From an uncultured delta proteobacterium (lineage in GTDB: Bacteria > Myxococcota > UBA727 > VGSZ01): a stretch of DNA of 64,000 nt. Positions 1 to 64,000 of this stretch are shown in pieces. The notes beneath the pieces were generated by a model, which ran no database searches, had not been told where the DNA came from, and saw only the letters and a list, made by a program, of their open reading frames with translations. The stretch covers positions 896,001 through 960,000 of the forward strand of contig CAVZJB010000016.1 in NCBI GenBank assembly GCA_963775425.1, read 5' to 3'. The stretch's first letter is position 1. The number at the start of each line of letters is the position of its first letter. The position numbers and the translations under genes are program-made.

Positions 1-2
1 AG

Positions 3-110
3 GACTGCGACGACGCCCTCGGCGCGGGCTTCGAATGCAAGGAGAACGCGTGCCTCCCCGTCGATCAGAACGACGGCGCCGAGGGCGAGGGCGAGGGCGA
101 GGGCGAGTAG
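3..110 (+). CDS. C-terminal fragment of a Cys-rich protein ending in a (GE)n tail (5' end outside window)
   Basis: Manual translation from base 3: DCDDALGAGFECKENACLPVDQNDGAEGEGEGEGE-stop (TAG 108-110); GC-rich third positions. Confidence 0.75.
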   Translation, partial: DCDDALGAGFECKENACLPVDQNDGAEGEGEGEGE

Positions 111-113
111 CCC

Positions 114-1154
114 TCAGCCGCCGCTGAAGAGCGCGCGGGCCCCCTCCTCGTCGAGGATGCCGAGCTCCTCGCGCAACTGCTGCTCGCGCGCCCACGCATC
201 GGGACACAAACCACGGGCGATGGCTGCGAGCTCCGGCGCCTCCACCCGGCGCATCCGCGACAGGGCGGCGTCCAGGACGTCGCGGGCGTGGGCGGCGGTG
301 ACGACGTCGCCGATCTGTGGCTCCCTCCCTCCGAGGGCTCCGAGGTACGGGTCGAGCATCACCTGAAAGAGCTCCTGCACGCGCGCGTCGTCGCGGACGC
401 TCGGCTCCTCCGGCGGCAGCATGCGCACGAGGCTCTCCACGATGGACCCGCGCCCGTCGGTGAGCGGGGCGCGCGGGAAGATGGGCGGCAGCACGGCGAG
501 GGCGCCGTCCCAGGTCACGGCGAAGCTCTCCGGCCCCGCGTCGTGCTCGTGGGCGCGAGAGAGCCACCGCGCGATCCACGCGGCGATGTGCAGCGCGACC
601 TCCGGCTCGAGCGCGCGCGCCCGCGCGCAGATCAGGCGCAGCGGCACCCCGTCGACGGGCTCGAGCACGCGCAAGGCGCCGTCGCGCGCGAGGACGGCGA
701 GGCCGCGGCGCACGCGGCCGCCGGGGTCGAGGGTCAGGCACGGCCAACGCCCGGGGGCGCCGACGCCGGCGCAGTCGAACAGCAGGGTGCTCGGCGAGAC
801 GCGCACCCTGCGCTCCAGCGGCCGCGCGTGTACGGGGTCGAAGCGCACCGTGACGCCGAGATCGGGCCAGCCCACGCGCGCCCCCGGGCGCAGCATGCGC
901 CAGCCGGCGTTGTCGATCGGCTGGCCGTCGACGACGGCGCGGTCGCCGAAGGCGTTGGCGGCCCAGCCCTCGGCGCGCTGCACGAGGTCGACGCGGTGGG
1001 CGAGCCGCGCTTCGCGGGAGACGCGGACAAGGACGTCCCCGAGGCGCCCGATGCCGTTGCGTTCGCTGCTGAGCAGATCGACGGCCTGCCCGAGCGCCGG
1101 GGCCTCGACGAGGCCGCGCCTGTCCTCGATCAAGGTCACCGTCGCCCGCTGCAT
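114..1154 (-). CDS. Hypothetical protein, FHA-like N-terminus plus degenerate Ser/Thr kinase-like C-terminus
   Basis: IGR...VVDGQPI...LRPGARV resembles FHA; VLEPVDGVPL / ALHIAAWIARWLSRAHE / HDAGPESFAVTWDGALAVL resemble kinase subdomains V-VII without HRD or DFG. Confidence 0.55.
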   Translation of the reverse strand: MQRATVTLIEDRRGLVEAPALGQAVDLLSSERNGIGRLGDVLVRVSREARLAHRVDLVQRAEGWAANAFGDRAVVDGQPIDNAGWRMLRPGARVGWPDLGVTVRFDPVHARPLERRVRVSPSTLLFDCAGVGAPGRWPCLTLDPGGRVRRGLAVLARDGALRVLEPVDGVPLRLICARARALEPEVALHIAAWIARWLSRAHEHDAGPESFAVTWDGALAVLPPIFPRAPLTDGRGSIVESLVRMLPPEEPSVRDDARVQELFQVMLDPYLGALGGREPQIGDVVTAAHARDVLDAALSRMRRVEAPELAAIARGLCPDAWAREQQLREELGILDEEGARALFSGG

Positions 1155-1172
1155 GCGTGAAACCTATCGTCG

Positions 1173-2111
1173 TCAGCCGAGGATCGAGCGGAGCGCCTCC
1201 GCCGACGTCAGCCGCGGCGCGCAGCCCGCCGCCGCCAGCTTTGTCGACGACAGCACGAAGGGGTGCATGAGGTACGGCAGCATGCTCGCCGGCGCGCGCA
1301 GGTGCGGCGGCAGCACGCGCGCGAGCGCGTCGAGCACGGGGGCGACGAAGCGCACGGGCACGTCCAGCACCCGTTTGCCCGCGATCTGCGCGACGTCCTC
1401 GAGCGCGAGCCAGTCCGCGCTCGCCACGTTGAACGCGCCCTCCACGGACGCGGTGGCGAGGAACGCGAGCGCGCGGGCGACGTCGTCGACGTGGACGAAC
1501 TGCAGTTGCGGCCGCCGCCCGTCGAGCGCCGGCAGCAACGGCGACGAGCGGATGATCTCCGTGAGGTAGTTGCGCGCGCCGCGGCCGTACACGATGGCCG
1601 GTCGCGCCACCGCGCGGGCGAGCCCGCCGCCCTCCGCGGCGAGCACGTCCTCCTGCGCGGCCTTGTCGACGGCGTAGGGGAAGTCGGCGTTGGGGCGCAC
1701 CGGCGTGGACTCGTCGAGGGGCACGCGGTTTTCGGGGCGCGCGCCGTAGACCACCGCCGACGACGCCAGGACGAAGCGCGGCACGCCCGCGGCGCGCGCG
1801 GCGCGCACCACGTTGCGGGTGCCGTCGACGTGGAGGCGGCGCATCGCGTCCCGCTCCCCGGGCGCCGGCGGATCCACGCGCGCGGCCAGGTGGACGACGG
1901 CGGCCGCGCCGCGAAACAACGGCGTGAGCTGTTCGACGGCCGCGGGCGTGGCGATGTCGACCAAGGGAGCGACGTCACGATCAGGCGCGGCCGCCGCCCC
2001 CGGTCGCCGATCGACGACGACGACCTCGCGACCGCCGGCTCGCAGCAGCTCGGCCACGGCCCGCCCGATGAACCCCGCGCCGCCCACCACGACGACCCGC
2101 ACGCGCTCCAT
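1173..2111 (-). CDS. NAD-dependent epimerase/dehydratase (extended SDR)
   Basis: GGAGFIG Rossmann motif, VVHLAA, SSAVVYG, YAVDK (YxxxK), RPAIVYG, QFVHVDDVA. Confidence 0.92.
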   Translation of the reverse strand: MERVRVVVVGGAGFIGRAVAELLRAGGREVVVVDRRPGAAAAPDRDVAPLVDIATPAAVEQLTPLFRGAAAVVHLAARVDPPAPGERDAMRRLHVDGTRNVVRAARAAGVPRFVLASSAVVYGARPENRVPLDESTPVRPNADFPYAVDKAAQEDVLAAEGGGLARAVARPAIVYGRGARNYLTEIIRSSPLLPALDGRRPQLQFVHVDDVARALAFLATASVEGAFNVASADWLALEDVAQIAGKRVLDVPVRFVAPVLDALARVLPPHLRAPASMLPYLMHPFVLSSTKLAAAGCAPRLTSAEALRSILG

Positions 2112-2180
2112 GCTCGCGCGATTAGCACGTCGCCGCAGGGAGCGTCGCGTGGGCGGACCCGAGCGCCGCCACGCCCTCGC

Positions 2181-2819
2181 TCACATCTGAACCTCGCCCG
2201 AGGGGCCGTAGCGGCCCGGCGGCGGCGCCGCCGCCGCCGCCCACCGCACACACAGGTCGAAGCGCTCCTCGGAGAACGCGCGCATGGCGATGACGGCGCT
2301 GCGCCTCACTGATGCGAGCCCGGCCTCGGCCGCGCCGACGAGCCCGTCGCGAAACGCCAGATAGTCCTGCACCGCGAGCACGCAGAGCCCCGGGCCCTGC
2401 TCAATGATACGGATGCTCGCGCTCGACCCCGACATCCGCGCCGCCGTCGGCGCGACGCGCAGGAGCGTGCCGGGGCTCCTCATGGCGACGCCGAACAGGA
2501 CGCGCGACAGCGGCGACGACATCAGCGCAGGAATGCTCAGCCAGCCGGTGCGCCGGAGGGCCTCCCGGATCGGCGCGGTCGGATAAAGCGCGCGCGCGAC
2601 GTCGCGTGTCCCGCGCAGCGCCACCCGGAGAGACACGTCGTCACGAGGGTCGGGGACGCGACGGATGCCGGCGACGTCGCAGCCCTGCCGTCGCGCAAAG
2701 TCGACGAGGTAGTGGAGGAAGAAGCCCCGGATGCGGCGGTTCGCGGGGACCCGCGCGATGAGGGCGTCGGTATCGAGCGGCTCGGAGGTGTCGATCGGGG
2801 TGAAGCCGTCCACAAGCAA
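2181..2819 (-). CDS. DUF2378 / TIGR02265-like myxobacterial protein
   Basis: Pattern RVP...IRGFFL...ALYP...REALRRTG...SPLSRVLF...GLVGAAE recalls this family; ~212 aa; start codon uncertain. Confidence 0.65.
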   Translation of the reverse strand: MLVDGFTPIDTSEPLDTDALIARVPANRRIRGFFLHYLVDFARRQGCDVAGIRRVPDPRDDVSLRVALRGTRDVARALYPTAPIREALRRTGWLSIPALMSSPLSRVLFGVAMRSPGTLLRVAPTAARMSGSSASIRIIEQGPGLCVLAVQDYLAFRDGLVGAAEAGLASVRRSAVIAMRAFSEERFDLCVRWAAAAAPPPGRYGPSGEVQM

Positions 2820-2871
2820 CCCATCGGTCGAGCGACGCGAACCTGAAGCCCGAACGCCCTAGACTCGCCCC

Positions 2872-4179
2872 GTGACCATCCACTTTGCGCCCAAGGATCT
2901 GGCGGCGTCTCTGAAGGCGCTCGGCCTCGCCCCCTCGTCGCTCGAGAGCCCGCACGAGGCCGCGCGCGCCGCCCTCGACGCCGGCGGCGAAAAGAAGACC
3001 GCGCACATCCTGCGCGACCTCGACGACGCGTCGCTGGCGCACCTGCGTGTCCTCCTCGGCGACACGGGCGGCGTGAAGGGCGCGCCCGCCGGTCCGCCCC
3101 CGAAGCGACGAACGGGCGCCGGCCTCGACGAGGTCCACGCGCGGCTCAGCGACGCCACGCGGCCGGCGGAGGCCGAGCGCGCGCGCGCGCTGTACCGGCC
3201 GAGCAAGAAGACCCCCTCGCGCTCCTTCGAGCGCTTCCTGCTCCACGCCGGCCGCCTCCACGACGCCCTGAGCGGCCCGGGGCTCGAGGCCATGCTCCAC
3301 GATCCCAAGGCCGCCGAGGACGTGCGCAAGCACCTCTTCATGCTCGAGGGCCTCGTGCGCTTCTATGAGGACCGCGGGCCCAAGTCGAAGATGGAGAGCG
3401 CGCTCGCCGACATCAAGGCGCTCGAGGACGCCCTCGGCGCCTTCGGCTACGCCTGCGACATGAAGGCCGCCGGCGACCGCATAGACGATCTCGCGGACGC
3501 GGCGCGCGACGCGCTCGCCCATGGCGTGGCGCGTGCGCAAGAGCAGCTCACGCGCCTCGTCGACGACGGGTGGCGGCCCGACGGCGAAGGGCGGGTGCCG
3601 CGCGTCAACGATCTCGTCGACACGTTCGCGCGCATCGACTTCGGCGGCCCCAAGGAGGACCGCGCCTTCGTCCGCGAGCGCCTCGAAGACATGGCGGACA
3701 AGCTCGCGGGCAAGGCGCTCGACATGGGCGACCTCGAGGGCGGCATCCACGAGCTGCGGCGGCGGCTGCGCTGGATCCCCATCACGCTCATCGCGCTCGA
3801 CGGCCTGGTGGCCCTCGACGAAGACGCCGGTGGCCCGTTCGCCGCGCTCAAAGACGCGCCGGTGGCGCAGACGCCGTTCGCGCGGCTGCCGGCGCCGGCG
3901 GGCGTCGACCAGGAGCGCCTCACGCTCGCGTGGCCCATGTTCCTCGCGCTGTCCCAGGCCATCGGCGACCTCGGCAAGATCAAGGATCGCGGCCAGGTCA
4001 TCGAGGGCATCGCCGACGCGCTCGTCGACGCCGGCGTGCCCGAGGCGCAGGCCCGGGAGCGCGCCGAGGCGCACCTCGGCGATCCCGGCGGCATGGCCGC
4101 CGTCCACGAAGACGCGGCCCGCCTCTACCAGGACCTGAAGGACAGCGGCCTCTTCGACGCCCTCGCGCGCGCCTTCTGA
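2872..4179 (+). CDS. CHAD-like helical protein
   Basis: GIHELRRRLRW, IKALEDALG and IGDLGKIKD resemble the repeated CHAD motifs; coding-like codon usage. Confidence 0.6.
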   Translation: MTIHFAPKDLAASLKALGLAPSSLESPHEAARAALDAGGEKKTAHILRDLDDASLAHLRVLLGDTGGVKGAPAGPPPKRRTGAGLDEVHARLSDATRPAEAERARALYRPSKKTPSRSFERFLLHAGRLHDALSGPGLEAMLHDPKAAEDVRKHLFMLEGLVRFYEDRGPKSKMESALADIKALEDALGAFGYACDMKAAGDRIDDLADAARDALAHGVARAQEQLTRLVDDGWRPDGEGRVPRVNDLVDTFARIDFGGPKEDRAFVRERLEDMADKLAGKALDMGDLEGGIHELRRRLRWIPITLIALDGLVALDEDAGGPFAALKDAPVAQTPFARLPAPAGVDQERLTLAWPMFLALSQAIGDLGKIKDRGQVIEGIADALVDAGVPEAQARERAEAHLGDPGGMAAVHEDAARLYQDLKDSGLFDALARAF

Positions 4180-4236
4180 CGGCGCCCCCGCCCGACGGCC
4201 GTCCGGTCGGGGCGCGGACCGGTGTCAGGGGCGATA

Positions 4237-5328
4237 ATGCCCCCGGTGAACCGCAAGGCAGCGCTCCTCATCGCCGCCATCGTCGTCGTCGTGGGCGGCG
4301 CGACGGCGCTTGCGTGGCTGCGCCCGACGCTGCGTACCGCGGAGCGGGGGCGGCGCGAGCGCGAGCGCGCGGAGCGCGCGGCGGCGCACGTGTCGCCGCA
4401 GTGGCGCGCCGACGTCGACGCCGTGCTCGCCGACACCGCGCTGTGGGCGGTGCTGCTCCCGCAGGGCCCCGCGCGGGACGCCGCGCCGTACCTGGCGGAC
4501 CGGGTGTCGTGGGATCGCGCGCCCGCCGCGCACCCCCCGAAGATGCCCGCGGCCACCGCCGACGCCCTCGCGCGCGACAATCTGTTCATGCACGCCGACG
4601 AGGTGCCGCTTACGGGCCTCGACACGTCGTGGATGCGTCCGTTGCCGCGCTACACGGTCTGGGACCTGGACGCGTCGCCGCCGCGGACGGCGGCGCCCGA
4701 CGACTCGCTGCTCCTCGCGGCGCGCCCCGAGGTGCTGCCGCTGTTGCGCTGGGGGCGGGCGCGGCTCGTCCAGGGCCTGGTGCGGGGCGACGTCCAGGCG
4801 GCGTCGGACGAGGTGCGCGCGCTCGCGCGCTTGCTGTGGTCCACGGACCGCGCGCTCGACGACGCCGTCGCCGCCCGCCTCATCGCCGACGACGCCGCGG
4901 CGCGCGCTGCCGGGCGCCGCCTCGGCGACGCGCTGACGTCGCCGGAGATAGCGACGGCCGCCAAGCTGCAGAAGGTGACGGAGTCCGAGGGGCTGCTCTT
5001 TCAGGTCTACACACCGGCGAGCCTCACGCACTTCGAACAGACCGACGTCGTCTTCTGCGGCGCCCTCGCCGACGGCGCCGCCGCATTCCTCCTCGGCGGC
5101 CGCAGCTTCGCGCGCCACGCGGGCCGGCGCGCGTCGATCGGGCGTGCGCTGGCACAGAGCCCGTGCAGGCTCACGCGGATCCGGCGCCAATGGGCCACCG
5201 GCGGCGGCGCGCTCCCCACCACCGACGCGCGCTCGCTCGTCTCGTCGTGGCTCGAGGACGCGATCATCGCCGTCGTCGCCATGCCGCCCCGCGGCTACTT
5301 CGCCGACGCGCTCGAGGCTTCCCCCTGA
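4237..5328 (+). CDS. Hypothetical membrane-anchored protein
   Basis: N-terminal RK followed by hydrophobic helix (AALLIAAIVVVVGGATALAWL); stops just before the next gene. Confidence 0.6.
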   Translation: MPPVNRKAALLIAAIVVVVGGATALAWLRPTLRTAERGRRERERAERAAAHVSPQWRADVDAVLADTALWAVLLPQGPARDAAPYLADRVSWDRAPAAHPPKMPAATADALARDNLFMHADEVPLTGLDTSWMRPLPRYTVWDLDASPPRTAAPDDSLLLAARPEVLPLLRWGRARLVQGLVRGDVQAASDEVRALARLLWSTDRALDDAVAARLIADDAAARAAGRRLGDALTSPEIATAAKLQKVTESEGLLFQVYTPASLTHFEQTDVVFCGALADGAAAFLLGGRSFARHAGRRASIGRALAQSPCRLTRIRRQWATGGGALPTTDARSLVSSWLEDAIIAVVAMPPRGYFADALEASP

Positions 5329-5459
5329 GCGTCGACGGGAGCGTCGATCCGCGCGGGCCCCCGGCTCGGTCCTTGCGACGACGAGCGGCCACCGCGCACC
5401 AACGAGACACGGCGTCCTTCCGGTCGCGAGAGGCGCGAGCGGCGTGTACAAAAGACGTG

Positions 5460-6530
5460 ATGCGCCTCGTCCCCGCCCTGCTCGTGCCCCTCACGGCGGC
5501 GTGCGCGCCGGCGTTCGACGTCGACGGCGCGCGAGAGGTCGGGGCGATCCAGAGTGAGCACGTCGTGGGCCGCGACGGCGGCGCGAGCGTCCTCGTGGGC
5601 GACAGCGACGTCTGGATCTTCGGCGACAGCTTCGTCGACACCGCCGACGCCGACGGCAGGACGTTTCACTCGAGCTCCTCCGCGGTCACCGGCGACCTCC
5701 GCGCCCGCGACGGCCTCGACGACTTCGCCGCGCCCCTCGATGACGCGGGCTCCCCGCTGCGGTTCCTCGACGAGACCGCGGACGAGCACGCCTTCAACCT
5801 CGCGCACCTCGATCACGACGGCGCTTGCGACGAGGATCCCTGCGGCGCGCGCAACGTCACCTGGCCGGGAACGACGGTCCACGACGTCGTCGGCGACCGC
5901 TTCATCACGTTCTACCAGCGCATCCACGCGGAGCCCGGCGACTACAACTTCCACGGCACCGGCACGTCGCTGGCGTTCTGGTCGACGCTCGAGGAGCGCC
6001 CGCAGCGCGTGGAGCCGCCGCTGTTCGCCGAGGACGAGCCGGCGTTCGGGACCGCCGCGGCCGTCGGCGACGACGGCCTCCTGTACGCCTTCGCCTGCGA
6101 CAGCGAGGGCCTGTCCACGCCCTGCAAGCTCGCGCGCGTCGCGCCCGCCGACGCCGGCGACCGCGCGCAGTGGACCTTCTACGACGGCGGCGGCTACGTC
6201 GACGACCTCGCCCGCGCCGCCTCCGTGCTCGATGGAGCGCCAATCATGACGCTCGCGAAGAGCGCGCACCTCCACGCGTGGCTCGTCGTATACTCGGCGC
6301 CGCTGTCGAGTGACGTCGTCGCGCGGGTCGCCGACGCCATCGAGGGCCCCTGGTCCGCGCCGGTCAAGCTCTTCACCGCGGACCACGCCGACGATGGCAA
6401 CGTCTACGACGCCTACCTCCACCCCGAGCTCGCCGGCGGCGACGGCGCCCACCTCGTCGTCAGCTACTCGCGCGCCGACGGCACCTTCTTCGGCAGCGTG
6501 ACCGTCCTCGAGGACGTGGCCCTCCGCTGA
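5460..6530 (+). CDS. DUF4185-like beta-propeller lipoprotein
   Basis: Lipobox LTAAC; GRDGG...WIFGDSF, KLARV, WTFYDG, GPWSAP, YDAYLHPE motifs. The real gene is the 3' third of ORF 3570..6530. Confidence 0.75.
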   Translation: MRLVPALLVPLTAACAPAFDVDGAREVGAIQSEHVVGRDGGASVLVGDSDVWIFGDSFVDTADADGRTFHSSSSAVTGDLRARDGLDDFAAPLDDAGSPLRFLDETADEHAFNLAHLDHDGACDEDPCGARNVTWPGTTVHDVVGDRFITFYQRIHAEPGDYNFHGTGTSLAFWSTLEERPQRVEPPLFAEDEPAFGTAAAVGDDGLLYAFACDSEGLSTPCKLARVAPADAGDRAQWTFYDGGGYVDDLARAASVLDGAPIMTLAKSAHLHAWLVVYSAPLSSDVVARVADAIEGPWSAPVKLFTADHADDGNVYDAYLHPELAGGDGAHLVVSYSRADGTFFGSVTVLEDVALR

Positions 6531-6533
6531 CGC

Positions 6534-7541
6534 TCACCGGGCGAGCGCGGCCATCCACGCAAACAGCGCGAGCGGCTTCATCGCAGGCGCGCCGGTGAGC
6601 TCGCGGGCGACCGCCTCGACGTTGACGGCGATGCGCTCGGGCTCGCCCCACGACGCCCACGGCGCCTCGCGAAACGCGCGCGAGCCGAGGATGTCGCGGG
6701 CGGTGTCGAACGCGGAGGCGCCGGCGGCCAGGCGCGGTCTGGCCTCGGCCTCGACGAACGCCAGGTAGTCGCGCTGCGCGGCGATGGCGGCGTTGTCGGC
6801 GACCGGCCCGTGGCCGGGGACGACGACCGCCGCGTCGAGGGCGAGCAAGCAATCGCACGCGGCGACGAAGCGCGACACGGGGCCCGCCCAGACGATGGGC
6901 GTGCCGCGGTGAAACAGGAGGTCGCCCGTGAACAACACGCGCTTGTCCGGGAGCCAGACGGCGACGTCGCCGCGCGTGTGCGCCGGCCCGAGCTCGAAGA
7001 GGCGCGCCTCGACGCCGCCGACGGTGAGCGTGAGCGCGTCGTCGAACACCTCGGTGGGCGGCACCAAGCGCACACCGCCGAACTCGAACCGCTCGAAGCC
7101 GCGCAGCCAGTACGAGGCGAGCGCGTGCGCCGACGCCGGGCCCACCGGCACCGCCGACGTCACCGCGCGCGGGAGCGCGCGCAGCAGGCGCATCGCGCGG
7201 TTGGCCCACGCCATCACCGACGGCGGCACCTCGCGCATCTCGTCGCGCGCGCGCCGGGAGGACACGATGCGCACCCCGGGCCTTCGCTCGAGGACGGCGC
7301 CGTTTCCGTAGCAGTGGTCGCCGTTGGCGTGCGTGTTGACGACGACGTCGACGACGCCGAGCGAGCCGGCGGCGTCGAGCAAGGCGCGCGTGCGCCCGGC
7401 GTCATAGAGCGTGTCCACGAGCAGCGCCGAGCCGCCGTCGCCGACGACGCCGGCGTTCGACAAGCCCCACGAGCCGTCGGGCTGCAGATAGGCGGCGCAG
7501 CCGGGCGCTATCTCGACGAGGCCGCTGTCGCTGGACGACAC
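6534..7541 (-). CDS. MBL-fold metallo-hydrolase (cyclase-like)
   Basis: SNAG, LLVDT, NTHANGDHCYGN, GPAHTRGD, FTGDLLF, VPGHG. Confidence 0.9.
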   Translation of the reverse strand: MSSSDSGLVEIAPGCAAYLQPDGSWGLSNAGVVGDGGSALLVDTLYDAGRTRALLDAAGSLGVVDVVVNTHANGDHCYGNGAVLERRPGVRIVSSRRARDEMREVPPSVMAWANRAMRLLRALPRAVTSAVPVGPASAHALASYWLRGFERFEFGGVRLVPPTEVFDDALTLTVGGVEARLFELGPAHTRGDVAVWLPDKRVLFTGDLLFHRGTPIVWAGPVSRFVAACDCLLALDAAVVVPGHGPVADNAAIAAQRDYLAFVEAEARPRLAAGASAFDTARDILGSRAFREAPWASWGEPERIAVNVEAVARELTGAPAMKPLALFAWMAALAR

Positions 7542-7592
7542 GGCGCTGTGCTATCGCCGCCGCCCCCGCCGCGAAAGGCCCGCACATCGTCG

Positions 7593-7744
7593 CCGACGCC
7601 CGCCGGGACGACGCCCGTCGACGACGCCCGCCGGGAACGACGCCCGCGGGGAACGACGCACGCCCCTCGGCCCGGCGGGGTGCCGGGCCGAAGGGCCGAG
7701 CGCGGCGGAGCGGGTGTGGGGTGCCTCGGGCGCACCCGCTCCGC
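7593..7744. repeat. Four degenerate CGACGCCCG repeats plus two GC-rich hairpins downstream of recA
   Basis: CGACGCCCG x4 in 7593-7659; stems TCGGCCCGGC/GCCGGGCCGA (7667-7691) and GCGGAGCGGGTG/CACCCGCTCCGC (7705-7744). Confidence 0.6.
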
Positions 7745-7802
7745 GGATGGGTGAGCGACCGGAGCCGCGCGGATCAACTCCCAGAGAGAGCGGCCGCGCG
7801 GA

Positions 7803-9002
<1,200 letters not shown>

Positions 9003-9024
9003 GATTGTGCTCCTTGAAGGACCC

Positions 9025-9041
9025 CTGAACACTTGTTCAAG
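9025..9041. promoter_or_regulatory. LexA (SOS) box upstream of recA
   Basis: CTGAACACTTGTTCAAG has the palindromic core TGAAC-N4-GTTCA and matches the M. xanthus consensus CTRHAMRYBYGTTCAGS (as recalled) at 16/17 positions; about 25-40 bp upstream of the recA start. Confidence 0.85.
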
Positions 9042-9117
9042 GGTAACGGAAAGTGCCGCGTTCTTACAAGGACATCCGTGTGGCGATGCCGAATTTTGCG
9101 CTGATCCCGCCGGGGCC

Positions 9118-12099
9118 TCAGAAGCCGGTGAGCTTTTCCTTCTCGGCGAAGGGGTCGCCCTTGTTCGAGTAGACCGTCAGCACCTCGCGTTGGGCGAACT
9201 CGTCGTCCTCGCGCGCCACCACCGTGATGACGTTGACGCCGGGCTTGAGCTTGACCGTGTGGCGCAGGACCGCGTTGGTCGGCCCGCGGCTCTTGAGGCT
9301 CTCGAAGTAGACCTTCTGGTCGCCGACGAAGACGTACGCGTCCTTCACCGGGCCGTCGTCGTCGATGTGGGCCTCGACGTTGTAGGTGTCGCCGTCCACC
9401 GTGGCCACGGGGCCGCCGGTGAAGCTGATGCGCGGCGGGTCGCGCCCGTAGACGAAGGAGAGCCCCTGCGGCTCGCCGTCCGCGCCGAGCACGATCTTGC
9501 CGCGCGCCGGCGCCAGGCCGGCCGACGGCACGTAACCGAAGAACGGCCCGAGCTTCACGCGCACGAAGCCGTTCACCTCGGCCACCGCGTCGAAGCGGGT
9601 GCCCGGCGCCGCCTTGGCGATCACCGCGCTCGTCGACTCCGCCGCCGCCAGCACCGACGCGCCCGCGTTGGCCTCAACGACCCCGCGCTTGCGCTTGACG
9701 GTCTCCTTCACGCTCTTGATCGGGAACTGCAAGCGCTCCACGAGCACGTCGCCGGTGACGGCGTCGAACACCTGCAGCCGCAGGTCGACCTTGTCGGCCT
9801 TGGTGTCGTGGTTGGGCTGCACCTTGAACGCGAAGCGGGCGACGCCGGAGCTGTCGGGCTTGAGCGCGTCGAGCTTCTGGCGGCCGGTCTCGATGAACGT
9901 CTCCGCGCCGCCGAGGTTCTTCAACAGCGCCGTGGGCTCCTCGGACACGCCGGCGCCGGTGTTCTTGATGCTCACCACGAGGTCCACGCTCTCGCCGTCC
10001 TGCAGCAGGCCGTCGCCGTTTCCGCCGCGGGCGTCGTCGATGAAGAGCGCGTACGAGAAGCGCGGCCGCGGGATGCCGTTGATGGTGACCGGGATGTCGA
10101 GGGTGCCGAGGGACCGCTCGTCATCGGCGAAGCTCAGGCGCACGAGATCACGCCGGGCCTGCAGCTCCTTCGGCACCTTCATGTTCACGGTCCACTGGCG
10201 GGCCTCGCCGGGCGCGAGCTTGCCGTAGAGGAACTCGTGGTCGGAGAAGAGGCCCATGGTGGCCTCGGTGTTGGCGCGCACCCGGTACAGCGGAGCCGCG
10301 CCGGCGTTCTTGGCCTGCACCACGAGCTTCAGGGTACCTCCGGCGTCGACGGGCTCCGCCGACACCACGTTCATGGCCAGCTTGCCGTTCTGGTCGGGCC
10401 CGCGGGTCCAATCGACGCCGAGCTTCATGAGCGCGTCGTCGATCTTCTTCTCCTCTTCATTGGTGATGCTGTCGATGGCGGGCTTCACGCCGTCGAGCAT
10501 CTGATCGTGCGACGCCACCGGCGCCTGCGTGAGCAGGCGGCGGCAGAGCCGGATCTCGAAGTCCTCGTGGAACTTGGACGAGGCGTCGCGGCGCTCCTGC
10601 TCGTCGGCGCTCACCTCTTCGGCGAGGTAGGCGAGCTTGTAGCGCGAGACGTGCTTCTTGATGCGCGAGTCGTCGAGGTGGCGGTCGAGGTCCTCCTCGC
10701 GCGTGTGCTCGTCGGGCAGGATGTTCAGGTCGTCGACGTCGTGGGCGAGGATGGGCGTGATCTGCACGTCCGGGGTGATGCCGACGCTCTGGATGCTCTC
10801 GTCGCCCGGCGTCAGGTACTGGCCGATGGTGAGCTTCAAAGAGCTCTGGTCGGGGAAGTCATAGAGCTGCTGGACGGATCCTTTTCCGAAGGTCTGGTCG
10901 CCCACGATGATGGCGCGGCCGCGGTTCTTCATGGCGCCCGCCACGATCTCCGACGCCGACGCCGAGCCGCCGTTCACCAGCACCACGAGCGGCAGGTCGA
11001 TCTTGCCTTGCTTGTTCTGCGCGCGGATCTCGCGGCGCTCACCGCCGGTGCCGCCCTCCTGGGTGACGACGATGACGCCGTCGTGCAGGAAGAGGTTGCT
11101 CACCTCCACGGCCTGGTCGAGGAGGCCGCCGGGGTTGTTGCGCAGGTCGAGCACGAGCCCGGACAGGTGCGTCTTCGCCTCCTTCTCCATGTCTGCGACG
11201 GCGGCGGCGACGTCGTCGGCGGTGTGCCCCTGGAACTGCTTGATCTTCACGTAGCCGAGCTTGGGCCCGGGCGTGCCGTCCGCGTTCGCGGGAGAGTCGA
11301 GGAGCTGGTGGGTGACGCTGTCGACGCGGATGGTGTCGCGCACGATCTCGAAGCGCTGCGCCTCCTCCCAGCCCTTGCGCATGATCCAGATGATGACGCT
11401 GGTGCCGGGCTTTCCGCGCAGCCGCTCGACGGCCTCGTCGAGGCCCATGTTCACCGTGGACTCTTCGCCGATCTTCACGATCTTGTCCTGCGCCTTGACG
11501 CCGGCGCGGTCGGCGGGCGTGCCGTCGATGGGGGAGATGACGGTGAGGGCGCCGTCGCGGATGGAGATGACGATGCCGAGGCCGCCGAACTCGCCCTTGG
11601 TGTTGAGCTTCATCTCCTGGGAGAAGCGCGGCTCGAGCAACACCGAGTGCGGGTCGAGCTTGGAGAGCATTCCGTTGACGGCGGCGTACTCGACGTCGCG
11701 GCGATCGACCTCGGGCGAGATGCGCGTCTCGAGGAACCGGAACACGTCGCGGAGCTTGAACGACAGCTCCCACAGCGACGTGACGTCGTCGAGCGGGAAC
11801 GTGCGCGTCTCGCTCCCGACCGTGACCACCACCTCGTTCTTCTCGTCCTCGACGAGCACCTCGGGCACGCTCTTTTCGACGGCGTCGAGGGACGCCAGGA
11901 GCATCTCCTTCGGGCGGATGCGCTGCGGCTCGACGTACTGCTCCTTCACGAGCAGCACCACGCGGTTGAACACGCGCAGCGAGGACAGCCGGTAGTCGGG
12001 ATCGACGTCGTTGGCGTGCGCTTCCGTGGAAGCCGCAACGAACGCAATTCCGGTCGCGAGCGTGAGCGTCGAGACCGCGAGGAGGAGAGCCTTCCGCAT
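9118..12099 (-). CDS. S41 family C-terminal processing protease (MXAN_5808-like) with PDZ and C-terminal Ig-like/SH3-like domains
   Basis: Signal peptide [15 protein letters not shown]; [15 protein letters not shown] (PDZ), [28 protein letters not shown]. Confidence 0.93.
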
Positions 12100-12217
12100 G
12101 ACTGTGAACGTAAGGTCTCTCCCCGTGTTGCAGCAAGCCGACGACGGGCATCGACGTTCCGTCGGTGCGTACACACGGCACGCGCAGGCCGCCTGACACC
12201 TCCTGTGTGTTGCTGCC

Positions 12218-12369
12218 CGGCTCTTCCCGGGGATCGGCTCTTGCCGGGGATCGGCTCTTCCGGGGCGGATCGGGCTCGTCGCCGGGGGGCGGCCGGCTCT
12301 CCCGGGGGGGCGATCCTCTCGTCCCGCGGGGGATCGGCTTTGCCCGGGATCGGCTATTCCCGGGGGGAT
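12218..12369. repeat. Degenerate tandem array, ~8 copies of a 16-23 bp CGGCTCTTCCCGGGGAT-like unit
   Basis: Units include cggctcttcccggggat, cggctcttgccggggat, cggctcttccggggcggat, cggctttgcccgggat and cggctattcccggggggat; G-run lengths vary. Confidence 0.75.
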
Positions 12370-14155
12370 CGTTCTGTTCGGGCGCCGGCGGCGACGGCGC
12401 GCTCGGCTCCGACGTCTCCTCGGGCTCGGGGTGCGCGACGCCGTTGACGCCGTTGCCGTCGGGGTGCGCCGATGTAGGCGCGGGCTGCACGGCCGGATCG
12501 GGGGGCGCGGCCTCGGCAGGCGCGGCCTCGGGCGGCGCGGCGGGCGCGGCCTCGGGCGGCGCGGCGGGCGCGGCCTCGGCCGGAGCGGCCTCTTGCGGCG
12601 CGGCGGGCTCGGGCGGCGCGGCATCGGCGGGCGCGGCATCGGGGGGCGCGGCCTCGGCGGGCGCGGCCTCGGCGGGCGCGTCCTCAGGGGCGGCCGGCGG
12701 CGCGGCCTCAGGGGCCGCGGGCGGCGCCGCGTCTGCCGGAGCTGTCGAGACGGGCGCGTGATCCGCCGGCTGCGGCGGCTCGGTCACGGGCGGCGGCGCG
12801 GGCGGCGCCGGCGGCTCCTGCGTCTGCTGGTGCGCCTGCTCGTCTTCCGCGTTGGCGGCGGCGATGTCGGCGGCGGAGATCGGTTGGGTCGTGCGGCCCG
12901 CGTCGTCGATCACCTGCTGCGCCTGCACCTCTTGCGTGCCGTCCGGCGTCGCCGCCACCGGCACGAGGGACTCGATCTGCGCGATGGAGACCTCTTGCGT
13001 GTGCGCCGGCGCCTGGAAGTCGTGCGCCTCGGCCTCGATCTGCGCGATCGAGACCTCCTGCGTCACCCCGGGCGGCGGCGGTGGCGCGGCCGCGTCCGTC
13101 GGCGGCACCGGGCCCGACTGCTCGGGCACCGGCGGAGCCGTGTCGCTCTCGGGCGGCAGGTCCGCGAGGCTCATCACCTTGGTGATCGACTGGAGGCGCT
13201 GCTCCGGGACCTCTTCGCCGTCGAGGTACGCGGGCTTCGGGTTGCGCCCGCGGGTGAGCGCCGCCTCCATGGACGCCTGGAGCCACGCCTTCCAGCGCGC
13301 GCGCGACTCCTCGGCCTCGCCGTTTTTCACCTCGGCGAGCTGGCCGATCGCCTGCGTGAGGGTGCCGCGCTCCGGGCTGCCGGTGGTGAACGCCTCGCCG
13401 AGGCGGTTGGCCACGCCGACGATCCACGTCACCGCCGTCTGCGTCTTCTCGACGAAGCCGGCCTGATCGAAGTGGGGGCCGCGCGCCTCGTGATCGCTCA
13501 TCGAGAGAGACGGCGGCATCGCCCCCGCGGCGCCGCGCGCGTCGGCGAGGGGCCCGAGCTCGGCGGCGAGACCCTTGAGCCAGCGCCCGAGGGCGGCCTC
13601 TCCCGGGCCGCTGCCGTAGACGCGCTTGAGCGCGCGATCGACGTGCTGGAGCGCGCGCTTGTTGGCGTCGACGTCGGCGAGCTCCAGGACCGGCTTCCAT
13701 TCGTGCTCGAGGTGACCGGGCACCGCCGACTGCAGCCACAGCCGCGCCTGCGCCCGCTCCACCGCCGCGCGCTGCGGCCCCTGCAACGACGCCGTGAGCA
13801 CGCCGACCTTCTCCTCGAGCATCTCGTGCGACAGCACGCCGATCCCGAGGGCGAGCCGGGCGAGGGGCCCGACGGCCGCGTCGTCCGGCGACAGGAGCTG
13901 GATGATCACGTCGAGGTGCGGCTGGCCTGGCGTGGGCGCGAGCAGCTTCTGCCAGCGCGCGGCCTCGCCGCCGCGGGAGAAGAGCCTGCGCAGCCACGAC
14001 ATCCCGCGGCGCTCGTTCTCGGGGAGGCCCGCGAGGGCGGCGCCGAGGGCGACGAGAGCTGGACGACGTCCAATCGCCTCACCCGGCAGAGGGTGTAAAC
14101 CCTCCGCAAAGCGCAAGCGTCGCGCGAAAGCAAGATGGAGGAAGAGGTCCGCCAT
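12354..14155 (-). CDS. Protein with degenerate Zn-dependent phospholipase C-like N-terminal domain and long Pro/Ala/Glu-rich tail; stop codon uncertain
   Basis: MADLFLHLAFA...LGAALAGLP...GVLSHEMLE; TQEVSIAQIE and PAEAAP repeats. As assembled the frame runs to 11039 over the S41 gene; a one-base indel in the G6 run at 12362-12367 would put TAG 12354-12356 in frame. Confidence 0.65.
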
Positions 14156-14271
14156 GCCCGTCGCGCCAATCTAGACCCGAATGGCGGCTGGCACCAAGCA
14201 CATGACGGAGGTGCGACACAAACCCATCGGAAGCTTGCGTGACCCGGGGGGCCTGGTAGCGTCCGCCCCCC

Positions 14272-15861
<1,590 letters not shown>

Positions 15862-15990
15862 CGACACAGATGTCGCGGTTGTCACCGGCGCTCGCGCGCA
15901 ACTCCCTGGAATTGCGTAGATGTGGTGGTTGGCGCGGCGGGTGCTGAAGGGCAGGCGTCGCCTTTCGAGGCCGTAATCGTAGATGGAATG

Positions 15991-16024
15991 AGCAAAAGAG
16001 GCCCTTGCGGCCTCTTTTGCTTTG
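15991..16024. terminator. Intrinsic (possibly bidirectional) terminator-like hairpin between pepA and rho
   Basis: AGCAAAAGAGGCC-CTTGC-GGCCTCTTTTGCT, a perfect 13-bp inverted repeat with T-rich 3' side and A-rich 5' side. Confidence 0.75.
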
Positions 16025-16162
16025 CTACACAAGCAGCGGCGGCGACGCCTTCTTCCGTTCGCCCCGACAGAGCCAGTCAACGGCGCCCTTCAACGGCCTC
16101 CCGTGCCCCCAAGCCGCACCCGCGCAAGACAGGGCACGTCGCGAGAAAACCCCCAGAGAACC

Positions 16163-17518
16163 ATGACGACCGACGAGACCCAACAGCACCGCCCCCGTCC
16201 CCAACAACAGCCGCCGCCGCGCCCGCAGGGCCCGCAGGCGCCCACGGTGAACCCGGACGTGGCGCCGGTCGATTTGTCGGCTTTGAAGCAGTCGAAGATC
16301 CCCGAGCTGCACGCCATGGCCTCGGAGAACGCCATCGAGCTGTCGTCGGGAAACCTGCGCAAGCAGGACGTCATCTTCGAGATCCTCCGGTGGCAGAGCG
16401 ACCAGTCGGGCGCCATCGTCGGCGCCGGCGTCCTCGAGACGACCAACGAGGGCTACGGCTTCCTGCGGGAGCCCGCCTACAACTACGAGCCCTCGCCGGA
16501 CGACATTTATGTCGCGCCTTCGATCATCCGCGGCCACGGCCTGCGGACGGGCGACACCCTGGTCGGGCTGGTGCGCCCGCCCACGGAGAAGGAGCGCTAC
16601 TACTCCCTCTACAAGGTCGAGAAGGTCAACGGGCTGCCGGCGGCGGACGCCAAGGCCAAGATCCCCTTCGAGAACCTCACGCCGCTGTTCCCCGAGGAGC
16701 GCTTCAAGCTCGAGACCAAGGCGGGGAACTTCTCCACGCGCATCATCGACCTGCTCTGCCCCATCGGCAAAGGCCAGCGCGCGCTCATCGTGTCGCCGCC
16801 CCGCGCCGGCAAGACGGTGCTGATGCAGGACGTCGCCAACGCCATCACCGCCAACCACCCGGAGGCCACCCTCATCGTGCTGCTCGTCGACGAGCGCCCC
16901 GAGGAGGTCACCGACATGCAGCGGAACATCAAGGGCGAGGTGATCTCCTCCACCTTCGACGAGCCGCCCACGCGCCACGTGCAGGTGGCCGAGATGGTGA
17001 TCGAGAAGGCCAAGCGCCTCGTGGAGCAGAAGAAGGACGTCGTCATCCTCCTCGACTCCATCACGCGCCTCGGCCGCGCCTACAACGCCGTGGTGCCCGC
17101 GTCCGGCAAGATCCTCTCCGGCGGCGTCGACAGCAACGCGCTTCAAAAGCCCAAGCGCTTCTTCGGCGCGGCGAGAAACGTCGAGGAGGGCGGCTCTTTG
17201 ACCATCATCGCCACCGCGCTCATCGACACGGGCTCGCGCATGGACGAGGTGATCTTCGAGGAGTTCAAGGGCACCGGCAACAGCGAGGTCGTCCTCGACC
17301 GGAAGCTCATGGAGAAGCGCATCTTCCCCTGCCTCGACATCAACAAGTCGGGCACGCGCAAGGAGGAGCTGCTCCTCGGCGAGGCCATCGTGAACCGCGT
17401 GTGGATCCTGCGCCAGCTCCTGCATCCGCTGAACGTCATCGACTCCATGGAGTTCCTGCTGTCCCGCATGAAGGGCACCAAGTCGAACCAGGAGTTCCTC
17501 GACTCGATGAGCGCCTGA
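16163..17518 (+). CDS. rho: Transcription termination factor Rho
   Basis: [69 protein letters not shown]; ATG at 16163. Confidence 0.99.
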
Positions 17519-17581
17519 CGCGTCACGGGCCGGAGCGCGCGCGCCGCCCCCCGGCGAGCGCGCCGCGCCTCCGGGCGTCCG

Positions 17582-19675
<2,094 letters not shown>

Positions 19676-19797
19676 GCGAGCATAGCGCGCGCCCGTCGGA
19701 ATTCCCGATGTGCGCGCAATGCCTACGCGGCAGATCGACGTCGAGGACGTTAGAATTTGGCGTGTTTGCCTCGGTCCTGCCTCGTCGCCCGGAGCGC

Positions 19798-20490
19798 ATG
19801 GGCTTCGCCAGCTTGTGCGCTGTGATGGCGCTCGGCATCGCGACACCCGAGGCCCAGCCCGCCCCGGCCATCGACATCATCGCGCGCGGGGCGCACCCGG
19901 CCTCGGTGCACGCGGTGCGGAGCCTGTTGAGCGAGATGCGCATCGCCCCTCGCCTGCGCGACCGCCTGCGCGACGCGCGGCTCTCCATCATCATCGTGCC
20001 GCGCCGCGTGCCCCTCACCGACGTCCCCCAATTCGCCTCCCTGCGCGGCCACCGCACCTTCGACGGCCGGCTCTGGGATCGCGTGCGCGGCACGGGCGGC
20101 GTGCGGCTCGCGAACGGCCGCGTCGGCGTCGCCATCCCCGAGGAGAACCTGTTCGGGTTCGCCGACGACGCGTACCCGTCGCTGGCCATCGCCGTCCACG
20201 AGATCGCGCACGCCATCCACGATCGCGTCCTCACGGACGACGACCGCCGCGCCGTCGCCGCCGCCTACGGCGCGCGTCTTCGGAGCGGCGCCCCCTTCAC
20301 CGACGCCTACGCGCGGAGCAACGTGCGCGAATACTTCGCCGAGGGCGCCAACGCGTTCTTCGGCCGGTGGCCGAACCGCGCCTACCGCGACGCTTCGTGG
20401 CTCTACGCCCACGACCGCGCCCTGTACGCCATCATGGTCCACGTCTTCGGCCCGCCCCGGCGCGCCCCCGTCGGCGTCGGCAGCGCCTGA
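19798..20490 (+). CDS. Secreted zinc metallopeptidase, anthrax lethal factor / Pro-Pro endopeptidase-like
   Basis: Signal-like N-terminus; GRLWDRVRGTGG, AVHEIAHAIH (HExxH), YARSNVREYFAEG. Confidence 0.8.
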   Translation: MGFASLCAVMALGIATPEAQPAPAIDIIARGAHPASVHAVRSLLSEMRIAPRLRDRLRDARLSIIIVPRRVPLTDVPQFASLRGHRTFDGRLWDRVRGTGGVRLANGRVGVAIPEENLFGFADDAYPSLAIAVHEIAHAIHDRVLTDDDRRAVAAAYGARLRSGAPFTDAYARSNVREYFAEGANAFFGRWPNRAYRDASWLYAHDRALYAIMVHVFGPPRRAPVGVGSA

Positions 20491-20513
20491 GCGGACCCGT
20501 CGGCGCGCGGCGA

Positions 20514-21788
20514 TCAAGCGCGCACCGTGAGGGCGAGCCCGACGCCTGACGCGCGCGACCACGTCGACAACAGCGCCATCTCCTCCGCCGTGGGCGCGCG
20601 ATTCGCCAAGCCCTTTACCTGCACGACGACGCGCTTGGGCAACGCCACCTCGATGGTGACGCCCGTGTCCCCGCCGTCGGGCGCGGCCGAAAAGATCGCG
20701 CACGTGCCGCGCGCCACGCGCTCGGCGTACATCGCCACGCAGTGCCGCATGCGCGCGCCCTCGTCTTGCAGCGCGATGCCGCTGTCGATCTCCCGCACCG
20801 CCCACGTGCGCCCGGTCTCGGCGAGGCCGAACACGCCGCCGGCGACGCCCGAAGGCGGAAACGGCCCGAGGTACCGGGAGGGCGTCATGAACCGCGGCAC
20901 CTCGCGGCGCGCGATCTCGACGACGCTCGCCGCGGTCCGCCCCGCGAACGAGAAGGCGACGTCGACGCGACGGCGGTGCGCGACGAACCGGCACACGTCG
21001 ACGAGCTCGGCGTACTCGAGGCGAACCCGCGCGAGAAACGTGAGGAAGCGCGTGATCAGCGCCTCCTCCGCCGCGTCACCGAACGTGTCCATGGCGAGGT
21101 GGCCCGCCGCGACGCCGGCGACCGCAGGGTCGATGCGCGCGGCCGCGGCCTGCGCCTGCCGCACGGCGATGCGCGGACCGGACGACGACGACGTCGCCAG
21201 CGCGTGCGCGACCGCGCGCGTGACGACGACCGGGAGGCCGGCGTCCACGTAGCTGTCGCCCTGGGCGACGTGTGGGTAGATGAACGGCGGCGGCGCGTCG
21301 GCGTCGCCGCGCGGCGCCATCGCCGACGGCGGATGGATCATCGTCGACGTCGTCCAACGAGGCACCGGGTAGTGCGCGAACAGGTGGTGAAGCCACTCGA
21401 AGAGCTGCTCGCGTCCGCTGCTCGCGCGCGGCGCGTACGAGTCCACCGACCGCACGAAGCGACCGTGATGGAACGCGGCGCGCGCGAGGACACACGCGCC
21501 AATCTCTCTTCGGTGCGTTCGGGTGGTGAGCGCGTCGGGGCTGACGACGGCGGCGTGTGCGAGGACGCGGCGGGCGGCGGCGACGACGTCGTCGGGCTGC
21601 CCGTTCATCCAGGCGCGGGCCGCGGCAAAGCCGCGCAGGCGCGACGGCAGCGTGTGCTCATCGAGCAGCGCGTCGACGAGCGCCGCCTTTCCTCGGGCGC
21701 GCGCGCCGCGGCGGCCGGTGAAGCGGGGATCGCGGGGGTGGGTGGGCGGACGCGCGTCGGCGCGCCGCGGGAGGTGACGGCGTGACAT
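20514..21788 (-). CDS. PcfJ domain-containing protein
   Basis: LQDEGARMRHCVAMY...CAIFS...VTIEV...VVQVKGLANR is the PcfJ-like signature; also HLFAHYPVPRW. Confidence 0.85.
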   Translation of the reverse strand: MSRRHLPRRADARPPTHPRDPRFTGRRGARARGKAALVDALLDEHTLPSRLRGFAAARAWMNGQPDDVVAAARRVLAHAAVVSPDALTTRTHRREIGACVLARAAFHHGRFVRSVDSYAPRASSGREQLFEWLHHLFAHYPVPRWTTSTMIHPPSAMAPRGDADAPPPFIYPHVAQGDSYVDAGLPVVVTRAVAHALATSSSSGPRIAVRQAQAAAARIDPAVAGVAAGHLAMDTFGDAAEEALITRFLTFLARVRLEYAELVDVCRFVAHRRRVDVAFSFAGRTAASVVEIARREVPRFMTPSRYLGPFPPSGVAGGVFGLAETGRTWAVREIDSGIALQDEGARMRHCVAMYAERVARGTCAIFSAAPDGGDTGVTIEVALPKRVVVQVKGLANRAPTAEEMALLSTWSRASGVGLALTVRA

Positions 21789-21927
21789 GGGGACCTCGTC
21801 GCTCTTGTGTGGAACGCAGCCGGTGTCGTCGTCGGAGACGACTACCGGGAGGCGGGCAGCACGGCGAAGGCGAGGGAGCTCATGGCGTCATGGGACGCGC
21901 CCCGCCCGCGACGCATTCAAGGGCGGG

Positions 21928-23254
21928 TCAGTCCGCGAGCCGCTCGATGGGCGGGGGGGACCACCGGCCGTCGAGGACCTCGTCGCGAGGCCAGTACATG
22001 CGCAGCACCACGTTGAACGGGCCCGCCGGCGCCGGCAGCCAATTCGCCTCGCGCGACGCGCCCGGTGAATCGTGCTGGAGCGCCAGGTCGAGCAATCCGT
22101 CTTCGTTCCGGACGAGGGCGTCGCGGTCGCCGAGGACGCAGCGCCCGGCGGCGTTGTCGACGAGGTACTGGCGCTCGTCGTACATCGTGAGCGACCAGAA
22201 CGCGCGCACCGGCGGGGTGCGCCCGGGCGCGAAGTGGACGACGTAGCGGTGGACGCCGTCGAGCGCCCGTCCGTCGGAGTCGACCGCCGCGCGCGCGTAG
22301 ACGGCGTCGGCCGGGAGGTTGGCGCCGAGGCCGAAGCAGGCGACGGCGGCGCGCTTGTCGTAGTCGGTGCCCCAGCGGCCGAGGTCCCTCGCGAGGGACC
22401 AGCCGTTGACCGTTGCGCCGAGCGCCTCCCGCCCGCGGTCGATCCGCTCGAGGGCCTCCGCCACGCCCTCGCCGAGCTCGCCGGCGATCCCCGCAGGCGG
22501 GGCGAAGGATCCCGCGCGCGAGCCCGAGGCGCGCGAAGCGGGCGAGGACGGGCGCGTCCGCCCGCGCCGGCGGGTTCGCGACGAGGAGCGCGGCCAGGCG
22601 CCGGAAGAACGCGAGCGGCTCCATCAGGGCGACCTGCTCGGGCGGCGGGCGCGTGACGTCGACGCCAGGGTCCACAGGCGGCATCTCGTCGCCGCGGCCG
22701 CGGCCGCGCCACGCCGACAGCGGCGCGAGCGCGAGGGCGTCCTGGAAGCGGTGGACGGCGTCGTAGTCGGCCTTGCCGTTGGTCTGCGTGCGGCCGATGA
22801 CCCAGGCCATCGCCGTCGGCGAGCGCAGCACCTCGTCGACGCCGGGCGGCACGGGCCCCGCGAAGTCCGGCGCCACGATCGCGAAGGTGCGCGCCGCCTC
22901 GCCGGTCGTTCGCGTCCCCGGGGACGCGAACACGTCCGTCCAGGCCGACAGGATGGGCATGAGGAAGTAGCGGCCGCGGCTCGGCGGGACGGCGAGGATC
23001 ACGGGCTCGGCCTGCACGTCGAGCCACGCCATCGAGTAGAGCGTGTCCGCGTTCGGGCTCACCACCGACGTGAACGACGCGCCCGGGAACGCTCGCATGT
23101 GGATGAAGCGGTTGGTGCGCGCGCCCCCGAACGGGCCCTCGAGGTTCTGCGTCACGTCGCGCGTGACGTCCATCAGCACGAGCGGGTAGCCGTAGATGAA
23201 GGCGTCGGCCACGAGCTCGACGGTGTCCACGGGGGTGTGCTCGCTCGCGCGCAT
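21928..23254 (-). pseudogene. DUF1254/DUF1214 protein split by a frameshift near 22511 (possibly a sequencing error)
   Basis: AFIYGYPLV...VVSPNADTLYSMAWLD (DUF1254) in one frame; NGWS...GLGANLPADAVY...PPVRAFWSLTMYD...NWLPAPAGPF..LRMYWP (DUF1214) in the adjacent frame. Confidence 0.85.
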
Positions 23255-23312
23255 GGGACCTCCTCCGAGATCGATAGCGACCGCCGTGCCGGGATCGCGG
23301 CGAGCCGGTGAT

Positions 23313-24191
23313 CTACTTGCCCGACGGCTGCGCGAGCGAGACGAAGGGCGACGCGCGGTCGCCGGTGACCTGCGGCAGCCGCCCGTCCCACTTCTCGAGC
23401 GTCTTCTCCGTCAAGCGGTACCGCGCGAGCTCGGGGCTGATGGAGTGGGCGATGATGCCGTTGGCGTCCGCCTCGCCCTGCGCGCGCAGCTTCGTGGCCT
23501 CCGCCTCGCCCCGGGCCTCCTCGATCTTCTGCTGCGCCACCGCTTTGGTCTCGCGCAGCTTGTTCTCGGCGGCGATGGCCTGCTGCGTCGTGGCGATCTT
23601 CTCGTCGATGCGCTGCTTGATGCTCGCCGGCACGCGGATATCGTTGATGAGCGCGAACGTGTCGACGGTGAAGCCCTCGGGCTCGAGGCGGTCCTTGATG
23701 GCCTTGGCGGCCTCGTCCTCGAACCTGGCGCGGCCCTCGCCGACGATCTCGTCGACGGTCATGCTCGCCGACGCCCGGGCGAGCGAGTCGCGCACGATGT
23801 CGCGGATCACGCCGTCCTTCAGGGTCTCCATCTGCTGGCGGTACTTGGTGTACACGCGCGGCGCCTGCGACTCCTTCATGTGGAAGGCGAGGCTGGCGTC
23901 GGTGTTGAGGGACACGCCCTCACGCGTGTTGATGGTGAAGCTGTCGTCGTTGGGGGAGCCCTCGGTCGGCGACTTGGTCCACACCACGCGGACCACGCGC
24001 ACCGGGTAGACGACGATGGCGGTGGAGTACGGGTTGTACCAGACGCGTCCCACCTTCACGTCCGCCGACGTCACCTCACGATGGTCGCCGGTCTTGTCGA
24101 TGACGATGCCCACGTAGCCCGGCTCGATGAGCGTGCACGCGCACGACGACAAGGGAAGGACGGCGAGGACGGAAAAGAGCGCGGCGCGCAT
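23313..24191 (-). CDS. SPFH/prohibitin (band 7) family protein
   Basis: CTLIEPGYVGIVI, WYNPY, AEATKLRAQGEADAN, EKWDGRLPQVTG; GGAGG SD upstream. Confidence 0.92.
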   Translation of the reverse strand: MRAALFSVLAVLPLSSCACTLIEPGYVGIVIDKTGDHREVTSADVKVGRVWYNPYSTAIVVYPVRVVRVVWTKSPTEGSPNDDSFTINTREGVSLNTDASLAFHMKESQAPRVYTKYRQQMETLKDGVIRDIVRDSLARASASMTVDEIVGEGRARFEDEAAKAIKDRLEPEGFTVDTFALINDIRVPASIKQRIDEKIATTQQAIAAENKLRETKAVAQQKIEEARGEAEATKLRAQGEADANGIIAHSISPELARYRLTEKTLEKWDGRLPQVTGDRASPFVSLAQPSGK

Positions 24192-24273
24192 GGTGACCTC
24201 CAGTTGGGATCACCGTACGCGCCGCCTCGTTCCAAAGCTGAGCGACGTTTGCACCCGCCGCCTGCCCGTGGCC

Positions 24274-26082
24274 TCAGTCGCGCGCGAGCGCGAGCCGCCC
24301 GATGACCGCCGCGAGCGCGCCGTTGGCGATGAGCCACGCGTGGTCGAGGAAGCCGTGGCCCGGGATGAAGCTCACGTCGACGCTGCCGAGCAGGCCGCGC
24401 ACCACGAGGAACCCGGCGACGCCGAACGCGAAGCCCGCGATGGCCGGCCGCGCCTTCTTCACGCCGAAGAAGAACGCGAGCGGCGCGAGGGCGAGCAGGA
24501 AGCTGTCGAGGAGCGGGAAGTCGAACGCCGCCGGCCCGAACAGCGCGCTCGGCCACTCGGCGATGGGCTCCGCGAGCACGGGCACGCCGAGGAACCGGAG
24601 GAAGAACAGGCCCGAAGCGCCCATGAGCATCGCGCCGGCGAAGCCGAGCGTGAGCCGGCGCGGCGACGGCAGCCCGCCGTCCTTCTTGCGCGCGGAGCGC
24701 ACGGCCAGGAGGCCGAAGAGCGCGGCGAGCGCGAGGCCGCCGAAGTCCTGGTCGCTCGTGGCCTTCTTGGCGGCCGCGGCGACGTCGAGGCCACCCGCGC
24801 CGTAGCGGATCTTGTCCTTCAGGTCGTGCGCGGACGCCTTCAGCACCTTCTCCACGCGATCGGGGTCGGTGACGCCGAGCCCGATGACGATGGCGGCGGC
24901 CGCGGCCACGTGCGGCGTGGCCATCGACGTGCCCTGGAACGGGAAGAAGCCGTGCTTGCTCGGGTCACCGCGGGCGATGGTGTCCTGCAGGACGCCGTCG
25001 GGGATGCCGTCCTTGTTGAGGTCGACGCGCGTGTCGCCGCCGGGGGCGGCGATGTCGAGCTCCTTGCCGTAGCTCGAGTAGAACGCGAGCTTCCCGTCGG
25101 GGCCGAGCGCGCTCACGGCGACGCTGCCTTCGTAGGCGGCGGGGTACTCGACCTTCTGCCGCGCGCCGTTGCCGGCGGCGCAGACCACGGTGACGCCCTT
25201 GTCGTGCGCGTACTTCACGGCGCGCGCGAGGGTGGAGCTGTACATGCCGCCGCCGAGCGACATGTTGATGACCTTGGCGCCGTGGTCGGCGGCCCAGCGG
25301 ATGCCGTTGGCGATGTCGGCGACGGAGCCGGAGCCGCCGTCGGACAGCACCTTCACGGGCATGATCTTGGCCTTGTAGGCGAGGCCGGCGACGCCGAAGC
25401 CGTTGTTGGTGGACTGGGCGATGGTGCCGGCGACGTGCGTGCCGTGGCCGTTTCCGTCCGAGGGATCGTTGGTCTTGTTGACGAAGTTCCACCCGTCGAC
25501 GATCTCGGTCTCCTTGAGGTCGGGGACGCGCTTGTACTTGGAGGCCTTGCCGTTGGCGAGCTTGCCCGGAGACACGCCGGTGTCGACGACGGCGACGATG
25601 ACGCCTTCGCCGTGACCGACGGCCCACGCGTCCTCGGCGTGGACCATGTCGAAGTGCCACTGGCTCTTGTACATCGGGTCGTTCGGCTTGCCCGGGCCAG
25701 GCTTGGCGGGCTCGAGGGCGGCGCCGCGCTCGAGGTCCTGATCGAACAGGCGGTACTCGTAGTTGGGCTCGACGCTCTCGACGTCGCTGCGCGCGGACAG
25801 GATCTCCCGGGCGCGCGCCATGTCGGCGGCGTCGCCGTGGAAGACCCACAGGTTGCCGTCGGCCACCTTGGTGGTGTCCTCGAGATCGAGCCCCGTCTGT
25901 TGCTCGATGGCCTCGATGTCGGCGTCGCTGAGGCCGTCGGCGAAGTCGACGACGAGGCCGTCGACGTCGCCGTCGTCCCCCCCGTCCTCGTCGAGGGCGC
26001 CGTCGTGGGGGCACGCGAGCGCGGCCGGGGCCGCGAGGGCAAACGGAAGCAGGGCGGCGGGGAGCGCGAACAGACGGGACAT
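24274..26082 (-). CDS. S8 subtilase with N-terminal propeptide and C-terminal multi-pass membrane region
   Basis: VAVVDTG, HGTHVAGTIA, AAGN, GTSMATPHVA; signal peptide; several hydrophobic C-terminal helices. Confidence 0.95.
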   Translation of the reverse strand: MSRLFALPAALLPFALAAPAALACPHDGALDEDGGDDGDVDGLVVDFADGLSDADIEAIEQQTGLDLEDTTKVADGNLWVFHGDAADMARAREILSARSDVESVEPNYEYRLFDQDLERGAALEPAKPGPGKPNDPMYKSQWHFDMVHAEDAWAVGHGEGVIVAVVDTGVSPGKLANGKASKYKRVPDLKETEIVDGWNFVNKTNDPSDGNGHGTHVAGTIAQSTNNGFGVAGLAYKAKIMPVKVLSDGGSGSVADIANGIRWAADHGAKVINMSLGGGMYSSTLARAVKYAHDKGVTVVCAAGNGARQKVEYPAAYEGSVAVSALGPDGKLAFYSSYGKELDIAAPGGDTRVDLNKDGIPDGVLQDTIARGDPSKHGFFPFQGTSMATPHVAAAAAIVIGLGVTDPDRVEKVLKASAHDLKDKIRYGAGGLDVAAAAKKATSDQDFGGLALAALFGLLAVRSARKKDGGLPSPRRLTLGFAGAMLMGASGLFFLRFLGVPVLAEPIAEWPSALFGPAAFDFPLLDSFLLALAPLAFFFGVKKARPAIAGFAFGVAGFLVVRGLLGSVDVSFIPGHGFLDHAWLIANGALAAVIGRLALARD

Positions 26083-26346
26083 GTCGACCTCTGGGCCTGG
26101 ATGCGTCCAAGCGTAGACACATCCTAGCGAGGGACCATTCCCGCCGCCGCCGACACCGCTTTTCTTCACACAGGTGAGACAGGCGCACACACGCCGCCAC
26201 CCTGCCCCCGCCGGCACCCGGCGGCGCCCGCTGTCGCCGTGTCGCCGTGTCGCCGTCTCGCGTCGCGCCGTGGCGCGGCGGCTCGTCGCCACCGCGCCGC
26301 TTCGGGGCGATTGAGCCCAGGGGACAGCGCTGGTACGTCGACGGCC

Positions 26347-29025
26347 ATGACGTTCGGAAAGCCTGTCGCCGGCGCGGAGCTCCGCAGCCGGTTCTTGAAG
26401 TTCTTCGGGGGCAAGGGGCACCACGTGGCCCCGTCGAGCGCGCTCGTGCCGCAGGGCGACGCCACGCTCTTGTTCACCAACGCCGGCATGGTGCAGTTCA
26501 AGGACGTCTTCACCGGCAAGGAGACGCGGCCATACACGCGGGCCACGTCTTCGCAGAAGTGCGTGCGCGCCGGCGGCAAGCACAACGATCTCGAAAACGT
26601 CGGGCGCACCGCGCGGCACCACACGTTCTTCGAGATGCTCGGGAACTTCAGCTTCGGCGACTACTTCAAGGCCGACGCCATCGACTTCGCGTGGACGTTC
26701 CTCACCAAAGACCTCGGGATGCCCGTGGACCGCCTGTCGGTCACGGTGTTCGAGGGCGACAAGCAGACGCCGCCCGACGAAGAGGCCGAAGCGCTCTGGA
26801 AGAAGATCGGCGTCGCCCCGTCGAAGATCACGAGGCACGGCGCCAAGGACAACTTCTGGCAGATGGGCGACACCGGTCCCTGCGGGCCATGCACCGAGAT
26901 CCACTTCGACCGCGGCGAGGTGAAGGGCGCCTTCGGCGGCGACGACCCCGAGGGCGACCGCGTCGTCGAGGTGTGGAACCTCGTGTTCATGCAGTTCGAC
27001 CGCGCCGCCGACGGCTCGCTGTCGCCCCTGCCCCGCCCGAGCGTCGACACCGGCATGGGCCTCGAGCGCCTCGCCCTGGTGATGAACGGCGTGGCCTCCA
27101 ACTACGACACGGATCTCCTGCGACCGCTCGTCGCCTTCTGCGAGGAGCGCTCCGGCAAGAAGTACGGCTCCACGGACTCCCCCGACGACGTCGCCATGCG
27201 CGTCATCGCGGACCACGCGCGGGCCACCGCGTTCCTCGTCGCCGACGGCGTCCTGCCCGAGAACATCGGGCGCGGCTACGTGCTGCGCTCCATCATGCGC
27301 CGCGCCATCCGCTTCGGCGAGCACCTCGGCCTCAAGGACGTGTTCTTCCACGAGGCCGCCGGCAGCGTCGTCGACATGATGGGTGAGCACTACGGCGAGC
27401 TCGTGCGCGCCCGCTCCCTGATCGAGAAGGTCGCCTCGTCCGAGGAAGACGCGTTCCGGCGCACCCTCAAAAAGGGGCTCGAGCTCTACGCCGCCGCCAC
27501 GCAGACGCTGAAGAAGGGCGCCGTCATCCCCGGTGACGTCGTGTTCGACCTCAAGGCCACCCACGGGTTCCCGCAGGACATGACCGCGCAGATGGCGCGC
27601 GAGACGGGCCTCGACGTCGATTGGGCGGGGTTCGAGAGGGCCGAGGAGAAGCACGCCGAGGTGAGCGCCGTCGACGACGCGTTCAAGGCCGCCGGCGGGG
27701 CGGACGTCTTCAAGATCCTCCGAAACGAGCTCGGCGCCACGCAGTTCGTCGGCTACGACCGGCAGAAGCTCGACGACGCCAAGGTCGTCGCCGTCGTCAT
27801 GAACGGCAAGCGCGCGGACGCGCTGAAGGAGGGCGAGCAGGGCTTCGTGCTCCTCGACCGAACGCCGTTCTACGGCGAGAGCGGCGGCCAGGTCGGCGAT
27901 GCCGGCACGCTGACGTCGGCGAACGGGGCCGTGCAGGCCTCGGTGGACGACACCAAGAAGCAGGCCGAGCTCCACCTGCACGCCACCCACGTCGAGACGG
28001 GCACGCTCAAGGTGGGCGACGTCGTCAGCGCCGTCGTCAACACCGACATCCTCGAGCGCACGCGCAAGAACCACTCGGCCACGCACCTGCTGCACTACGC
28101 GCTCAGGACCGTGCTCGGGGATCACGTCACGCAGAAGGGCTCGCTCGTGGCGCCGGAGCGGCTGCGCTTCGACTTCTCGCACTTCGAGCCGCTCACCGCG
28201 CCGCAGCTCCAGCAGGTCGAGGACATCGTCAACGACCTCGTGCTGCAAAACGTCGAGGCCGGCGAGGAGGTGCTGCCCTTCGACGAGGCCAAGAAGCGCG
28301 GCGCCATGGCGCTGTTCGGCGAGAAGTACGGCGACACGGTGCGCGTGATGACCTTCGGCCCGTCCGTCGAGCTGTGCGGCGGCATCCACGTCCACCGCAC
28401 CGGCGACATCGGCCTGTTCCGCATCACCAGCGAGGGCCCGCTCGCCGCGGGCGTTCGCCGCATCGAGGCCGTCACCGGCAAGGGCGCGCTCGAGCACGTC
28501 CGGCGACAGGCCTCGTTGCTCCAGGAGGCCGCGCGCGCGCTCAAGTCGTCGGTCGACGAGGTCCCCACGCGCGTCGAGCGCCTGCAGGAGTCCCTCAAGA
28601 GCGCCGAGCGCGAGCTGCAGAAGGTGCGCGACAAGGCCCAGGCGGCGGCCGCCGGCGACGCCGCGGGCGGCGCCGTCGACGTCGGCGGCATCAAGCTGCT
28701 CTCGCAGCGGGTCACCGACGTGGATCCCAAGAACCTGCGCGACTACGCCGACAAGCTGCGCGCGCAGCTCAAAAGCGGCGTCGTCGTCCTCGGGGCGCCG
28801 GTCTCCGACGCCGAGGTCAAGGTGCTCGTCGCCCTCACCCCGGACCTCGTCGGGCGCCTCAACGCGGGCGCCATGCTCAAGGAGCTCATCGCCGTCGTCG
28901 GCGGCCGCGGCGGGGGCAAGGCGGACTTCGCGCAGGGGGGCGGATCGAACCCCGCCAAGCTCGACGACGCGCTGGCGCTCGCCCACGCCCTGGTCAAGAA
29001 GGCGGCGCCGGCGGCGACGGGGTAG
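26347..29025 (+). CDS. alaS: Alanine--tRNA ligase
   Basis: LFTNAGMVQFK, RHHTFFEMLGNFSFGDYFK, DTGMGLERL, NHSATHLLH, ELCGGIH, GGRGGGKADFAQGGG. Confidence 0.99.
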   Translation: MTFGKPVAGAELRSRFLKFFGGKGHHVAPSSALVPQGDATLLFTNAGMVQFKDVFTGKETRPYTRATSSQKCVRAGGKHNDLENVGRTARHHTFFEMLGNFSFGDYFKADAIDFAWTFLTKDLGMPVDRLSVTVFEGDKQTPPDEEAEALWKKIGVAPSKITRHGAKDNFWQMGDTGPCGPCTEIHFDRGEVKGAFGGDDPEGDRVVEVWNLVFMQFDRAADGSLSPLPRPSVDTGMGLERLALVMNGVASNYDTDLLRPLVAFCEERSGKKYGSTDSPDDVAMRVIADHARATAFLVADGVLPENIGRGYVLRSIMRRAIRFGEHLGLKDVFFHEAAGSVVDMMGEHYGELVRARSLIEKVASSEEDAFRRTLKKGLELYAAATQTLKKGAVIPGDVVFDLKATHGFPQDMTAQMARETGLDVDWAGFERAEEKHAEVSAVDDAFKAAGGADVFKILRNELGATQFVGYDRQKLDDAKVVAVVMNGKRADALKEGEQGFVLLDRTPFYGESGGQVGDAGTLTSANGAVQASVDDTKKQAELHLHATHVETGTLKVGDVVSAVVNTDILERTRKNHSATHLLHYALRTVLGDHVTQKGSLVAPERLRFDFSHFEPLTAPQLQQVEDIVNDLVLQNVEAGEEVLPFDEAKKRGAMALFGEKYGDTVRVMTFGPSVELCGGIHVHRTGDIGLFRITSEGPLAAGVRRIEAVTGKGALEHVRRQASLLQEAARALKSSVDEVPTRVERLQESLKSAERELQKVRDKAQAAAAGDAAGGAVDVGGIKLLSQRVTDVDPKNLRDYADKLRAQLKSGVVVLGAPVSDAEVKVLVALTPDLVGRLNAGAMLKELIAVVGGRGGGKADFAQGGGSNPAKLDDALALAHALVKKAAPAATG

Positions 29026-29160
29026 GACGGCGTCGCATCCGGCGGCGAGCGGACGGCGCTGTCCGGCAGGTGACACGGCGTGGCCGGCGGTGCGAGGGTC
29101 GTACCTCGGCGACGACAAGGTGGGTCGGCGGGCCCGCCGGGACGAGAGGGCGAGGGATCA

Positions 29161-31446
29161 GTGGCGGGCGCGTTCACCATCGCCACCCGTTTGGAGTTCG
29201 TCACCCTCGACGAGCTCGAGGCGGGCTTTGCCGATCGCATCGGCGGCGGCGCGCTCTTTCTCTCGCGCGGCCTCCTGGGCGCCGCCGATGAGCTCTACGT
29301 CGGCGCCTCCGTCCACGTCGAGATAGAGACCGCCCGCGGCGAGCGCGCCCTCACTGTGGACGGCGTCGTCGCCTGGGCGTACCCGGCGCACCCGCGGACG
29401 CCGCCGGGGCGGGAGGCGGGCGCCGGCATCGTCATCGATCGCCACGGCGACGACGAGAGCCGGCGGCGGCTCGAGCGCATGCTGCGCCGGCCGGGCGCCG
29501 GCGGCAGGGTGCGTCCGCCCGGCACGCGCCTGAAGCTCCCCGCCATGGCGCTGCGCGCGCCCACCCCCGCGCCGCGGACGCAGGTCGCGCGGCCGGTCAC
29601 CATCCCGCCGTCGCCGCCCGTCACCACGGACCCGGGGGCCACCGATCCCGCCGCGATCGTCCCGGCGCGCCCGGAGCCGCCTGATGTCGAGCCCGTGAGC
29701 GAGATCCGGGCCGCGCCGCCGCTGCCGGCGACGCTGCTCGAGCCGGGCGGGTTGCCGCCCGCGCCGCAGCCGCGCGTCATGGCGATGCGGATGTTCAACA
29801 TCGAGACCACGCCGCTGCCGGCGCCGGCGCCGCCGCCGCCCCAGGAGGCCGAGCCCCTGCCCTCGGCCCTCGAGGCGCCCGCGCTCTCGGACCTCCCGCC
29901 AGAGCTTCCCCCGGATCTCGCGTCGGACCTCAGGTCGGAGCTGACGTCGGAGCTCACGTCGGACCTCAGGTCGGACCTCAGGTCGGAGCTCGCGTCCGAG
30001 CTCGCGTCGGCGGCGGACGCAGGGCCTGAAGACGCGGGGCCTGAAGAGGCCGCGCCCTCCCGGGTGTCCACCGAGCTCCCCGAGCTCGCCGACGGGCGCC
30101 CCGACGGGCTCCCGGGGGAGCCTGAGGACGAGCTCCCGGCGGCGCACCCCGGCGCGCTCTCGGGCGCGATGCCCTTCGCCGGGCTCCTCGGGCTCGCCCC
30201 GCCGGCCGCCGCCGTGCCCGTCGTGCGCCCGGCCGTCGTCGACCCGCCGCCGCCCGTCGCCGGCCCTGGCGCCGACGACACCCGTGCCGGAGACGGCCCG
30301 CTCGACGCCCCCACCATGGACGGCGGGCCGCAGCTGTCGTCGCTCGACGGGCTGCCCGACGCCGGGGCGATGCCCGGGCCCCACGCACCCGGGGCCTTCG
30401 AGCAGCGGTCCACGGACGTGGACCTCTTGCAGTCCCTCGACGACGCCGACTTCTTCCCGGCCGAGCTCGAGGAGCAACGGGCCCGCCTCGCCCGCGCGTT
30501 GCCGCCGCCGCCGGAGCCGGTGGACAACCCCGCGCTCTCCGAGGAGACGGTGACGTCGTGGAGCCAGCTCGACGACCTCCCGTCCGCCGACGCCGACGTC
30601 GAGCTCATCGGCGACGACGACCCCGCGCCGCCCGTGCTCTCCCGCCCCGAGGGCGTCGACGAGGACACCGCTGTCCACGACACCACCGACGGGGCCAGCC
30701 TGCCGAGCCTCGACCCCCTCGACCTCCGCACCGCCGAGCACGCCGTCGTCGCCCTCAACGACCCGAGCACCGGCGTCGGCGTCGTCGACCACACCACGGC
30801 CGAGTCGGACGGCGTCGAGGGGTTCACCTCCCGCTCGTCGCCGCCGGAGGAGGCGCCGGCGCCGCGGGCGTTGCCCTCGCTCGAGCCGTATGCCCCCGCG
30901 GGCGAGCCCGCCGCCGGCAACATCGGCACCGCGTTCCTCTTCTCCTTCAAGCGCGGGGACGATCCCATCAACGCGGTGGAGGCCTTCGCGTGGCCCAAGC
31001 AGGGCACCAAGCGCTGGAGCGCCATCGACGTCGCCCGCGAGGACGGCAACGAGGCCGCGCTCGACGCCGCCATCGCGTCGAGCCCGTGGCTCGCGCGCGA
31101 CGCCTCCGCGGGATCCTTCGGCTCCTCTCACACGGACCCGGGCGTGCGCGTGCAGGACGTCGTCACCAAGGCGGTCGCCCTGGCCGCGGAGGAGGACGAC
31201 GGCGCCGTGTTCTCCGACACGCCGGTGCGCCCGGCCATGCAGGCGCCGCCGCTCGAGGATGACACGTCGGGGGAGACCACCGTCGACGAGACCTTCGCCG
31301 GCCGCGAGGACCCGCCGCGCGTCATCGACGACGAGGCCGAGACCGACCGCGACATGAAGCGTCCGCCCTCGAAGGCGTCGCCGGAGGCGCGGGCGCGCCT
31401 GAGCGTCCTGCAACGCTTCCTCGGCGGAAACGGCCGCCGCTCGTAG
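29161..31446 (+). CDS. TIGR02266/PilZ-like N-terminal domain plus long acidic Pro-rich disordered region
   Basis: RLEFVTLDELEAGFADRIGGGALFL...GVVAW...GAGIVI resembles the myxobacterial PilZ-like domain; GTG at 29161. Confidence 0.7.
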   Translation: MAGAFTIATRLEFVTLDELEAGFADRIGGGALFLSRGLLGAADELYVGASVHVEIETARGERALTVDGVVAWAYPAHPRTPPGREAGAGIVIDRHGDDESRRRLERMLRRPGAGGRVRPPGTRLKLPAMALRAPTPAPRTQVARPVTIPPSPPVTTDPGATDPAAIVPARPEPPDVEPVSEIRAAPPLPATLLEPGGLPPAPQPRVMAMRMFNIETTPLPAPAPPPPQEAEPLPSALEAPALSDLPPELPPDLASDLRSELTSELTSDLRSDLRSELASELASAADAGPEDAGPEEAAPSRVSTELPELADGRPDGLPGEPEDELPAAHPGALSGAMPFAGLLGLAPPAAAVPVVRPAVVDPPPPVAGPGADDTRAGDGPLDAPTMDGGPQLSSLDGLPDAGAMPGPHAPGAFEQRSTDVDLLQSLDDADFFPAELEEQRARLARALPPPPEPVDNPALSEETVTSWSQLDDLPSADADVELIGDDDPAPPVLSRPEGVDEDTAVHDTTDGASLPSLDPLDLRTAEHAVVALNDPSTGVGVVDHTTAESDGVEGFTSRSSPPEEAPAPRALPSLEPYAPAGEPAAGNIGTAFLFSFKRGDDPINAVEAFAWPKQGTKRWSAIDVAREDGNEAALDAAIASSPWLARDASAGSFGSSHTDPGVRVQDVVTKAVALAAEEDDGAVFSDTPVRPAMQAPPLEDDTSGETTVDETFAGREDPPRVIDDEAETDRDMKRPPSKASPEARARLSVLQRFLGGNGRRS
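29922..30010 (+). repeat. 12-bp coding tandem repeat (SDLR/SELT/SELA)
   Basis: About 7 units of gtcgga(c/g)ct(c/g)(ag/ac/gc); translates as SDLRSELTSELTSDLRSDLRSELASELAS. Confidence 0.8.
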
Positions 31447-31482
31447 GCGCCGGCGGCTCGGTGCCCGCCCTGCGGCTCGACG

Positions 31483-33634
31483 TCAGCCCTCGACCTGCAC
31501 CTTGGTGAAGTCCGCGACGTCGACGAACACGCGCTCGATGCGCGCGAGCAGGCCCAGGCGGGCGTCCCGCAGGGCGACGTCGTCGGTCATGACCATGACG
31601 TCGTCGAAGAACCGATCGACGCGCGGCTTCAAGCTGGCCGCCTCGGCGAGCATGGCGCGCCGCACCTCGAGGTTCAGCTCCCGGCTCTCCCACGGCGCTG
31701 CTCCACCCCTGACCCGGGCGACCTCGCGCGAGAGCTCGAATCTCAGCGGGCTCCGTGAGCGCGCCGTCGACCGTGGCCTGCCCGTCGACGGAGATGCCCT
31801 CGTTGCGCGCCTGCTTGAGGATGTTCCCCACGCGCTTGAAGGTCTTGCACAGCGACGTGAAAGCGTCGGGATCGCGGGCGCGCAGCTCGGCCAACGCGAT
31901 GGCGTTCTCCTCGACGTCGGGCAGGACCTCCACGCCCGCGCGCGACGCCATGGCGGCGTCGACGATGTCGGCGGCGCCGGCGAGCCCGCGCGCCTCGCAG
32001 CGCTCGATGAGCACACCGCGCACGCGCCCGCGCACGAATTCCGCGGCCTGGCGAATGACGGTGACGTCGTCCGCCTTGGGCAGCTTGCCCTGCATGCGGT
32101 ACGCGGTCATCGCCGCCATCGCCAACTCGGGCAGCGGCACCCGCCACGCACGATCCATGAGCACGTGCGACACCGCGATGGCCGCGCGCCGCAACGCGAA
32201 CGGGTCGGCGTTGCCCGTGGGCGCCCGGCCGATGCCGAGGATGCCGACCAGCGTGTCGACGCGGTCGGCGATGCCGACGAGCGCGCCCTCCACCGTGCTC
32301 GGCAGCGCCGCCCCCGCGTGCCGGGGCGCGTAGTGCTCGTCGATGCCGCGGGCGACGTCGCGGTCCTCGCCGTCGCGCAGCGCGTAGGTGCGGCCCATGA
32401 CGCCCTGCAGCTCGGGGAACTCGTTGACGACGCCGCTCGTGAGGTCGGCCTTGCACAACATCGCGGTGCGCCAGGGCGCCTTGGGATCCACGCCGATCCG
32501 CTCGCAGATCTTGGCGGTGATCATCGCGATGCGGTCGGTCTTTTCGCGCAGCGTGCCGAGGTCGCGGTGGAAGACGACGTTCTTTTCGTCGTCGACGCGC
32601 GACGCGAGCGTCCGCTCCAGATCGGTCTTGAAGTAGAAGGCGCCGTCCTCGAAGCGCGCGCGCAAGACGCGGGCGTTGCCGGCGGCGAGCGCGGCCTTGT
32701 CGAGGCTGTCGCTCCCGGCGACGACGACGAAGGCAGGCAGCAGCTTGCCCTCACCGTCGACGACGGCGAAGTACTTCTGATGCTCACGCATCTCGGACAC
32801 GAGCAGCTCGGCGGGCATCTCGAGGAACGCCGCGTCGAAGCGGCCGAGCACGGGGAACGGCTTCTCCACGAGGTTCTTCACGATCTCGAGGAGCTCGTCG
32901 TCGCGCCGGAGCGCGCCGCCGGCGTGGCGGGCCAGCGCCTCGGCGCCCTCGACGATCATCTGCCGGCGCTCGTCGCGCGACAGCACCACCTGTCCGCGCT
33001 CGAGCGCGCGCCGGTATTCGCTCACGCTGCGCACCACCACCGCGGCGGGCGCGTGATACCGATGACCGCGCGTGGTGTCGCCGCTGACGACGTCGGCGAA
33101 GCGCACGGTGAGCGGCTTTTGGCCGTAGAGCGCGAGCAGCCACTGCACCGGGCGCGCGAAGACCTGCTTGTGCGTGGCGCGGGCGTCGCCCCACGACATG
33201 GTCTTCTTGAAGGGGATCTTGCCGATGAGCCCCTCGAGGAGCGCGGGCAGCACGTCCTCGGCGGGCGCGCCCCGCTCGCGCTTCTTGGCGCCGACGACGA
33301 CGCCCTTCTTGGACTCCTTGCGGAACACGTCCTCGCGCCGCAGGTTGTTCTTTCGGAGGAAGCCCTCACCCGCCTGCGTCGGCCGGTCCTCGCCGTCGAA
33401 GGCGATGTGCCACGCGGGTCCGGTGATCTCCTCCTCGAGGTCCGCCTGCATCTGCGCGACGTCGCCGACGATGACGCACAACCGGCGCGGCGTCCCCTCC
33501 GCGACGACGTTGCCGTGTGGCAGGCGAGCCGCCGTGAGCGCCTCGTCGACGGCGGCGCCGAAGAAAGCCAGCGCCGGATCGATGAAGCCCGCGGGGAGCT
33601 CCTCCGTGCCGATCTCGAAGAGCAGCTCAGGCAT
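31483..33634 (-). CDS. glyS: Glycine--tRNA ligase beta subunit (apparent +1 frameshift at ~31740)
   Basis: [50 protein letters not shown]; C-terminal RFFDDVMVM...RLGLL lies in the next frame. Confidence 0.95.
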
Positions 33635-34838
33635 GCCCCACCTCCTTCGACGTGAGCGCCACCTCGCCCGACAGCGCCCCGGGGAGCGGGATGGCCTCGG
33701 CGGGCAACAGCGGCGCGAACAACGCGCGGTCCTCGGGCGAGAGCATCGGGAACCCGCGCTGCGCGCGGCTCGCCAGATATCCCTCGGCGCAGCCGCGCGC
33801 GAGGGTGCGGATGCGGCCGATGTACGCGGCGCGCTCCGTTTGGCTGACGACGCCACGCGCCTGGAGCACGTTGAACGTGTGCGAGCACTTGAGCACGTGC
33901 TCGTACGCGGGGAGCACGAGGCCTGCCTCGAGCAGCCGCTGCGCCTCCCCCTCGAATTGGCCGAACTGCTCGAGCAGCACGGCGACGTCGGCCTGCTTGA
34001 AGTTGTAGTGGGACCACTCCCACTCGTCCTGCTTGTGCACGTCGCCGTACGTGATCTTCTGGCCGCTCGGGAGCACGGCCCACACGAGGTCGTACATGTT
34101 CTCGACGTCCTGGAGGTACATCGCCAGCCGCTCGAGGCCGTACGTCAGCTCGCAAGAGACGCGCGGCAGCTCGATGCCGCCGCACTGCTGGAAGTACGTG
34201 AACTGCGTGACCTCCATGCCCTGCGCCCAGACCTCCCAGCCGAGGCCGGCGGCGCCGAGCGCCGGGTGCTCCCAGTCGTCCTCGACGAAGCGCACGTCGA
34301 ACGTGGCCGGGTCGATGCCGAGCGCGCGCAGCGAGTCGAGGTACTGCTCCTGCACGTCCTTGGGCGACGGCTTCAGGATGACCTGGAACTGGTAGTAGTG
34401 CTGGCTGCGGTTGGGGTTGTCGCCGTAGCGGCCGTCGGTGGGCCGGCGCGAGGGCTCGACGTACGCGACGTTCCACGGCTCGGGCCCGAGCACCCGCAGG
34501 AACGTGTGCTTGTTGAGCGTGCCCGCGCCCACCTCGACGGAGCTCGGCTGCACCACCAGGCATCCCCGGTCGGCCCAGAACCGCTGCAGGCGCAGGATGA
34601 CCTCCTGGAACGTGGACGCCTTCGGCCACGCCCTCGACGTCGACACGGTCATCACCGGCGGCAGCCCGTCGCCTATCCGCATCGTCCCGGCGCGCTTCTT
34701 CTTCGCCGGCGCCTTCCTCGCGGCCTTCTTCTTCGCGGGCTTCTTCTTCGCGGGCGCCTTCTTCGCGGGCGCCTTCTTCGCGGGCGCCTTCTTCGCGGGC
34801 GCCTTCTTCGCGGGCTTCTTCTTCGATCGCTTCGGCAC
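33627..34838 (-). CDS. glyQ: Glycine--tRNA ligase alpha subunit with histone-like N-terminal extension
   Basis: [62 protein letters not shown]; its stop overlaps the glyS start. Confidence 0.97.
34696..34823 (-). repeat. 15-bp tandem repeat encoding PAKKA-type Lys-rich pentapeptides
   Basis: cttcttcgcgggcgc units on the + strand; translates as [43 protein letters not shown]. Confidence 0.92.
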
Positions 34839-34841
34839 CGG

Positions 34842-35228
34842 TTACCTCTTGGCGGCGATGACTTCGACCTCGACCTTCACGTCGCGCGGCAGGCGGGCGG
34901 CCTGCACCGTCGAGCGCGCCGGCGGATCGGAGGTGAAGCGCTTTCCGTAGATCTCGTTCACCTTCTGGAAGTCGCCCATGTCCGCCAGGAAGATCGTGGT
35001 CTTGACGATGTCGGCGAAGCTGCAGCCGGCGGCGGCGAGCACCGCCTCGACGTTGTCGAGCACGCGCGCGGTCTGCGCCTCGACGCCGCCCTCGACGATG
35101 GCGCCGCTTTGGGGGTCGAGCGCGATCTGCCCGGAGCAGAACACGAGCTCCCGGGGGGCGACCGCGATGGCCTGGGAGTAGGGGCCGATGGCCTTCGGTG
35201 CCTTGTCCGTCGAGATGACGCGCTTCAT
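34842..35228 (-). CDS. ridA: RidA (YjgF/YER057c/UK114) reactive intermediate deaminase
   Basis: APKAIGPYSQA, SGQIALDP, VKTTIFL, PPARSTVQAARLP, VEVEVIA. Confidence 0.95.
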   Translation of the reverse strand: MKRVISTDKAPKAIGPYSQAIAVAPRELVFCSGQIALDPQSGAIVEGGVEAQTARVLDNVEAVLAAAGCSFADIVKTTIFLADMGDFQKVNEIYGKRFTSDPPARSTVQAARLPRDVKVEVEVIAAKR

Positions 35229-35230
35229 CA

Positions 35231-35258
35231 AAGAGCCCTCCGGTGAAGGAGGGCTCTT
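35231..35258 (-). promoter_or_regulatory. Hairpin sequestering the ridA Shine-Dalgarno sequence
   Basis: Minus strand AAGAGCCCTCC-TTCACC-GGAGGGCTCTT-TG-ATG: a perfect 11-bp stem whose 3' arm holds GGAGG, 8 nt before the ATG. Confidence 0.65.
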
Positions 35259-35471
35259 CGTCGAAAATGCCCCGTGGGGCAACACCGTCGACTCAAAAGG
35301 GCGACGAGCAATGTGATCCATCGGCAACGCGCACGGGACCGGCGCCGGGAGGAGCCGCACCGTCGATGCGGCGCGTTCGCGCCCGGGCCCGCGTTGAGCC
35401 GGGCAGTCCATTCGCGACGTCGGCGACGTCGACGACCCTGCGGGGCTTGACGTCGGCTGCGTCGACGCCCC

Positions 35472-35553
35472 GTAGGGCGGGGGCTTGTCCCCCGCGTCGG
35501 AAGGCACGCGGACGTGCCGGTGCCTCCGACGCGCCCCACAAGGGGGGCCCTAC
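35472..35553. repeat. GTAG-family REP pair forming a REPIN-like long hairpin
   Basis: GTAG-GGCGGGGG-CTTGT-CCCCCGC ... inverted partner CCCCACAAGGGGGGCCCTAC; inner stem GCGTCGGA-AGGCAC/GTGCC-TCCGACGC. Confidence 0.75.
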
Positions 35554-35990
35554 GCCTCGATGCCGTGCGTGCCGTGTCGACGTGTGCGGCGACGACGGCG
35601 CCGGCCGTCGCCCCGACGCGACAACGGCAGGGCAAGACGTCGTCGTCAGCGACGAACGCCCTGCCGCCGTGAATGTCGTGACGCCGCTGAGCGCAAAGGG
35701 CGACGAGCAATGTGATCCATCGGCAACGCGCACCGGACTGCCGGCTCGGACGCGAGGGGCGGCGGGCGGCGCCGGGAGGAGCCGCACCGTCGATGCGGCG
35801 CGTTCGCGCCCGGGCCCTTGTTCACCCGCGAATCCCGCGGAGAGGGCGCGGACGTGCCGTGTCGACGCGTGCGGCGACGACGGCGACGACCGTCGCCCCG
35901 ATGCGAGAAAGGCGCCGAAGGCGCGCGGCGTAGACATTCGCGGCGGGGCACGACGTCATCGTCAGCGCACACGTCGTCCCGCCGAGAATG

Positions 35991-36041
35991 TCGTCACGCC
36001 GCTAAGCTCGTCACGCCGCTAAGCTCGTGACGCCGCTGAGC
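35991..36041. repeat. 17-bp direct repeat x3 (fourth copy at 35676-35692)
   Basis: TCGTCACGCCGCTAAGC twice, then TCGTGACGCCGCTGAGC. Confidence 0.92.
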
Positions 36042-36281
36042 GCAGCCTCGCGGCGGTTGTCCGCGCGCCGCAGCAATCCCCGGCGTTCCACCGTTCCACC
36101 CCGAACCGCTGCCGGCGCTGTCCGCAGCGTCAAGACGCGCCCGCCCCGTGGCACGCAGCTTGAGTCTCTGCGCCGCACGCTACGCAACCCCGAACCAGCG
36201 AGCACCGCCGTGACCAGCACCGTCGCCACCCGTCGTCACCCGGCCCCCACCGCCGCCACGCCCGAAGCGCACGACACGCGC

Positions 36282-36809
36282 ATGACCATGGCCGACGGCT
36301 CCGTCGGCGGCGTCGAAGAGATGTCCTTCGGCGATCCCGCCTCGTACGCGCGTTGGCGGTGCGCCCCCATCACCCCGCCGGCGTCGCCCCCCCTCATCGA
36401 CGACAAGAAGGCCGCCGATCCCGACGGCGCCCGCGCGGAGAATGAGCGCCGGGTCGCCGCGTACTTCAAAAAGTACGGCGCGTACGCCGAGCGGTTCGGC
36501 GACGCCGCGCGCGACCCTTTGGTGAGCGACGACACCCTGCGGAGCTGCCCGCCGCTCGCGCGGCCCGCCGCGGCTGCGTCGCTGCCCGAGGACGAGCGTG
36601 CACACTACGAGACCATGGCCCCGGCCTCGGTCATGCGGAAATACCGCGAGGCCGGCGACGCGCTCGGCGACCGCACTCTCGACGCGCAGCTCGCGTCCAC
36701 CGGGTACGTCAAGGCCGCGCTCACCGGCCCGGGCTTCTACGGGTCGTCGACGGCGGAGCGCGACGACCCCTCACAGATCGCGGCGCGCCGCGTGGGCGGA
36801 GGCCGCTGA
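36282..36809 (+). CDS. Hypothetical protein
   Basis: Non-overlapping ORF with GC-rich third positions and mixed amino-acid composition from ATG 36282; no motif recognised. Confidence 0.6.
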   Translation: MTMADGSVGGVEEMSFGDPASYARWRCAPITPPASPPLIDDKKAADPDGARAENERRVAAYFKKYGAYAERFGDAARDPLVSDDTLRSCPPLARPAAAASLPEDERAHYETMAPASVMRKYREAGDALGDRTLDAQLASTGYVKAALTGPGFYGSSTAERDDPSQIAARRVGGGR

Positions 36810-36814
36810 ACGAG

Positions 36815-36858
36815 ATCCGGGGCCGCCGCCCTTCTTGGCGGTGGGGCGGCGGCCGGAT
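36815..36858. terminator. GC-rich hairpin between convergent genes
   Basis: GGCCGCCGCCC (36821-36831) / GGGCGGCGGCC (36844-36854); no clear U-tract. Confidence 0.45.
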
Positions 36859-36942
36859 GCGTGGTGGTTGGAACGAGGCCCTCCGGGTGTCCCGCGGACA
36901 AACGCGGGCGCCCGGGGGGCCCCGGGCCCATCGCGGGGCTGC

Positions 36943-39133
36943 TCAGCCGTCCTGGGAGCGGGCGCGCTCCACCGCGTGGACGCCCTTGACGCCCTCGAGC
37001 GCCTTCACGATCTTTCGGAGCTGCTCGAGGTCGATGATGCCGCACTTGAAGGTGTTCACGGCCTGGCCCTCGCGGAGCACCTTGCAGTTGGCCTCGCTGA
37101 TGTTGACGCTGTTCTTGGAGAACACGCCGGAGAGATCGGCGAGCATGCCCTCGCGGTCGTCGGTGACGACGCGCAGGGAGATGGGCCGCGCGAAGGTGGT
37201 GGCCGAGTCCCACGACACCTGGATGCGGCGCTCCGGGTCGAGCTCGAGGACCTTGGGGCAGTCCTTGCGGTGAACCGTGAGGCCGCGGCCGCGGGTGACG
37301 AAGCCGACGATGGGGTCGCCCTTCACCGGGGAGCAGCAGCGCGCGTAGTGCACGAGCATGTCCTCGATGCCTTCGATCTTCACGCCGCTGGCGTTCCTGC
37401 GCGCGACACGGTCGATGAGCTCGGAGAGGCGCGACTTGCGCGGCGCCGGCTCCGGCGGCTTGCTGCGCACCTCCTCGGGGAGCACACGCTCGACGACGAG
37501 CTGCGGCGCGAGCTTGCCGTAGCCGACGGCGACGAGGAGGTCCTCGAGGTCGCGGTACTTCTCGCTCTTGAACAGGTCGAGGAGCTTGTCGTTCAGGTGC
37601 TTTTGAACGCTGGCCCCGAACCGCCGCAGCTCGCGCTCGAGGAGCTCGCGGCCGATGGCCACGGCGCGATCGCGCTCCGCCGCCCGCAGGTGCGCGCGGA
37701 TCTTGGTCTTGGCCCGCGACGTCTTGACGAACTCGATCCAGTCCTTGTTCGGGCGCTGCGACTTGCTCGTGATGATCTCGCAGGTGTCGCCGTTCCTGAG
37801 CGCGTAGCGGAGGGGGACGATGCGCCCGTTCACCTTGGCCCCGGCGCAGTGCATGCCGACGTCGCTGTGGATGGCGAAGGCGAAGTCCACGGGAGAGCTG
37901 CCACGCGGCAGCTCGATGACGTGGCCCTTGGGCGTGAAGATGTAGACCTCGTCGGCGAAGAGGTCGAACTTCACGGAGTCGAGGAACTCGGTGGGGTCCT
38001 TGAGATCGCGCTGCCAGTCCATGAGCTGGCGCAGCCACTGAAAGCCGCCCTCGCCCGAGATCTTCACCGGCAGCGACGCGCCCGTCTCCTTGTACTTCCA
38101 GTGCGCCGCGATGCCTTCCTCGGCGATCTGCTGCATCTCTTCCGTGCGGATCTGGATCTCGATGCGCTCGGCCTTGGGCCCGATGACGGTGGTGTGCAGC
38201 GACTTGTAGCCGTTGGGCTTCGGCATCGCGATGTAGTCCTTGAAGCGCCCGGGGATGGGGCGCCAAAGACCGTGGATGTGCCCGAGGGACTCGTAGCACT
38301 GGCCGACGTTGTCGACGATGACGCGGAACGCGATGAGGTCGTAGACCTCCTCGAAGGGGATGTTCTTGGCCGCCATCTTCTTGTGGATGCTCCACAAGTG
38401 CTTGGGGCGGCCGCTGACCTCGAAGCCGGAGAGGCCCGCCTTGGTGAGGACGTCGCTGATCTCACCGGTGACGTCGTCGATGAAGCGCTGGCGGTCTTTC
38501 TTGGTGCGGCCGAGCTTCTCGCTGAGCTCTTCGTACTCCCGCGGGTGCATGTACTTGAAGCTCAGGTCCTCGAGCTCGAATCTTGATCCATGAGATGCCG
38601 AGCCGGTTCGCGAGCGGCGCGTAGATCTCCATGGTCTCGCGCGCGATGGCTTCCTGGCGGTCGGGCTTCATGTGCTCGAGCGTCCGCATGTTGTGGAGGC
38701 GGTCCGCCAACTTCACGAGGAGCACGCGGATGTCCCGCGCCATGGCGACGAGCATCTTGCGGAAGTTCTCTGCGAGCTTCTCCTCGGCGTTGTTGAACTT
38801 GACCTGGCCGAGCTTGGTGACGCCGTCGACGATGCCGGCGATGTCCTTGCCGAACAGCTCCTCGATCTCTTCGATGGTTGCGAGCGTGTCCTCGACGGTG
38901 TCGTGCAGGAGGCCGGCGACGACGCTGGCCTCGTCGAGCTTGAGCTGCGCGAGGACGCCGGCGACGGCGAGCGGGTGGATCAAGTACGGCTCGCCGGTCT
39001 TTCGCACCTGCCCGGCGTGCACCTTGGCGCAGTAGACGTATGCCTTCTTGATGAGGTCGACGTCCGCCCGCGGGTGATAGCTGGTCACCGCGTCAAGGAT
39101 GTCGTTCAGGCGCAATGTCTGCGGAGCGTTCAC
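36943..39133 (-). CDS. rel: Bifunctional (p)ppGpp synthetase/hydrolase Rel/SpoT (apparent +1 frameshift at ~38580)
   Basis: GEPYLIHP, LLHDTVEDT, KLADRLHNMRT, YAPLANRLG in one frame; ELEDLSF, GRPKH, RFKDYIAMPKPNGYKSLHT, EIQIRT, AAHWKYK, TGS and ACT domains in the next. Confidence 0.96.
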
Positions 39134-39238
39134 GGGTCGAGGGATCCTCGTCTCAGTGTAACGCGACGCACCATCGGCTGCGCACTTCCTTACGCACTTT
39201 CCGGATCAGCGACCCGCGGCATGACGCCGCGCGTCCGG

Positions 39239-40108
39239 TCACTCGCCCTCGCCCTCGCCCTCGCCCTCGCCCTCGCCCTCGCCCTCGCCCTCGCCGGCGC
39301 CGCACTGGTCGGCCGGGACGTAGACGCCGCCGTCGGCGCCGCCGAAGCCCGCGCAGCTCCAGTCGAAGGGGCCGCCGTCCACCTCACGGCAGGAGGCCAC
39401 GTCGATGGCCTCGGCGGGGTCGCAGTCGAGCAGGCACAGGGGCTTTTCCTGGTCGGCACAGGGGCCGCCGTCGACCGGGCCGCCGTCGCCGGGGCCCCCG
39501 TCGACCGGCCCGCCGTCGACAGGGCCGCCGTCGACGCAGTCGTCCTGCGGGAGCGCGCCGGCCTCGTCGCAGGCGAAGGCGTGGTCGACGCACTCGGCCA
39601 GGAACGCCTGCGCGTCGCTGCAGTCGTTGACGCACAGGAAGCTGGTTTGGTTGTCGCAGTCGCCGGTGAGGCAGCCCGTGACGCCGGGCTGGATGCAGGA
39701 GAGCACTCCGTTCACGCACTGAAAGCCCGTGGGGATGACGTCGGGGCAAGCCGGGCCGGCGTCGAGGTCGCAGGTGCTCGGCAGCACGCCGTCCTGGCAG
39801 GTGTCGACGCCGTCGACGCAGACCGCGTTGCCCGTGAACGTGGGGTCGTCGCAGGAGCGGCGGCAGGCGGGGGGGAAGGCAGAGCAGATCACCGTGGCGT
39901 TGCAGGACGGCGGATCGTCGACCGCCCCGGGCTGGGCGCACTGGCCGCAGCTACACACGAGGCCGTCGTCGCACTCGAGGTCGGTGCCGCAGAAGGTGCC
40001 TTCTCCCGCGCCCGCGGCGGGCGGCGGTGCGCTCTTGCACGTCGCCACCACGACGAGGAGCGTGAAGACACCCGCAATCCCGACGAGGGCACCCTTGTGC
40101 ATGGCCAC
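39239..40108 (-). CDS. Cys-rich lipoprotein with DGGP repeats and C-terminal (GE)9 tail
   Basis: Hydrophobic leader ending VVATC; many Cys; VDGGPVDGGPVDGGPGDGGPVDGGP; perfect (CTCGCC)9 at 39242-39295. Confidence 0.8.
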   Translation of the reverse strand: MAMHKGALVGIAGVFTLLVVVATCKSAPPPAAGAGEGTFCGTDLECDDGLVCSCGQCAQPGAVDDPPSCNATVICSAFPPACRRSCDDPTFTGNAVCVDGVDTCQDGVLPSTCDLDAGPACPDVIPTGFQCVNGVLSCIQPGVTGCLTGDCDNQTSFLCVNDCSDAQAFLAECVDHAFACDEAGALPQDDCVDGGPVDGGPVDGGPGDGGPVDGGPCADQEKPLCLLDCDPAEAIDVASCREVDGGPFDWSCAGFGGADGGVYVPADQCGAGEGEGEGEGEGEGEGEGE

Positions 40109-40193
40109 TGTGTAACACGGCCTGTCGCCGTCGTCGCGCGGGGTTCCTACCCCTTCAGGACGACCTCATTGTCGCCGTCTGCTTGGAGGGAAC

Positions 40194-40700
40194 ATGAATC
40201 GCGAAACCGCCAGGGCGCTGAAAGAAGGCATCGGGTACGGCGTGGTCGCAGGCATCATCTTCGGCGTCGCCGTGATGATCGTCGCGGTCACCATGAACGA
40301 ATCGATGTGGTCTCCGCTGCGCCTGATGGCCAGCGTCGTCATGGGAAAGGACGCGCTCACCGACGTGAGCGGCGCCCCCGTGGTCACGGGCATCATCGTG
40401 CATCTGATCCTGTCCGGCGTGTTCGGCGGGATCTACGGGCTGTTCGACGCCGCGCTGTCCCGCGAGCTCCGCGCGAGCTTCGCGTGGCAGGCAGGCCTCG
40501 GCCTGGTGTTCGGCGTCGCCCTGTGGCTCGTCGACTTCCAGATCATCGCGCGCGTCATCTACCCGTGGTTCCTGAGCTCGCAGCAGATGACCATGGCGTT
40601 GCTGCACGCGGTGTTCTTCGGGCTGCCGCTCGGGCTGATGATCGCGGGCGCGGAGCGCATGGCGGTGGCACAGCCGCGGCCGACGCCGAAGCACGCGTGA
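40194..40700 (+). CDS. Small four-helix membrane protein
   Basis: GGAGG SD; four hydrophobic segments; His residues in helices (IVHLILS, LLHAVFFG). Confidence 0.8.
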   Translation: MNRETARALKEGIGYGVVAGIIFGVAVMIVAVTMNESMWSPLRLMASVVMGKDALTDVSGAPVVTGIIVHLILSGVFGGIYGLFDAALSRELRASFAWQAGLGLVFGVALWLVDFQIIARVIYPWFLSSQQMTMALLHAVFFGLPLGLMIAGAERMAVAQPRPTPKHA

Positions 40701-40703
40701 CGG

Positions 40704-42530
40704 TCACAGGGGGATGCGGACGCGGAATGTGCAGCCGTGGCCGCGGCGGGACTCCACGCGGATGTCTCCGTGATGGTCCTCGACGATCTTCTTCACGAGG
40801 GCGAGGCCGAGCCCGGTGCCCTCCTTCTTGCCGTGGGTCGCGAACTGCTCGAACAGGCGCCCCTCGATCTCTGCGGGCAGGCCCGGCCCGGTGTCCGCGA
40901 CGGTGATCTCCACCTGATCGCCGATTTGCTCGAGCCTGAGCGTGAGCTCGCCGCCGTCGGGCATGGCCTCGATGCCGTTTTTGACCAGGTTGGCCAGGGC
41001 GCGCTTCATCCGGAGGTCGTCGAGCCGGACGGCGCCCCGGTAACCGACGTGCGTGCTCACCCTGATGCCGCGGCGGTTGGCGGCCAGGCGGTGGACCATG
41101 TCCTCGACGTCCTTCATGAACCCCTGCATGTAGACCTTGCGGATGAGGATGGAGCTCTCGCCGCGCACGAACTGCAGGAGCTCCTTGATCATCGACGTCA
41201 TCTGCTCGCAGTTTTTGAGCACGATCTCCGCGTTGTTCTGGCGCTCGAGGGCGTTTTCCTCCGTCGCCATCAACTGCACGTAGCCGGAGATGACCGTCAT
41301 CGGCGTCTTGAGGTCGTGGACGATGCCGGCGAGCAGGGTGCCGAGCCGCTCGAGCTGCTCGGCGTTCTTGGTGCGCTCGCGGCGGCGCGCGTCGTGGAGC
41401 GCCGCCGCCACCCGCGGCGCCACCAGGCGCAAGAGCCGCTCGTCGTCGGCGGTGAACGGGTGGCGCGTGGCGCGGTCGCGCAGCACCATGATGGCGCCGT
41501 AGGGTCGCTCCTCGTCGGGGGCGCCGGGGTACTCCACCACCAGCGGCACCGCCATCAACGGCCCCGGCAGCAACCCGAGCTCCTTGGCGACCTTCTGCGC
41601 GTGGCGGCGGTCGAGGGAGGCGTCGTCGACGCGCATCACCTCTCCCGTGGTGACCGCGCTGCCGATGATGCCGGTGTCGAGGGGCAGCGTGGTGCCAACG
41701 GTCTTGTCCTCGCCCACGCCAGTGGCGGCGTGGAAGCGCAGAGCGGTGAGGCGCGGCTCGACGAGCGCGATGCTCGCCGCGTCGGCGTCGAGGAGCGTGC
41801 GCACGCGCTTGACGACGACGTTCAACAGCTCCTCCTCGGACACGGTGGTGCCCATGGCCTGCTCGAGGCCGGCGAGGAGATCGAGCTCGGAGACGCGCCG
41901 CTGCAGCTCGACCTGCGCGCGCTCGAGTCGGATGGCCTTGTCCTTGAGCTGCGCGAACAGGAAGGCGTTCTTGAGCGCCACCGAGATCTGGCCCGTGATG
42001 CTCTCGAGCAGGCGCTCGTCCTCGACGCCGAACGGGCCCACCCGCTTGTTGAGGGCCTCGACGACGCCGGCGACCTTGCCCTCGATGGACATGATGGGGA
42101 CGGCGAGCAGGCTCCTGGTCCGATAGCCGCTCTTCTCGTCGAACCGCGGGTTGAAGCGCGGGTCCTTGTACGCGTCGCCGAGGTTCAGGGGGAGGCCGGT
42201 GGCGGCGACGTAGCCGGCGACGCCGCTGCCGAGCGGCAGACGGATGGAATCGCTGCCCTCGATGACCCGGCTCCATAGCTCGCGGCGCTCGTCATCGACG
42301 ACGAACAAGGTGGCGCGGTCGCACTCGAGGAGCTGCGAGACCTTGCCGATGATGGTGCGCAAAAGCTCGTCCAGCTCGAGGCGCCCTGCCAGGGCGGAGC
42401 CGACGTCGCGCATACCCGCGAGCCGCTTGCGCGACAGCGTGAGCGCTTCCTCGAGGGCCTCGTTCTCCTCGGTGAGGATCTCGACGACCCCGGCATCGGG
42501 CACGGTGATCGGCCGGTCGTGGGAGCCCAT
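40704..42530 (-). CDS. GAF-GAF sensor histidine kinase
   Basis: [10 protein letters not shown]...DAYKDPRFN...[12 protein letters not shown]...LNK (GAF); IVHDLKTP (H-box), [26 protein letters not shown]. Confidence 0.95.
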
Positions 42531-42566
42531 GGCCCCGACTCTACCCCGGCCCCGGCGCAGGCGCCC

Positions 42567-45404
42567 TCAATGGGCTTCGTTCCAGGTGCGGCCCTCGTGG
42601 GCGTCGACCACCAGGGCCACCGACAGCGCCGCGGCCCCCGACATGGCCGCCTGCGCGACCGCGATGGCGTCGGCGGCGTGGCGCTTGGGCACCTCGACGA
42701 CGAGCTCGTCGTGGACCTGCAGCAGGATGCGGGCGCTCGGGACCTGCCTTTTGAGCGCGCGGTCGGCGTCGATCATCGCGCGCTTCATGATGTCGGCCGC
42801 GGACCCCTGGATGGGGGTGTTGGTGGCGAGGCGCTCGGCCTGCGCGCGCTCGCCGCCGTTCTTGCTGTCGATGCCGTGCAGCCGCCGGCGCCGGCCGAGC
42901 AGCGTGCGTACGCTCTTGTCCACGTAGGCGCGCTCGCGCTGCTTGGACTGCCAGTCGCGCACGCCGACGAGCCGCTGGTTGTAGCGGTCGTGGTACTCGC
43001 GGGCGGTGGCGCGCGGCACGCCAAGCTCGCGGGCGAGGCGCTGCACGCCCATGCCGTAGATGAGGCCGAAGTTGATGGCCTTGGCAGCGCTCCGCTGATC
43101 CTTGGTGACCTCGTCGAGCTTGACGTTGAACACCTCGCTCGCCGTGCGGCGGTGCACGTCCTCGTTCTTCTTGAACGCGTCGATGAGGACGGCGTCGCCG
43201 GTGACGTGTGCGAGGATGCGCAGCTCGATCTGCGAGTAGTCGAGGGACAGCAGGACGTTCCCGTCGTCGGCGATGAACGCGTCGCGGATCTTGCGGCCGA
43301 GCTCGGTGCGCACGGGGATGTTCTGCAGGTTGGGATCCGTCGACGACAGGCGCCCTGTGGCCGCCACCGCCTGGTTGAAGTGGGTGTGGACGCGGCCGTG
43401 GGCGTCGATGAGCCTGGGCAGCACGTCGACGTAGGTGCCTTTGAGCTTGGCGATGGTGCGGTGCTCGAGGATGAGCTCGGGCAGCTCGTGCTTGTCGGAG
43501 AGCGCCTCGAGCACCGAGGAGTCCGTCGACGGCGCGCCGCTCGCGGTGCGTTTGCCGATGGGGAGCTTCAGCTCGCGAAAGAGGATCTCGGCGATCTGCG
43601 TGGGGCTCTCGAGGTTGAACGCGCGGCCCGCCGCCTCCACCGCCTTCTCCTCGACACCGGCGAGCGTGTCGGCGAAGTCCTGGCTGAGCGACTCGAGGCG
43701 CGCGACGTCGACCTTGATGCCCGCGCGCTCCATCTCGCCGAGGAGCGCCTCGAGCGGGAGCTCCAGCTCCCTGTAGAGCGCGTCCATCTCGCTCTTTTCG
43801 AGGCGCGGCTCGAGGACGTTGGCGCAGCGGAGCGTGCAGTCGACGGCCTCGGCCGCGAAGGTGGTCATGACGTCCTGCGGCACCTGATCGGCCCGCACCG
43901 CGGACTTGCCACGGCCAAAGACGCTGTCCGGCTCGATCATCGCGTGCCCGAGTGTCCGCCGCGTGACGTTGATGAGCCGGGTGCTCTCCTCGTCGGGGTC
44001 GAGCAGGTAGCTCGCGAGCATGGGGTCGCCGCCGATGCTCCAGGTGGGCCAGCCCGCGAAGAACAGCGCGTTGACGTCGGTCTTTCCGTCGTGCGCGATG
44101 ATGGTCTTGCCGCCATCGGCGAGGAGCGGCGCGAGCGCAGCGCGCAGCGCGCCCTCCGGGTGCGCGGCCGCCGGGATCCACACCGCCTCGCCCTCGCCCC
44201 AGCAGGCGGCGACGCCGACGAGCTTGGCGTCCGGCGCGCCGGGGCCGCCGCCCGACGGCGAGGCGATCTCGGTGCGCACGGCGAAACGCGCGGCGGCGCC
44301 GAGGTGCGTGGCGACGTCGCGCAGCGCGGCCGCGTCGGTGACGGCGCGGTAGCGGGTGCGGTCGACCGTGGTGGTGGAGGCGGGGAGCTGCTCCGGCGGC
44401 GCCGGCATCAGCTCCGGCGGGAGCGTGACGTCGCGGACGATGGGGTCGTTTTCGAGACGACGGAATTCCATCTCCGTGAAGAACGCCTTGAGCTGCTGCT
44501 TGTCGGGCCCCTCGTACTTGAGCTCGCCGACGGAGACGTCGATGGGCACGTCGTCGCGGATGGCCACGAGGCGCATGCTCAAGCGCGCGCGATCGGCCTG
44601 GGTCTTGAGCTTCTCGCGGCGCGACGGCTGTTTGATGTCGTCGGCGTGGGCGAGCACCGCCTCGAGGCCGCCCCAGGTGCGCACGAGCTCGGCGGCGGTC
44701 TTTTCGCCGACGCCGGCGATGCCGGGGACGTTGTCGGAGCTGTCCCCGGCGAGGGCGAGCACATCGACGACGTGCTCCGGGGGCACGCCGAACTTCTCGA
44801 TGACCTGCTCGCGGCGGATCTCGTTGGTCTCGCTGCCACGGCCCATGCGCATCTCGTCGAGGAGCATGGTGTGGTCGTCGACGAGCTGGCACAGATCCTT
44901 GTCGCCCGTGACGATGACGACGTCCTTGCCCGCGGCGCGCGCCTGCTTGCACAGGGTGGCGATGACGTCGTCGGCCTCGAAGCCCTTGACGATCACCTTC
45001 TTGATGCGCATCGCGTCGATGAGCCGGTGGATGAGCGGGATCTGCGGCGGGAGGTCCTCGGGCGGCGGCGAGCGCGTGCCCTTGTACTCGGGGTAGATCT
45101 CGTGGCGGAACACCTTGCCGCCGGGGTCGAAGCAGATGGCGAGGTGCGACGGCTCGATGTCCTTCAAGATCTTGAGGAGCATCGTGGTGAAGCCGAAGAC
45201 GGCGTTGGTGGCCTGGCCCTTCGACGTCGAGAGGCGGCGCATCGCATAGTAGGCGCGGAAGATGTAGCCCTGCCCGTCGACGATGTAGACGGTGCCGTCC
45301 CGCGCCGCCTTCTTCTTGGCAGCCGCCGCCGCGGCCGCCTTGATGGCCTCGGGATCGTCGCCGAGGCTGAGCTGGCCGGCGCTCTTCTTCTTCTTCGTCG
45401 CCAT
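42567..45404 (-). CDS. polA: DNA polymerase I
   Basis: YIVDG..YIFRAYYA, FEADDVIAT, GDKDL, GDSSDNVPG, TGRLSSTDPNLQNIP, DYSQIELRILAH, AKAINFGLIYG, LQVHDELV. Confidence 0.99.
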   Translation of the reverse strand: MATKKKKSAGQLSLGDDPEAIKAAAAAAAKKKAARDGTVYIVDGQGYIFRAYYAMRRLSTSKGQATNAVFGFTTMLLKILKDIEPSHLAICFDPGGKVFRHEIYPEYKGTRSPPPEDLPPQIPLIHRLIDAMRIKKVIVKGFEADDVIATLCKQARAAGKDVVIVTGDKDLCQLVDDHTMLLDEMRMGRGSETNEIRREQVIEKFGVPPEHVVDVLALAGDSSDNVPGIAGVGEKTAAELVRTWGGLEAVLAHADDIKQPSRREKLKTQADRARLSMRLVAIRDDVPIDVSVGELKYEGPDKQQLKAFFTEMEFRRLENDPIVRDVTLPPELMPAPPEQLPASTTTVDRTRYRAVTDAAALRDVATHLGAAARFAVRTEIASPSGGGPGAPDAKLVGVAACWGEGEAVWIPAAAHPEGALRAALAPLLADGGKTIIAHDGKTDVNALFFAGWPTWSIGGDPMLASYLLDPDEESTRLINVTRRTLGHAMIEPDSVFGRGKSAVRADQVPQDVMTTFAAEAVDCTLRCANVLEPRLEKSEMDALYRELELPLEALLGEMERAGIKVDVARLESLSQDFADTLAGVEEKAVEAAGRAFNLESPTQIAEILFRELKLPIGKRTASGAPSTDSSVLEALSDKHELPELILEHRTIAKLKGTYVDVLPRLIDAHGRVHTHFNQAVAATGRLSSTDPNLQNIPVRTELGRKIRDAFIADDGNVLLSLDYSQIELRILAHVTGDAVLIDAFKKNEDVHRRTASEVFNVKLDEVTKDQRSAAKAINFGLIYGMGVQRLARELGVPRATAREYHDRYNQRLVGVRDWQSKQRERAYVDKSVRTLLGRRRRLHGIDSKNGGERAQAERLATNTPIQGSAADIMKRAMIDADRALKRQVPSARILLQVHDELVVEVPKRHAADAIAVAQAAMSGAAALSVALVVDAHEGRTWNEAH

Positions 45405-45591
45405 CGGCGCGGCTTAGCCACCGCCGCCGCAAGATGACAACCCCGCCTCAGGAGCTGACGCTCGGCACCCGGCTTGCGCTCCTGGGTGATCTCGCCGGCG
45501 TCGGGCCGCGGTCTTCAGCTTGATCGCGCTCCTGGCGCGGCGGGACGGGTTCGGCGTTGACGTCGTCACGCCGGCTTCGTACGCCCCCAAG

Positions 45592-46794
45592 ATGAAGTAC
45601 CGCGGCGACATCGTCTTCCTCTCGGCCAAGCGCACCGCCTTCGGGACCTACGGCGGGGCGTTCAAGAACCACACGGCCACCGACCTCGGGGTGATCGCGT
45701 CGCGCGCCGCGCTGCAGGCGTCCGGCGTTGCGCCCGCGGACATCGATCAGGTCGTGTTCGGCAACGTGGCGCAGACGTCGGCCGACGCCATCTACCTCGC
45801 GCGCCACGTGGGTCTCCGCTGCGAGCTGCCGCAGGACGTGCCGGCGCTCACGCTCAACCGCCTGTGCGGCTCGGGCTTCCAGGCGGTGGTCACGGGCGCC
45901 GAGCAGATCCTCCTCGGCGACGCCTCGTGCGTCCTCGTCGGCGGCACGGAGAACATGAGCCAGGCCCCGCACGCCATCCGCGGCGCGCGCTTCGGCATGC
46001 CGCTCGGCAAGCCGAGCCCGCTCGAGGACACGCTGTGGTCGTCGCTCACGGACTCGTTCACCGGGATGCCCATGGGCATGACGGCGGAGAAGCTGGCCGA
46101 GACCCACCAGATCCCGCAAGAGGACGTCGACGCGTTCTCGGTGCGCAGCCAGCGGCTCCACGCGGCGGCGCAACAGGCCGGGCGCTTCGCCGACGAGATG
46201 ACGCCTGTCGAGGTCAAGAAGGGCAAGGAGACCGTGCTGTTCGACGCCGACGAGCACGGCCGCCCCGGCACCACCCTCGAAGGGCTCAAGAAGCTCCCCA
46301 AGGCGTTCAAGAAGGACGGCGTCATCCACGCCGGCGCCGCGAGCGGCATCTGCGACGGCGCCGCCGCGCTGGTGATGGCGTCGGCGTCGTTCGCGCACAA
46401 GCACGGCTTGAAGCCCATCGGGCGGCTCGTGTCGTGGGGCATCGCGGGCGTGGACCCGACGGTGATGGGCATCGGGCCGGTGCCCGCCATCAAAAAGGCG
46501 CTCGCGAGCGCGGACGCCAAGCTCGAGGACATGGACCTCATCGAGATCAACGAGGCGTTCGCGCCGCAGGTGCTGGCGTGCGCCAAGGACCTCGGCATCG
46601 ACGCGCTCTCGGACAAGTCCAAGCTGAACGTCGACGGCGGCGCCATCGCCGTGGGTCACCCGCTCGGGGCCTCGGGCGCGCGCATCACCGCGCACCTCGT
46701 CCACGCGCTGCGCGGGCGCAAGCTGAAGACCGCGGTGGGCTCGGCGTGCATCGGCGGCGGCCAGGGCATCGCGGTCGTGGTGGAGGCGCTGTGA
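45592..46794 (+). CDS. Acetyl-CoA C-acyltransferase (thiolase)
   Basis: NRLCGSG, GTENMS, DGAAAL, EINEAFA, GGAIAVGHPLGASG, CIGGGQG. Confidence 0.96.
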   Translation: MKYRGDIVFLSAKRTAFGTYGGAFKNHTATDLGVIASRAALQASGVAPADIDQVVFGNVAQTSADAIYLARHVGLRCELPQDVPALTLNRLCGSGFQAVVTGAEQILLGDASCVLVGGTENMSQAPHAIRGARFGMPLGKPSPLEDTLWSSLTDSFTGMPMGMTAEKLAETHQIPQEDVDAFSVRSQRLHAAAQQAGRFADEMTPVEVKKGKETVLFDADEHGRPGTTLEGLKKLPKAFKKDGVIHAGAASGICDGAAALVMASASFAHKHGLKPIGRLVSWGIAGVDPTVMGIGPVPAIKKALASADAKLEDMDLIEINEAFAPQVLACAKDLGIDALSDKSKLNVDGGAIAVGHPLGASGARITAHLVHALRGRKLKTAVGSACIGGGQGIAVVVEAL

Positions 46795-47219
46795 GCCCGG
46801 AGCTCCGCCGGTCGGCGGCCCGCCTGTTCATCGGCGCGTTCGCCATCGTGGCGGTGTTCTTCGCCTTCCAGCGTGAGCGCTTCGGCGAGGTGTGGAAGCC
46901 GCTGCTGCTCTACAGCGCCCTCGCCGTGCCCGCGTTCATCGTGCTCTCCCGCCTGCGCCGCCGCGCGCCGGGGAGCGGCCCTTCAAGCGGCGCCCGCGTG
47001 GGCGGCGCCCCCGGGGACGGCGGCAGTGTGGACGGCGCCGGTGTGGACGGCGCCAGTGTGGACGGGGCCGGCGTGGACGGCGCCGGTGTGGACGGCGCCA
47101 GTGTGGACGGCGCCAGTGTGGACGGGGCCGGCGTGGACGGGGCCGGCGTGGACGGGGCCGGCGTGGACGGCGCGGGCGTGGACGGGGCCTCGAACGAACG
47201 CCGACCGTCGCGCGCCTGA
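46791..47219 (+). CDS. Small two-TM membrane protein with (VDGA[G/S])11 tail
   Basis: GTGA overlap with the thiolase stop; two hydrophobic helices, then the pentapeptide repeat. Confidence 0.7.
   Translation: MSPELRRSAARLFIGAFAIVAVFFAFQRERFGEVWKPLLLYSALAVPAFIVLSRLRRRAPGSGPSSGARVGGAPGDGGSVDGAGVDGASVDGAGVDGAGVDGASVDGASVDGAGVDGAGVDGAGVDGAGVDGASNERRPSRA
47026..47190 (+). repeat. 15-bp tandem repeat x11
   Basis: g(t/c)gtggacgg(c/g)gcc(g/a) units, seen directly. Confidence 0.95.
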
Positions 47220-47257
47220 CACGATGTTCGACGCGGTCGACTGACGACGACGCCCCG

Positions 47258-47311
47258 GCGATCGGTCAGCGATCGGGTCGGCGATCGGGTCGGCGATCAG
47301 CTCAGCGATCG
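47258..47311. repeat. Short 11-12 bp GCGATC-containing tandem repeat at a convergent gene junction
   Basis: gcgatcggtca gcgatcgggtcg gcgatcgggtcg gcgatcagctca gcgatcg. Confidence 0.75.
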
Positions 47312-48159
47312 CGCAGCGGCGTGGCCCCGGGCCGGCCGCGCTGCGCGCCCGCCTCGGCGTGCGGCACCGCGGGATCCGCGGGCGGCGCCGAGGGGTCGCA
47401 CGTGGACGCGAGGCGGCTCACGCGCTCCTCGAGCGCCGACACGTCGCTGGCGTCCGGGTGGGTCGCGAGCGTCTGCCTGAGCGGCGCGAGCCCGTCGCAG
47501 GGGCGGCCGAGCTTGTCGGCGGTGTCGGCGATCTGCCAGCCCACCGTGCAGCGCGGGCAGAGCTCCTGCACCTGTTTGAAGTCGGCCAGAGCCTGCTCGT
47601 ACTTGCCCCCGAGGAAGTACGCGTCGCCGCGCCACCACCAGAAGTCGCGATCGCCGCTGTCGCTGTCGATGAGCTTGCCGGCCTCGACGGCAGCGAGGTC
47701 GAACTCGGAGAGGTGCTTGTGCGCGGCGTACGTGAGCCAGCGCAGGCGGGGCATGTCCCCGCACTTCGCGAAGAAGGCGTCGGCGCGGGTGAGCGTGCCG
47801 CGGTAGTCGCCGGCCTGCACCATGGTGTCGAGGAGGCCGAGCGTCTTTTGTCGATCGCAGGGCTCCCGCTCGAGCTGCGTGTTCAGCCGGCTGACGTCCG
47901 GCGCGAAGCGGCCATAGTCGTACGGCGGCTCGTAGCGCTTCACGACGATGACGACGGCCGCGACGAGCAGCGCGCCGAGCAGCGTGACGACGACCATCTT
48001 CACCGACGCCGCGCGCCGCTCCTCGGCCGCGCGCTTGTCCGCGCACGCGCGGCACATGAGCTCGACCGCCCGCGTCGACGTGCAGTCGTCACAGATGGGC
48101 CTCATGCACGTGAAGCACTTGTTCGAGGCATCGACGCCGGGGTGTCTATAGCAATCCAT
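47302..48159 (-). CDS. B-box zinc finger + TM + TPR-like protein
   Basis: CYRHP...CFTCMRPICDDC...CRAC (B-box); TM VVVTLLGALLVAAVVIVV; WWRGDAYFLGGKYEQALADF (TPR). Confidence 0.85.
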   Translation of the reverse strand: MDCYRHPGVDASNKCFTCMRPICDDCTSTRAVELMCRACADKRAAEERRAASVKMVVVTLLGALLVAAVVIVVKRYEPPYDYGRFAPDVSRLNTQLEREPCDRQKTLGLLDTMVQAGDYRGTLTRADAFFAKCGDMPRLRWLTYAAHKHLSEFDLAAVEAGKLIDSDSGDRDFWWWRGDAYFLGGKYEQALADFKQVQELCPRCTVGWQIADTADKLGRPCDGLAPLRQTLATHPDASDVSALEERVSRLASTCDPSAPPADPAVPHAEAGAQRGRPGATPLRDR

Positions 48160-48205
48160 GGGCGCCCTCTTGCCGGACGTCGCGTAGCGGCACAATCTCT
48201 GCCCT

Positions 48206-49426
48206 GTGACCGACATCATCCACGATTGGAACGAAGCGAAGCGCAAGGGCGAGGTCTTCACCAAGAAAATCGAGCTGTGCGACGAGACCTTGCGCGACGG
48301 CATCCAGAGCCCCTCCGTGGTCGACCCCCCCATCGAGACCAAGCTCGAGATAGTCGAGCTGATGGACCAGCTCGGCATCACCACCGCCGACATCGGCTTG
48401 CCGGGTGCGGGCCCTCGCGCCGTCGAGGACGTCACCCGCATCGCCAAGCACATGCGGGACAGGAAGCTCAAGCTCCTGGCCAACTGCGCGGCGCGCACCG
48501 TCGTCAAGGACATCGAGCCCATCGTCCGCGTCCGTGACGACGTCGGCATCCCCATCATCGCCTACTGCTTCCTCGGCACGAGCCCCATCCGCATGCTCGC
48601 GGAGGAGTGGGACCTCGACCGGCTCAAGAAGAACGCCGAGGACGCCATCGGCTTCGCGGTGAAAAACGGGCTCGAGTGCGCCTTCGTCACCGAGGACACC
48701 ACGCGCACGCCGCCGCGCACCCTCGACGTGCTCTTCCGCCACGTCATCAATCTCGGCTGCAAGCGGCTCGTGCTGTGCGACACCGTCGGCCACGCCACCC
48801 CCGACGGCGTCAAGAACCTCATCGACTGGACGCGCGACCTCATCGCCGCCACCGGCGAGGACATCAAGGTCGATTGGCACGGCCACAACGATCGCGGGCT
48901 CGGCGTCGTCAACGCGCTCTTCGCCCTCGAGCACGGCGCCGACCGCGTCCACGGCACCTGCCTCGGCGTCGGCGAGCGCGTCGGCAACGCGTCCATCGAT
49001 CAGATCATCGTCAACCTCAAGCTCATGGGCGTCTACGAGCACGACGTCAGCCACCTCGTGCAGTACTGCCGCCTCGTCTCCGACGCCACGCACGTCGAGA
49101 TCCCCGTGAACTACCCGCTCGCGGGGCGCGACGCGTTCCGCACGGCCACGGGCGTTCACGCCGCCGCCGTCATCAAGGCCGAGAAGAAGGGCGACAAGCT
49201 CCTCGCCGACAGCATCTATTCCGGCGTCCCCGCCGGCTTGTTCGGCAAGGAGCAGGAGATCGAGGTCGGGCCCATGAGCGGCCTGTCCAACGTGCGCTAC
49301 TGGCTCGAGAAGCGCCACGTGGACGCCAACGACGACACCGTGCAGCGCATCTTCGCCAAGGCCAAGAGCAGCAACCGCGTGCTGCGCGACGACGAAATCT
49401 GGGACCTCATCAAGCGAACGGGGTGA
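48206..49426 (+). CDS. LeuA-family (DRE-TIM) isopropylmalate/homocitrate/citramalate synthase-like protein, no regulatory domain
   Basis: DETLRDGIQS, LCDTVG, HGHNDRGLGV, GVGERVGNA, GVHAAA; 406 aa. Confidence 0.9.
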   Translation: MTDIIHDWNEAKRKGEVFTKKIELCDETLRDGIQSPSVVDPPIETKLEIVELMDQLGITTADIGLPGAGPRAVEDVTRIAKHMRDRKLKLLANCAARTVVKDIEPIVRVRDDVGIPIIAYCFLGTSPIRMLAEEWDLDRLKKNAEDAIGFAVKNGLECAFVTEDTTRTPPRTLDVLFRHVINLGCKRLVLCDTVGHATPDGVKNLIDWTRDLIAATGEDIKVDWHGHNDRGLGVVNALFALEHGADRVHGTCLGVGERVGNASIDQIIVNLKLMGVYEHDVSHLVQYCRLVSDATHVEIPVNYPLAGRDAFRTATGVHAAAVIKAEKKGDKLLADSIYSGVPAGLFGKEQEIEVGPMSGLSNVRYWLEKRHVDANDDTVQRIFAKAKSSNRVLRDDEIWDLIKRTG

Positions 49427-49429
49427 ACG

Positions 49430-50341
49430 ATGGACACCAAGGGCGTCGGGGCAGCGCAGGTCGGGAAGGCCACGGGCGTCGGTGAAGGGCCAGCCTTCGC
49501 CGCCGACAAGGTGTACCTCCCCGAGCTCCTGCTGTCGCAGTCGGGCTCGATCGCCACCGCCAAGGACGGCGACAAACAAAAGCCGCTGGTGCCGGGCCTC
49601 GCCGGCCAATTCCAGGAGCTCGTCGTCACGGGGCTGTCTCCGTCGGGGACGCGCTTCGAAAACCACTTCCCCGTCGACGACAAGGGCATGCTCCACTGGG
49701 CGCAGGCGCGGCCGCTCGGCCACGTGCCGTACGAGGTCACGCTCGTCGGCAAGGACGGCGCCCGCTACAGCGGCGTCGTCGACATCACGCCCAAGGCGGT
49801 CGGCAAGAGCCACAGCGGCTACGAGGTGCTCACCGACCTCGAGCTTTCCCGGGAAAAGCCGCCGCCGCCGGCCAGCCTCCAGGTGCCCGAGCTCCTGCTG
49901 TCGCAGTCGGGCTCCATCGCCACCGCCAAGGACGGCCAGCGCCCGAGGCCGCTGGTGCCGGGGATGAACGGAAAGCTCAAGGAGCTCGTCGTCACGGGCA
50001 TGTCCCCGTCGGGGACGCGCTTCGAAAACCGCTTCCCCATCGACGCCAACGGCGTGCTCCAGTGGAACAGCGCCCAGCCGCTCGGCCACGTGCCCTACCG
50101 TCTTGAGCTGCACGACGGCGAGGGTCACACGTGGGGCGCCAACGTCGACATCAGCCCGCAAAAGCTCGGCAAGAGCCACGCCGGCTACGAGGTCCTGAAC
50201 GACCTGCGCTTCGTGCTCCACGAGCGCCCTCCCGCCGCCGAGCCGCCGCTCAGAGACCGCCAGGGTCTGCGCAACTTCGCCACTCAAAAGCCCCTCCAGG
50301 GCGAGCGGACGTCGCCGCTGCAGGCGTTCTGGAAGAAGTGA
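49430..50341 (+). CDS. Hypothetical protein made of two ~122-aa homologous domains
   Basis: PELLLSQSGSIATAKDG...ELVVTG.SPSGTRFEN.FP.D..G.L.W..A.PLGHVPY...GKSH.GYEVL.DL appears twice (period 366 bp); starts 3 bp after the leuA-like stop. Confidence 0.85.
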   Translation: MDTKGVGAAQVGKATGVGEGPAFAADKVYLPELLLSQSGSIATAKDGDKQKPLVPGLAGQFQELVVTGLSPSGTRFENHFPVDDKGMLHWAQARPLGHVPYEVTLVGKDGARYSGVVDITPKAVGKSHSGYEVLTDLELSREKPPPPASLQVPELLLSQSGSIATAKDGQRPRPLVPGMNGKLKELVVTGMSPSGTRFENRFPIDANGVLQWNSAQPLGHVPYRLELHDGEGHTWGANVDISPQKLGKSHAGYEVLNDLRFVLHERPPAAEPPLRDRQGLRNFATQKPLQGERTSPLQAFWKK

Positions 50342-50408
50342 CCGGGCCCGGGCCGCGCGCGGGGCGGCGGCGGCGAACGACACGGACGCCGTGGTAGCTT
50401 CGGCTTCG

Positions 50409-51775
50409 ATGGCGAACCTGATGGACCTCGTGCGGGAGCTGAAAGGGCTCAACGCGCGCAAGAAGGCAGGCGAAGTGCTCTCGGCGCTGGACGAGACCCG
50501 TCGCAAGGAGCTGAAGGCGTACCTGCGCACGACGCTGGAGTCGCAGGGGAGCGGCGGGAGCTCGCTCGAGGACTCCGCCATCCGCGAGCCCCCGTCCCGC
50601 TCGTCGAGCGGCCCCAAGGCCGTGCCGCTCGGGCGGCCGCCCGCGGGCTCGAGCGCGCCCAAGCCGGTGCCGCAGCCGCGCGACCCGCAGACCAAGGCCG
50701 CGCCGCGGCCGGTGTCGACGCCGACCGGGGCCGGCCTCGACGACCCGCTGCCGCCGCTGCCGGCGAAGAAACCGCCGACGTCGGGTGGAAAGCCGCGCGC
50801 GGAGCCCCTCGACGAGGACATCCCGCCCCCCGGCCGCGCCGAGCCGCTCGACGAGGACCTGCCGCCTGCGGGTGCGGCGCCCAGGCCGTTCGTCCCCAAG
50901 AAGAACCCGTTCGCCATCGACGCCGGCGCGCTCATCGACGCCGCCGCGAATTCGGAGGCGGTGGCCAAGGTCGATCCGTTCGCGAACCGCAAGGCCCACG
51001 CGTCGGCGGCCGAGGTCGAGGACGCCGAGGCCCGCGCCGACGCCGCCATCCGCGCCAACAAGAAGAAGGTCCGCGCCAAGGACGCCGACGAGGCCGCGGA
51101 GCAACTGCAGCAGACCGAGGCCACGTACACGCCGCCCGAGGACAGCTTCGTCCTCGAGCAGTACTACGGCGACTTCATGAGCGACGGCTACGTGCCGCTC
51201 GACCCCGCCGAGGCCGGCGACCTCAAGCCCATCGATCCGCGCGAGATGGAGCTCGCCAAGCTCGACATCGCCGGCGGCCCCGGCGGCGGAAGCACGAGCG
51301 CCGCGGTCCCCGCCGGCCTCGCCTTCCTCGACGACTTCGCCGTGCTCTACGCGCGGCGCGTGCTGCCGTCCGCCGACGACGAGGTCGTCGTCGACAGCAC
51401 CGATCCGGACCTGCTCATCCCCGGCAAGCGCCGCGTGACGGTGCACCTCCTCAACGGCGAGAAGAAGCAGGGCGCCATCCGCTCCCTCCGCCGCGGTGAG
51501 CTCGGCTTCCGCCTCGAGCCCCTCGGCTCGGGGCACCCCGAAGAGGTGTCCATCGCGCAGGTGAAGGCGGTGTTCATCCACCTGCAGGCGAACGCGGCGC
51601 CGCGCGAAGCTGCCGGCCGCCCCGTGACCGCCACCTTCCGCGACGGCCGCTCGGTGCAGGGCACCTCGGACGACTATCAGCCCGGCGCGCCGATGTTCAC
51701 GCTCGTCCCGCCGCAGGGCCGGGGCAATTCGAGCGGATCATCGTGAACGGCGCCGCCCTGAAGAGCGTGCGCTGA
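50409..51775 (+). CDS. Protein with Pro-rich linker and C-terminal DUF6982-like domain (apparent -1 frameshift at ~51727)
   Basis: RVTVHLLNGEKKQG...QVKAVF...VTATFRDGRSVQG...Y...FTLVP; a family-like ending FERIIVNGAALKSVR-stop lies in the shifted frame (TGA 51773-51775). Confidence 0.75.
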
Positions 51776-51787
51776 GCTCGACGGGAG

Positions 51788-53086
51788 CTACGCGTCGGGA
51801 GGCTTGCTGCCGTCGCCGTTGCCGTTGCCGTTCCCGTTGCCGTTGCCGTCCTCGTCGCCGTCCGCCTTCTCGCCGGGGATGGCGTCGTCGTGCCAGGCGC
51901 CGTCGACGGTGAAGTTGCGCTTGTACCAGGAACGCACGTCTCCCCAGGCTTTGGAGATCGGGTCCTGGCTCTCGCCGCCCGCGGCCTTGCGCGCGGCCTC
52001 CTCGGCCTCCGGGCCTGACGGCTCCTCGATGAGCTGCGCCCCGCACGAGGAGCAGACCATCGCGCCCACCTTGTTCTCGGCGCCGCAGCTCGGGCACGCC
52101 TTGGTCGCGACGAGCGCGCGCACCTTGTAGTCACCGTCGAGGACCTCGAGGTAGTTCCCCGTCGTCACCCAGTCGAGGATCTCCTTGGTGCGCCAGATGG
52201 GGAACGGCTGCTGGCGGAAGATGGTCTGGAAGATGGTGATGTAGCGCCCGAGCGGGCCCTCGTCCTGCATCTTGCCGAAGCTGTCGGCCTGGTCCACGAA
52301 GGCGTCGACCGACAGCTCGCCCGAGAAGCGCCGCGTGCCGCCCGACATCTTCATCAGCGTGCGCATCACGATGTTCGGGTTCTTCATCACCAGCAGCGCC
52401 GCGCGATCCGACGACAGCTCGCTCGCGCGATCCCAGCGCAAGAGCGCCATCTGGATCGGGTAGACGACGAGCGACCCGATGCCGAGCGTCATCTGGATGA
52501 TGGTGGACGCCATGTAGCCGAACACCTGCGCCGCCGTCTTGAAGAGCACGTGGTCGGCGTGGACGTGGCCGAGCTGTTGGGCGAGGACCACCTCGATCTC
52601 GTCGTCGTCGAGGAGCTCCAGGCAGCCGGTGCTGATGGCGACGAGGAAGTGGTCCACCCCCAGCGTCTTCGCCTCGGGGATGGGGTTTTGGTAGACGTAG
52701 AGCTCGGGGAGCTCCTTGATGCCGAGGCAGCCGGCGGCGTGCTCGAAGCGCGCGTACAGCGAGGGCATCTGCTCCTTGGACACCCGGACGAAGTTCGCGT
52801 GGTGGTTCAGCCGGAGCGCGAGCTCGAAGCTGTGCCGGATCAGGCTCCGCAAGAGGGTGGAGACGCCCGGGATGCGCTTGAGCGCCTCGAGCGTCTCCCG
52901 GTCGAGCGGGTGGATGTAGCTGTCGGGGTCGAGGTCATCGAACGTGCGATCGAAGGCCCGCAGCAGCGGCTTGTCGCACTTGCCGCACACCGGCGACGCC
53001 TTCAGCGACAGGACCTTTTCACGGGGCAGGCGGTTGGTGGCGCCGCATTCGCCACACGTGAACTCGACGGCGTCGACTCGGGTCAT
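51788..53086 (-). CDS. M48-like peptidase homologue flanked by zinc ribbons, catalytic motif degenerate
   Basis: CGEC...CGKC N-terminus; YIHPLDRETLEALKRIPG, PELYV, WDRASELSSDRAALL, MKMSGG; HExxH replaced by QQLGH; CPSC...CSSC; (GN)n tail. Confidence 0.85.
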   Translation of the reverse strand: MTRVDAVEFTCGECGATNRLPREKVLSLKASPVCGKCDKPLLRAFDRTFDDLDPDSYIHPLDRETLEALKRIPGVSTLLRSLIRHSFELALRLNHHANFVRVSKEQMPSLYARFEHAAGCLGIKELPELYVYQNPIPEAKTLGVDHFLVAISTGCLELLDDDEIEVVLAQQLGHVHADHVLFKTAAQVFGYMASTIIQMTLGIGSLVVYPIQMALLRWDRASELSSDRAALLVMKNPNIVMRTLMKMSGGTRRFSGELSVDAFVDQADSFGKMQDEGPLGRYITIFQTIFRQQPFPIWRTKEILDWVTTGNYLEVLDGDYKVRALVATKACPSCGAENKVGAMVCSSCGAQLIEEPSGPEAEEAARKAAGGESQDPISKAWGDVRSWYKRNFTVDGAWHDDAIPGEKADGDEDGNGNGNGNGNGDGSKPPDA

Positions 53087-53137
53087 GCTGACCACCGTAT
53101 CCACGCCGTCGAGCCGGGCAAGGCCCGTCGACCGCCG

Positions 53138-53788
53138 TCACTGGCCGTCGACGATGTCCTTGCATTCCTGGCTTTGATCCTGTTGGAGGACGCCGGCGGC
53201 GCGCTGGAAGACGACGGCGAAGTCCTTGGACTCCGTGTGCAGCTCCTTGTCGCCGCTGGTGGCGTTCGGGCGATTCTCCTCGAACGTGACGCGCAGGTTG
53301 CCCGTGAGCTGATCGCTGCCGTTTTCGATGGCGACGTCGAGCGCGTACTCGACCTTGGCGTCGGTGGCGCCCTCCACCGAGGGCAGCGCCGCCATGCCGG
53401 GGGCGCTGACGGAGACCTTCGACGAAGCGCCGAAGTCGTCGGAGATGTTCTGACCACCGACGAGATCGCGCGCGACGGGGTCGTTGCCCACGCCGAAGTC
53501 GAGCGCGGCGGCGACGGCAGACTTGTCGTCGTCATTGGCCAGGCGGTCGATGAAAGCCTGCTCCCCGTCGTAGAGCGCGCCACGGGTGAAGGCGAGCTTG
53601 ACGTCGGTCTTGTCGGACTCGTTTTCCGCGGTGAGCGAGCCGGCGGCGACGCCGTCGGGGCGCACCTCCGAATAGTCCCCGCTGACGTCGAGGGCGCAGG
53701 CGCGGCGCGCCTGCTTTTCCTGTTCGGAGACACACCCGGTCCCGGCGGCGAGTGACAGAATGAAAGCGATGATCCCAACGTTCTTCAT
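53138..53788 (-). CDS. Hypothetical lipoprotein
   Basis: GGAGG SD; MKNVGIIAFILSLAAGTGC lipobox-like; beta-rich body. Confidence 0.8.
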   Translation of the reverse strand: MKNVGIIAFILSLAAGTGCVSEQEKQARRACALDVSGDYSEVRPDGVAAGSLTAENESDKTDVKLAFTRGALYDGEQAFIDRLANDDDKSAVAAALDFGVGNDPVARDLVGGQNISDDFGASSKVSVSAPGMAALPSVEGATDAKVEYALDVAIENGSDQLTGNLRVTFEENRPNATSGDKELHTESKDFAVVFQRAAGVLQQDQSQECKDIVDGQ

Positions 53789-53935
53789 GTGATTCCTCCC
53801 TGCGAGCCGGGCGGGGAAGCAACGCTGGTGCCAGCATGCACCGCCGCGTATCGACGCGCCCTCACGTTGACAGCGAGGCCCGAGGCATGACACTCCCGTC
53901 GTGCGGCGCATCACGCGCTTGAGAGGTTGCCACGC

Positions 53936-54568
53936 ATGCGCACGGTTCTGTTGTCGTTCGGGCTTCTGTTTGCGTTCGCCTGCACGCCGAAGGCCGCCAC
54001 CGTCGAGGTCAGCCCGAAGGACGTCGTGATCAAGAACGAGGCGGACGTGAAGCCCCTCACCGCGATCGCGAAGGACAAGGACGGAAAGCAGATCGACCTC
54101 GGCGACAAGAAGCCCGTCTGGACCTCCAGCGATCCCGCCGTCGCGGTCGTCGACGCCGACGGCAAGGTGAAGCCGGCGGGGTCCGGCACGGCCACCATCA
54201 GCGCCAAGATCGACGAAGCGACGGGCACCACCTCGGTGACCGTCAAGCTGCTGAAGGGCATCAAGCTCGAGTCGCCGGCGGTGGTCGTGAAGGTCGGCGC
54301 GCCGCAGCCGCCCCTCAAGGTGGCCTTCACCAATGAAAAGGGCGAGATCATCGACGTGAAGGACGCGAAGGTCGAGTGGAAGACCGCGGACCCGAACATC
54401 GCGACGGTCGGCCCCGACGGCACCATCAGCGGCGTCAACCCCGGCTCCACCACCGTCACCTGTCGCGTCAGTGGCCTCTCCGCCGACGTCGCGGTGACGG
54501 TGAACCCGTCCGAGGACGCCGCCGCTCCCGACGCCGGCCCCGCCGAGGCGCCGCCGGCGCCCAAGTAG
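53936..54568 (+). CDS. Lipoprotein with two bacterial Ig-like (Big_2) domains
   Basis: LFAFAC lipobox; VWTSSDPAVAVVDADGKV...GTATISA and VEWKTADPNIATVGPDGTISGVNPGSTTVT. Confidence 0.9.
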   Translation: MRTVLLSFGLLFAFACTPKAATVEVSPKDVVIKNEADVKPLTAIAKDKDGKQIDLGDKKPVWTSSDPAVAVVDADGKVKPAGSGTATISAKIDEATGTTSVTVKLLKGIKLESPAVVVKVGAPQPPLKVAFTNEKGEIIDVKDAKVEWKTADPNIATVGPDGTISGVNPGSTTVTCRVSGLSADVAVTVNPSEDAAAPDAGPAEAPPAPK

Positions 54569-54588
54569 GGCGGGGGCTTGTCCCCCGC
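54565..54588 (+). repeat. GTAG-family REP, identical to 35472-35495
   Basis: GTAGGGCGGGGGCTTGTCCCCCGC; its TAG is the stop codon of the Ig-domain gene. Confidence 0.8.
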
Positions 54589-55738
54589 TCCCCCAACGCG
54601 GGTCGAGGCACAGGAGCGCGTCGAGGCCGCTCTCGCGCGAGCGCACGAGGACGCCGCCAGACCCGCGGCCGCCGCCGCCGACGGCGCCCGCAGGGCGCGC
54701 ACGCTGGCCGTCGGGGATCCGCAAGCGCCGCTGGAGACGTTCCTGTCGGTGCTGGCCGCCCATGACGCCCTCGGCGACGACGGCAGGCTGCGCGCGGACA
54801 CCGCGCTCATCTCCGCCGGCGACCACTTCGACTGGGGCACGCGCGCCGAGCGCGCCCGTGCGGCCGAGGACGGCACGGCGCTGCTGGCGTGGCTGGCGGC
54901 GCACCCCGCCGACCAGGTGGTGATCCTCCTCGGCAACCATGACCTCGCCAGGGTCGGCGAGCTGAGCGGCGTCGACGACGCGGCGTTCGTTCGCGCGCAG
55001 GCCGTCGCCGACGGCATCGACAAGACCGACGTCGAAGGGAACGCGGCGTTTCGCGCCGAGCACGGCTTCTTTTCGGCGGAGGTCGTCAACCGGGACTTCT
55101 GCTCGTTCCGCACCGCGCAGCGCGACCTCGTCGAGATGCTGCTGCGCGCGCGGCGCCTGAAGCTCGCTCACGCGCGCGGCGACATGCTGTTCGTGCACGC
55201 GGGCATCACGCTCCGCGAGATCGACGCGGTGGGCATCGACCTGCCGACGCCGGCGACGATCGCCGACGCGTTGAACTACGCCCTCGACGAGGCCGTCGAG
55301 CGGCGCGCCGCCGGACCCTTGATCATCGACGGCGTGCACCAACCCGGCGACGCGCAGCGCGAGGGCTTCGGCGCCCTGTACCACCGCCCTGCACAGGGGA
55401 TCACCGAGGAGCAGAAGCGCGAGGGGCGCCGCTTCGATCCGCGGGCGTTGCCGCGGGGGATCGTCCAGGTCATCGGGCACATCCGCGACAAGAAGTGCCG
55501 CGACCTGCTCGGCGATTGGTGTGACGACGGCGCGCACGCGCTCGGTGTGCTGCGGCACATGTCCGTCGACGACGCCGGCGGCGTCCGCTACGCCCGGGGC
55601 CTGCCCGAGCGGTTCGATCCCCGCGCCGCGCACGTCGTCTTCCTCGACGGCGGCATGAACGACATGCGTGACCGCCCCGAGGCCTACGAGGTCCTCGACG
55701 TCGAGCGCCGCGCGGCGGCCGACCTGCGACGCGGCTGA
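54578..55738 (+). CDS. Calcineurin-like metallophosphoesterase (start uncertain)
   Basis: VGDPQA, AGDHFDWG, LLGNHD, FVHAG, QVIGH, FLDGG. Confidence 0.85.
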   Translation: MSPAPPTRVEAQERVEAALARAHEDAARPAAAAADGARRARTLAVGDPQAPLETFLSVLAAHDALGDDGRLRADTALISAGDHFDWGTRAERARAAEDGTALLAWLAAHPADQVVILLGNHDLARVGELSGVDDAAFVRAQAVADGIDKTDVEGNAAFRAEHGFFSAEVVNRDFCSFRTAQRDLVEMLLRARRLKLAHARGDMLFVHAGITLREIDAVGIDLPTPATIADALNYALDEAVERRAAGPLIIDGVHQPGDAQREGFGALYHRPAQGITEEQKREGRRFDPRALPRGIVQVIGHIRDKKCRDLLGDWCDDGAHALGVLRHMSVDDAGGVRYARGLPERFDPRAAHVVFLDGGMNDMRDRPEAYEVLDVERRAAADLRRG

Positions 55739-55748
55739 AGCGACGCCG

Positions 55749-55777
55749 TTGACGCCGGCGCCGCGTGTTGGTTTGCT
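55749..55777 (+). promoter_or_regulatory. Possible sigma70 promoter for tRNA-Leu
   Basis: TTGACG, 17 nt spacer, then TTTGCT (weak -10 preceded by TG). Confidence 0.35.
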
Positions 55778-55793
55778 GCCGCAATCCCTCCGT

Positions 55794-55880
55794 GCCGGAG
55801 TGATGGAATTGGTAGACGTGCCGGACTCAAAATCCGGTGGTGGCAACACCGTGCGGGTTCGAGTCCCGCCTCCGGCACCA
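55794..55880 (+). tRNA. tRNA-Leu (anticodon CAA)
   Basis: Acceptor GCCGGAG/CTCCGGC + A + CCA; D-loop GGAATTGGTAGAC; anticodon arm CCGGA-CTCAAAA-TCCGG; long variable arm GGTG-GCAA-CACC; GGTTCGAGTCC. Confidence 0.98.
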
Positions 55881-56028
55881 CGCAAGCTGTCGCGGCGGGC
55901 CGCGACGCACTCACGGAGTCTCGAACAGGTGGCGGTATCGCGCGCGGCCGCGCGACCGGGGCGCGCAGCTCCTCGCGCTCGGCGACCTCACCTCGCTGAG
56001 GCGTCTGGAACGGGTGGCGATGCACCCG

Positions 56029-56367
56029 TCACGACTTGTTCAACCACTCCTCGGCCTCGGATGACGACGAGAACGCGCGCATCTCCTGCTGCGACGCGAG
56101 GCTCATCGCGGCGATCACCATGTGCCAGAGCTTCTTCTGGGTGACGACCGCGACGCGGCGGAAGCGGTCGCGGTGCTCTCGATTCCACTCGACGAACAGC
56201 GCGCGGGCGTCCGGGTCGTAGCCGGTCATCGCGCCGCAATCGACGAGCAAGGTGCCCGCCTCGGACGGCTGCGCGTCGGACGGAACGCGCTCGAGCTCCG
56301 AGGCGAGCGAGGCACGGGTGAGGTGTCCAGGGAGCGAAAGGCGAGCGGAGACGCCGGCGTTCGTCAC
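56029..56367 (-). CDS. STAS/SEC14 (SpoIIAA-like) domain protein
   Basis: LSLPGHLT...LLVDCGAMTGYDPDARALF...RRVAVV...RAFSSSSEAEEWL. Confidence 0.8.
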   Translation of the reverse strand: MTNAGVSARLSLPGHLTRASLASELERVPSDAQPSEAGTLLVDCGAMTGYDPDARALFVEWNREHRDRFRRVAVVTQKKLWHMVIAAMSLASQQEMRAFSSSSEAEEWLNKS

Positions 56368-56519
56368 CCGGCCAGTCTACGCGACCGCGCGGGCGGTCGA
56401 CGATGTGGGTCGCGCCGAGCACGGAGAAAACAAGCTGAGCTGACTGCTTGAAAGCGCGCATCAGCCCAACGTCGGAGCCGCGGGTCACGCGCGTTGCGAG
56501 CGCGTTTTCCCTCTCGTAC

Positions 56520-57590
56520 GTGCAGCGCGTGCTTCGCTCCTCGCTCCCCGTCGTCGTCGGCATCGCGATGTGCGCGTGTGCGCCTCCGCCCGACCAGGCG
56601 CGCGACCAGGCCGACGGCGGGGCGCCGATCGACGCGATCGACGCGAGTGACGGCGGCGGCGACGCCCACGACGACGACGACGACGGCGCGCCCGACACGG
56701 ATCCCGTCGACGACGGCGACGCCGGCGCGCCCGACACGGATCCCGTCGACGCCGGCGCCGACGGCGGCGGCGAGAGCGGCACCGTCGACGCCGGCAGCAG
56801 CGGCGCGCCGATCGACGAGGTCGACTGCGGGACGTTCCCCGCCGTCAGCGACGTCACGCAAAGCGGGCCGTTCGCGTTCACGAGCGAGGACGACGGGCCC
56901 AACTGTACCATCGTCCACCCCACCAACCTCGGCGACGGCGGCGTGCGCCACCCGGTGATCCTCTGGGGCAACGGGACCGACGCGCCGGTGTCGCTCTACA
57001 AGCCGGCGTTCGAATATTGGGCCTCGTACGGGTTCATCGTGGCCGCCGCCGACGTCGTGGACGGACAGGGATTGGGGCAACCGCAGCTCGCGTGCCTCGA
57101 CTGGGTCCTCGCGCAGAACCACACCGCCGGCAGCCCCTTCGAGGACAAGGTGTGTCCGCGGGTGGCCGCCACCGGGCACTCGCAGGGCGGCGCCGGCGCC
57201 ATCATGGCCGGGACCGATCCGCGCGTCGCCGTCACGGCGCCGCTCATGGCGTACACGCAGCAGGACTGGGGCGGCTTCGACACGGCGTCGATCACGACGC
57301 AGGTGGCGTCACCGATGCTCCTTTTGTCGGGCACCCTCGACAACAACGCCACCCCTTCCATCTACCAACAGCCCGTGTTCGACACGACGAACGTCCCGGT
57401 GTTCTGGGGGAACCTCATCGGCGCCGACCACTACACCGCCGCGCTCGGCCTCACCAAGTACCGCGCCCCGATGCTCGAGTGGTTCCGCTTGCACCTCATG
57501 GACGACGAGAGCTTCCGTGGCGTCTTCTACGGCGACGACTGCTCCCTGTGCGGCGACAACCACTGGATCGTCCAGCGCCACGGCTTGTGA
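56520..57590 (+). CDS. Lipoprotein alpha/beta hydrolase (cutinase/polyester-hydrolase-like)
   Basis: IAMCAC lipobox-like; Asp/Gly-rich linker; HPVILWGNGT, WASYGFIVAA, GHSQGG, LLSGTLD, GADH. Confidence 0.85.
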   Translation: MQRVLRSSLPVVVGIAMCACAPPPDQARDQADGGAPIDAIDASDGGGDAHDDDDDGAPDTDPVDDGDAGAPDTDPVDAGADGGGESGTVDAGSSGAPIDEVDCGTFPAVSDVTQSGPFAFTSEDDGPNCTIVHPTNLGDGGVRHPVILWGNGTDAPVSLYKPAFEYWASYGFIVAAADVVDGQGLGQPQLACLDWVLAQNHTAGSPFEDKVCPRVAATGHSQGGAGAIMAGTDPRVAVTAPLMAYTQQDWGGFDTASITTQVASPMLLLSGTLDNNATPSIYQQPVFDTTNVPVFWGNLIGADHYTAALGLTKYRAPMLEWFRLHLMDDESFRGVFYGDDCSLCGDNHWIVQRHGL

Positions 57591-57627
57591 CCGGCGCCCG
57601 CCGCGCCGCTTTGTTAGCCTTCGCGCG

Positions 57628-58182
57628 ATGCGCAAACTCTTTCCTTTCGTCGCCGGCGTCGTCGCCCTCGCCGCGTCCTGCGATCCGCTGCCCGCCGCCC
57701 ATGCGCAGCCGCCGCCCGCCAGGCCCGCCGCCGCGAAGCCCGCCGTCGCGAAGCCCATCGACACACGAACGGCGCTGCCGCTGTTGCCGATGATGGCCGC
57801 GCACCAGCGCGCGAGCATGCGCGATCACCTGCTCGCGGTGCAGGAGATCACGGCCGCGCTCAGCGAGGCGGACTTCGACGGCGTGGCCAAGGCCGCCAAG
57901 CGGCTCGGGTCGTCCGACGAGATGCAGCAGCAGTGCACGCACATGGGCGCGGCCGCGCCGGGGTTCACCGAGCGTGCGCTCGAGTTCCACCGCACCGCCG
58001 ACGGCATCGGCCTCGCCGCCACGCACAAAAACCCCGAGGAGACGCTGCGCGCGCTCAGCAACACGCTCGCGAGGTGCACGAGCTGCCACCAGACGTATCG
58101 TCAGGAGATCGTCGACGACAAGACCTGGTCGCAGCTCACGGGAACCCCGCCGCCGGCGATGCATCACCACGGCTCGCCCTGA
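57628..58182 (+). CDS. Cytochrome c'-like lipoprotein
   Basis: LAASC lipobox; helical body with C-terminal CTSCH heme motif; ends MHHHGSP. Confidence 0.85.
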   Translation: MRKLFPFVAGVVALAASCDPLPAAHAQPPPARPAAAKPAVAKPIDTRTALPLLPMMAAHQRASMRDHLLAVQEITAALSEADFDGVAKAAKRLGSSDEMQQQCTHMGAAAPGFTERALEFHRTADGIGLAATHKNPEETLRALSNTLARCTSCHQTYRQEIVDDKTWSQLTGTPPPAMHHHGSP

Positions 58183-58237
58183 GCGCGCGCCGGCGCCGAG
58201 CACCGCGGTGCACGCGCGACGAAAGAGCGCGGCGCGC

Positions 58238-59188
58238 TCAGTCGGCGCCCTCGTCGAGGCCGACCTCCGGCGGCGTCAGCGGTGACGTGCGGTTGGCGTC
58301 CGTGGCGCGGACGCGCGCGACCTCCGCGGCGCTGACGGCGCCCGCGCCGTTGCCGAACGACGCGCGCACGAAGGTGAGGACCTTCGCGAGCGCCTCGTCG
58401 TCGAGCTGCGCGCCCGCCGCCGGCATGACGCCGGTGTAGCGCTCGCCCTCCATCCGGATGGAGCCCTGCAGGCCGTGGAGCGTGACGCGCGTGAGCACGG
58501 CGGGATCCCCGGCGACGACGGCGCTGTTCGCGAGCGGCGGAAACGCGCCCGGGACGCCCCTGCCCCGCGCGCCGTGGCAGGCGGCGCAGGAGCGCTCGTA
58601 CTGCTGCGCGCCGCTGAGCGCGCCCGACGGCCCGGGCTCGGACGAAATCGACGCGGCCATCTGCGCGTGGCGCTCGGCCATCGCCCGGTGCCACGCCGCG
58701 TCGGGGCCGCTGGCCGCCTGCTCCTCGTGCCACTTCGCCATCTCGGCGTGCCACTCGCGCATCATGCCGCTCATCATCGGCGTGCCGCCCCGCATCATGC
58801 CGCGGCCGTGCATGCCCATCATCCCGCGGCCGCCGGGGCCGCTCGTGCCCGCGCCGGTCCGCATGCCGGGCCCGCGGCCGGGCATCATGCCGCCGACCGT
58901 GCGCATCTGGCTCGCCATCATGCGCCCCCGCCAGCCGAAGCCGGCCGGCGCCGCCTGGTACGCCCTCGCGAGCGCGTCGTAGCGGACAGCCCCCGGCGCG
59001 CTCGACGCCGTGGGGGGCGCGGCCGGCGCCGGGGACGCCGTCGTCGGCGTCGGTGTCGGCGTCGGTGTCGGCGTCGGTGTCGGCGTCGGTGTCGGCGCCG
59101 GCGCCGGCGTGTCCGCGCGGGATGTGCCGTCCTGGCACGCGATGGCGACGACAACTGCCGCGGCGAAGAAGAGCGTTCGCGCTTTCAT
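58238..59188 (-). CDS. Class I cytochrome c lipoprotein with PT repeat and Met/Gly-rich region
   Basis: VAIAC lipobox; (PT)n; MMPGRGPGM...MMGMHGRGMM; GAQQYERSCAACHG...GAFPPLA...GVMPA...VLTFVRASFGN. Confidence 0.9.
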   Translation of the reverse strand: MKARTLFFAAAVVVAIACQDGTSRADTPAPAPTPTPTPTPTPTPTPTPTTASPAPAAPPTASSAPGAVRYDALARAYQAAPAGFGWRGRMMASQMRTVGGMMPGRGPGMRTGAGTSGPGGRGMMGMHGRGMMRGGTPMMSGMMREWHAEMAKWHEEQAASGPDAAWHRAMAERHAQMAASISSEPGPSGALSGAQQYERSCAACHGARGRGVPGAFPPLANSAVVAGDPAVLTRVTLHGLQGSIRMEGERYTGVMPAAGAQLDDEALAKVLTFVRASFGNGAGAVSAAEVARVRATDANRTSPLTPPEVGLDEGAD

Positions 59189-59472
59189 GGGGACCTCTGC
59201 CGCGCGAAGGCGCGCGCTCCCTCGTCGCTGCAATGACGCGGCCAGACGAGCGCGGGCGCCTCCAGCGGGTCCGGCGCGGTGCTGCGACCCGTCGGTCCCG
59301 ATGCGGCACCATCTCACACGAGGCACTGGGTGAGAGCGCCCGCACCCGCGCCTCCCAAGGCTCGCCCGCAGCGTCACCACGTCGACGGCGCGGCCCACCG
59401 GGGCCGGGCACGCGCGTTGCTCGACGCCGCATGCGGCCCCCATCGCGGGGCACCGCTCGAACGGAGCGCGCC

Positions 59473-60159
59473 ATGTCCCGCCACATCGACAACGCGGACA
59501 ACACCTCCATCGCCGACGCCCTCGATCGTGTGGCGGGGCGTCTGGAGGCCGAAGACGAGCCCGTGTCGCACGCGTCGTCCGTGCCCTTTCGTGCACGCGC
59601 CTGGCGCCGCGCCGCCGAGGAGGTGCGCAGGCTCGACGAGCCCGTCGCCCGCATCGCGCGCGAGCGGGGCCTGCCGGGGCTCGACGCGCTCCCCGACGTC
59701 GGCCCGGGCATCGGCGCCGCCATCCTCGACCTGGTCGAGACCGGCCGCCTCGCCGTCCTCGACGAGCCGGGCCCGGAGCGCGCGGAGGCCGAGGAGGCCG
59801 AGGCGGCCGAGGAGCCCGCGCTCCCGGCGGTCCACACCCTCCTCGACGTCGACGTCGAGTACCGCCGCCGCGCCGCCGCCGGGACCCTCAAGCGCATCGC
59901 GCCCGCGCGCTACAACCCCGACCACGAGAAGTGGTTGCCGGTGCTCCACACCGAGCGCGGCCCGTGGCGCTTCACGGCGGTGTACTCCAACACGCAGAAG
60001 GCGCACGAGCTCGCCAAGACCCACGACTGGGTCGTGATTTTCTTCGAGCGCGACGGGATCGAGCGCCAGTGCACGGTGGTCACCGCGACGCACGGCTCCG
60101 ACAAGGGCCGGCGCGTGGTGCGGGGCCGCGAGGCGAAGGGTCCACACGAGCGCCCGTGA
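59473..60159 (+). CDS. Helix-hairpin-helix DNA-binding protein (PolX N-terminal-like)
   Basis: IADALDRVA...PFRARAWRRAA...LPDVGPGIGAAI..LVETG; C-terminal IAPARYNP..WLPVLH...FTAVYSNT...DWVVI...QCTVVT...RVVRGRE. Confidence 0.85.
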   Translation: MSRHIDNADNTSIADALDRVAGRLEAEDEPVSHASSVPFRARAWRRAAEEVRRLDEPVARIARERGLPGLDALPDVGPGIGAAILDLVETGRLAVLDEPGPERAEAEEAEAAEEPALPAVHTLLDVDVEYRRRAAAGTLKRIAPARYNPDHEKWLPVLHTERGPWRFTAVYSNTQKAHELAKTHDWVVIFFERDGIERQCTVVTATHGSDKGRRVVRGREAKGPHERP

Positions 60160-60240
60160 GCGGCGCCGAGGGTCCCCTCGAAGCGGACACCGCGGGCGTC
60201 GACGACGAGGAGGCCGGGAGCGCCGCTGGCGGCGCCTTTC

Positions 60241-61194
60241 ATGAATTCGCTCGACGGCCGCGCTACCTTCGCCGACGTGGAGGTGTTCGGGGATTACGAG
60301 CTGTTGAGCCCGCTCGCCAAGGGCGGCATGGCGGAGCTGTTCCGAGCGCGCCACACAGCGAGCGGGGCGGGTGTCGTCGTCAAGCGGCTGCTGCCGGAGA
60401 TGGAGGAGCGCTCGGACATCGTCGACCTCTTCCTCACCGAGGCCGACGTCGGTCAGATGCTCCGGCACGAAAACGTCGTCGCCGTCCTCGACGCCGGTGA
60501 GATCGACGGGCGCTACTACATCGCGATGGAGTACGTCGACGGGCTCGACGCCGAGCGGCTCATCGCCGACGCGTGGCGCCGGGGTGAGCCCATCTCGCGG
60601 CGCATCTCCATCCGCATCGCCGTCGACGCGCTGCGCGGGCTTCACGCGGCCCACGAGCTCAAGAGCCCGCAGGGCACGCACTTCGGCCTCGTCCATCGCG
60701 ACGTCAGCCCGGACAACCTCTTCATCACGCAGGACGGCCTCACCAAGGTCGCGGACTTCGGCATCGCCAAGCTCGCGTCCCTCGAAGGGGCGACCCAGGC
60801 CGGGCTCATCAAGGGCAAGCTCGCGTATATGTCGCCCGAGCAGGTGCGCGGCGTCCCGCTCGACGGCCGCGCCGACGCGTTCTCGCTCGGCCTCGTCCTG
60901 TACGAGATGCTGTCGTCGGCGCGGCCGTTCGCCCCGCTCGAGGGCGAAAACGAGATCGACACCCTGCTGCGCGTCCGGCGCGGATCGGTGCGCGCCCTGC
61001 GCAAGCTCGAGCCCGACGTCCCCCGGAACATCGCCAACGTCGTCGACAAGGCCCTGCGCGGCGTGCGTTTCTTTCGCCACAAGTCGTGCGGCGCCTTCGC
61101 AGACGCCCTCGAGCGCGCGGCCACGGACGCCGGGCTGTTTGGCGCCCGCGACGACGTGGCGCGCGCCGTCGCGGCTGTCCGCGCGCGGCTGTAG
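60241..61194 (+). CDS. Serine/threonine protein kinase
   Basis: LAKGGMAELF, VVKRL, HENVV, IAMEYVDG, VHRDVSPDN, KVADFGIAK, GKLAYMSPEQ. Confidence 0.96.
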   Translation: MNSLDGRATFADVEVFGDYELLSPLAKGGMAELFRARHTASGAGVVVKRLLPEMEERSDIVDLFLTEADVGQMLRHENVVAVLDAGEIDGRYYIAMEYVDGLDAERLIADAWRRGEPISRRISIRIAVDALRGLHAAHELKSPQGTHFGLVHRDVSPDNLFITQDGLTKVADFGIAKLASLEGATQAGLIKGKLAYMSPEQVRGVPLDGRADAFSLGLVLYEMLSSARPFAPLEGENEIDTLLRVRRGSVRALRKLEPDVPRNIANVVDKALRGVRFFRHKSCGAFADALERAATDAGLFGARDDVARAVAAVRARL

Positions 61195-61242
61195 GGAGAC
61201 CAACTTGCGCCCCCCCGTGCGGGCATGCGAGGTTGACGGCGA

Positions 61243-62895
61243 GTGACGACGGGAACGCGCACCCTGACGGGGCACCTGGAAGACCTCGACCTCGACGAGA
61301 TCGTCCGCGTCATCGCGCTCTCCAAGCGTTCGGGCCTCCTCTCGGTCGACGGCGCCGACGGCAAGGCCGAGCTGTCCTTCGTCGGCGGCCGCCTGGTGCG
61401 CGCCCGCCTGCAGGACTCCGTCGAGACCGTCGCGCAGCTCCTCGTGCGCGCCGGCCTCCTCGACGAGGACGACCTCGCGGCGCCGCCGGGCGTCTCCGAG
61501 GGGGCAGAGAGCCTCGACGATGTCGTCAAGCGCGTCGCCGACGACCGCGGGGAGCGCGGGCTCCTCGTGCGCATCGACGACGTCATCGCCGAGCAGCTCT
61601 CCACCCTCGCGCAGCGCGTGATGCTCTTTCGCTCCGGCTCCTTTCAGTTCCTGGTGAGCGAGGACGACGCCCCGCCCCTGCGCTTCCCGCGCGACACCGC
61701 CTTCACCCTGCCCGCCGGCATCGACGCCGACGAGCTCGCGCGCGAGGCGCGCCGGCGCCGGCAGGACAAGCGCGCCGATCCGCTCGGCTCGCTCGTCCCC
61801 ACGGCCGCCGGGGGGCTCAAGCGGTCGGCGTCGAACAACGAGCACGTCGAGATCTTCCTCGTCGACGACGACCCCACGTTCCTGCAGGCGGCCGAGCGCG
61901 GCTGCGCCGACGCCGGCGTCCACGTCGCGCCCCTCGGCAACGCCCGCGCCGCCATCGACCGCTTCTTCGCTCTCGGCGCGGGCGACACCCCCTCCTTCAT
62001 GCTCGTCGACCTCGTCATGCCCCGCTCGAGCGGCAAGGGCATCCTCGGCGGCCTCGAGGTGCTCAAGCGCGCCGCCGACGTCGACCTCGCGGGCCGCGTC
62101 TTCCTCGCCCTGGAGGAGCCGCACGCCGACGCCGAAGCCATGGCCAAGGATCTCGGCGCCGCAGGCGTCGTCAACAAGCCCAAGCACAACGGCGCGCACG
62201 TGGGCGAGGAGCCGCTGCTTGCGCCGTACCTCAACCCCGTCCTCGAGCGCCTCCGCCGCGCCCCGCTCATGGCCGCGAGCTTCGACCTCGCGCGCGAGCT
62301 CCGCGTCGAGCTCGGCGACGCCGGCGGCGACTGGCGCACCGACGGCGGCAAGATCGTCGACGAGAACGTGCGCAGCCTGGAGACCTTGAAGGCGCTCCTC
62401 GGCGAGCTCAACGAGCCCACCTTCGACGAGGAGATCCCCCTCCTCGTCCTGCGCTTCGCCTCGGCCTTCTTCGTGCGCGGCGCGTTGTTCTCGGTAGATC
62501 ACAAGCGCGGAGAGCTCGTCGGCCTCGGCGCGTTCGGTCTCGGCGTCGCCGATCCCGGCCGCCTGGTCCGCTCCATCAAGATCCCTCTCGCCGCCGACAC
62601 CGTGTTCTCCAAGGCGCTGCAGGAGAAGGCGGGCGTGCGGCAGCACTTCTTCGACAGCGAGCACAACCTGCGCCTCATCTCCACCCTCGGCGGCCCCCGC
62701 CCGCGCGAGGTCTACACGGCGCCGCTGATCTCGCCGCGCGGGGTGGAGTGCGTCATCTACGCCGACAACGCCACCGACGCCCGACCGTTCCCGGACATCC
62801 ACCTCCTCGAGATCTTCCTGCAGCAGTCGGCGGCGGCCATCGAGCGCGCTACGTTGAAGAACCAGCTCAAGCGGCTGATGGCCGCCAACGCCTGA
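61243..62895 (+). CDS. DUF4388 + receiver + GAF-like signalling protein
   Basis: LTGHLEDLDLDEIVRVIALSKRSGLL (DUF4388); FLVDDD...LVDLVMP...GLEVL...NKP (receiver); VIYADN (GAF-like). Confidence 0.85.
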   Translation: MTTGTRTLTGHLEDLDLDEIVRVIALSKRSGLLSVDGADGKAELSFVGGRLVRARLQDSVETVAQLLVRAGLLDEDDLAAPPGVSEGAESLDDVVKRVADDRGERGLLVRIDDVIAEQLSTLAQRVMLFRSGSFQFLVSEDDAPPLRFPRDTAFTLPAGIDADELAREARRRRQDKRADPLGSLVPTAAGGLKRSASNNEHVEIFLVDDDPTFLQAAERGCADAGVHVAPLGNARAAIDRFFALGAGDTPSFMLVDLVMPRSSGKGILGGLEVLKRAADVDLAGRVFLALEEPHADAEAMAKDLGAAGVVNKPKHNGAHVGEEPLLAPYLNPVLERLRRAPLMAASFDLARELRVELGDAGGDWRTDGGKIVDENVRSLETLKALLGELNEPTFDEEIPLLVLRFASAFFVRGALFSVDHKRGELVGLGAFGLGVADPGRLVRSIKIPLAADTVFSKALQEKAGVRQHFFDSEHNLRLISTLGGPRPREVYTAPLISPRGVECVIYADNATDARPFPDIHLLEIFLQQSAAAIERATLKNQLKRLMAANA

Positions 62896-62908
62896 CGCAG
62901 GAGTCCCC

Positions 62909-64000
62909 ATGTCCGCCACCCCCGAGTCGACGCAGCAGCCCTCCACCACCGGCGATCTGCGCGACAAGAAGGCGGCGCTGTCGCGTGCCGTCGACGAGAT
63001 CCTCCGGCACGCGCCCTACGCGCACGCGCTCGCTCAACAAAAGGAGGGCACCGCCTTCCGGGCCACGTCGCGGGCCACCTCCATCGAGCCGGTCGCGCCG
63101 GTGCTCGGCGCGGTGCTGTCCGCGTGGAACGGCCGCGCCATGCTCGAGGTCACGGCGCCGTCGCTCGACGACGACGACCTCGCCGCCGCCACCAGGAAGC
63201 TCGTCGACCTCGTCGCGCGCGAGGGCGGGTCCACCGGCAAGGGGGCCGTCATCGAGCCCGGTGAGCCGCTCGACAAGGAGCTCATCGTCGCCGAAGAGGT
63301 GCCGGTGGAGAGCCTCTCGCTCGACGAGCGCCTCGGCCGCGCCGTCGCGGTGAAGGACGGCATCCACAAGCGCGACGCGCGCGTGAAGAACGCCATCGCG
63401 CGCGCCACCCACGTCCGCACGCAGGAGCTGTTCGTCGGCCCCACGCGCAAGCTCTACCAGGACCTGCGTCGCGCCGAGATGGTCTGCGTCGTCGTCATGG
63501 AGGACGCCGGCCGCGCGGCGGACCTCCACGGCGGCCGCGGCAAGCAGGGCGGCGCCGAGAACCTGACGCTCCCCGAGCACGACCTCGACCTCCTCGTCGA
63601 GGACTGCGCCAAGCTCCTGCGCGCCACGCGCGTCCCGGGCGGCACCTACCGCTGCGTCTTCGACCCCGACATGGCCGGGCTGTTCGCGCACGAAGCGTTC
63701 GGCCACGGCACCGAGGCCGACATGTTCACCAAGCGCCGCGCCAAGGGCGCCGACTACATGGGCAAGCGCGTGGCCTCCGACCTCGTCGACATGTTCGACA
63801 ACCCCGCGCTCCCCGGGCAGGCGGCGTCGTACTTCTTCGACGACGAAGGCCAGCTCGCGTCCGCGACGCAGATCATCACGCGCGGCATCCTCACCGCGCC
63901 GATGACCGACCTGGTGAGCGCGTCCAAGCTCGGCATCAAGCGGAGCGCCAACGGCAGGCGTGAGAGCGTGCAGCGCAAGGTCTACACGCGCATGAGCAAC
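62909..64000 (+). CDS. tldD: TldD/PmbA family metalloprotease (3' end outside window)
   Basis: AGGAG SD and ATG 62909; manual translation gives GLFAHEAFGHGTEAD, YFFDDEG, ANGRRES, RMSN. Absent from the ORF track because it has no stop in the window. Confidence 0.92.
   Translation, partial: MSATPESTQQPSTTGDLRDKKAALSRAVDEILRHAPYAHALAQQKEGTAFRATSRATSIEPVAPVLGAVLSAWNGRAMLEVTAPSLDDDDLAAATRKLVDLVAREGGSTGKGAVIEPGEPLDKELIVAEEVPVESLSLDERLGRAVAVKDGIHKRDARVKNAIARATHVRTQELFVGPTRKLYQDLRRAEMVCVVVMEDAGRAADLHGGRGKQGGAENLTLPEHDLDLLVEDCAKLLRATRVPGGTYRCVFDPDMAGLFAHEAFGHGTEADMFTKRRAKGADYMGKRVASDLVDMFDNPALPGQAASYFFDDEGQLASATQIITRGILTAPMTDLVSASKLGIKRSANGRRESVQRKVYTRMSN

Follow-up and report, generated by a model that had tools for sequence, protein, structure and literature searches.

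The approximately 750-nt stretch of repeats upstream of the ridA-glyQ-glyS operon in an uncultured delta proteobacterium is very probably a REP/BIME-type cluster of dispersed hairpin-forming modules and not a gene-specific RNA leader. The stretch lies in the window analyzed here, 64,000 nt of contig CAVZJB010000016.1 (assembly GCA_963775425.1), and coordinates without a contig label refer to that window. GTAG-headed palindromes, a high dispersed copy number, extragenic placement, and a transposase gene flanked by REPs are the REP features that we found, and the joining of REPs to a small set of recurring linkers, whose combinations vary but keep their order, is the BIME feature. The repeats are far beyond chance, as shown by the DNA fold of 35401-35700 (z = -4.16) together with the genome-wide recurrence of the modules. 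Because the repeat is scattered across the whole genome, the units are most likely not a dedicated control element. The initial annotation of this stretch had offered two readings, a tandem riboswitch/attenuator leader for ridA-glyQS or an undescribed structured repeat/MITE family. The first is not supported, since dozens of unrelated loci carry its blocks, chiefly behind genes; from the second, the repeat family stands, but its kind has already been described, namely GTAG-tagged REPs in BIME-like mosaics with a cognate transposase.

Architecture of the tandem units

A repeat search divided the stretch into two head-to-tail units (35296-35694 and 35695-36044) with ordered common blocks, confirming the tandem organization first proposed for this locus, including its exact runs of 39 and ~51 nt. 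The shared blocks are 35296-35344/35695-35743 (49 nt, 94%, exact over the first 39 nt), 35340-35401/35767-35828 (62 nt, 94%, with an exact run of ~51 nt), 35568-35628/35853-35913 (61 nt, 90%), 35625-35651/35941-35967 (27 nt, 89%), and 35656-35692/35971-36007 (37 nt, 84%), the last of which recurs twice more at 17-nt spacing and reaches 36041. The stem pairs that had been quoted for the last-but-one block are present in the sequence as well.

Unit B (35695..36044, plus strand) is the plain form, consisting of M1, a 33-nt linker, M2, M5, a full REP2, and three 17-nt tandem copies of M7. Unit A (35296..35694, plus strand) is the same string with an M3-REP1-dimer segment nested between M2 and M5 and with REP2 partly deleted; it reads M1, M2, M3, REP1, central hairpin, inverted REP1c, M5, 5'-truncated REP2, and M7. 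The modules of unit A are collinear with copies at C8:121813-122089, C12:206161-206483, C16:1182396-1182669, and C17:67431-67721, and the M1-linker-M2-M5 junctions of unit B are identical in copies at C9:210036, C8:179119, and C8:136121.

The individual modules differ widely in copy number. M1 (35296..35334, plus strand), previously noted as a 39-nt block, has 8 genome copies; in other copies it begins directly where the M7 of the REP2 module before it ends, and at least 7 aligned REP2 rows show this junction. M2 (35340..35392, plus strand), the 50-nt block described earlier as branched, has 9 copies by blastn-short, which are 91-100% identical over 40-63 nt. Since these copies are nearly invariant, the structure of M2 can hardly be tested by variation, and their identity points to recent copying rather than conservation. 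M3 (35401..35470, plus strand), rich in GACGTCG, forms the 5' flank of REP1, has an internal period of 33 nt, and is present in 20 copies, and the central hairpin predicted by folding between the inverted REPs (35496..35530) occurs as an exact variant in 5 copies. The linker module M5 (35561..35620, plus strand), which has its own GC-rich hairpin, is present in 15 copies and is repeated at 35853-35913. M7, the end module, forms the three tandem copies at 35992..36044 (plus strand) and has 36 copies in the genome; unit A holds only one, at 35664-35694.

Two classes of GTAG-headed palindromes

REP1 (35472..35495, plus strand) comprises a GTAG head (35472-35475) and a hairpin in which a 7-bp stem closes a 5-nt loop. 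The genome contains 228 copies at up to 4 mismatches, 57 of them exact, compared with 0 in a reversed-genome control. Conservation of the REP1 columns was put at 83-98% and, across 232 aligned matches, at 77-90% for the GTAG columns and 88-98% for the stem columns. Of 1596 stem cells, 1508 were Watson-Crick. An exact 31-nt REP1 pattern matched 0 loci in a search of genome contigs, where a 24-nt pattern then replaced it. The identical 24-mer was also observed in MAGs labelled as at least seven phyla.

The inverted partner, REP1c (35531..35553, minus strand), carries its GTAG on the minus strand at 35553-35550, so that the GTAG ends of the window pair lie outside, and its inner stem is G/C swapped. 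Because of this swap, the dimer is predicted to fold as a junction of local hairpins and not as one long hairpin. REP1c was found in 23 copies by blastn-short, a set preferred to the pattern search with the window REP1c (5 matches versus 1 in the control; the window copy has a 1-nt deletion), and in 17 of the 23 a collinear REP1 lies 30-43 nt away, forming head-out dimers. Most REP1 copies are outside REP1/REP1c dimers, many copies are embedded in larger mosaics, and among REP1 neighbors no more than 100 nt apart there were 46 head-to-tail and 27 inverted pairs.

REP2 is represented in the window by a full copy (35930..35991, plus strand), in which a GTAG head (35930-35933) leads into a palindrome of ~58 nt, and by a reduced copy in unit A (35621..35680, plus strand) that lacks the GTAG head and outer left arm, retains the inner hairpin, and shows a gap of ~31 nt in alignments with full copies. 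Searches yielded 57 HSPs at 56 loci in the genome, and a GTAG stands ahead of the palindrome in most full-length rows as well as in the consensus. Within the stem, assessed in 49 of the 56 copies, Watson-Crick pairs filled 918 of 1233 cells. Double changes were found in 15 cells of 9 pairs, not above the five slid controls (1-14 cells). G-T and A-C combinations were about equally frequent (71 and 74), so neither RNA strand is favored.

Genome-wide dispersal and gene context

Many copies at unrelated loci, the outcome that the initial annotation had named as counting against a leader, are what we found: the 814-nt stretch used as a blastn query returned 339 HSPs in the 8.26-Mb genome. Match coverage per 10 nt was 139-163 at the REP1 core, 34-43 at 35411-35450, 27.9-49.4 at 35501-35690, 28-43 at 35861-36000, 4-9 at 35296-35400, and 0 at 35231-35290. 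Query 35381-35720 gave 40 HSPs of at least 100 nt, including itself and unit B. The module matches group into 152 clusters, and the 45 clusters listed are spread over at least 17 contigs of the assembly. In the multi-module clusters listed, the modules follow the order M1-M2-M3-REP1-REP1c-M5-REP2-M7 in one relative orientation, each variably present, and junctions between modules are common to several loci. No cluster was longer than 748 nt; the window cluster ranks as the largest, a ranking biased by the definition of the modules from the window itself. A CRISPR array, an integron attC array, and group II intron fragments were also considered and set aside, as there were no regular spacers, cassette ORFs, or Rfam match.

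By crude GC3-based gene calls (6082 genes, 88% coding, starts approximate), 195 of the 228 REP1 copies were nongenic, compared with 665 of 5000 random 24-mers (4335 genic). REP1 lay in convergent spacers in 84 cases, in tandem spacers in 78, in divergent spacers in 29, within genes in 33, and at contig edges in 4. Clusters with non-REP1 modules (n = 55) comprised 32 convergent, 18 tandem, 4 divergent, and 1 genic, against a background of 897 convergent, 2592 tandem, and 939 divergent spacers. The window cluster is one of the four in divergent spacers, ahead of genes, and may therefore have a local regulatory effect.

This distribution bears on the possibility that the REP2-M7 and REP1 hairpins are selected by the host as gene-end elements, acting as RNA to end or stabilize transcripts, a role compatible with a REP origin. 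Under such a role, the window cluster would be the 3' element of relA, or of geneZ, a lost gene found in relatives between relA and ridA, and would shield ridA from read-through. REP1 copies and mosaic clusters are both overrepresented in convergent spacers, and M7 faces the 3' end of a gene in 31 of 36 copies, in 17 of them no more than 15 nt from the stop codon. Furthermore, among the 78 REP1 copies in tandem spacers, 51 have their GTAG on the strand of the gene, REP1 stems hold 19 G-T compared with 7 A-C combinations, and the window cluster is oriented like a gene-end element of the minus strand. Portions of a survey of GTAG-tagged REPs (Di Nocera, De Gregorio & Rocco 2013, PMC3733652) likewise describe many REPs as lying downstream of coding regions, where they may act as RNA. 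However, the hairpins have no trailing U-tract, REP2 shows no strand asymmetry, and purifying selection against insertions in genes or promoters would leave the same placement. We regard host selection for a gene-end function as possible but doubtful.

Empty-site comparisons for two full-length copies, C17:67267-67721 and C16:1182399-1182666, used the flanking gene as the probe in 11 relatives; the best matches had 34-42% identity, were not clear orthologues, and yielded no readable empty site. Separately, element ends were observed to coincide with TGA stop codons.

REP-associated tyrosine transposase genes

A single transposase gene of the genome exceeds the cut-off of NCBIfam model NF047646 (REP_Tyr_transpos; 91.5 bits, cut-off 80), although at 94.55% genome completeness a further copy could be unassembled. 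This gene (L001:1423-1938, on C18) has E. coli TnpA-REP as its best solved relative (4er8, E 2.4e-9) and lies between two REP1 copies in inverted orientation, C18:22653-22676(+) and 23205-23228(-). A second transposase copy, which is truncated, scores 47.4 bits and covers model positions 12-118 of 146. The M3-REP1 module of the window matches the flanks of both RAYT-type genes, at 89% over 47 nt beside the first (L001 1903-1957) and at 94% over 47 nt beside the truncated one (L002 2033-2090). The M1, M2, and M5 linkers have no GTAG head and are tied to the transposase by co-occurrence only.

The C18 transposase contains the HUH motif (HVH) and has Cys at the position where Tyr115 of E. coli TnpA-REP and the Tyr of a homologue in a second genome (G008) align. 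With Cys in place of the catalytic Tyr in the one transposase that passes the cut-off, the REP population may no longer be mobile.

The ridA-glyQ-glyS operon and its surroundings

Pfam searches upheld the gene content reported for the locus: ridA (34842..35228, minus strand; RidA/L-PSP family, PF01042, E 1.3e-42), glyQ (33627..34838, minus strand; PF02091, E 1.9e-138), and glyS (31322..33634, minus strand; PF02092, E 8.7e-178), the start of the last being approximate, from a GC3-based call. As glyQ begins 3 nt past the ridA stop and glyS overlaps glyQ, the three genes form one operon. GlyQ has a 70-aa N-terminal extension rich in Lys, Ala, and Pro, encoded with a GC3 of 0.97 (34629-34838).

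Between the repeats and the ridA ATG (35228-35226) lies a nonrepeated proximal region of 67 nt (35229..35295, minus strand) with two hairpins. Both had been noted initially, as a hairpin with four U residues followed by a Shine-Dalgarno-sequestering hairpin, and both are there. The smaller (35269-35280, read on the minus strand) is followed by AUUUU and, with only four U residues, fails terminator-scan criteria. The other (35231-35258) has 11-13 bp, and its 3' arm holds the GGAGGG Shine-Dalgarno sequence. The RNA fold of the 67 nt was -40.7 kcal/mol, compared with -26.0 +/- 3.35 for 200 shuffles (z = -4.39), none of which folded as well. The region has no second copy in the genome and was not found upstream of ridA in relatives. 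The hairpin predicted beside the ridA start is thus, on the folding results, real and unique and is the sole structure specific to this locus. A sigma-70 promoter scan of 35150-36350 returned 0 sites, and since shuffled sequences also gave 0, such a scan is without power in DNA of 72% G+C. The ridA-glyQS transcript probably begins close to the proximal edge of the cluster or at that edge.

Beyond the opposite end of the cluster are an orphan ORF, ORF X (36210..36809, plus strand), which has a coding-like GC3 of ~0.9, no Pfam family, and no match in 30 relatives, and a relA/spoT-type gene (36943..38667, minus strand; PF04607, with TGS and ACT domains). The latter is 81% identical to a gene that in relatives lies upstream of geneZ-ridA. 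In 10 of 13 loci from relatives, ridA is directly upstream of glyQ, and three genomes of one genus (g3) have the order relA-geneZ-ridA with ~95-115 nt ahead of ridA and no such repeat cluster; the regions upstream of ridA in relatives are short and different. The 399-nt unit matched 10 of 30 relatives in stretches of no more than 65 nt (E 6.6e-7 or weaker), none of them at ridA. A geneZ query from relatives found no counterpart by tblastn in 35229-36945 (best E 0.77) and no match in the whole genome. The cluster sits where relatives carry geneZ, and it most likely arrived with, or accompanied, a replacement of the relA-ridA segment specific to this lineage.

Whether the cluster has been co-opted as a long structured 5' leader, modulating or attenuating ridA-glyQ-glyS together with the proximal hairpins, is best weighed against these data. 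The cluster is directly upstream of a single operon in the sense orientation for read-in, the strongly folded proximal region combines a small hairpin and AUUUU with a hairpin over the GGAGGG, and no promoter-like site was detected between cluster and ridA, by the scan that is powerless at this G+C content. The position ahead of a glyQS operon and the rich secondary structure also resemble T-box and glycine riboswitch leaders. In contrast to such leaders, the stretch has no Rfam match, is not conserved with the operon, and is dispersed at unrelated loci. Specifically, when 34000-37500 was searched with cmscan at E up to 1, three matches were returned (E 0.56-0.78), all far under their gathering scores (Atu_Ti1, 24.8 bits versus 55; suhB/mmgR, 20.3 versus 41; PhotoRC-I, 16.2 versus 45), and neither a T-box nor a glycine riboswitch was among them, in agreement with the initial annotation. 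The same modules make up 55 clusters, 50 of which lie behind genes; relatives with the same operon have no counterpart; the REP2 double changes do not exceed those of the slid controls, with G-T and A-C balanced; and the near identity of M2 copies reflects recent copying. On this evidence, a co-opted leader is improbable.

Discussion

The cluster is best understood by comparison with described REP systems, for which we draw on portions of three papers. According to the survey in PMC3733652, GTAG-tagged REPs form head-head and tail-tail dimers and occupy the spacers of unidirectional and of convergent ORFs, and GTAG repeats flank RAYT genes. The repeats described here share with them a short GC-rich stem-loop that ends on one side in an unpaired GTAG, copy numbers in the hundreds, several classes per genome, head-out dimers 20-100 nt apart, subfamilies with alternative complementary stem bases, a location between convergent or unidirectional genes, and repeats flanking RAYT genes (PMC3733652). 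They differ in that the REP2 stem-loop of the window, at ~58 nt, is far longer than the listed stems of 6-13 bp, and in that the partner of REP1 is G/C-swapped, with the dimer folding as a junction of local hairpins. Myxococcota are not named in the text of that survey.

The terms REP, BIME, and REPtron, as well as cleavage and recombination by TnpA-REP in vitro, are described by Ton-Hoang et al. (2012, PMC3333891). As in the E. coli BIMEs of that paper, REPs and recurrent linker motifs are joined into mosaics of variable composition, and as in the E. coli REPtron, a Y1/HUH transposase gene is placed between inverted REPs. However, the modules of the window are longer and more numerous (seven kinds) than those described there, and its units reach 300-400 nt. 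Furthermore, our modules do not resemble the E. coli motifs in sequence, and the C18 transposase, unlike E. coli TnpA-REP, has Cys at the catalytic Tyr position. E. coli BIMEs bind IHF, DNA gyrase, and Pol I. The REPINs and RAYTs of Pseudomonas, as presented by Bertels and Rainey (2011, PMC3116915), offer a third parallel, with two inverted REPs and a short spacer as the repeated unit and a single or few RAYT genes per genome. In contrast to those REPINs, only ~17 dimers accompany the 228 REP1 copies here, and adjacent REP1 pairs are more often head-to-tail than inverted.

The known behavior of E. coli TnpA-REP and of the IS200/IS605 family suggests a mechanism in which the GTAG palindromes would fold as hairpins in single-stranded DNA, and a REP-associated HUH/Y1 transposase would have cut and rejoined these hairpins, causing their spread. 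The clusters may later have grown through local duplication and recombination. Members of the family are normally found directly behind stop codons, and the window copy is oriented as such elements would be if they followed a minus-strand gene on the right. Any effect on ridA-glyQS would be a by-product.

A bolder version of this scheme, which we consider rather unlikely, is that REP2-M7 is a mobile hairpin inserted by a Y1-type transposase next to TGA and that the window cluster has turned into a leader. Insertion beside TGA could have left surviving copies exactly on stop codons as ready-made 3' hairpins, and the window cluster could mark the former end of geneZ and, after the loss of that gene, have joined the 5' leader of ridA-glyQS. 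If true, this would be a gene-end repeat cluster caught while turning into a leader. A second bold and likewise unlikely reading starts from the REP1 24-mer shared by genomes labelled as at least seven phyla: the REP1-transposase pair would move between phyla, contrary to the view of vertical inheritance.

It is very improbable that the stretch is a MITE derived from a DDE-type insertion sequence and has no relation to the Y1 transposase: a unit length of 300-400 nt and dispersed, noncoding copies would suit it, but the unit ends have no terminal inverted repeats (the sole long inverted pair lies internally, with 73% complementarity), 10 aligned copies show no visible direct target duplications where they end, no cluster exceeds 748 nt and hence none is a parent element carrying these ends, the modules occur in many partial combinations and not as one unit, and the GTAG heads and REP-flanked Y1 transposase fit the REP model.

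In sum, the REP/BIME interpretation removes a false lead, since a structured tandem element before an aminoacyl-tRNA synthetase operon proves to be selfish or structural repeat DNA, and these modules should be masked in annotation before the genome is searched for regulatory RNAs. In the literature searched, we found no account of such REP/BIME elements in Myxococcota, and mosaics of this type, together with a transposase gene, are now documented in an uncultured Myxococcota-like genome. The TGA-coincident ends, the Cys-containing transposase, and the 24-mer found in multiple phyla could help to test how REPs choose their sites and whether they spread across phyla.

Results

The 814-nt stretch upstream of the ridA-glyQ-glyS operon (35231-36044) consists, from 35296 on, of a BIME-like cluster, a mosaic of REP elements (GTAG palindromes) and linker modules. 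The initial annotation had considered either a gene-specific RNA leader or a structured repeat. Against its own genome (8.26 Mb, 72% G+C, 18 contigs), the stretch gave 339 HSPs (blastn, E up to 1e-3), and such dispersal of its modules to many unrelated loci argues against the former and for the latter. Counted per 10-nt bin with its own locus left out, genome hit coverage was 0 in 35231-35290 and reached 4-9 in the 39- and 50-nt blocks noted originally; it was 34-40 in 35411-35450, 27.9-49.4 in 35501-35690, and 28-43 in 35861-36000, with a peak of 139-163 in 35471-35500. Near-full copies of 35400-35695 were found at C8:121813-122089 (89%), C12:206161-206483 (85%), C16:1182396-1182669 (82%), and C17:67431-67721 (81%). 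Matches to all modules group into 152 clusters; among the multi-module clusters listed, module order and relative orientation are constant and module presence is variable. Tandem arrays of six to eight REP1 copies, alternating in orientation in some cases, were also seen, as was a run of six 33-nt M3 repeats that crude gene calls place mostly within an ORF (G000:C8:146558-146962, C17:407075-407470, C18:266975-267511, and C11:150007-150321).

Two head-to-tail units, A (35296-35694, 399 nt) and B (35695-36044), make up 35296-36044 and share blocks in the same order, as first described: 49 nt at 94% (39 exact) and 62 nt at 94% (about 51 exact), together with further blocks of 61 nt (90%), 27 nt (89%), and 37 nt (84%), the last and final block having two extra copies at 17-nt spacing. 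The most abundant module, REP1 (35472-35495), consists of a GTAG head and then a hairpin with a 7-bp G/C stem and a 5-nt loop. It has 228 genome copies at up to 4 mismatches (57 exact and 67 with one mismatch), compared with 0 in the reversed genome, and 1508 of 1596 stem cells are Watson-Crick. Its inverted partner 35 nt downstream, REP1c (35531-35553), has a G/C-swapped inner stem and 23 copies, 17 of them with a collinear REP1 30-43 nt off. Since REP1c is inverted and carries GTAG on the other strand, the GTAG ends of the pair lie on the outside; the predicted fold is a junction of local hairpins, not one long hairpin.

REP2, a second GTAG class with 56 genome loci, is represented by a full copy at 35930-35991 (GTAG at 35930-35933) and joins an approximately 58-nt palindrome to M7, a conserved end module. 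A stem said to differ in sequence between the units while remaining paired does pair in both, but this does not reflect compensatory evolution: the difference arises because the unit A copy of REP2 carries a deletion, being without the GTAG head and outer left arm. Across 49 of the 56 copies, 918 of 1233 REP2 stem cells pair, and a covariation check showed no excess of double changes (15 double-change cells in 9 pairs versus 1-14 cells in slid controls). G-T and A-C combinations are equally frequent in these stems (71 versus 74), so neither RNA strand is favored. Modules M1, M2, M3, and M5 lack a GTAG head. M1 (8 copies) is the 39-nt block, and M2 is the 50-nt block, whose 9 copies are 91-100% identical and so provide no covariation information. 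M3 (20 copies) is GACGTCG-rich and flanks REP1 on its 5' side, and M5 has 15 copies. M1 mostly runs on directly from the M7 end of the preceding REP2, and the unit boundary drawn originally is thus one of several ways to cut the chain.

Pfam Y1_Tnp and NCBIfam REP_Tyr_transpos each matched three genomic places. Only the gene on contig C18 (L001:1423-1938, approximately 22725-23240, 172 aa) passed the NCBIfam cut-off (91.5 bits versus 80), and the best solved relative of its product is E. coli TnpA-REP (4er8, E 2.4e-9). An inverted REP1 pair brackets this gene (C18:22653-22676(+) and 23205-23228(-)), a REPtron arrangement of the kind described in PMC3333891. The M3-REP1 module of the window matches the flank of the C18 gene at 89% over 47 nt and that of a second, truncated gene on C3 at 94% over 47 nt. 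The protein encoded on C18 retains its HUH motif and has Cys at the site of the catalytic Tyr in E. coli TnpA-REP (4er8) and in the homologue from a relative (G008); its reading frame extends into the flanking REP1 copy. The third gene, on C11 (L003:1456-2409, about 320 aa), encodes a protein without HUH and with a long C-terminal part, and its counterparts (L148-L157) gave below-cut-off family-model matches in 11 of 12 relatives searched. This protein appears to be a domesticated relative and not a transposase. Its N-terminal domain is Y1-transposase-like, and the C-terminal part weakly resembles the DnaA C-terminus.

Genomic placement was assessed against genes called by a custom GC3-based method (6082 genes, 88% coding), whose start positions are approximate. 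Of the 228 REP1 copies, 33 were genic and 4 lay at contig edges; the others were in convergent (84), tandem (78), or divergent (29) spacers. Random 24-mers were genic in 4335 of 5000 cases. Clusters with non-REP1 modules (n=55) were convergent in 32 cases, tandem in 18, divergent in 4, and genic in 1; of the background spacers, 897 were convergent, 2592 were tandem, and 939 were divergent. Of 36 M7 ends, 31 faced a gene 3' end, and 3 of the 5 exceptions are the window's own; 17 of the 36 lay within 15 nt of a stop codon, 16 of these stops being TGA. In 8 copies the stop (seven TGA, one TAG) abutted or overlapped the blast-defined M7 end, at an offset of 0 or less. Example M7 ends are at G000:C16:1182666, C17:67721, C9:160286, and C5:699290. 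This placement suggests that the elements target sites next to TGA or that hairpins are selected for at gene ends. Gene-end and intergenic positions are those reported for GTAG REPs in PMC3733652.

The operon itself comprises ridA (34842-35228(-); PF01042, E 1.3e-42), glyQ (ORF 33627-34838(-); PF02091, E 1.9e-138), and glyS (from 31322(-); PF02092, E 8.7e-178). The glyQ ORF begins 3 nt past the ridA stop and opens with a 70-aa Lys/Ala/Pro repeat extension, histone-H1-like (34629-34838(-), GC3 0.97). DNA of comparable repetitiveness and long open frames occur at that site in relatives. In agreement with the initial annotation, the 67 nt nearest ridA are predicted to form, as ridA-strand RNA, a small hairpin followed by AUUUU and a strong hairpin that sequesters the GGAGGG Shine-Dalgarno sequence (35231-35258(-), 11-13 bp, directly before the ridA ATG; single copy in the genome). 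The predicted fold reached -40.7 kcal/mol versus -26.0 +/- 3.35 for 200 shuffles (z = -4.39). Nothing matching these 67 nt was found upstream of ridA in relatives or elsewhere in G000. A sigma-70 promoter scan of 35150-36350 gave 0 sites in the real DNA and 0 in shuffles, and so has no power at this G+C content.

glyQ was present in 15 of 15 genomes, and in 10 of 13 relatives' loci ridA was its immediate upstream neighbor. In three genus g3 genomes, relA, geneZ (211 aa), ridA, glyQ, and glyS lie in this order on a single strand, with only about 95-115 nt between geneZ and ridA. In G000, geneZ was not found with the query used (best E 0.77 in the window segment, no match in the whole genome). 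Between relA/spoT (36943-38667(-)) and ridA, its position is taken by the repeat cluster and an opposite-strand orphan, ORF X (36210-36809(+), GC3 about 0.9), which matched neither a Pfam family nor anything in 30 relatives. The 399-nt unit occurs at 62 places in G000, and only pieces of up to 65 nt occur in 10 of 30 relatives, none of them at ridA.

The exact 24-nt REP1 pattern (one degenerate loop base) was found at at least 112 loci in public genomes. By record label, counted by hand and with a few odd labels possibly from mis-binned contigs, those listed were 68 Myxococcota-type, 16 Chloroflexota, 8 Acidobacteriota, 7 Methylomirabilia, 4 Planctomycetota, 2 Armatimonadota, 1 Poribacteria, and 6 others. 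None of 165 HSPs between the 814-nt stretch and these listed loci went beyond REP1 and its immediate flanks; as far as these alignments indicate, only the REP1 core is common to them.

Discussion

The cluster has the defining features of GTAG-tagged REPs and BIME-like mosaics that were tested. It shows none of the tested features of a riboswitch or leader family. In comparison with described REP/BIME cases, the REP2 palindrome is long, the dimer partner is stem-swapped, the number of linker modules differs, and the transposase has Cys at the catalytic position. In the literature searched, no article dealt with REP families of Myxococcota; the figures and supplements of PMC3733652 may contain related consensus sequences.

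By analogy with the IS200/IS605 family and TnpA-REP, the Y1 transposase would have recognized the GTAG hairpins in single-stranded DNA and spread them. Clusters may then have grown through local duplication and recombination, of which the 17-nt triplication at 35992-36044 would be an example, and copies may have been left at gene ends by purifying selection, a preference for targets near TGA, or both. The window cluster is oriented as a gene-end element would be if it belonged to a minus-strand gene on its right, and it is probably older than, or concurrent with, geneZ loss.

Sequence comparison indicates that the repeat element is lineage-specific at the ridA-glyQ-glyS operon, since relatives' ridA loci are without the unit and the unique 67 nt and, in three genus g3 genomes, have geneZ in that position. 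The only ridA-specific feature of the stretch is the hairpin sequestering the Shine-Dalgarno sequence, a candidate limit on ridA translation initiation that could act as a translational brake or thermosensor.
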